Part shown: in pieces, positions 1 through 30,941 of the stretch
How positions within the stretch are numbered: the first letter of the stretch is position 1
Layout: every line of letters begins with the position of its first letter
Source: Candidatus Micrarchaeia archaeon
GTDB taxonomy: Archaea > Micrarchaeota > Micrarchaeia > Anstonellales > J096
Assembly: GCA_041500865.1 (NCBI GenBank)
Contig: JBGQMY010000014.1
Span: 1-30,941 of the forward strand
Direction: 5' to 3'
DNA length: 30,941 nucleotides
Position numbers and translations under genes: made by a program
Notes under the pieces: model-generated
Seen by the model: the letters and a program-made list of their open reading frames with translations, nothing else
What the model was told of the DNA's origin: nothing
Databases searched by the model: none

Positions 1-276
1 GCTTATCGTGAAGTTCCTTCCGTCAAAAGTGCCAGTGAACGGGTCTGAATAGTTGCCGATTGGCATGAATCCCTTGCCATCGGAATTGTAATCAAAGCCA
101 GAGCAGTCTATGCTGTTGTTCAGGGCGTAGCTTGCGCTTAGGTTGCTGCTCATGTTCTGCAGGTCGGTGCAGTTCGCTATCAGATAAGGATTTCCCTGAG
201 AGCCATTACCGCCGGCAAAAGCAGCAGACAGGCCTGCCAAGGAGAGCAGGATTAGAGAGAGAATGACGATTCTCAT
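1..276 (-). CDS. Secreted/surface protein, N-terminus of GLUG-motif (beta-helix adhesin-like) type; runs off the window edge
   Basis: Manual translation from ATG at 276: MRIVILSLILLSLAGLSAAFAGGNGSQGNPYLIANCTDLQNM...FMPIGNYSDPFTGTFDGRNFTIS. Signal peptide plus GxGxxxxPYxI and FTGTFDG motifs typical of GLUG-repeat proteins. Not in the ORF track. Confidence 0.75.
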   Translation of the reverse strand, partial: MRIVILSLILLSLAGLSAAFAGGNGSQGNPYLIANCTDLQNMSSNLSASYALNNSIDCSGFDYNSDGKGFMPIGNYSDPFTGTFDGRNFTIS

Positions 277-346
277 GAGACATGATACTGGGATAATGCT
301 TAAATAGTTTTGGATTTATTGGCACCCAAAGCGGCAAGAAAGGGTA

Positions 347-416
347 ACTAAAAGTGCAGAATGATAACTCTAGGTGCAACTTTCATACTTTAGGTGCAGA
401 ATGGACTAAAGGTGCA
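347..416 (+). repeat. Four direct repeats of consensus ACTNWAGGTGCA in a divergent promoter region
   Basis: actaaaagtgca 347-358, actctaggtgca 367-378, actttaggtgca 387-398, actaaaggtgca 405-416; spacing 20, 20 and 18 nt. Confidence 0.8.
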
Positions 417-473
417 AAGCTTAACCCCGCAAAAGGCTTTAAAACATGCCAATCCAATATCCACTGGGTTGAC

Positions 474-932
474 ATGGACTGCGACATATGCGGAAAGAAC
501 GAGGCGGTTTTCTACATAGAGATAGAGGGCGCCAAGATGTCGGCATGCCCAGGGTGCTCGCACGGCGCAAAGGTCATAGGGAGGATAGGCAAGGCGATTG
601 ACGAAACGTCAAAAACCGAAACGCCAATCATAGAATACAAGGAAAAGGAAATTGAAATAGAGGAGAACTGCGGCCATATCGCAAGGGAGGCAAGGGAAGA
701 GAAAAAGCTGGAGCTTAAGGACCTTGCAAGGAGCATAAACGAAAATGAAAACTACCTTAAGCACATAGAGCAGGGGAAGCTCATGCCGACGCTCAAGACA
801 GCAAGGAAGCTGGAAAAGGCGCTGGGCATAAGGCTGATAAGCGAGACGACAAGGACCGTCTCAGAAACCGGGACGATGACAAAGCAGGAGGATTTCAGAT
901 TGCAGGACCTTGCTGAAAAGGGTGAAAGCTGA
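474..932 (+). CDS. mbf1: Archaeal multiprotein bridging factor 1 (Zn ribbon + HTH)
   Basis: MDCDICG...CPGC Zn ribbon and C-terminal Cro-type HTH (DLARSINENENYLKHIEQGKLMP...KLEKALGI). Start moved to ATG 474, with TATA-like TTTAAAA at about 438-444. Confidence 0.9.
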   Translation: MDCDICGKNEAVFYIEIEGAKMSACPGCSHGAKVIGRIGKAIDETSKTETPIIEYKEKEIEIEENCGHIAREAREEKKLELKDLARSINENENYLKHIEQGKLMPTLKTARKLEKALGIRLISETTRTVSETGTMTKQEDFRLQDLAEKGES

Positions 933-1973
933 ATGGGGGTTGACCTAAGCTCCATAATAGAGAAGAAGGAGATAACGCTGGACTACCTTTCAAGGAAAAC
1001 CGTAGCGTTAGACGCATACAACATTCTGTACCAGTTCCTCGCGTCCATAAGGCAGCCGGACGGCACCGCGCTGATGGACTTCAGGGGCAACGTCACAAGC
1101 CACCTTTCAGGGCTCTTTTACAGGACAGCCAAGCTCATGGAGGTCGGCATAAGGCCGGCTTACGTGTTTGACGGCGAGCCTCCGAAGTTCAAGCTCAGGG
1201 AGATTGAATTGAGGAGGGCGAAGAAGGACGAGGCCATGCTGCTGCTGAAAAAGGCGCAGGACCAGGAAAACGAGGTTTTGATGAGGAGCTATGCGCAGGC
1301 AACCGTCAGGCTGACCCAGGAAATGGTGAGGGAAAGCAAAGAGCTATTAAGCGCGATGGGGGTCCCATGCGTTGACGCGCCTTCCGAGGGGGAGGGCGAG
1401 GCCGCGTTCCTTGCCAAGGCCGGAAAGGCGTATGCATCCGGAAGCCAGGATTACGACTCTCTGCTTTTCGGCTCGCCAAGGCTTGTGCGCAATCTTTCAA
1501 TTACTGGCAAAAGGAAGCTTCCGAGGAGGGACGAATACATAATAGTGAGGCCCGAGGTGGTGGAGCTGGATTCGGCGCTTGGCTTACTCGGCATAACAAG
1601 GGAGCAGCTCGTCATGATAGGCATACTTACCGGCACTGACTTCAACGACGGGGTGAAAGGCGTCGGGGCAAAGACCGCGCTCAAGCTGGTTAAGCAGTAT
1701 GGAAACGACTTTGATGCGCTGATCAAGGCGGTTGAGCAAAAGTACGAGTACAGGTTTGAGGAATACATATATGACGTGTACCAGTTCTTCCTGAATTATC
1801 CGGGCAAGGAAAAGGACTTGCCGTCCGGGGAGATAGACGAGGCCAAGGTTGCAGAAATGCTGGTTGAGAGGCACGACTTCACGAAGGAAAGGATAGAGAA
1901 CACGCTGAAGGCCCTGGCCGAGGCGCGAAAGAACGAGAAGCAGACAAGGATGAGCGACTGGTTCGGCCAGTAA
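933..1973 (+). CDS. fen: Flap endonuclease 1
   Basis: MGVDL start, DAYNILYQFLASIRQPDG, EGEGEAA, SQDYDSLLFG, GTDFNDGVKGVGAKTAL, C-terminal PIP box QTRMSDWF. Confidence 0.98.
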   Translation: MGVDLSSIIEKKEITLDYLSRKTVALDAYNILYQFLASIRQPDGTALMDFRGNVTSHLSGLFYRTAKLMEVGIRPAYVFDGEPPKFKLREIELRRAKKDEAMLLLKKAQDQENEVLMRSYAQATVRLTQEMVRESKELLSAMGVPCVDAPSEGEGEAAFLAKAGKAYASGSQDYDSLLFGSPRLVRNLSITGKRKLPRRDEYIIVRPEVVELDSALGLLGITREQLVMIGILTGTDFNDGVKGVGAKTALKLVKQYGNDFDALIKAVEQKYEYRFEEYIYDVYQFFLNYPGKEKDLPSGEIDEAKVAEMLVERHDFTKERIENTLKALAEARKNEKQTRMSDWFGQ

Positions 1974-2036
1974 TGCTTTTCATCGCGGACATACTCTTTG
2001 GATAGCGTTTTAAAACGTCGCGGCAAATATCGGCTC

Positions 2037-3461
2037 ATGAGGCTGGCGCTTGCTGCTATCATGATTTTTATCCTGCTTTCTGGATGCGTGGTGCAGGAGG
2101 GCCCGAAACAGCAGATATGTACCGATGGAACGCCAGCCGGCTCTTGCTCGGCATCAAAGCCGTACTTCTGCAACGCCTCGCTGGGCCTTGTTGAAAATGC
2201 AAGCGCATGCGGGTGCCCGGAAGGGTATGGGGCAGCAGGAAGCTCCTGCGAAAAGCCCAAACTATGCAGCGACGGGACGGTTGGGGGGGAATGCTCCGGC
2301 GCAAAGCCGCTTTTCTGCATGGACGGAATCCTGGTCGGCAATGCGACGCTGTGCGGGTGCCAGGACAATTATCATGTGGAAGGGAGCAGATGCACGGAAA
2401 ACGCCAAATGCCAGGACGGCACGTATGACGGCAGATGCTCGCCTGCAAAGCCCTTTTACTGCTCCAACGGCACATTCGTTGAAAATGCCGGCATATGCGG
2501 ATGCCCGGAGGATTACCTTGCAAAAGGCGAAAGCTGCGAGAAAATCATAAGGTGCAGCGACGGAACAATATCCGGGGGCTGCACTGCAAACAAGCCGCTT
2601 TACTGCCTGAACGGGACATTCGTCAGCAGGTCCAGCATTTGCGGATGCCTGGAGGAGCAGGTGGAGCAGGGCGAAGGATGCGTGTCCATATATGAGACAG
2701 GCGAAAAGGAGGGCATATTCGGCTATGTGCTAAGGGGGGACAAAAAAACCATAACGATTCCCGTGTATTACGGGCTGGACAGCTACCAGGCGAACATCTC
2801 ACGATACTATTACTGCAATCCCGAATGCCCCTCCGACATTGAGCTTGAGATGAAATACATAGACGAACCGAAGCAGAGGGACAAGCTGCTTGGGCTTGTG
2901 GACCGCATAAGCAGTATGGCAAGCACAAACGACGACAGGGCCAGGATGGCCATAAGCCTCGTGCAGAACATCCCGTACGACACGGGAAAGTTGGACGTCC
3001 TAAACGCAACCGGCAGATATCCCTATGAGGTGTTGTACGACGATTTGGGCATATGCGAGGAGAAGTCCCATCTGCTTGCCTTCCTGCTCCGGGAGCTGGG
3101 CTATGGCACGGCCTTGCTGAAATACGACGCTGAAGACCATATGGCAGTCGGCATAAAGTGCGCAGACGATTATGCGTACCGGGGCACGGGATACTGCTTC
3201 GTTGAAACCACGGTTCCGTCCATAATAACGTTCAGCGAAGCCAATTACAGCATCGCCGGAAGGCTGTTGTCCGCGCCCGAGGTGCTGAAGGTAAGCGACG
3301 GCGCAGAGTTCAATGCGGCCGAGGAGTACAGCGACGCCAATGAATGGGAAAGGATAGGCACGGTAGCGGACGAGTCGCCTGGCAGGAGGATACCCGTGGA
3401 CTTGTACAACGAATGGCAAGACCTCGTGCAGAAGTATGGCATTCAGGTGGAGAATGGATGA
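2037..3461 (+). CDS. Lipoprotein with four Cys-rich repeats and a C-terminal transglutaminase-like domain
   Basis: Lipobox LLSGC; four repeats of about 48 aa (CxDGTxxGxCxxxKPxxCxxGxxVxxxxxCGC); GICEEK...HMAVG...FVETT (Cys/His/acid). Start at ATG 2037 after TTTTAAAA at 2008-2015. Confidence 0.8.
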   Translation: MRLALAAIMIFILLSGCVVQEGPKQQICTDGTPAGSCSASKPYFCNASLGLVENASACGCPEGYGAAGSSCEKPKLCSDGTVGGECSGAKPLFCMDGILVGNATLCGCQDNYHVEGSRCTENAKCQDGTYDGRCSPAKPFYCSNGTFVENAGICGCPEDYLAKGESCEKIIRCSDGTISGGCTANKPLYCLNGTFVSRSSICGCLEEQVEQGEGCVSIYETGEKEGIFGYVLRGDKKTITIPVYYGLDSYQANISRYYYCNPECPSDIELEMKYIDEPKQRDKLLGLVDRISSMASTNDDRARMAISLVQNIPYDTGKLDVLNATGRYPYEVLYDDLGICEEKSHLLAFLLRELGYGTALLKYDAEDHMAVGIKCADDYAYRGTGYCFVETTVPSIITFSEANYSIAGRLLSAPEVLKVSDGAEFNAAEEYSDANEWERIGTVADESPGRRIPVDLYNEWQDLVQKYGIQVENG

Positions 3462-3497
3462 AGGGTTTATAAATAGTTTGTTAGATAGTGGTATTAT

Positions 3498-4496
3498 ATG
3501 GAAGAAAGGATGTTCGGCATTGCCCTTGCCGCGGTGTTGCTGGTTGCACTAGCATCCTATAATACAAGCGCTCCGCAGGCGCCGGCTGCGGCATGCGCCG
3601 ACGGCACGCCGGCCGGCTCCTGTTCAGCATCAAAGCCGTACTTCTGCAACGCCTCGCTGGGCCTTGTTGAAAATGCAAGCGCATGCGGGTGCCCGGAATA
3701 TGAAACAGTCTCCAACGGAAGCTGCACAGCCCAAGAAGGCATGAGGTCATTCAGCTATACGCTAAGGGGCGCGAGAAAAAGCATCATGGTTGGCATGAAC
3801 GGGACTGTTTATGCGTACCTCATGAACACGAGCGAGAAATTTTACTGCGTCAACGGGAGCTGCCCGAGCGAAAGGGACAGGAAGCTTGCGTACATGGACG
3901 AGCCTGTTGAGAAAACGGAACTGATGGAAATCGTGGAGAAGATAAGGGATGGGAGCAACGACAGCGACGACAGGGCAAGGATGGCGATAAGCCTCGTGCA
4001 GAACATCCCGTATGACCTTGGAAAGGCCCAGGGGACGGACATGAGCAGCAGGTATCCCTACGAGGTCCTGTACGACGATTCTGGCATATGCGAGGAGAAG
4101 TCGAGGCTGCTGGCTTTCATGCTCAGGGAGCTTGGCTATGGCACGGCCTTGCTGAAATACGGCGCTGAAGACCACATGGCAGTAGGCATAAAGTGCGCAG
4201 ACGATTATGCGAACTACGAAAGCAACGGCACAGGCTACTGCTTCGTTGAAACCACGGTTCCGTCAATAATGGGCGACAGCAGGGGCAGGTACAGCGGCGG
4301 AAAGCAGATTTCCACCATGCCCACCGTAATCCAGATAAGCGACGGCCTGACGTTCGACGCAGGAAGCATGGAATACAACGACGCAATTGAATGGGAGCAT
4401 ATAATAGAGGAGGCGGATGCCTCCCCTGACAAGGCGGTGGACAATGCAACCTACTCCAAGTGGGTTTCAATGAAAAAGAGATACGGCATCGACTGA
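3498..4496 (+). CDS. Paralogous secreted protein with one Cys-rich repeat and a transglutaminase-like domain
   Basis: N-terminal hydrophobic signal, CADGTPAGSCSASKPYFC repeat, RYPYEVLYDDSGICEEKS...HMAVGIKC...YCFVETT, closely similar to the upstream gene. Confidence 0.8.
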   Translation: MEERMFGIALAAVLLVALASYNTSAPQAPAAACADGTPAGSCSASKPYFCNASLGLVENASACGCPEYETVSNGSCTAQEGMRSFSYTLRGARKSIMVGMNGTVYAYLMNTSEKFYCVNGSCPSERDRKLAYMDEPVEKTELMEIVEKIRDGSNDSDDRARMAISLVQNIPYDLGKAQGTDMSSRYPYEVLYDDSGICEEKSRLLAFMLRELGYGTALLKYGAEDHMAVGIKCADDYANYESNGTGYCFVETTVPSIMGDSRGRYSGGKQISTMPTVIQISDGLTFDAGSMEYNDAIEWEHIIEEADASPDKAVDNATYSKWVSMKKRYGID

Positions 4497-4584
4497 GGCA
4501 TTAGTTTAAAAATTGTTGGAAATCCAATTAAAACACTTTTCCGCCGTTTTTGCGGGAAAGAAAAAATATAGAGAGATGGTGTAG

Positions 4585-4734
4585 ATGGATGGAAGAGGAA
4601 GGCCTTTTGGCGAAAGAAAGATGTATCCCGCGAAATGCTCCGACTGCGGAGCGGAATGCGAGGTCCCTTTCGAGCCAAAGCAGGACAGGCCGGTGTATTG
4701 CAGGGAATGCTTCAAGAAGCACAGGAAATTCTGA
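4585..4734 (+). CDS. CxxC-x17-CxxC small zinc-ribbon protein (49 aa), copy 1
   Basis: Manual translation MDGRGRPFGERKMYPAKCSDCGAECEVPFEPKQDRPVYCRECFKKHRKF; GGTG SD-like motif upstream. Not in the ORF track. Confidence 0.92.
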   Translation: MDGRGRPFGERKMYPAKCSDCGAECEVPFEPKQDRPVYCRECFKKHRKF

Positions 4735-4910
4735 TCCTGGTTGGATTGGGGTTTTTGGGGTTTCGAAATTCGGTCGTTTTTTAACAATTCCCTAGCTTGT
4801 TTTTAAATGGTCAGAAGATAGTCGCATTGCATCAATCATTGTGGTCCTTAATGCTGAATATTGGTGTATGAAAATAGAAAGGATTATTAACGGAGAGGTT
4901 GAAACCTGCT

Positions 4911-5139
4911 TTGGGTAGGACAAATCGGTTGTCCTTGTAAGAAAGGGATGCCTTCATTGGGGCTTCCGTCAGGCGTTCGGCCATTAGTGCGGTGGACTGG
5001 ACTTTAACTCGCCGTATGAAACCTGCGTCTGGTATCGCTCCCTATGAGGCGAAGGAGATAACCATTAGAGCAAGCGGGAAGGTTAAGACCGTTACCCGCG
5101 TTTGCTTGTGGCACTCTTTCACCGAGTCCAGCTACCCAA
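4911..5139. ncRNA. Candidate structured RNA, family unassigned
   Basis: Terminal helix ttgggtag 4911-4918 / ctacccaa 5132-5139, adjacent helix ctggact 4997-5003 / agtccag 5125-5131, and four or more internal hairpins. No convincing ORF. Confidence 0.5.
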
Positions 5140-7927
5140 TTTTTTCCTTCTCCTTGTCCCACTCATGCCTCAGGGCGTCAAGCAGATAGCCTGTGTTCGT
5201 CCCGAAATATCCGGGGCCTTTCTCAAAGACATGGTCAAGAAACTTCTCCGGCCTTTTCCTGAACTCCAAAAACATTTTCGCATCCTCCGCAAATGCGGCC
5301 ATGAGCCTGTCCCCGCCCCTTCTCTCAAACTCAACCGAACGGCCTATTTCCCCGATGTTGACGTTTCCCTTCAGATTGACGTAAACAACGGCGTATGATA
5401 TGCTTTCAACCGGCACGCCATGCATCAGCGAAACCGCCTTCCTGTATATCTCAAGCTGTTTCCTGTGCTCCGTGTCCCTGTCGCCAAGCTTCTTGTCGGT
5501 CTTGTAGTCTATTATCAGGTAGCCTTTCCCGTGCTTGAGTATCGCGTCTATCTTGCCGGTCAGCTTGAAATCCTCGTTTATGCCCAATATCTCCCTTACG
5601 CCTTCAGATATCTCCTGCTCAACCGCGAAAAACGCAAAATCCCCGTATTTTGACTTTATGTCTTCCATGCATTTCAGGAAATTGGCAAATGCCGCCCTTT
5701 CCTCCTGTGTCCTGAGGCTTTCGTCATTATGCAGGCCCTTGCCGTACTGCTCAAACAGGTGGTGCATCCTTGTGCCGAACCCCAGCGCAGACGCCGAGGA
5801 CTCGGAAAACGAGGAAAGCCCGAATACCTTGTTGAGCATGTAGCCGTATGGGTCGTCCACTGCCCCCGTAACTCCTGAAAATGACACATGGTCCAGCTTG
5901 GCGAAGAAGCTGCCTACGATGCCATGCAGCCAGTTGTCCGGCTCTTCCGCGCTGAGCAGCTCCCCGGCCTTCTTGACATCCCTTGAAACGACGTACTTCC
6001 ATGCCTCAATGTACCTGCTGTAAGGGTCGGACGTTTCGGAAACCGACTCGTTGGAGGCCTCCTGGGCGCATCTGTCTTTAATGGCGTAACGCTCTGCCAT
6101 CTCGTCCCTTTTCCTGCTGTCTGCAGGAAGCATTATGCTCAAAAATTCCTTTGCCCTTGTGAACGCGACGAAATCCACCCTGTCGTCTTCCCCTTCTATC
6201 TCTTCCTTCGCGTCTATGCCCATGCTTTCAAGCACTGACTCTGAAATCATCTTGAAAACAGGCAGGCTGTCCCTTCCAGACGACGAGGGAAGGTATATGA
6301 CAGAGTCGAACTGCATGCCCTTTGCCTTGTGCACTGTCAACAATGAAATGCCGCTTTCCTCAATCCTGGGCTCCATGCCCTCATCCATCAGGTCTATGAA
6401 CGTGGAGAGGCTTTCCATCGTGAACCCTTCCCTCATAGAATAGAAATGTTCGATGACTCTGTTGTGCAGCGCTTTTGCAGACTCGAAGTACTCGCCTCCC
6501 ATGGATACAGAGCATGGCAGTATCCTCCTGTCGAACACCTCCTTGACGAAGGAAAACCCGTTCTTTGTTTCGCCTGGATAGAGCATCGCCCTTATCTGTT
6601 CCATCGTGTGGCTGTCCTTGTTTGCTGAGACTTCAAACGCCTTCCTGAGGTCTATCGCCGCAAAAGGCGTGAAAAGGCCCAAAACAGCGTCATCCTTCTT
6701 TTCAGAGAACAGCGCCCTGAGGTAGATGGAGATTTCCTCCTTTGCCTCGCTGGACATCCTGCCCCCTGAATAGTTCTTGAAAAGGATGCCGTTTGACTTA
6801 AGCAGCTCCGCTATCCCTTCCAGCTGGTAGTTCTTCCTTGCTATTATCCCCAGGCTCTTTCCGTTGCCTGCGCTTTCCTTGACTATTTTCAGCGCGGTGG
6901 CGCCCACATCCTGCGCGAATATTATCTTCGGCTGCGGCCCGCCCTTTCCCTTGCTTCTCAGGCCTTTCAGCTCTTCAGCGAACTCTGCGTTGCGCGACGA
7001 GACATTCAGCATGAAGTCTTTTGCGTAGTCCAGTATCTCCTGCGTGCTCCTCCTGTTGAGGCCCAGGGCAAACGACTTTCCGGTGTCCTTGAACCTGTCG
7101 AAGTTCGAGTATGCGCCGCCCTGGAAACCGAATATAGCCTGCTTCTTGTCGCCCACTGCGAACCTTTCCTTCCCCGAAACTTTCGCTATCTCGGCCTCCA
7201 TCCTGTTCACGTCCTGCAGTTCGTCAACAAGCACGTAGTCATATGGCGGGGCCCCGCTGAAGTGCTTCAGGAAGAGTATGTGCAGGTCGTTGAAGTCCAC
7301 GTATCTGCGCCCCTTCCATTTTTCGTAGTGCGCGAACGCGTCCATGAAGAACCCAAGCAGCTTTTCCGTTTCCTTCTCGGAATAGGAGATGGGCCTCCCT
7401 TTCCTCTTTTCAGCAAGTATTTTGGACGCCTTGGCCATGTCAACGTTTTCCGGCAGCGCGCTGTAGCTCTTCAGGAACCTTATGTTCTCCGATATTGCCG
7501 GGATGATTGCGCCGGAGACGTAGTCTATGCCATAGTTGAACGCCTTTGTCTCGCTGAGCCTTTTCAGCAGCACATACCTTCTTTCAGTTTCCGACACGAT
7601 GTCATTCGGCGTACCGGGAACGCTTTCCATAAGGTAGGAGAGCGCAAAGCCATGGAACGTGAAGACATTCAGTTTTCCAAGGTTGAGCCTCATGTTGGCG
7701 TCCTTTGCCATCGCGATTATCCTTTCCTCCATCTCCGCTTTTGCCCTTTCAGTAAACGTCAGGCAAAGGATTTTTTCCTGGGGAACGCCGCTTTCAACCA
7801 GATAAAGGTATTTGTATGCTATTGTCGCGGTCTTCCCTGTCCCGGGGTTTGCTATTACGAGAGTGTCGCCCTTGTTCAATATGGCTTCCTTTTTCTCCGG
7901 GTCGTCTATAAGGTCCAGGATTGGCAT
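5132..7927 (-). CDS. UvrD/REP-family SF1 helicase fused to a C-terminal PD-(D/E)XK nuclease (AddA/AdnAB-like)
   Basis: ANPGTGKT Walker A, LTFT, VDELQD, VGDKKQAIFGFQG, NRRST, TVHKAKGMQFD, FVAFTRAKE; C-terminal GTRMH...GKIDAI...IIDYKT...QLEIY. Confidence 0.93.
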   Translation of the reverse strand: MPILDLIDDPEKKEAILNKGDTLVIANPGTGKTATIAYKYLYLVESGVPQEKILCLTFTERAKAEMEERIIAMAKDANMRLNLGKLNVFTFHGFALSYLMESVPGTPNDIVSETERRYVLLKRLSETKAFNYGIDYVSGAIIPAISENIRFLKSYSALPENVDMAKASKILAEKRKGRPISYSEKETEKLLGFFMDAFAHYEKWKGRRYVDFNDLHILFLKHFSGAPPYDYVLVDELQDVNRMEAEIAKVSGKERFAVGDKKQAIFGFQGGAYSNFDRFKDTGKSFALGLNRRSTQEILDYAKDFMLNVSSRNAEFAEELKGLRSKGKGGPQPKIIFAQDVGATALKIVKESAGNGKSLGIIARKNYQLEGIAELLKSNGILFKNYSGGRMSSEAKEEISIYLRALFSEKKDDAVLGLFTPFAAIDLRKAFEVSANKDSHTMEQIRAMLYPGETKNGFSFVKEVFDRRILPCSVSMGGEYFESAKALHNRVIEHFYSMREGFTMESLSTFIDLMDEGMEPRIEESGISLLTVHKAKGMQFDSVIYLPSSSGRDSLPVFKMISESVLESMGIDAKEEIEGEDDRVDFVAFTRAKEFLSIMLPADSRKRDEMAERYAIKDRCAQEASNESVSETSDPYSRYIEAWKYVVSRDVKKAGELLSAEEPDNWLHGIVGSFFAKLDHVSFSGVTGAVDDPYGYMLNKVFGLSSFSESSASALGFGTRMHHLFEQYGKGLHNDESLRTQEERAAFANFLKCMEDIKSKYGDFAFFAVEQEISEGVREILGINEDFKLTGKIDAILKHGKGYLIIDYKTDKKLGDRDTEHRKQLEIYRKAVSLMHGVPVESISYAVVYVNLKGNVNIGEIGRSVEFERRGGDRLMAAFAEDAKMFLEFRKRPEKFLDHVFEKGPGYFGTNTGYLLDALRHEWDKEKEKIG

Positions 7928-7961
7928 GAACCGGTATGCACTGCATTCTTTTTATGCCTTG

Positions 7962-8606
7962 TCATCCGCCTGTCAGCACCTTCATCAGTATGCCCTGGTA
8001 CGTGCAGTAGTCGCCTGTCACGAACGCCGCATTGGATATGGGCTCGTAGTCGCATTGCATGGATATGCCCTTGTCCGAATACGCCTTCTGTATCTGCGTT
8101 ATCGTCATGTTCCCGGTTATGAGGTTTATCGCGGAATAGAAGGAGCCCAGCTCGCCTGGCAGCAGGCTTTTGTCCATCTGCAGCCATTTGCACTGCTTCA
8201 GCGGCCCTATCGCCTTTTCGTACTGCGTGCCGTTAAGGTGCATGGCGTCTATCTTTTGGTCCGTAACCTCGGTAATGAGATAATCGCCATCGACGACGGA
8301 ATTCTCCTTTATTGTTTTCCCGCCGCTTAGCACGTCAAGGCTCCAGCGCGTCTTGCCTTCCTTTATCAGCACCGTCCCGTTTATCCTGTCCGGGGCGTTT
8401 GCCATGCCGAGCTTGGACGCGTTCTCCGAACTGAAAAGCATCAGGCACCTTATGCCGTTCCCTGCCGCATACGCCTCATTGACAGTGGCGTTCTGGCTTA
8501 CTATGGAAGAATTGGCATCTATAATCTCGTTATTGCTGAGCAAAGAGCAGCACCCGGAAAGAAGCGCTATGGCGATTATAACTGGCAAAAGGGCTGTTTT
8601 TTGCAT
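7962..8606 (-). CDS. Hypothetical lipoprotein
   Basis: MQKTALLPVIIAIALLSGCC lipobox; 214-aa ORF. Confidence 0.75.
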   Translation of the reverse strand: MQKTALLPVIIAIALLSGCCSLLSNNEIIDANSSIVSQNATVNEAYAAGNGIRCLMLFSSENASKLGMANAPDRINGTVLIKEGKTRWSLDVLSGGKTIKENSVVDGDYLITEVTDQKIDAMHLNGTQYEKAIGPLKQCKWLQMDKSLLPGELGSFYSAINLITGNMTITQIQKAYSDKGISMQCDYEPISNAAFVTGDYCTYQGILMKVLTGG

Positions 8607-8707
8607 GGTTTAGGATGATGCAAAGATATTTAATACGTTTGCTGCACAATAATGATTACTTCTTTTTCCTGAAAGCAGGAAACTGGAGACAAAAGAGAGT
8701 GTAAAAA

Positions 8708-8854
8708 ATGAAAGGATTTGGAGGATTCGGCGACAGGAAGATGTACCCAGCAAAGTGCTCCGACTGCGGAGTGGATTGCGAAGTGCCCTTTGAGCCGAAA
8801 GAAGGCAGGCCCGTTTATTGCAGGGACTGCTACAGGAAGCACAGCAAGTTCTAA
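8708..8854 (+). CDS. CxxC-x17-CxxC small zinc-ribbon protein (48 aa), copy 2
   Basis: Manual translation MKGFGGFGDRKMYPAKCSDCGVDCEVPFEPKEGRPVYCRDCYRKHSKF. Not in the ORF track. Confidence 0.92.
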   Translation: MKGFGGFGDRKMYPAKCSDCGVDCEVPFEPKEGRPVYCRDCYRKHSKF

Positions 8855-8922
8855 TAGCTACTGATAGCTAATGGATGAGTAGTGCAATTTTTTTTCTTAT
8901 TTCAATGGTCCAGCCGTAAGGC

Positions 8923-9840
8923 TCAGACGATTTTGTGCATCAGCAGCGGCAGATTCAGCGTCGTGTCCCCGTACAGCGTGACATGGCTGCTTTTCTCCCT
9001 TATTTTCCCCCAGCTGACGGCTTCCTTCGTCCTTGCCCCGCTCAGCGAGCCGTCCCATTCCAGCGCGGTTGTGAGGTATATGGCGTAATCAAGGCCGCCC
9101 CTTGCTATGTTGGCGCCTATGATATGGTGCTTGCTTATGCCCCCGCCGAGGATTATCGCGGCCGTCTTGTCCGCGTTGAGCGTTATGTCTGCCAGGTCCT
9201 TCATGTCCTTTGTCACGTCAATCATGAAGTCCTTGTTCTTCTGCTTGTAGAAGTATGTTTGCAGCCCTATGGCGCCGTCCGTTATGCCTGGGCAGAAGAC
9301 CTTCACGCCCTTTTCATGGCAATATCTCAGGAACGAGCAATTGTCCTTTGAGTTTTCGTAAATGTGCTTGGCAAGATATGCGGTAAGCTCAGAAGGCGAT
9401 ATGATGTTGCCCTTGTCCTTGACGCACTTTGCAACGACCTTGTTGAACACTTCCTCAAAAAGGACGTACCTGTCGCTAGGCACAAAGACGTTGCCTATCC
9501 TGTTTATGCCTTCCTCATGGAGCTTTTCGTCGTCCGCGTCAAACGTTCCCATGAGGTAAGGCTTGAACGACTTTATCGTGTCGTGCTCCACCGCGCCTGG
9601 CGTTGTGACTATCACGTCAACAAGGCCGGACTGGACCAGCTTTGCGATGTATCCCCTTATGCCGGAAGCTACCATGTTTGCCGTAAACCCAAGGTAAACT
9701 GTTATCTTTTCCTTCTGCTTCGTATGCCTTATCGTCTTGAGTATTTCCCTTGCCGTGCCGAGGTTGGATGCCTGGAACCCAACGCTGGAGGCATTTTCCA
9801 GGTAATCGTCGAAATCCGAAACGTCCCTTATGTCTTCCAT
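8923..9840 (-). CDS. dys: Deoxyhypusine synthase
   Basis: GFQASNLG, FTANMVASGIR, GINRIGNVFVP, ILGGGISKHH, DGSLSGARTKEAVSWGK with the catalytic Lys. Confidence 0.97.
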   Translation of the reverse strand: MEDIRDVSDFDDYLENASSVGFQASNLGTAREILKTIRHTKQKEKITVYLGFTANMVASGIRGYIAKLVQSGLVDVIVTTPGAVEHDTIKSFKPYLMGTFDADDEKLHEEGINRIGNVFVPSDRYVLFEEVFNKVVAKCVKDKGNIISPSELTAYLAKHIYENSKDNCSFLRYCHEKGVKVFCPGITDGAIGLQTYFYKQKNKDFMIDVTKDMKDLADITLNADKTAAIILGGGISKHHIIGANIARGGLDYAIYLTTALEWDGSLSGARTKEAVSWGKIREKSSHVTLYGDTTLNLPLLMHKIV

Positions 9841-9909
9841 ATTGATAATAGTCTGCCGCAGGGTTTTTATAGCCTTGCCGGAAGGATGCCTGCCTCGGCG
9901 TCCGATAGG

Positions 9910-10926
9910 TCAGCTGTGCGGGTACCTGCTCGCTTCCCGCACGCAGCTTTCGCGGGATACGTTGTCCAGCAGCTTGTTGCAGTATGAAACGTCGGAAAGG
10001 GTGAGGCCGAGGCACTGGTCGAGCAGCTGGTCGTCAGTGAGCTGGCGGCACACCGTGTCGTTGCCGTGGGATATCGCATATCCCTGGATGCAGAGCTCCG
10101 TTTTCCGCTCCTTGCTTTCCAAAAAGCAGGTGTCGTCGCATTGCATATTAAGGCATTCGCGCCAGTCGCCGAGGATGTCGGCGCGGCAGAGAGTCTGGTC
10201 CAGCGCGCGGTAGCGCTTTGCGCAAAGCGAGGCGTCATTCGAATTAAGCGCAAAATCCCCGATGCAGGAGTCGTATATCCACAGGCCGTCGGAAAAATAG
10301 TTGTATAGCGCATGGCATATCTCGGTGTCGTTGTTTGCCATTGCCAGGTCGCGTACGCAGGCAACAAGGGACGATGCGTTAGGCGCATCTGTTGAGGCGT
10401 ATAATCCATCTTCTGGAAGGAACTGGGAGCAGTTCTGCCCAACCAGGCCAAGCGTTTTTTCAGAGGCGGAAGTGTATGGTATCGTGGATATGTTGGATTT
10501 GGCAACGATGGCGCCGCGGCTGCCTGTTATGACAACAAGCAGCATTGTGTATTTGCCGGGCTGGAACCCATGGTATTGATGGGCGCCGGATTCATAGGCT
10601 GGACCGCTGCCAGGCGCATATGCGGTGAAATTCTCGTTCAGCGGCACTATCACCGTGCCATTCTTTGACAAAAGCATGAATCCGTATGACGTTCCTGGCG
10701 GCAGGCCTTTTTGCACAGGAGAAAACCAGTCGCCTGTGTATATCGCGGATATCTGCGCGCCGTTCTTGTCCACGGCATAAACGCCATATGCGGGATTGAG
10801 GGACTCGGAAACCGTGACATTGAGCGGCTCAGGCACTTGCTGGCTTTCCAGCAAGTCGCAGCAGCCGGCAAAAGCCAGGAAAAGCGCCGCAACAAAAGCT
10901 ATTGCCGGTAGTTTGCCTTTTTGCAT
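9910..10926 (-). CDS. Lipoprotein with C-terminal Cys-rich helical repeats
   Basis: MQKGKLPAIAFVAALFLAFAGCC lipobox from ATG 10926; repeated C-x(7-9)-D-xx-[ILVY]-C units in the C-terminal half. Confidence 0.75.
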   Translation of the reverse strand: MQKGKLPAIAFVAALFLAFAGCCDLLESQQVPEPLNVTVSESLNPAYGVYAVDKNGAQISAIYTGDWFSPVQKGLPPGTSYGFMLLSKNGTVIVPLNENFTAYAPGSGPAYESGAHQYHGFQPGKYTMLLVVITGSRGAIVAKSNISTIPYTSASEKTLGLVGQNCSQFLPEDGLYASTDAPNASSLVACVRDLAMANNDTEICHALYNYFSDGLWIYDSCIGDFALNSNDASLCAKRYRALDQTLCRADILGDWRECLNMQCDDTCFLESKERKTELCIQGYAISHGNDTVCRQLTDDQLLDQCLGLTLSDVSYCNKLLDNVSRESCVREASRYPHS

Positions 10927-11007
10927 GTAGTAATGTTGTGCGGGCAATTTAATAAATGGCGCCCTCTGCAAGGTTTTTATAGGCTTTCGTAGCCAAAGGT
11001 AGATTGC

Positions 11008-11184
11008 GCCGGGGTGGCGGAGCGGTCAACGCGCCAGACTCGAGGCGGAAGGACAGGACGCAGTTTTGCGTCATAACCCCAGGCGGGGGTTGAGCCTTAA
11101 GGGGGCGTGCTAAGGCATGGAGCCCCCTTAGGTGGGACATCTGGTGCCCGCAAGGGCGCAGGGGTTCGAATCCCTTCCCCGGCG
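11008..11184 (+). tRNA. tRNA-Ser(CGA) with a 94-nt intron at canonical position 37/38 (11045-11138)
   Basis: Acceptor stem gccgggg/ccccggc with G73; anticodon arm ccaga-ct-CGA-g^a-tctgg; long variable arm gcccgcaagggc; T-loop ttcgaat. The intron end tggg pairs with C32-G35, forming a relaxed BHB/BHL motif. Confidence 0.93.
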
Positions 11185-11219
11185 CATTATTCTTATTTTT
11201 TTATTATATATCTACTTCT

Positions 11220-12080
11220 TCAATATTCCATAGGTACAAATTTTGTTCTTGTGTTTTGGGATAACTCACTTTTTATTATATCCAGAGTATCTTTAGCTCT
11301 GTCAACACGATGGCGAATTGTATCCAGGCTTATTTCTTGTTTTGCTTTTTCACTTGATATCGAATGGAATATTCCCTTAATGTACCTGGTTCCACTTAAG
11401 CGCTTTGTTCCATCTTCTAATATTTGATAGTACTTTTGTATATTATTCTCTGTTTTCTGGATTTCTTTCTCCATTATTGAAAGTTGGTAATTATATTCCT
11501 GAACAGCTTCATTGTATTGCTCCCCGCTTTCACGGATTTCCTTTTCTTTCGCCTCGATCTTATCCCTAGTTTGTTTAAATGCAGTTTTAGAAGCATATTC
11601 AGGGTATTGCTTGAGGTAGTCCATCATCGAATCAAAATGCATTTCTTCCACGTCAGATTCATTAATTTTCTGCCTGATATTGACTGTCTTGACTTTATTC
11701 CGTTTAGTTGTTTTATCCCACATTGCAGATTCAAAATTCGTTTCTTTGTTTAATAGATTTTCCAGGGATGAGAATAATGTGCGCCTCTCATCTTCATTTT
11801 TTATTACATTATTTTTTGATTTCTGTGCATTATTGTACGTATCATTGAGGATTTTGCTTTCTTGCTCTAATCCATATATGGATTTTACTATGGTAACATT
11901 TGTGTTATCTAATTCCGTTTGATATCTATTTCTCAAAAAGATGGCGTCATTTCTACCCGTTATATCTCCTATGATACTTCCATGCTTAATTTGCGGAGTC
12001 TGATCATATTGAAGAGAGTTGTTCCCCATTAGAACATCGCTAGCATCCGACCTATTATATTGTTTCCTTCTATCTTCCAT
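11220..12080 (-). CDS. Soluble LemA-like coiled-coil protein (AT-rich gene)
   Basis: QYPEYASKTAFKQTRDKIEAKEKEIRESGEQYNEAVQEYN resembles the LemA YPxLxAxxxFxxLxxEL...YNxAVxxYN signature; no TM helix. Start at ATG 12080 after the SD-like GAGGTGG. Confidence 0.6.
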   Translation of the reverse strand: MEDRRKQYNRSDASDVLMGNNSLQYDQTPQIKHGSIIGDITGRNDAIFLRNRYQTELDNTNVTIVKSIYGLEQESKILNDTYNNAQKSKNNVIKNEDERRTLFSSLENLLNKETNFESAMWDKTTKRNKVKTVNIRQKINESDVEEMHFDSMMDYLKQYPEYASKTAFKQTRDKIEAKEKEIRESGEQYNEAVQEYNYQLSIMEKEIQKTENNIQKYYQILEDGTKRLSGTRYIKGIFHSISSEKAKQEISLDTIRHRVDRAKDTLDIIKSELSQNTRTKFVPMEY

Positions 12081-12090
12081 AGTTTCCACC

Positions 12091-12270
12091 TCATTTGAAA
12101 TATTCATTTTCTCTTAAATTCTTTGGTTTAATATCAACTTCAAAATACTGTATCATCTTCTTTATTGCTTCTTGTTTGGTTTTCATATGGTTTGATAATT
12201 TATACACATCCACAATAGTATTTTCTTCTTCCGTCAAATCTATTTGCACTTTTACCAAATCTAACACCAT
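12091..12270 (-). CDS. Small ribbon-helix-helix-like DNA-binding protein (DUF2683-like), 59 aa
   Basis: Manual translation MVLDLVKVQIDLTEEENTIVDVYKLSNHMKTKQEAIKKMIQYFEVDIKPKNLRENEYFK: alternating beta strand followed by two helices. TATA TTTATAAA at about 12297-12304. Not in the ORF track. Confidence 0.65.
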   Translation of the reverse strand: MVLDLVKVQIDLTEEENTIVDVYKLSNHMKTKQEAIKKMIQYFEVDIKPKNLRENEYFK

Positions 12271-12377
12271 GATATACTATAATATATGGCAATATATTTA
12301 TAAAAGTATCGTTTTTGAGCATATCAACCGTCGCAAGCGCGCCGTAAAACCACCTAAATCTAACTGTTTGTACATCG

Positions 12378-12393
12378 CCCTTCTCCGGCGCAT
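12378..12393 (+). repeat. att-like direct repeat of the tRNA-Ser 3' end (copy 2)
   Basis: cccttctccggcgcat versus cccttccccggcgcat at 11172-11187 (15/16 identical), close to the right edge of the AT-rich block. Confidence 0.85.
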
Positions 12394-12407
12394 ATATCAG
12401 TTTCCTG

Positions 12408-13472
12408 TCAGCCAGGGCAGCCCTGGTCATTTGTCCCGGCCAATTTTGTTGTCCCGCTGCAGTCGCCGTCAGGGCCGGAATAATCCCAAGAATATTGGGT
12501 ATTGAAGGTAGAACAATCAGCGCTGAACACCACGTCATAAGCGGACAATGTTGAGGTTCCCGACCCGTCGGGGACAGTCCTGCCATCTATGTGCAGCGTG
12601 GTGCCAATGTATGTCCCGGTGACAGGCCCATGGCCAATGTCGCCCATTATCCCATTTGTAGCATTGCGCTGTATGGTTATGTCATAATTGTTGGTGAAGC
12701 CCACCCCATGGCATGCGCTGTCATCCTCCGTAACGGTAACGTGCCAATTTGCGACAGATATGTCTGATTTTACAGGAAGGCCGGTATCGGCGCATGCGCC
12801 TGACCCGCCGAGGTCCGCGATGCACACCGTTATCGGATAAGTGTCCGGATTGGCGCCTTCAGGCACTGTTCCTGAAAGCAGGCCGTTCATGTCCATAGTT
12901 AATCCAAGGGGCTGGCCCGAAACCGTGAACGTATAGGGCGGGTCCTGGTCCTGGGCGTTTGTGACGTCCATGCAGTTCACCCCGCTCGGCTGGCTGCAGA
13001 AGTTGTATTGGTAATCAGTTCCGATTGTGGCAGTGTCTATGGTTGCAGGCGGGGTAAAGCTGACCTTTGGCTTGTTCACCACAAGCGAGAGGCTGAAAGG
13101 CCCGCCAACCGTGCCATTTGAGTCCCTGACGATGAATGAAATCGGGAACATCTGCATTGAGGTTCCAGGGTTTAACGTTGGCGCTGCGCCTGTTATTGAA
13201 CAGCCTGGCTCGCTGAAAACCAATGTCCCTGGAAGGGTGGTGCCTGGCGCAGCCCGGCAATCATACGGCGGAGACCCGCCTGAAACCGTTATCGCCGCGC
13301 TGTATGGATGGCCTGAGGTTGCGCCGGGGATTGCCGTGGACGCGCCAATGCTGACAGAGGTGTTGATTGTGATTCCGTTGCTGGTAATGCTTTTTGTAGC
13401 CGGGGCATTGGAAGTGCATCCAGCCAACAATATCGATACAGCCAAAACAGCGAAAATCAGGTTTCTGCCCAT
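12408..13472 (-). CDS. Lipoprotein with putative Ig-like (He_PIG-type) domains
   Basis: Lipobox LLAGC; SGGSPPY and PPYTFTVSGQPLGLTMDMNGLLSGT...YPITV motifs. Confidence 0.75.
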   Translation of the reverse strand: MGRNLIFAVLAVSILLAGCTSNAPATKSITSNGITINTSVSIGASTAIPGATSGHPYSAAITVSGGSPPYDCRAAPGTTLPGTLVFSEPGCSITGAAPTLNPGTSMQMFPISFIVRDSNGTVGGPFSLSLVVNKPKVSFTPPATIDTATIGTDYQYNFCSQPSGVNCMDVTNAQDQDPPYTFTVSGQPLGLTMDMNGLLSGTVPEGANPDTYPITVCIADLGGSGACADTGLPVKSDISVANWHVTVTEDDSACHGVGFTNNYDITIQRNATNGIMGDIGHGPVTGTYIGTTLHIDGRTVPDGSGTSTLSAYDVVFSADCSTFNTQYSWDYSGPDGDCSGTTKLAGTNDQGCPG

Positions 13473-13522
13473 GCGGTCATCTCAATGAAAACGTTTTTAT
13501 AGTTTTTTGGTATGGTTTTTGC

Positions 13523-13547
13523 CGAATCCGGATGGGGCCCGGCGCAT
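13523..13547 (+). repeat. att-like degenerate repeat of the tRNA-Ser 3' end (copy 3)
   Basis: cgaatcc 13523-13529 matches 11167-11173, and cccggcgcat 13538-13547 matches 11178-11187. Confidence 0.65.
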
Positions 13548-13608
13548 AAATGTTTAAATAAATGGATAAACATGCTTATTTAAAAATAATTGTGGATAAT
13601 GACTGCAT

Positions 13609-14490
13609 ATGGCAGAACTAAAGGATGCTTCCAAGGGAACAAGGGCTCCTGGCGCAGATGCAGGAACAACGATAAGGAGGGCAAAAGACGCAATTGAGAG
13701 CGCAAAAATAAGTTCTGCGGTATATGTTTTTCGCGCAGGGAACTGCCAAGATTTACATTCGACCATTTTCGCCATGGATGCTACGAAAAGGGGGTTTGTG
13801 CAGACAGTTTCCTGCATCCCTGAAAATCCCGATATGCAGATACTTAGGGACTGCTGCGAAGGGGGCAGGATTATAGAGGAGATGAAACGCACGCTGTCGA
13901 AATGGAGCTCCTACGCCTCAATCGGCGGGGTTGCGCAATATTCACTGAAGAAAAGGGCGCCAGTATTTACATCTAAACTTGCGCCTGCCGGCGTTTTGGG
14001 GAAATTCGATATTGAGTTCAGGCCCGCAAGCCTTGTGGAGGCATATGCGGATTTAGACAATTACGGGGAACAGGTCATTCTGAAAACCTGGGCAGAGGCA
14101 GGCGAAAGGGAGAAAAGGACTGGCACAAAAATAAAGGCATTGGGCGAAGAGTTCCTTTATGCAGGGCCACTGAGGATGGCCGGTTTCCATTTCACGACAA
14201 GGGTGTTCCAAGGCGGATTCCCTGACGACATCAGCCAGGCCATAGAAGAAGTCAATGGAAATGCGCCGAAAGGCGAACTGATTGTGCACCAGGCATACTA
14301 CTTCTTCCATGCAGACAATGGAAGAATCATGTATTCCGCTTTCCGCAAGCCGGAGGATTATTGCGCGGGCAAGACCAAGCTCTTTGGGGACATAACGATA
14401 AGCGATGGCAAGCTGACGTTCTTCCAGAACGGGAACAAGGAAAATGCAAAGGATTTCAGCGGCCTCCTGATGGGGGAACGGGTAGATTAA
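13609..14490 (+). CDS. Hypothetical protein
   Basis: 293-aa ORF after TTTAAAAA; its stop abuts the next ATG; no recognisable motif. Confidence 0.65.
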   Translation: MAELKDASKGTRAPGADAGTTIRRAKDAIESAKISSAVYVFRAGNCQDLHSTIFAMDATKRGFVQTVSCIPENPDMQILRDCCEGGRIIEEMKRTLSKWSSYASIGGVAQYSLKKRAPVFTSKLAPAGVLGKFDIEFRPASLVEAYADLDNYGEQVILKTWAEAGEREKRTGTKIKALGEEFLYAGPLRMAGFHFTTRVFQGGFPDDISQAIEEVNGNAPKGELIVHQAYYFFHADNGRIMYSAFRKPEDYCAGKTKLFGDITISDGKLTFFQNGNKENAKDFSGLLMGERVD

Positions 14491-15159
14491 ATGGCAAACA
14501 AGCTGGCAAGGCTGGAAAAATCTGCTAAGCCACGGATGAACCTTGGCAGCAAAAAGCCTGCTCCGGAAAAGACATACCTAAGGTTTGACCCAAGGGAGGT
14601 TGTGCGCGACGTCTTTGAGGAAAAGGTCAGCAAACTGTTCAACCTGGAATGGGCGGACGTGAGGGCGCTGGGCCATGTCCCTGACCTCGTCTCAAAGGAC
14701 AGGACGTTCTTCGTTGAGGTCAAGGCCGCCGCATACGACAACGGCGGGGTCATAAACATGGGGCAGCTGCGCAGGTTCGACCGGGAGATAATGGCAAGGC
14801 GGTTTTACGCGTTCCCGTACCACTCGGTAAACAGGGGGCAGGCGCACCGGTTTCCTACAGAGGAGGCGCTGGGGGACGCGCTGGGCCTCAGGTCGCTGTA
14901 CCTGTTCCCGTTCAGCATAGTGAAGGCGCATTTTGAGAAATCGTGGAAGATACGCAACCCAAAGCACGACGACTACGTACAGATGAGGGAATCATTGGCA
15001 AACAGGATTTTTGAAAAGGATGCCGAAGCATGGAAAAGGCTTGGCCTTGACCCAAACCGATACAGGGCCGTGTCACCGCATGAAAAGGCCCACATAATGA
15101 CAAGGGACGGACAGCTGGAGCAGCAGCTGCTGGATTCCTTTCATCCTGAAGATATTTAG
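14491..15159 (+). CDS. PD-(D/E)XK-superfamily nuclease (restriction-endonuclease-like)
   Basis: FEE...GHVPDLVSKDRTFFVEVK catalytic motif. Confidence 0.7.
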   Translation: MANKLARLEKSAKPRMNLGSKKPAPEKTYLRFDPREVVRDVFEEKVSKLFNLEWADVRALGHVPDLVSKDRTFFVEVKAAAYDNGGVINMGQLRRFDREIMARRFYAFPYHSVNRGQAHRFPTEEALGDALGLRSLYLFPFSIVKAHFEKSWKIRNPKHDDYVQMRESLANRIFEKDAEAWKRLGLDPNRYRAVSPHEKAHIMTRDGQLEQQLLDSFHPEDI

Positions 15160-15357
15160 GCGGCCTGGCATATTTCCATCTGTCAAAAATCCGAATCTAT
15201 TGTCTTAGGTGACTACAAATTGTATCCGCGTAGTCACCTCTTCCGGAATACTTTTTTTAGACGTGCTGGACAAGAAACCCGGGGTTTTAACCCGGGAATG
15301 ACTTGACTCATCACTTTAAAGATGAGTATATTACGGGTGGGGAAAGTCTGTATTAGA

Positions 15358-15594
15358 TCATATACTCTCAAGCAGGGCAATGAACTGCTCCCTGTCAATG
15401 CCCAAATCCTTGCGGATTATCTTGTTCAGCAATCCTGGGTCTATCTTTTCCCTGGTATGGCATGGCACCACGGTCGTCCTGCCGTCAGGATGCCTAAAGA
15501 ACATATGGCTCCCTTTCTGGCGCTTAAGCTCAAACCCCATTTTATTAAGAACCTTTGCAAGTCGGATTACTGAAATCAGGGGCAATTTTGCCAT
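15358..15594 (-). CDS. hicA: HicA-family mRNA interferase toxin
   Basis: GFELKRQKGSHMFFRHPDGRTTVVPCH...GLLNKIIRKD. Confidence 0.93.
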   Translation of the reverse strand: MAKLPLISVIRLAKVLNKMGFELKRQKGSHMFFRHPDGRTTVVPCHTREKIDPGLLNKIIRKDLGIDREQFIALLESI

Positions 15595-15680
15595 GTTTGC
15601 TTAATTGATTTGGAGTTTAAAAATACTAGGGTATAATCAATTTAATGATATATGCAAGGCATTCTGTTCCCTGCGCACGT

Positions 15681-15917
15681 TTAACATGTTAATGCAGATA
15701 TCTTAGGCATAGATATTTTCTCTATCCCTATTATCGGCCTTGCCATTATCCCGGATTCGCACTCGTAATAAAGCTCAATGGCTTCCCGTATCCTTTTCAG
15801 AAGCCCGGCCTTTGTCCTGGCCTGCGTATGGCATCCCGGAAGCTCAAGTATTTCTCCTATAAGGTATCCGCTTTCGCCTTTTTCTATTACAAGAGTAAGA
15901 GTCTTGAGCCGCGCCAT
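15681..15917 (-). CDS. hicB: Short HicB-family antitoxin lacking a DNA-binding domain
   Basis: LVIEKGESGYLIGEILELPGCHTQARTKAGLLKRIREAIELY. Confidence 0.9.
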   Translation of the reverse strand: MARLKTLTLVIEKGESGYLIGEILELPGCHTQARTKAGLLKRIREAIELYYECESGIMARPIIGIEKISMPKISALTC

Positions 15918-15986
15918 TTTATCACGTAGTTTACATATATAAGGAAAGGTTTAAAAACATATAAATGAAGGATTAGGGGCGCTATG

Positions 15987-17246
15987 TCAGTAGCCTTCCC
16001 CGTATTCGGTGTTGTGGACCTTGTGCGAGCCCCTTTCCTCCTTGAACTTGTTTGAATCCTCGGCAGGCGGCGCCTTGCGCTTTATGGCCTCCCCCAGGCC
16101 GCGGTCGAACCTCTTGTGCTGGCCTTCATGGCCGTGCGCGTTCCTGTCCCTTCCGCCTCCGAAATGGCCCTTGCTGCGCGCGATGTGCTTGTCCCTCATC
16201 TGCTCGAGGCTGCGCTCAACGAAGGTTATGGCCTTGCCTGCCTTGCCCATCCTTCCGGTCCTTCCTACCCTATGGAGATGGGTTTCCGCGTCGCGCGCTA
16301 TGTCGTAGTTTATGACTAGCGTAACGTCATCTATATGCAGGCCCCTGGCAGCGACGTCGGTTGCGACCAAGACCCTTATGTTGCCCTTTTTGAAGCCGGT
16401 TATGACGCGCTCCCTTGCAGGCTGGCTCATGCCGCCATGCAGCTCGCCTGCCATGACACTCTTGTCTTTCAGCTTCCTGAAAACTGACTGCACGCAGTAT
16501 CTCGTTGCCGCAAAGACAAGGACCTTGCCGTGCTCGTCCCTGAGGATGTCAAGCAGCTTGCCGAGCTTCTCGCTCCTTTTGAGCCTTATCTCCTCCTCTT
16601 CAATCTGCTCGGGCTTCTTCATCTCGCCCATTTCCACGTAATCCGGAACGTTCATGTACCTCTCTATAAGGTTGCTCTCCTTCCTGCCTATGGTGGCTGA
16701 AAGCATCAGCGTCTGCCTCTTTTGCGGGACGTTGGAGAACACGTACTCCATGTCCTTCTGGAAGCCCATGTCAAGCATCCTGTCAGCCTCGTCCAAGATG
16801 ACGATGTCGTACTGGGAGAAGTCTATGACATTCCTCTTCTGAAGGTCTATGAGCCTTCCCGGCGTGCCTACCACTATGGCCGGATTCTCGCGGAGCGCCC
16901 TTATCTGGCCCTCGTAGGTGTGGCCGCCGTAGACTATGGCATAGCGCAGGCCGTGCGCGTTCGCGAACGGCTTGATGTCGTTGACGATTTGGCTTGCAAG
17001 CTCCCGCGTCGGGGCTATTATTATGGCCTTGTTCGCCTTGCCGGACGATATGCGCTCTACTATCGCTATCGCGAACGCGAGCGTCTTGCCTGTCCCTGTC
17101 TGGCTCCTGATTACCAGGTCCGAGCCTTTCAGCAGGACCGGTATGGTGCTAACCTGCACTTCTGTGGGAACTTGAATCCCAATCTGCCTCAAAGTTTCGG
17201 CAGTGCGGGCCGAAATCCCCAATTTGCTAAATCCCATTTTCATCAT
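15987..17246 (-). CDS. DEAD-box RNA helicase
   Basis: Q motif PTEVQ, SQTGTGKT, PTRELA, TPGRL, DEAD, SAT, ARGLH, HRVGRTGR, basic C-terminal tail. Start uncertain (17246, 17243 or 17237). Confidence 0.96.
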   Translation of the reverse strand: MMKMGFSKLGISARTAETLRQIGIQVPTEVQVSTIPVLLKGSDLVIRSQTGTGKTLAFAIAIVERISSGKANKAIIIAPTRELASQIVNDIKPFANAHGLRYAIVYGGHTYEGQIRALRENPAIVVGTPGRLIDLQKRNVIDFSQYDIVILDEADRMLDMGFQKDMEYVFSNVPQKRQTLMLSATIGRKESNLIERYMNVPDYVEMGEMKKPEQIEEEEIRLKRSEKLGKLLDILRDEHGKVLVFAATRYCVQSVFRKLKDKSVMAGELHGGMSQPARERVITGFKKGNIRVLVATDVAARGLHIDDVTLVINYDIARDAETHLHRVGRTGRMGKAGKAITFVERSLEQMRDKHIARSKGHFGGGRDRNAHGHEGQHKRFDRGLGEAIKRKAPPAEDSNKFKEERGSHKVHNTEYGEGY

Positions 17247-17508
17247 CTTTTTTATAGTCAATTCTAGAAAGAGAAATTAAATTACTGACTTCCAATCCAT
17301 CCAATCCTCTTTTACAAAATCACTATTTTTATGTTATTTGTGCTTGAAAGGATTTTTAAAGGTTTCACCTGCCCCTGGGCATACTGGCCCTTGCCGCGCC
17401 CAAATTACGTCATAAAAACCGCAATCAGGGGGGCGCCATGCCAGGCAACGGCCCTAAACCGCAGAAATAGGCAAAAATATAAAAATCAGGCGCTTCAAAT
17501 GCATTTCA

Positions 17509-18234
17509 ATGTCAATCACAAAGGCCATTGAGACATATAGGAAGAACTACGACGCGGCAATCCTGTTCGCGATGCCGCTGCTGCTTTCGATAATACTGAT
17601 ACTGCTTTACCCGTATCCGACGTTCACGTCGCTTGGCGGGATATTCCTGCGCGTCGTGACTGTGGAGGACCTGGGCATTTTCGGCATAGGCATGATAATT
17701 GTCATATTGCTTCTGTCAATGGCGCTGCTTGGCACGACAATAAGCGCGATTTCCCTGATAGTGAAAGAGGAGCGCGTCAACCACAGGATAAAATACAGCC
17801 TGTTCCTTGAGGCCATAAAGACCTACACGATAACGATATCCATTTACTACCTTCTGCTGTTCCTGCTGCTGGAGGGCATACAGCTTGCGGTGTACATGCT
17901 CGGGATTGACGCGATACTTTACTCTTTGCTTTCGCTTGCGCTGTCATACGTGCTGTTCTTCGCGCCGTTCGCCATGGTGATAGACGACTATTCCATACCC
18001 AGGGGCATAGCGGCCGGCTTTGAGCATTTGAAGACAAAGCCCATTGACCCGCTCAAATGGTTCTTCGCGATAATGGCAACCAACCTCATAGTGATGCTGG
18101 TGCTCAGCCTGTTCATGGACTATTCGGCCGCGAAGATTCTTGTGGCTGTCGTAAACGGGCTTGTGCTGCTGCCTTTCATGATAGTGTACGGCGCCCATAT
18201 GTACGTGGACAAGTACCCGATGACAAGAAAGTGA
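17509..18234 (+). CDS. Polytopic membrane protein, about 6 TM helices
   Basis: Multiple long hydrophobic segments; ends 6 nt before thrS. Confidence 0.8.
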   Translation: MSITKAIETYRKNYDAAILFAMPLLLSIILILLYPYPTFTSLGGIFLRVVTVEDLGIFGIGMIIVILLLSMALLGTTISAISLIVKEERVNHRIKYSLFLEAIKTYTITISIYYLLLFLLLEGIQLAVYMLGIDAILYSLLSLALSYVLFFAPFAMVIDDYSIPRGIAAGFEHLKTKPIDPLKWFFAIMATNLIVMLVLSLFMDYSAAKILVAVVNGLVLLPFMIVYGAHMYVDKYPMTRK

Positions 18235-18240
18235 TGAAAA

Positions 18241-20121
18241 ATGAGGATACTGCTCATACATTCCGACGAGATAGACGTAACGCCCAAGCAGAAGGCCATA
18301 AAGAGCGCTGAAGAGAGCCCAAAGGGGTTTGAGGTCAAGGACGCGATAGTGGCCTTTACCGCAGTCGAGGAGGGGGACACTGATGTGGATAGTGTCGCTG
18401 CCGCGCTTGCGAAGGAGATTGGGGCATATTCCGCGCAGGTCAAGGAAAAAAAGATTGTGCTTTATCCCTATGTTCATCTTACGTCGCAGCCGTCGCCGCC
18501 GGGAATGGCAAAGGCCGTGCTGGACAAGGCCAAGCCGCTGCTGGAAAATGCCGGCTTCAAGGTATGGAGCGCGCCCTTTGGCTGGTACAAGGCGTTCACG
18601 CTCAAGGCAAAGGGCCATCCTCTTTCTGAATTAAGCAGGCAGGTGACGGGGGCAAAGGGCGAGCCAAAGAAAAAGGGGGAAGAGCATGAGTCAGAGTCCC
18701 TGAAGGCCGAATCGACGGTCAAGAGCAGGTTCTACATTTTCGGGGCTGACGGGAAGCTTACGCCGGTTGAGGAATACAAGTTCCAGAAAGGCAACCTTGA
18801 GAAACTCGCGATATATGAAACAAGGAAGGCAAGGGCTTACGCCACGGCCCCGCCGCACATAAAGATAATGCAGGACCTGGAGCTGGTTGACTACGAGCCA
18901 GGAAGCGATTCGGGGAACTTCAGGTATTACCCAAAAGGGAAGATGGTGAAAAAGCTGCTGGAAAATTACATAACGGGCATATGCCTGGATTACGGGGCGT
19001 TTGAGGTTGAGACGCCCATAATGTACGACTACGAGCACCCGTCGCTGAAGAGATACCTCAACAGGTTCCCTGCAAGGCAGTACACGGTGCTTAGCGACGA
19101 GAAAAAGCTGTTTTTGCGCTTCTCCGCCTGCTTCGGCCAGTTCCTTATGGCGCACGACGCGGTCATAAGCTACAGGCAGCTTCCGCTCAAGCTCTTTGAA
19201 TTGACGAGGTACAGCTTCAGGCGTGAGCAGAGCGGCGAGTTGGCTGGGCTCAAAAGGCTCAGGGCGTTCACGATGCCGGACATGCACACGATGGCCGCTG
19301 ACATGGACATGGCAAAGACGGCGTTTGAGGAGCAGTTCGTCAAGTCCATGGAGTTCCTGTCAAGCCTTGGGCTGCTTGAAGGCACGGAGCTTGCGTTCAG
19401 GATACAGGAGGACTTCTTCAACGAGAACAGGGGCTGGTACATCGGGATGGCGAAGAAGGCCGGAAAGCCCATGCTTGTCGAGATGTTCAAGGAAAGGTAC
19501 GCGTATTTCATAACCAAGTTTGAATTTAACTTTATTGACTCCATGGACAAGGCAAGCGCATTGTCAACAGTGCAGATAGACGTTGAGAACGCGGACACGT
19601 ACGACATAAGCTACATAGACGGAAAAGGGCAGAGGATAAGGCCATTGATACTGCATGCCTCGCTCAGCGGGGCTGTTGAAAGGGACATTTACGCGCTTTT
19701 GGAAAAGGAAGCCATGGAAATGAAGAAAGGCAAGAAAGGCATGCTGCCTTTGTGGCTTTCGCCTGCGCAGCTGAGGATAGTGCCTGTAAGCAACGACAAA
19801 CATTTGGACTACGCTAAAAAGCTGGCTGAAAGCGCGAAGGGCAAAAAAGTAAGGCTGGAGATAGACGACAGGGAGGAGACGCTGCCGTGGAAGGTAAGGT
19901 CGGCAGAAAAGGAATGGACGCCGTACATCGCCGTTGTCGGGGACAAGGAGATTGAAAGCAAAAAGGCCTTCGTGACGATAAGGGAGACGGGCGAGCGGAA
20001 GGCGATGTCCGTTGACGAGATAATTGACGAAATTGAGAAAAAGACGTCAAAGTTCCCGTTTGAGGCGCAGACGTTCCCTGCCCAGATATCAAAAAGGCCG
20101 GTCTTCAGGAACGTGCTCTGA
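18241..20121 (+). CDS. thrS: Threonine-tRNA ligase, archaeal type with N-terminal editing domain
   Basis: MRILLIHSD, YPYVHL, APFGWYKAF, HPLSELSR, LRFSACFGQF, FRREQSGEL, LRAFTMPDMH, anticodon-binding domain. Confidence 0.98.
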   Translation: MRILLIHSDEIDVTPKQKAIKSAEESPKGFEVKDAIVAFTAVEEGDTDVDSVAAALAKEIGAYSAQVKEKKIVLYPYVHLTSQPSPPGMAKAVLDKAKPLLENAGFKVWSAPFGWYKAFTLKAKGHPLSELSRQVTGAKGEPKKKGEEHESESLKAESTVKSRFYIFGADGKLTPVEEYKFQKGNLEKLAIYETRKARAYATAPPHIKIMQDLELVDYEPGSDSGNFRYYPKGKMVKKLLENYITGICLDYGAFEVETPIMYDYEHPSLKRYLNRFPARQYTVLSDEKKLFLRFSACFGQFLMAHDAVISYRQLPLKLFELTRYSFRREQSGELAGLKRLRAFTMPDMHTMAADMDMAKTAFEEQFVKSMEFLSSLGLLEGTELAFRIQEDFFNENRGWYIGMAKKAGKPMLVEMFKERYAYFITKFEFNFIDSMDKASALSTVQIDVENADTYDISYIDGKGQRIRPLILHASLSGAVERDIYALLEKEAMEMKKGKKGMLPLWLSPAQLRIVPVSNDKHLDYAKKLAESAKGKKVRLEIDDREETLPWKVRSAEKEWTPYIAVVGDKEIESKKAFVTIRETGERKAMSVDEIIDEIEKKTSKFPFEAQTFPAQISKRPVFRNVL

Positions 20122-20177
20122 GTCCCTTTCTTTTTTGCAAAAAAGAAAGCTCCTGCGGAAAGAAAAAAGCATTTTGG
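20121..20177. repeat. Palindromic T/A element after thrS (terminator-like or dispersed repeat)
   Basis: Perfect 24-bp palindrome ctttcttttttgcaaaaaagaaag at 20126-20149, followed by ggaaagaaaaaagcattttg; similar to 28459-28510. Confidence 0.6.
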
Positions 20178-20235
20178 CGCTGTGGCGCATTTCAGTGTCA
20201 GATGGATTATATACCTTTCCTTGCATCATCCACCC

Positions 20236-20745
20236 ATGCGGCTATTCGTGGCAGTTGACATTCCGGATGAAATCTTGGACAGGGTCTGCGAGGCTGCAAA
20301 GGAGCTTGCGGACCCGAACGTCAAGGTAATACCAAGGGAAAACCTGCACATAACGCTTGCGTTCCTTGGGAAAATGGAACTGGATGATGCGGAAAAGGTC
20401 ATGGCAAGCCTGAAGCTTGAGCCAGGTGACGTGACGCTGAAGGGCGCGGGAGTCTTTCCCAACCAGGAGTTCGTCAAGATAGCGTGGGTTGGCGTTGAAG
20501 GCAGGGGGATGAAGAGGAACGCTGACAAACTCATAAAGGCGTTCAAGATTGAGGAAGGCAGGGAAGCCAGGCTCCACCTAACTGTGGCTAGAGTCTATGG
20601 AAAAACGGAAAAGGCGAAAACTTTTGTTGAAAAATACGGCGCCAATGACTTCGGGACTTTCAGGCCTGATGCCATCTGCCTCTACGAAAGCGTGCTGAAA
20701 AAGCCCAATCCCGAATACAAGCTAATCAGGGAATACGGGCTTTGA
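20236..20745 (+). CDS. thpR: RNA 2',3'-cyclic phosphodiesterase (2H family, 2'-5' RNA ligase)
   Basis: MRLFVAVDIP and two HxT motifs (HITL, HLTV). Confidence 0.93.
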   Translation: MRLFVAVDIPDEILDRVCEAAKELADPNVKVIPRENLHITLAFLGKMELDDAEKVMASLKLEPGDVTLKGAGVFPNQEFVKIAWVGVEGRGMKRNADKLIKAFKIEEGREARLHLTVARVYGKTEKAKTFVEKYGANDFGTFRPDAICLYESVLKKPNPEYKLIREYGL

Positions 20746-21075
20746 CTATTTCCGCGACGGGGCGAGCTTGAGCTTGCCGAACATGCTCGCTATGCTTTTC
20801 ACAGTGGCTATGCTGAACAGCCTCTTGGCGCCCTCAACCGCCTTCGCGTCCGTTTCCGAGGAAAGCCATACAAGCGTTATTACCTTCTTGAGGAACGCCT
20901 TCGTTATGTTGGGGTCCTCCCTCTTAAGGCCGCTTATCATGCCGTCAAGCTCAACCTTCTTGTCTGCGTAAAAGTCCTTGAACTTGTCGCTCTTATCCGC
21001 CTTTTTCCTTTCCGGAGGCTTTTGCGCAATCTGCTGCTCTTCCTCATCTCCCTTGTATATCTGGAAAACCATCAT
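20746..21075 (-). CDS. Hypothetical protein
   Basis: ORF of about 109 aa directly downstream of the adenosine kinase family gene, with GGTGA SD-like motif. Confidence 0.55.
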   Translation of the reverse strand: MMVFQIYKGDEEEQQIAQKPPERKKADKSDKFKDFYADKKVELDGMISGLKREDPNITKAFLKKVITLVWLSSETDAKAVEGAKRLFSIATVKSIASMFGKLKLAPSRK

Positions 21076-21080
21076 GGCAT

Positions 21081-21572
21081 TCACCTTTTGTATCCGAATT
21101 CCCTTAGCAGGGCCTTCCTCTCCTTCGCCTTTTCCGGCGTTTCCACGCCAAGCGGCTTGCCGCCGTCGACAACGCCGACTATCCCGCGGCCTTGCGCGGT
21201 TTCCGCGACAATGACCTCAAGCGGGTTTGACGTAGCAGCGAATATGTTGACCACTTCTGAGACCGCCATCAGCCTGTTTATGATGTTGAGCGGCCAGCCG
21301 TTTCTCATGAATATTATGAAGGAATGGCCTGCGCCTATCCTGCCTGCCGCAGCAGTCGCCTTTTTCACCATTGCCTCGTCGTTGCCGTCATGCCTTATTA
21401 GCAGGTCCCCGCTGGCCTCGCAGAAGGCGACCCCGAATTTTATCGCGGGGTTTGTCTCGACTATGGCCTCGTAGATGTCCTCGACCGTCTTTATGAAATG
21501 GGATTGGCCGACTATGACGTTTTCCCCGTTTCCGGGCTTGATTGGGACTGCGCTCATGGCGATGCTGGCCAT
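21081..21572 (-). CDS. Adenosine-specific kinase family (DUF355) protein
   Basis: NVIVGQSHFIKTVEDIYEA...FGVAFCEASG...GAGHSF...GRGIVGVVDG. Confidence 0.92.
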   Translation of the reverse strand: MASIAMSAVPIKPGNGENVIVGQSHFIKTVEDIYEAIVETNPAIKFGVAFCEASGDLLIRHDGNDEAMVKKATAAAGRIGAGHSFIIFMRNGWPLNIINRLMAVSEVVNIFAATSNPLEVIVAETAQGRGIVGVVDGGKPLGVETPEKAKERKALLREFGYKR

Positions 21573-21746
21573 GAATAGGCTTTTCCATCAGGTGTTTTTA
21601 AAGGTTATATAAAGGTGCCTCGGAAAGGCCACAAAAGGCGACAGCGAGCCCCTATAACCGGATAAGTCGGAGTTCGGCGCATCTGGCCTTACTGTGTTGA
21701 TTGGCGAGGACGTATGTTTAAAAATAGTACGCCCTATAACACTGTT

Positions 21747-22892
21747 ATGGCGACAAGAAGCGGGGCAAAGGTTGTTGAGAGCATACGCTCAAGCCAAGAT
21801 TACAGGAGAAGCGTCCAGAGGGCAATCAGGGCCGCGAAGGATGCCGCGGAGAGGCCGCAGAAAAAGGGGATGTGGGTCAGGCCGCTTGCGATAGGCCTGG
21901 TTGGCGGGCTGGTCGCGTTTTATGGCATCAGCGCCCTAAACACTGCCATAAGGTATGAGTACGGAAAATGTCAGCCAACCCGGCAGCAGGCGCAGCGCAA
22001 TGCCATTCCAGCCCCCGTGGCAGTTGCAGCACCGGCAGCCGCAAAGGCAAGCCCAATTATTGCAAAAAAGGATATCCCGAAACCGATGCCAGAGCAGCGC
22101 AAGGCAATGCCAGCCCCAATGGCGGCTGCGGCACATGCAAGCCATGCAGTGGCGAAGAAGGATACGCCAAACACGAGACCTGAGCTTATCAGGATAATCA
22201 ATGCGAATGCAAAGTGTGGGGAAGGGCTCGGGAAAGCTGATTATAAAATATCAAACATGAAAGAGCAGCTTGCGAAAGCCATGGGAACAGCAAAAACGGA
22301 AAAGCCGGGGCAGGCAGCCGAGAAGCCCGGAAAGCCAGGGCATGCTGCGGCAGTTTCAAGCCCGCCAGCCGCAATGGCAAAGCATGACACGGCGAAGCAA
22401 GACACCTCGTCAATATGGGAAAGTGCCTTTTCTTCTTCCCAGAGTGTCGACTCCACGGCACCGATGGAGGTATTCAAGAAAGCCCCGGCATTTGTCCAAA
22501 AGTATCTGACATATGGCATTGACTCCCTCAACAGCAGCAAAATCCGCATCCACCTGGACAAGATAATCGGAGGGGACGAGAGGTACCTGGGCATCAAGCT
22601 GGATTCCAAAGTGGTTGGGATAGGCGGCAGCGAGAAGGGCGGCAAGAGCACCTGCATAATAATGCTTGCTGACAAGACCTTCACCATAGAGATGGAAAAG
22701 AAGGGCGGCATGTTCGCCAGGAAGTACGCCGACATAAGGATACAGGAGAAAGGCGTATCGGCGCCATACACAAAGAATGCCTGGTTCACTGTAGACACCA
22801 AAGGCGAGATGGGCGGGGACGGCAGCAGCCTCGGCGACCTTAGCGTAATGGCCATAAGCGTGATTGGCGCAAAGCAAAGCGCCTCTTTCTGA
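21747..22892 (+). CDS. Hypothetical single-TM protein with an Ala/Pro/Lys-rich linker
   Basis: TM segment PLAIGLVGGLVAFYGISAL; repeated AxPAPxAxAA...AKKD units. Start at ATG 21747 after TTTAAAAA. Confidence 0.7.
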   Translation: MATRSGAKVVESIRSSQDYRRSVQRAIRAAKDAAERPQKKGMWVRPLAIGLVGGLVAFYGISALNTAIRYEYGKCQPTRQQAQRNAIPAPVAVAAPAAAKASPIIAKKDIPKPMPEQRKAMPAPMAAAAHASHAVAKKDTPNTRPELIRIINANAKCGEGLGKADYKISNMKEQLAKAMGTAKTEKPGQAAEKPGKPGHAAAVSSPPAAMAKHDTAKQDTSSIWESAFSSSQSVDSTAPMEVFKKAPAFVQKYLTYGIDSLNSSKIRIHLDKIIGGDERYLGIKLDSKVVGIGGSEKGGKSTCIIMLADKTFTIEMEKKGGMFARKYADIRIQEKGVSAPYTKNAWFTVDTKGEMGGDGSSLGDLSVMAISVIGAKQSASF

Positions 22893-22980
22893 TTCTTTTT
22901 ACGTGCCTTTTCAGCGTTAGCCATGCCAAAGCGCCGCATTTAAAAATGGTTTTAATCCAAATCCATAACTAGTGGTGCAA

Positions 22981-24483
22981 ATGGCCAACAACAGGAAAGG
23001 CGCGGTTGCAGACCAGACAAGGGTGGACATTCTTTCAACGATTCCGGACGCGGATGACGTCAGGGACAAGCTTGTGCCCAACGCGACGCTGCTTACGGCC
23101 GGCGCCAAGAGGCTGTCAGACAGGAAGACCATATTCGCGCTGCTGAGCTCCAGGGAGATGGCGAAGGTCGGCAACACGCCGACGCTGGACAAGGAGGTAA
23201 GCACCATACCGGCCGCAACGCTGAAAAGGATAAGGGCCGCATACCAGATGTCGTCCCCTGCGATGAGGAAGGAGATTGAGGACGGCCTTAACGAATATTA
23301 TAGGGACAACATTGATGAGGCCAAGGGAAAGGTAACGATAATGCCTGGTGCGTTCACTGGCATAGGCACGGACAAGGGCGTGAACAGCAAGATACTGTAT
23401 GCGGAAACCGAGATAGCCGGGGCGGCGAAGGCGAACGTTGCAGCGGCGCCGGCAAAGGCCAAGATTGTCCCGACCAAGGTCATGGCATTCAAGGAGACGG
23501 CAATAAAAGGGACTGTAGTGCGCGCAGGCGGGGCGGCGAAAGGGGCGGTCGCCGGGGCGGCGTACAATGAGGATGAAAGGACGCTGATGCACCTTGCAGC
23601 AGTGATTGGCGAGCCCATCTCCGTGGCTGGAAAGACCTTTTCGCCAGACATATACAAGGCATACGTGATGAAATACCTGGGCCCAAAGAATATCGAGAAG
23701 GTAAGGGAGGAATTCTCAAAAGAGGCTGACAGGAAGGCGCTTTACCAGTTTTTGTACATCAACGGCGCATGGGCAGGCGCATACGAGAAGCTCAAGGTCA
23801 TACTGAACGACAAGGAACCGGTCAATAGCCTGAAGGACACGGTCGCGCTTTATGCCAGAAGGGGGACTACGGCATATGGGATGTTTGCGAATCAATCATA
23901 CAATGGCGGTGTGGCAAAATACGGCATCAACTATTTGGCAGTAGGCGCGGAGCCGGCCGCGAACACGGCGGTTCAGGCGAGCAAAATCGTGCCAACGGCA
24001 ATAGCCAAGGGCGCGAGGCTTGAGGGGAATAGGATAACCGTGGACTTCGGCGAGGCGTTTGGCGAAAGGAGAAATAAGAGCGTTCTCAAGCTTGAGCTGG
24101 ACTCAAGGCCGAGCGCGATGAGGCAGAGCGAGCTTCTCAGCTCGAAAGCGAGCAAGGTCTACGAGTTCGCGATGGGGGACAAAACGCTTTACCTGAGCGT
24201 GGGCAAAAGGGGCGGCAATGTGGACGTCACGGTTACGCTCAGGCCCAAGAAAGAAAAGGCAGACATCAGCGAGACCAAGAGGTTTTCGCTCACTGTCGAC
24301 TCAAACGGGCTTGCGGACGTCAGCAAGGCGAGCCAGCTGGTGCATGCCGGGCTTGGCGTGAAGTCCGTAACGGTTGAGAACGAAGGAAAGAAGACCGTGC
24401 AGGCAACCTCGGTAAAGGAGGCGAAGAAGGCCGTGGCGGCTGCCGAGAGGAAGGCGAAAGACAGGGCGAGGGAGAAAGGCTAG
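22981..24483 (+). CDS. Hypothetical protein, Ala/Lys-rich
   Basis: 500-aa ORF with host-like codon usage; no recognisable motif. Confidence 0.7.
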   Translation: MANNRKGAVADQTRVDILSTIPDADDVRDKLVPNATLLTAGAKRLSDRKTIFALLSSREMAKVGNTPTLDKEVSTIPAATLKRIRAAYQMSSPAMRKEIEDGLNEYYRDNIDEAKGKVTIMPGAFTGIGTDKGVNSKILYAETEIAGAAKANVAAAPAKAKIVPTKVMAFKETAIKGTVVRAGGAAKGAVAGAAYNEDERTLMHLAAVIGEPISVAGKTFSPDIYKAYVMKYLGPKNIEKVREEFSKEADRKALYQFLYINGAWAGAYEKLKVILNDKEPVNSLKDTVALYARRGTTAYGMFANQSYNGGVAKYGINYLAVGAEPAANTAVQASKIVPTAIAKGARLEGNRITVDFGEAFGERRNKSVLKLELDSRPSAMRQSELLSSKASKVYEFAMGDKTLYLSVGKRGGNVDVTVTLRPKKEKADISETKRFSLTVDSNGLADVSKASQLVHAGLGVKSVTVENEGKKTVQATSVKEAKKAVAAAERKAKDRAREKG

Positions 24484-24527
24484 GCGCAAACGGCAGCTTT
24501 TTATTAGCTTCCGCTCCGAGTTTTTTG

Positions 24528-25289
24528 ATGCCGGAGCTCAGGAAGATAAAGGCAAAGGACAAGTTCTACTTAAGGATACCTGAAGGGCTGGCAGGCGAGA
24601 TGCCTGACGTCATGGAAATCTTCAAGCTTAAGGACGGGTATTTCATCATAACGCCGGCGCTAGGCGCGCCCAAAGAGGAACTGGCGGAAAGGGAAAAGCC
24701 GGCTGAAAAGAAGGACGGCAAGAACGGAAACGAGGAGTTTGCGCTCCTTTACGGCATATCGCTCATACCGTTCAGCAAAAGGGACATTGAAAGCGTTTTG
24801 ATAAAATTAAAGGAAAGCGAAAGGAAGATGCTGCACCAGATGGTGGATTCAAGGATTGTTTCGCTTGTTGAAAAAGACGGAAAAAAGTACATCCAGTTTT
24901 CGTCAGAGCTTTACAGCAGGCTGAAAAGCTATAGCTCTGAAGGAAAAATCAATGCCCAGCAGAAGGCGGATGCAAAGATAAGCGACTACGCGGTTTTCTC
25001 AAAGGACGATTTCAACGTGTTTTACAGGGCGACCAGCCAAAACGAATTAAGGTCGCTTGCCATAGTGCCCTGGTTCGACGGGAAGGTCTACGTGGCTTCA
25101 AGGAACTGGATAATGGGCCAGGGGCAGAAGGCCGTGGAGCTTTTCAGGAAGAAAGGCGAGCTTACGGACGAGGAGATGGCGAAGGAGCTCGGGATAGGGG
25201 CGGACGGCGCCCGCACGGTAGCTATATCGCTGTGCAACGAGGGGATAATGGTGGAGTCCAAGAAAGGGCACTACGCCCTTGCTGAATGA
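24528..25289 (+). CDS. Hypothetical protein with AbrB-like N-terminus and C-terminal winged HTH
   Basis: KFYLRIPEGL...EIFKLKDGYFII at the N-terminus; LTDEEMAKELGIGADGARTVAISLCNEGIMVESKKGHYAL at the C-terminus. Confidence 0.6.
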   Translation: MPELRKIKAKDKFYLRIPEGLAGEMPDVMEIFKLKDGYFIITPALGAPKEELAEREKPAEKKDGKNGNEEFALLYGISLIPFSKRDIESVLIKLKESERKMLHQMVDSRIVSLVEKDGKKYIQFSSELYSRLKSYSSEGKINAQQKADAKISDYAVFSKDDFNVFYRATSQNELRSLAIVPWFDGKVYVASRNWIMGQGQKAVELFRKKGELTDEEMAKELGIGADGARTVAISLCNEGIMVESKKGHYALAE

Positions 25290-25291
25290 CG

Positions 25292-25459
25292 CTAGGAATA
25301 GATTACCTGGAGCACCTTTATTATTAGCGCGAATGCCACGATGCCTATCAGGAAATGGACCGGGGACACCTTTATGCCGCCTATGCTCTCGGATGATGTG
25401 AAGGACGGAAGGCCTGCCATTGTAACTGGCATCGCTATGCTTTTCTTGTTCAACGCCAT
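25292..25459 (-). CDS. secG: Preprotein translocase subunit Sec61beta (archaeal SecG), 55 aa
   Basis: MALNKKSIAMPVTMAGLPSFTSSESIGGIKVSPVHFLIGIVAFALIIKVLQVIYS: AGL...IKVSP followed by a C-terminal TM helix. The real start is ATG 25459 inside a longer ORF call. Confidence 0.8.
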   Translation of the reverse strand: MALNKKSIAMPVTMAGLPSFTSSESIGGIKVSPVHFLIGIVAFALIIKVLQVIYS

Positions 25460-25526
25460 GGAAAAATAAGCTGCGCAACTATATAAAAATGTTTTGATTG
25501 ATTGAAAACCATACAAAGGTGAAAAG

Positions 25527-25847
25527 ATGGTAAGGCCGATGCTCAGGAACAGGAGACTCAAAAAGAAGCTAAGCAGGACGCCCGGAGGACGGGTTTCCAT
25601 GACATACTCAAGGAAAGGGAAGATAGTCCACAGGTGCTCATTGTGCGGCATGCCAATGACGTCAGTCAAGTCCATTGGCCCGAAAAGCGGCAAGACGCAG
25701 TCCCGCATCTACGGCGGGAACCTGTGCCACGCGTGCCTTTCCACGGTGCTAAAATACGCTGCAAGGGTAAGGTCCAAGGCGCTGAAGACGGAGGACGTCC
25801 CCATAAGGTACAGGGAACTGGTCAGGACGGCAGCTGGGAAAGCATGA
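25527..25847 (+). CDS. rpl34e: 50S ribosomal protein L34e
   Basis: RTPGGR, CSLCG, SRIYGGNLCHAC. Confidence 0.95.
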   Translation: MVRPMLRNRRLKKKLSRTPGGRVSMTYSRKGKIVHRCSLCGMPMTSVKSIGPKSGKTQSRIYGGNLCHACLSTVLKYAARVRSKALKTEDVPIRYRELVRTAAGKA

Positions 25848-26383
25848 AAATCGCCATATCCGGCTTTGTCGGGACAGGCAAGACCGCCACTGCGGCCAAG
25901 GTCAAGGAACTGCTTGCAAAAAAAGGGATAACCGCGAAAGTCATAATCCCTACGTTCAAGGACATCGCAAAGGAAAAAGGCATTGGCCTGATGGAGGTCC
26001 AGAGGATGGCGGAAAAGGACCCGTCCTTTGACAAGGTTTTCGACGCGCAGACGCTGAAGCTGGCGGCAAAGGCCAAGAACGCGATAGTCTCGTCCTGGCT
26101 TGCAATCTGGATAATAAAGGACGCGGACCTGAAGGTTTTCCTTTACGCGCCGTTTGATGAAAAGGTCAGGAGGGTAGCGGCCAGGGACGGGTTCAACGAG
26201 GAGAAGGCGAAAAGGCACATAGTTGAAAGGGAGGAAATGAACCGGAAAAGATATAAAAAGGTGTATGGCATAGACATAACGGACTATTCCGCAGCCGACG
26301 TATGCATAAACACGTCAAGGTTTGACGTTGAGGGCGTTGCGCGGAACATAGTCTCCGCATTGAAAATCAAGGGAAAGGTCTAG
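25844..26383 (+). CDS. cmk: Cytidylate kinase, archaeal type
   Basis: MKIAISGFVGTGKT P-loop, RYKKVYGID; ATGA overlap with rpl34e in the conserved operon position. Confidence 0.92.
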   Translation: MKIAISGFVGTGKTATAAKVKELLAKKGITAKVIIPTFKDIAKEKGIGLMEVQRMAEKDPSFDKVFDAQTLKLAAKAKNAIVSSWLAIWIIKDADLKVFLYAPFDEKVRRVAARDGFNEEKAKRHIVEREEMNRKRYKKVYGIDITDYSAADVCINTSRFDVEGVARNIVSALKIKGKV

Positions 26384-26392
26384 GGTGTTACA

Positions 26393-26557
26393 ATGGCAGC
26401 AATTGAGAAGGGAAAGGGCGTGCTCATAACAAGAGGGGCGGATTCAGGCAAGAAGGCGGTCATAGAGGACATGGTCAACGTCTTTACGGTCAAGATAAAG
26501 GTAGAGAACGGCAAGTCCAGGAACATAAACATAAGGCACATTGAGCCCATGAAATGA
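26393..26557 (+). CDS. rpl14e: 50S ribosomal protein L14e, short form (54 aa)
   Basis: Manual translation MAAIEKGKGVLITRGADSGKKAVIEDMVNVFTVKIKVENGKSRNINIRHIEPMK: KOW motif and NIRHIEP; conserved position between cmk and cbf5. Not in the ORF track. Confidence 0.88.
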   Translation: MAAIEKGKGVLITRGADSGKKAVIEDMVNVFTVKIKVENGKSRNINIRHIEPMK

Positions 26558-26566
26558 GCCAATCGC

Positions 26567-27430
26567 ATGGAAAATTTAGTTGGCAACTCATTTATTTTCG
26601 TGGACAAGCCCCCTAACATGCTTTCCCATGAGACGACAAGCTGGGTTGGCAGGATTCTGGGCGCCAAGAAGGCTGGCCACATCGGCACGCTTGATCCTAA
26701 AGTCACTGGCGTACTGATAGTGGCATTGGGCAGGGCGACAAGGCTTATCCAGTTCTTTTCCGGAATGAGAAAGGAGTATGCCGCGATAATTGACTGGAAA
26801 AAGGACGTTTCAGAGCAATTTGTGATTAATGCGTTTTCCAAGTTCAAAGGGGAGATAACGCAAACGCCGCCAGAGATGAGCGCGGTCGCGAAACGCCCCA
26901 GGAAAAGGATTGTTCACGAAATTGAGCTTGTTGAGCACAACGGGCGCTTCTCCGTCTTCCGTTGCGTTGTGGACGCCGGAACCTACATACGCACGTTGTG
27001 CAAGGGCATGGGCGGCGAGATGAAGGATTTAAGGAGGACTGCGTCTGGCCCTGTCAAGGAGAAAGATATATTCATCATGCAGAAAATCGTGGATGCCGCA
27101 AACCTCGCGAAAAAGGGCAAAACGTCGGAACTGGAAAGGATGCTGGTCTCGCCCGAGAGGATGATTGACATTTTTGGAATGGGAAAATTATGGATAAACA
27201 GGAAGGCCGCGCTCAGCATTGCGAACGGCGCCCCGTTGGCAGTTCCCGGAATAACAAAAGCAGGCGATTTCGCAAAAGGGGACTACGTTGCGATGTTCCT
27301 CGGGGATGACCTTGTCGGCATAGGCGAGGCGCTTGTTGCTTCAGGCGAAATCAAGAAAACGGGCAGCGGGCTGGCCGTCAAACCCATAAGGGTTGTCGTG
27401 AGCCAGGCTGGGCTTCTTGAAAAGGATTAG
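26567..27430 (+). CDS. cbf5: Pseudouridine synthase Cbf5/TruB with PUA domain
   Basis: DKPP, GHIGTLDPKVTGVL, QTPPEMSAV, AGTYIRTLC, PUA segment GAPLAVPGI. Confidence 0.96.
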   Translation: MENLVGNSFIFVDKPPNMLSHETTSWVGRILGAKKAGHIGTLDPKVTGVLIVALGRATRLIQFFSGMRKEYAAIIDWKKDVSEQFVINAFSKFKGEITQTPPEMSAVAKRPRKRIVHEIELVEHNGRFSVFRCVVDAGTYIRTLCKGMGGEMKDLRRTASGPVKEKDIFIMQKIVDAANLAKKGKTSELERMLVSPERMIDIFGMGKLWINRKAALSIANGAPLAVPGITKAGDFAKGDYVAMFLGDDLVGIGEALVASGEIKKTGSGLAVKPIRVVVSQAGLLEKD

Positions 27431-27460
27431 GTTAAAAACGGTTTTGATGCAAATTGCAGT

Positions 27461-28336
27461 ATGATAGACAGCCAGCAATGGAAGGAGATAAGCGAGAAAA
27501 GCAAGGCAACGTTCCAAAAGGCAGTTGAGAAAGCCGGTTTTAAGCAGTTGGAGAGGGGCCCCAAGCTCCTTCCAGAAAATGCCCTTTCCCTAAGGTACCA
27601 AAACGCAATAATGGGAAACGTGACATTCATATCCGGAAAGGCGCTCAGGGGCGCAGTTTCGCGCATTGCAGGAGACTCCAAACTTGTCGTGTTTGGCGAG
27701 AAGCATACCGCATCCTTGCATAGGGCTCTGCTAAGGAAGTCGCTAAAGTCCATGAAGGAGGCGGGGGTCGATTCCCTGGCAGTGGAGTTCCTTTCCTCCG
27801 ACATGCAGCCTTTGCTGGACGTGTTCGGCAGGTACGAAAGGGGCGCGATAAGGGGGCAGCTTGCGCTCAAATGGGGGAATTACGGCAAGGCAAGCGCAAA
27901 GGCGATATTCCTGCTCATAAAGGAGGCAAAGAGGCGCGGCATCCACGTTGTCGCGATGGACGAGCCAAGCCAAGGCCCAAAAGCACCGAGAATCGATGAG
28001 GATGTAAGAAACCTCAGAAGGGAGGGGCACATGCGCGGCATAATCGCGCAGTGCCTTGAGTCAGGCGGAGTTGCAGTGCTGTGCGGCAAGGAGCACGCAA
28101 TGCGCATAGCAGGGCCGTTCCGCAAGGCGCATGCAACAGCCGTCGTTGAGTTCATCGGGGAGAACCCTCCTGAGCAGAAACAGGACCTTTTTGCAAGGGA
28201 GATGAGCAAGTCGCCCAGCCTCAGGGACAGCTGGTTCATCATGCGCGGGCCAAGGGGGATGGAGCGCAACCGCTTCAACAACGAGACGGAGTTCCCTGAC
28301 TGGGTAATCCACATACCTGAGAAAAGGCCGCATTAG
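27461..28336 (+). CDS. ChaN/EreA/TIKI-superfamily-like hypothetical protein
   Basis: VVFGEKH, LAVEF, VVAMD, RREGHM and VLCGKEH motifs. Confidence 0.55.
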   Translation: MIDSQQWKEISEKSKATFQKAVEKAGFKQLERGPKLLPENALSLRYQNAIMGNVTFISGKALRGAVSRIAGDSKLVVFGEKHTASLHRALLRKSLKSMKEAGVDSLAVEFLSSDMQPLLDVFGRYERGAIRGQLALKWGNYGKASAKAIFLLIKEAKRRGIHVVAMDEPSQGPKAPRIDEDVRNLRREGHMRGIIAQCLESGGVAVLCGKEHAMRIAGPFRKAHATAVVEFIGENPPEQKQDLFAREMSKSPSLRDSWFIMRGPRGMERNRFNNETEFPDWVIHIPEKRPH

Positions 28337-28384
28337 GCAAAAGTGACACGAATAAAAATGTTTTGCCTGATTCAGTAGGATTGC

Positions 28385-28457
28385 GCTCCAGTAGTCTAGC
28401 GGTTAAGGATACCGGTCTCTCACACCGGCGACCCGGGTTCGAATCCCGGCTGGAGCA
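28385..28457 (+). tRNA. tRNA-Glu(CTC)
   Basis: gctccag/ctggagc acceptor stem, ccggt-ct-CTC-ac-accgg anticodon arm, ggttcgaatcc T arm; no encoded CCA. Confidence 0.96.
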
Positions 28458-28515
28458 AAGTCCTTTTTCTTTGCTAAGAAAAAGCACTTGGGGAAAAAGA
28501 AAGCGTTTTGTCGTC

Positions 28516-29010
28516 TTAACTGGATATTGCCGACCTAAGGTTTTTTGGAAGACGCTGTAATTGCCAGTCTTTCCATGCCTTCCTTAGGTTTTTCGGAAGG
28601 TGCCGTGTTTGCCAACTGATTTCTTTGGCAATTTTGACCTCGGCATTGGCAGGATTGGCTGCTGCAACGGCTTTAAGGGCATAGTAAGCAGCGCCGAAAG
28701 CGTGCTGGGGGACATGCGCAGTTGCCACTGCCTGGCCTGCCGCACGCGCGGCAAAGCAGGCCGCGTCATTCTCTTTCGCCTCGCGGGCGGCAGCGTGGGC
28801 ATCGAGCGAGGCCTTTCTTATGTCGGCCATCCTGAACACGCCTGTGCGAACCCACATTCGGCATGCCTCTATGGCTTTGCGGGGCCGACCGTCCTTCGGA
28901 TATGCCTTCTCAAAAAATGGAAGCACCCGTTCGGCGCAGTCTGCAGCCCAGATTGCAAGTGATTTCTGCTCTTGTTTGCTGGATTTCCTCATTGCTTTTG
29001 TTTGAATCAT
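28516..29010 (-). CDS. Imm5-like putative immunity protein
   Basis: LAIWAADCAERVLPFFE...DGRPRKAIEACR...AHAAAR...AARAAGQAVATAHVPQHA. Confidence 0.88.
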   Translation of the reverse strand: MIQTKAMRKSSKQEQKSLAIWAADCAERVLPFFEKAYPKDGRPRKAIEACRMWVRTGVFRMADIRKASLDAHAAAREAKENDAACFAARAAGQAVATAHVPQHAFGAAYYALKAVAAANPANAEVKIAKEISWQTRHLPKNLRKAWKDWQLQRLPKNLRSAISS

Positions 29011-29027
29011 CTAAATTTTATAAACGT

Positions 29028-29042
29028 ATCTGGCAGGAGCAA
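29028..29042 (+). repeat. att-like degenerate repeat of the tRNA-Glu 3' end
   Basis: atctggcaggagcaa versus tRNA atcccggctggagcaa at 28443-28458; the core ggcNggagcaa is 10/11 identical. Confidence 0.6.
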
Positions 29043-29525
29043 TCAGGCGGCAATGCACTCGCTGAACGATTTCGTGAATGAGTCAAACGTTTCATCGCCC
29101 ATGGCTTCGCTCAATTTTTCGATTGATTTTAGGAACTTCACGGTTTCAGTGCGTCCTTCATTTGCGGCTTCGCGCAGGGCTGTCCCGACGACATTGTCTA
29201 TTGCAGTCATAAGCTCCCTTACGTTTCCGCCGGCTTTTGTGTATTCGTTTATAACCAATGCACAGGTTTGGTTGCGCCCATATCTTGCGGCAAGGTGCAG
29301 GGCTGTTCTTTCTACACCATCCTTTGCGGCGATGTCTGCTCCTGCAGCCAAGCACTTTCTTAACTTTGCGTTGTCGCCCTTCCACGCGGCATCGAAGAGC
29401 CTATTATTTAGACTGCCCTGTTCCTCTGTGGACAATGCCAGCTTACCGCTTGGCAGGATGTCGGCTTTGAATTTGGCTGGTTCATTTGCCTGCGCATTCT
29501 CCAGGAGCGGCTTCCTTTCCTGCAT
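29043..29525 (-). CDS. Ankyrin-repeat protein
   Basis: LFDAAWKGD...GADIAAKD, TALHLAARYG, TALREAANEGRTETVKFL. Start probably ATG 29525. Confidence 0.9.
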   Translation of the reverse strand: MQERKPLLENAQANEPAKFKADILPSGKLALSTEEQGSLNNRLFDAAWKGDNAKLRKCLAAGADIAAKDGVERTALHLAARYGRNQTCALVINEYTKAGGNVRELMTAIDNVVGTALREAANEGRTETVKFLKSIEKLSEAMGDETFDSFTKSFSECIAA

Positions 29526-29556
29526 GCTCCTATCGTGCGGCAAAGGGATTAAATGT

Positions 29557-29853
29557 TTACCGTTTCAGGTTCTGCCTCTCCTCAAACGGCTTCTTGCTCT
29601 TTGTTGTCTGGCCTGCCCTGTACTCAACGTTCTTGTTGAACGTTTCTTCTGACATAGGCTTCCCAGGCTCGGGCTTTTCTGCGGCCTTCCTTAACGGGCA
29701 ATAGCCTAATCCGCCTGTTGCGAGCAATATCCCGCCTATGACAACTGCGATGGCCTGGTTTGTGCAGCACAGGTAAATCGCGGCGTACACCAATATTGCG
29801 AAACCCGCAACGAAACTGGCGGCCTGCTCGATGCCGCTCATGTTGGTTTCCAT
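29557..29853 (-). CDS. Small membrane protein, DUF2892/YgaP-like
   Basis: Two TM helices ending in ATGGLGYCPL; GGTGA SD-like motif upstream. Confidence 0.7.
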   Translation of the reverse strand: METNMSGIEQAASFVAGFAILVYAAIYLCCTNQAIAVVIGGILLATGGLGYCPLRKAAEKPEPGKPMSEETFNKNVEYRAGQTTKSKKPFEERQNLKR

Positions 29854-29952
29854 CGGAAAATCACCTTGATGATGTTAATTAATCCGCGTTTAAATAGCTT
29901 GTGGTAAGCACGTCAGCTTCGCTTTATAAACATGGAAAATAGGAAGGGCACG

Positions 29953-30759
29953 ATGGTTGAAGTAAGAGAGATAAGGGCAAAGAACATCATATCCAAGTCC
30001 GGACTCGGAGGAGCGGAATACTCCATAAACCCCTATGTGGGCTGCACGCACTCCTGCATATACTGCTATGCAAGATACATGAAGAGGTTTACAGGCCATG
30101 AAGAGCCCTGGGGCAGTTTCGTTGACGTGAAATTCAACGCATGCGAGCTGATATCCCCGCATGACAACAAATACAGGGAAAAGGACGTATTCCTGTCATC
30201 CGTGACAGACGCATACCAGCCCATTGAAAGAAAATACAGATTAACAAGGGGGATACTGGAAAGGCTGGCCCCGCTTGGCCCGAAGATATGCATCCAAACC
30301 AAATCAGACCTTGTGCTGCGCGACATGGACGTGCTCAAGAAATTCAGGGAATGCGAAATAGGGATGACAATCACTTCGCTGGACGACAATGTAAGGAAGG
30401 AGATTGAGCCTTACGCCTCGTCTGTCCAAGGCAGGCTCAACGCGCTGAAAACGCTCAAGGAAAACGGATTCAGGACGTACGTTTTCATAGGCCCGATAAT
30501 GCCGTATCTCACTGACTGGAAGGGAATAATAGAGACAACAAGGGAATGGGCGGACGGGTTCATGTTCGAGGATTTGACTGTACGGGGCTCAATCTGGCAT
30601 CCTGTAAGAAGGTGGCTGGTTCAGAGGCATCCGGAGCTTCTTGGAAAGTATGAGGACATATATTTGGCAAAAAGCGGCTATTGGGATGGCGTTGAAAACG
30701 AGATAAGGGAATTCTGCGAAACCGAGAGATTGGAATATACTATCTGTTTTCATCATTGA
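29953..30759 (+). CDS. Radical SAM protein, spore photoproduct lyase-like family
   Basis: INPYVGCTHSCIYCYA (CxxxCxxC), SSVTDAYQPIE, QTKSDLVLRD. Start 29953 or 29932. Confidence 0.92.
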   Translation: MVEVREIRAKNIISKSGLGGAEYSINPYVGCTHSCIYCYARYMKRFTGHEEPWGSFVDVKFNACELISPHDNKYREKDVFLSSVTDAYQPIERKYRLTRGILERLAPLGPKICIQTKSDLVLRDMDVLKKFRECEIGMTITSLDDNVRKEIEPYASSVQGRLNALKTLKENGFRTYVFIGPIMPYLTDWKGIIETTREWADGFMFEDLTVRGSIWHPVRRWLVQRHPELLGKYEDIYLAKSGYWDGVENEIREFCETERLEYTICFHH

Positions 30760-30771
30760 AGGCGGCAGAGC

Positions 30772-30941
30772 TCACGCTGCGAGGCACTTGGCGAAGGATT
30801 TCATGAACGAATTGGACATTTCCTTTCCTATGGCTGCACCCAGCTTTTCTATTGATCCAAAGAGCTGCTTGGTTTCGGTGTGTCCGTTCCATGCAGCCCT
30901 TTGCAGGACCGTCCAGCCGTCTTTGTCTATTATGTCAATTA
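30772..30941 (-). CDS. Second ankyrin-repeat protein, C-terminal part (start lies beyond the window)
   Basis: Manual translation ...IDIIDKDGWTVLQRAAWNGHTETKQLFGSIEKLGAAIGKEMSNSFMKSFAKCLAA*; paralog of 29043-29525. Confidence 0.85.
   Translation of the reverse strand, partial: IDIIDKDGWTVLQRAAWNGHTETKQLFGSIEKLGAAIGKEMSNSFMKSFAKCLAA

Follow-up and report, generated by a model that had tools for sequence, protein, structure and literature searches.

A tRNA-Ser-anchored island of small integrase-free gene cassettes in a Micrarchaeia archaeon, probably built by the integrases of visiting elements

Introduction

Among the closest described systems to the locus analysed here are the additive flexible genomic islands located at tRNA genes in Alteromonas (PMC4898812). 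In the tycheposon islands of Prochlorococcus, elements that integrate one after another at a single tRNA displace the older ones outward (bioRxiv 10.1101/2020.12.28.424599). The cryptic integrated elements (CIEs) of Thaumarchaeota are defined by their integrases and span at least 2.6 kb (PMC6563490), and archaeal elements with tRNA-targeting integrases have att cores of 8–14 bp and reuse one site in tandem (PMC6563490, PMC8371274, PMC5861418). An SNJ2-type integrase supplied from a plasmid can excise a provirus from which the integrase has been deleted (PMC8371274, PMC5861418). In Escherichia coli, tRNA-linked repeats (TLRs) are short units closed by an 18–19-nt copy of the 3' end of the upstream tRNA (PMC8144298).

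Here we analyse a tRNA-Ser locus in a 30,941-nt stretch of DNA (hereafter the window) from the genome, G000, of a Micrarchaeia archaeon. As in tycheposon islands, partial tRNA copies lie between elements and remnants are left in the island, but tycheposons carry integrases and leave integrase fragments (bioRxiv 10.1101/2020.12.28.424599), and none were found in the cassettes described here. Compared with the Alteromonas islands (PMC4898812), the locus is archaeal, its cassettes, of a single gene or a few, measure 0.7–3 kb, and searches of the host family detected no tyrosine recombinase. Short att cores at a tRNA and tandem reuse of one site recall elements of the CIE, SNJ2, pNOB8 and SSV types; unlike CIEs, these cassettes have no integrase, and no integrase gene or fragment of the kind that marks CIE, SNJ2 and SSV elements was found inside them, in the window, the genome or the family. 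TLRs (PMC8144298), described as non-coding and devoid of gene cargo, differ from the 1.2-kb gene cassettes, but resemble the short non-coding spacers of 35–150 nt found here behind other tRNA genes. A literature search, with most subscription papers and supplements outside its coverage, found no paper joining Micrarchaeota, tRNA, integrase and genomic island, and nothing on integrase-free archaeal cassettes.

Results

Displaced copies of the tRNA-Ser 3' end

The tRNA-Ser gene is followed by displaced copies of its own 3' end (Table 1), all of which lie between genes and on the tRNA strand, in agreement with the preliminary description of the locus. Of the three recurrences listed there, scored against 1650 intergenic tiles, copy 2 stands out, copy 3 is modest and copy 4 is at chance level. 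Copy 2 takes the top score among the tiles and is, the tRNA itself aside, the sole match with at most one mismatch in the 1.04-Mb genome. Copy 3, whose score is equalled in 12 tiles, is probably a decayed tRNA-tail copy: its 10-mer occurs twice genome-wide with both strands counted (in the tRNA and in copy 3), and the homologous site of the relative G001 holds a decayed counterpart, which by eye matches at ~14/18 positions if one gap is allowed; that in the relative L047 is much weaker. Copy 4 (15667–15677), which is matched by 472 tiles and sits between hicB and hicA, was rejected as a joint.

Table 1. Features of the tRNA-Ser locus, with positions in the window.
Feature	Position	Strand	Evidence or remarks
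tRNA-Ser(CGA) anchoring the array; intron of 94 nt	11008..11185	+	ARAGORN with introns allowed; Rfam RF00005, 40.7 bits
Duplicated attachment core, tRNA 3' end (positions 61–76)	11172..11187	+	L047 homology stops at 11187
Displaced tRNA 3'-end copy (copy 2), attR-like, cassette-swap breakpoint	12378..12393	+	15/16
Decayed tRNA 3'-end copy (copy 3), probable	13523..13547	+	10-mer 13538–13547, 7-mer 13523–13529
Cassette 1, 1190 bp, 33% GC, without integrase	11188..12377		Other cassettes instead in L047 and G001; absent from G002
LemA-like protein, 295 aa if the first start is used	11220..12107	-	Pfam PF04011, E 5e-6
Small protein, 59 aa, probable RHH-type regulator (inferred)	12091..12270	-	Gene beside LemA homologues
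Ig-domain lipoprotein-like gene, older cassette	12408..13472	-	PF05345 (He_PIG), E 9e-10
hyp293, 293-aa protein of unknown family	13609..14490	+	In L047 and G001; absent from G002 locus
PD-(D/E)XK-like nuclease, 222 aa	14491..15159	+	Visible PD...EVK motif; Atlas feature matches
60-nt dispersed repeat, outside the tRNA array	15254..15312		9 further copies in genome
hicA	15358-15594	-	HicA Pfam, E 2e-18
hicB	15681-15917	-	Weak: UPF0150 0.017; PHROG HicB-like 7e-4

Cassette 1 had been described as an AT-rich module of a LemA-like and an RHH gene. Its LemA homology and low GC content hold, and the RHH label finds no family support, the 59-aa protein having no family match above cut-off in searches that included Pfam and PHROG; it is 60–75% identical to the gene adjoining LemA homologues at 10 of 13 loci. 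The LemA-like protein, 286 aa long in its database form, has no match in 17 other genomes of the family. Farther out, the proposed Ig-like lipoprotein module was borne out by its domain match; this cassette has 54% GC, is common to L047 and G001 and was not found in the relative G002. The nuclease assignment likewise gained from Atlas feature matches of 0.93–0.94 to restriction-endonuclease-like/PDDEXK clusters, and homologues of this protein occur in other DPANN groups. No family or Atlas match was obtained for hyp293. A candidate TATA box for each module was seen by eye.

The hicAB pair (15358..15917), of which hicA is well supported and hicB weakly, had been placed in the array, with hicB as a module beyond a fourth joint. 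That joint is the chance-level copy 4, the pair is missing from this place in L047, G002 and G001, and it was rejected as a tRNA cassette because no copy bounds it and its neighbour is the unrelated dispersed repeat. We regard hicAB as a separate insertion, outside the tRNA array.

The locus in related genomes

Homology between the window and L047 stops at 11187 and restarts at 12406. The tRNA of L047 is followed by a one-gene cassette of 727 bp (26% GC), a perfect 18-nt copy of the tail, a 1364-bp HD-domain cassette (44% GC), a decayed copy and the Ig gene. The order in G001 is an arsenic-resistance operon (arsR/arsE...arsG), a 12/13 copy, the Ig gene with a 547-aa gene, a decayed copy and hyp293, the G001 cassette extending over two unjoined contigs (C103 and C73). 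In G002 the nuclease directly adjoins the tRNA, and these joints hold neither a cassette nor a tail copy. The same boundary is preceded by three different cassettes in three lineages, each closed by a tail copy, and the fixed tRNA 3'-end site carries four contents in four lineages. Gene order in the relatives is not identical, and the cassette swaps behind the tRNA have their breakpoints at the repeats, as had been predicted.

Contigs from Logan runs gave two informative joints, both from relatives at 85% likeness, and in one contig 11187 is joined straight to 14587. The contigs of four runs (X2–X5), which are short and patchy, held near-identical pieces without a swap, and no within-species polymorphism was seen in them; nor was the joint of an excised circle listed among these assembled contigs. 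The order Ig–hyp293–nuclease is the same in all three genomes that have the three genes, without reordering. No tail copy separates hyp293 from the nuclease, although hyp293 is missing in G002 and one Logan contig.

GC content outward from the tRNA is 26%, 44% and then host-like in L047, where the copies also decay outward, and 33% followed by 54% in the window. Copy decay and GC content fit the predicted age order, and together with the breakpoints and the three alternative cassettes they uphold the proposed sequential insertion of small integrase-free cassettes, newest nearest the tRNA.

Tail copies behind other tRNA genes

A scan behind all tRNA genes for repeats of their own 3' ends, recommended in the preliminary description, found a downstream same-strand copy at E<0.01 for 11 of the 44 tRNAs in G000, 10 of them independent, against 0/44 upstream and 0/44 on the opposite strand. 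Copies were also present at 9/31 tRNAs in G001 and 5/32 in G002, with none upstream. Two further G000 tRNAs, Thr-GGT and Leu-CAG (the latter below the E<0.01 threshold), have copies around single genes, and most G000 copies bound non-coding spacers of 35–120 nt, at many different tRNAs. The right ends of the copies, as judged by eye, are fixed at tRNA positions 73–78 and the left ends vary between 51 and 63; one short spacer body occurs with the tails of different tRNAs. Spacers of this size at many tRNAs would not be explained by one site-specific integrase. A general duplication of gene ends was rejected because protein-gene ends, in a crude ORF set, showed no enrichment (30/1002 downstream, 25 upstream, 21 in the interior control).

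Recombinases, LemA elements and class integrases

The array had been described as lacking an integrase, and none was found in the window or in the genome, which is 92% complete, so that absence is not proven. G000 has no match to PF00589, PF16795, PF00239, PF01867 or two protein queries. Across the family, the tyrosine recombinase profile PF00589 and an SSV-type query each matched 0/19 genomes, and a class-integrase query gave short weak matches only, in 3/19; PF16795 was found in 0/1 genome, serine resolvase in 0/3, and Cas1 in 0/3 genomes of the genus. The stand-alone XerA/SSV-type enzyme once suspected in the host is thus not supported.

Pairs of a small regulator and a LemA-like gene recur in other families, in elements that are likewise anchored at tRNAs and in some cases have integrases. 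Of 13 loci with LemA homologues, 8 have the homologue downstream of a tRNA; a tail copy closes four of these 8, and three hold an integrase. In the integrase-bearing loci the pair is directed away from the tRNA, whereas in the window and four integrase-free loci it faces the tRNA; cassette 1 is therefore no simple trimmed copy of the integrase-bearing elements.

One integrase family, G271, is present in 137 of 401 genomes of the class, and among its best 30 loci 28 lie 22–335 nt behind a co-oriented tRNA. Elements of G271, G064 and G342 have tail copies of 11–13 nt together with inverted arms. Among 13 class-integrase regions (4 unparsed, 2 cut by contig ends), a copy at score ≥11 was present in 6 of the 9 examined, some possibly by chance over 20 kb, where one opposite-strand match arose. 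Inverted arms with the geometry of the integrase elements occur in the integrase-free cassettes of L047 and G001 (p 0.002 each) and not in the window's two cassettes (p 0.99 and 0.82). The L047 and G001 cassettes and the G271, G064 and G342 elements also share ACG at +17 to +19 past the tRNA, an arm motif noticed after the fact in these five examples; ACGC at that place was found at 0/44 G000 tRNAs. Terminal inverted repeats were detected in 3 of 12 tested elements, one of the three encoding a tyrosine integrase. Among the class loci no integrase targeting this tRNA-Ser came to light; the 3' end of the one locus called Ser(CGA), L189/L194, is Leu-like. No viral contig showed the tRNA-end pattern or matched the LemA and integrase queries, and a metagenome scan returned one locus only.

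Discussion

The window locus is most probably an additive tRNA-anchored genomic island made by the integrases of visiting elements, and not an integron. It combines a fixed tRNA site of varying content with tail repeats at its boundaries (copy 3 being probable and copy 4 excepted) and the newest cassette nearest the tRNA. DNA circles bearing a short duplicate of the 3' end of tRNA-Ser (roughly positions 61–76) would recombine into the tRNA gene, each insertion restoring the tRNA and shifting the old tail, with all behind it, outward; repeated insertions would yield stacked cassettes with the newest adjoining the tRNA. The enzyme would most likely be a tyrosine integrase of the class-common family that targets tRNA 3' ends, brought by a visiting element because none was found in the host family. 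The G271-type family, we infer, may have made these joints. Two routes of arrival are about equally likely: small circles that are non-autonomous from the start, or larger elements of which trimming has since left one or two genes.

An integron-like system, in which a resident stand-alone recombinase captures and shuffles cassettes with tRNA tails as sites, accords with the newest-nearest order, the single transcription unit of each cassette, the swaps at joints and the tail copies at many tRNAs of the genus. We nevertheless think it quite unlikely in view of the searches for tyrosine, SSV-type and serine recombinases and Cas1, the unaltered Ig–hyp293–nuclease order, and the Ser cassettes' want of a common end motif beyond the tRNA tail in 66 pairwise tests per end (at p<0.02 the 5' end gave two pairs, one being the orthologous Ig gene and the other a pair of distant LemA islands, and the 3' end gave a single weak one). 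Integrons have an intI integrase and a shared hairpin of the attC type, and reportedly occur in archaea too. The resemblance here is one of outcome, an ordered accretion of small cassettes with the newest at the anchor; the label integron-like, taken strictly, fails for lack of intI, of an attC-type shared hairpin and of a site common to the cassette ends at this tRNA. The site is a tRNA end, and the cassettes, unlike those of integrons, bring their own upstream regions and lie in either orientation.

Homology-facilitated illegitimate recombination lets homology-anchored incoming DNA join at microhomology. Additive capture of this kind near the T-arm, or by a process that makes short tRNA-linked repeats, would suit the lack of a host recombinase, the fixed right and variable left ends of the copies, the use of many different tRNAs and the single spacer body with different tails; E. 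coli TLRs, too, copy 18–19 nt of an upstream tRNA or rRNA end (PMC8144298). It is unlikely all the same, given that protein-gene ends show no enrichment, that cassette 1 genes come from tRNA-integrating elements and that the inverted arms of two integrase-free cassettes match those of integrase elements. Insertion by a Cas1/casposase-type enzyme that duplicates its target site in the end of the tRNA could draw on the 14–16-nt copies at many tRNAs, the terminal inverted repeats and the T-loop motif that casposases recognise (PMC6614799), but appears very unlikely: Cas1 was not detected in the three genus genomes, no cassette encodes Cas1 and PolB inside terminal inverted repeats, one of the three arm-bearing elements encodes a tyrosine integrase, and the Aciduliprofundum boonei duplication begins 8 bp past the T-loop motif (PMC6614799), whereas the copies here begin at or just after the T-loop, at positions 51–63. 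Chance matching in a variable region holds for copy 4 and might touch the modest copy 3, yet its probability for the array is negligible, since copy 2 is genome-unique, the tRNA scan gave 11 against 0 and 0 of 44, and the relatives show a perfect copy and swaps.

Within the preferred reading of an island built by visiting integrases, a bolder version is possible, although we lean against it: these archaea, whose family would have no tyrosine recombinase of its own, may maintain a pool of minimal non-autonomous cassettes, each consisting of one gene or operon with an inverted integrase arm on either side, and tyrosine integrases supplied by visiting viruses or plasmids would cut the cassettes out and insert them again at the 3' ends of tRNAs. 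This would amount to integron-like capture with a borrowed enzyme, the 35–150-nt hairpin spacers being its smallest members. If such mobilisation in trans were true, island-finding tools that depend on an integrase would miss the whole class.

Island building by tRNA-end insertion is already known, and what is unusual here is the very small size of the cassettes and their lack of an insertion enzyme. Testable parts are at hand in the 727-bp cassette, whose core is perfect and which has both arms, and in an integrase family that is widespread and diversified over tRNAs. The locus shows that a DPANN archaeon with a streamlined genome can acquire and exchange single genes and operons at one fixed, safe site even though no site-specific recombinase is detectable in it; the goods exchanged include arsenic resistance, surface proteins and nucleases.

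Tail copies at the tRNA-Ser locus and across the genome

The window, contig C14 of a 1.04-Mb genome (G000, 92% completeness), carries a tRNA-Ser gene whose 3' end recurs downstream with 15 of 16 positions matching. This second copy, proposed in the preliminary description, is borne out: the match is the only one of its kind in the genome and ranks first among 1650 intergenic tiles. The 10-mer at the third copy is confined to that place and the tRNA, with 12 of the 1650 tiles scoring equally. The proposed fourth copy, equalled by 472 of the 1650 tiles and separating hicB from hicA, was dropped as a cassette joint.

Features of the window by position
Feature	Position	Remark
~130-nt dispersed repeat (suggested)	4606-4735	cross-matches L047
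~130-nt dispersed repeat (suggested)	8725-8855	cross-matches L047
353-aa gene upstream of tRNA	9910-10971	
tRNA-Ser(CGA) gene	11008-11185	94-nt intron
tRNA-Ser intron	11046-11139	94, 83, 49, 45 nt across relatives
Tail copy 2	12378-12393	
Tail copy 3, 10-mer	13538-13547	
60-nt repeat	15254-15312	9 other genome copies
Dropped copy 4	15667-15677	
AT-rich palindromic repeat, example	28458 onward	

A stretch of ~40 nt in the tRNA-Ser intron of L047, the corresponding locus of a relative, has five dispersed matches in G000. The two ~130-nt stretches match L047 positions homologous to each other, which suggests a dispersed repeat. Several copies of the 60-nt repeat lie at contig ends and one lies ~1 kb from the sole TnpB-family gene (C2); from its resemblance, we take it to be possibly an IS200/IS605-type end.

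Copies of a tRNA's own tail, downstream on the same strand within 6 kb (E<0.01), were found for 11 of 44 G000 tRNAs (10 independent, one match being a neighbouring tRNA's copy), with 0/44 in both the upstream and the other-strand controls. Under a looser cut-off and within 1.5 kb, the relatives G001 and G002 gave 9/31 and 5/32 of the tRNAs examined (30 of 42 and 30 of 43 loci, with Ser loci in addition), none upstream in either and two and none, respectively, on the other strand. Protein-gene ends showed no enrichment of copies (downstream 30/1002, upstream 25, interior control 21). The spacers closed by G000 tail copies are mostly 35-120 nt and non-coding; genes are enclosed at Ser(CGA) and Thr(GGT) and, below threshold, at Leu(CAG). 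Integrase-free, tail-copy-closed cassettes lie behind tRNA-Thr(GGT) (C7, 728 bp, Cys-rich 177-aa gene) and tRNA-Leu(CAG) (C9, 560 bp, 111-aa lipoprotein-like gene) in G000, and behind tRNA-Asp in G001 (L099, 1398 bp, two ORFs).

By eye, at least three families of non-coding hairpin spacers of 35-150 nt, closed by the local tRNA's tail, are discernible in G000, G001 and G002. Those in G000 follow Leu-TAA (C3), Asp-GTC (C5) and Gly-GCC (C16), as well as Arg-TCG, Lys-CTT, Lys-TTT, Arg-TCT, Gln-TTG, Gln-CTG, Glu-TTC and Gly-CCC. One and the same spacer body may bear Arg, Lys or Ile tails, a Gly tail lies inside a Glu spacer of G001, and in the Leu/Asp/Gly family the spacer start is complementary to the tail. 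The abundant AT-rich palindromic repeat family begins directly past many tRNA ends in all three genomes.

Cassette exchange among relatives

L047, whose deoxyhypusine synthase is 99% identical to that of the window, aligns with the window as far as 11187, and the alignment resumes at 12406. Behind its tRNA comes first a 727-bp cassette (26% GC) holding a single membrane-protein gene, then an 18-nt tail copy without mismatch. A 1364-bp cassette (44% GC) carrying an HD-domain gene follows, and where the window has copy 2 there is a decayed tail copy; hicAB is absent. The arsenic-resistance region of G001 spans two unjoined contigs, with arsR and arsE-like genes behind the tRNA on one; the other carries arsG and a permease, a 12/13 tail copy, the Ig-domain lipoprotein-like gene and, additionally, a 547-aa gene, followed by a decayed copy where the window has copy 3 and then by the 293-aa protein gene and the PD-(D/E)XK-like nuclease gene. 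This nuclease gene lies immediately behind the tRNA in G002, and Logan contigs contain one tRNA-nuclease and one Ig-nuclease joint.

Gene order varies among relatives and the breaks fall at the repeats, so that the comparison which could have refuted the preliminary description does not do so; no cassette reordering was seen among the relatives compared. The 293-aa protein gene is gained or lost with no tail copy separating it from the nuclease gene. The upstream side varies too, because the 353-aa gene is found in L047 and is missing from G001 and G002.

Search for the enzyme

No XerA-like gene was found in family f1, since PF00589 occurs in 0 of its 19 genomes (G000-G018; against 10/22 other genomes of the order), and SSV-type integrase, resolvase and Cas1 queries gave no match in G000. 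Homologues of the LemA-like gene of cassette 1, the cassette nearest the tRNA, occur in 12 of 400 other genomes of the class, none in family f1. The 59-aa gene adjoins the LemA homologue in 10 of 13 loci, and 8 of the 13 have a tRNA no more than 5.6 kb upstream; four of these eight are closed by a tail copy, three reach a contig end and three have a tyrosine integrase beside the tRNA. One of these integrase-bearing elements, 9.2 kb long, lies in G271; its integrase matches PF00589 at E 5e-20, and its tail copy measures 13 nt. The family of this integrase occurs in 137/401 class genomes and 0/18 of family f1, and starts 22-335 nt behind a co-oriented tRNA in 28 of the 30 best loci, covering ten amino-acid types as called; no integrase targeting this tRNA-Ser was found. 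In G064, an integrase element is followed by a tail copy, and 0.9 kb of DNA lacking an integrase separates this copy from a second one; this is the same stacking as in the window, the enzyme being still present.

The widespread integrase family of L161-L190 has a C-terminal zinc ribbon and has diversified over many tRNAs, and several of its loci show a second T-loop-like motif 15-25 nt beyond the tRNA end. At L125, which belongs to another DPANN group, a homologue of the nuclease lies ~1.4 kb from a same-family integrase.

Clear inverted repeats (arms) around the duplicated core were found in 3 of 12 elements tested, namely the integrase element of G271 and two cassettes lacking an integrase, those of L047 and G001 (p 0.002 each), and also in the integrase elements of G064 and G342 (p 0.003). 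All five armed elements have ACG at +17 to +19 past tRNA position 73, a post hoc pattern on n=5 cases; ACGC stands there in 0/44 G000 tRNAs. No arms were detected in the window's own cassettes, which therefore look locked in. Two integrase-free LemA islands at Arg and Thr tRNAs (L149, L150) have in common a ~30-nt sequence directly past the tRNA, possibly a common arm.

Origin of the array

A tyrosine integrase that inserts DNA at a tRNA leaves direct repeats on either side of the insert, and arrays arise where one site is used again (PMC6563490). The locus combines tail copies, cassette swaps, an age gradient, a lack of detected host enzyme and a site geometry matching that of the class. We consider it quite probable that visiting elements carrying the G271-type integrase family built the array. 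The cassettes may have arrived by either of two routes, with about even odds. They may have been small circles moved in trans, as suggested by the very young 727-bp cassette of L047, which shows a perfect core with its two arms and no remnant of an integrase, and by SNJ2-type integrases, which can act on integrase-deleted elements (PMC5861418). Or they may have been trimmed from larger elements after arrival: both ends also survive internal deletion, and larger elements hold the genes of cassette 1.

The preliminary description had likened the locus to an integron. The outcome is alike, but the array fails the tests of integron membership, and the strict sense of the term is not supported. We found no published account of such cassettes in Micrarchaeota, in a search short on subscription journals. 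The array belongs to the additive tRNA-anchored islands, of the same kind as those described from Alteromonas (PMC4898812) and Prochlorococcus (10.1101/2020.12.28.424599); unusual here are the lack of a detected host recombinase, the size of the cassettes and the retention of arms.
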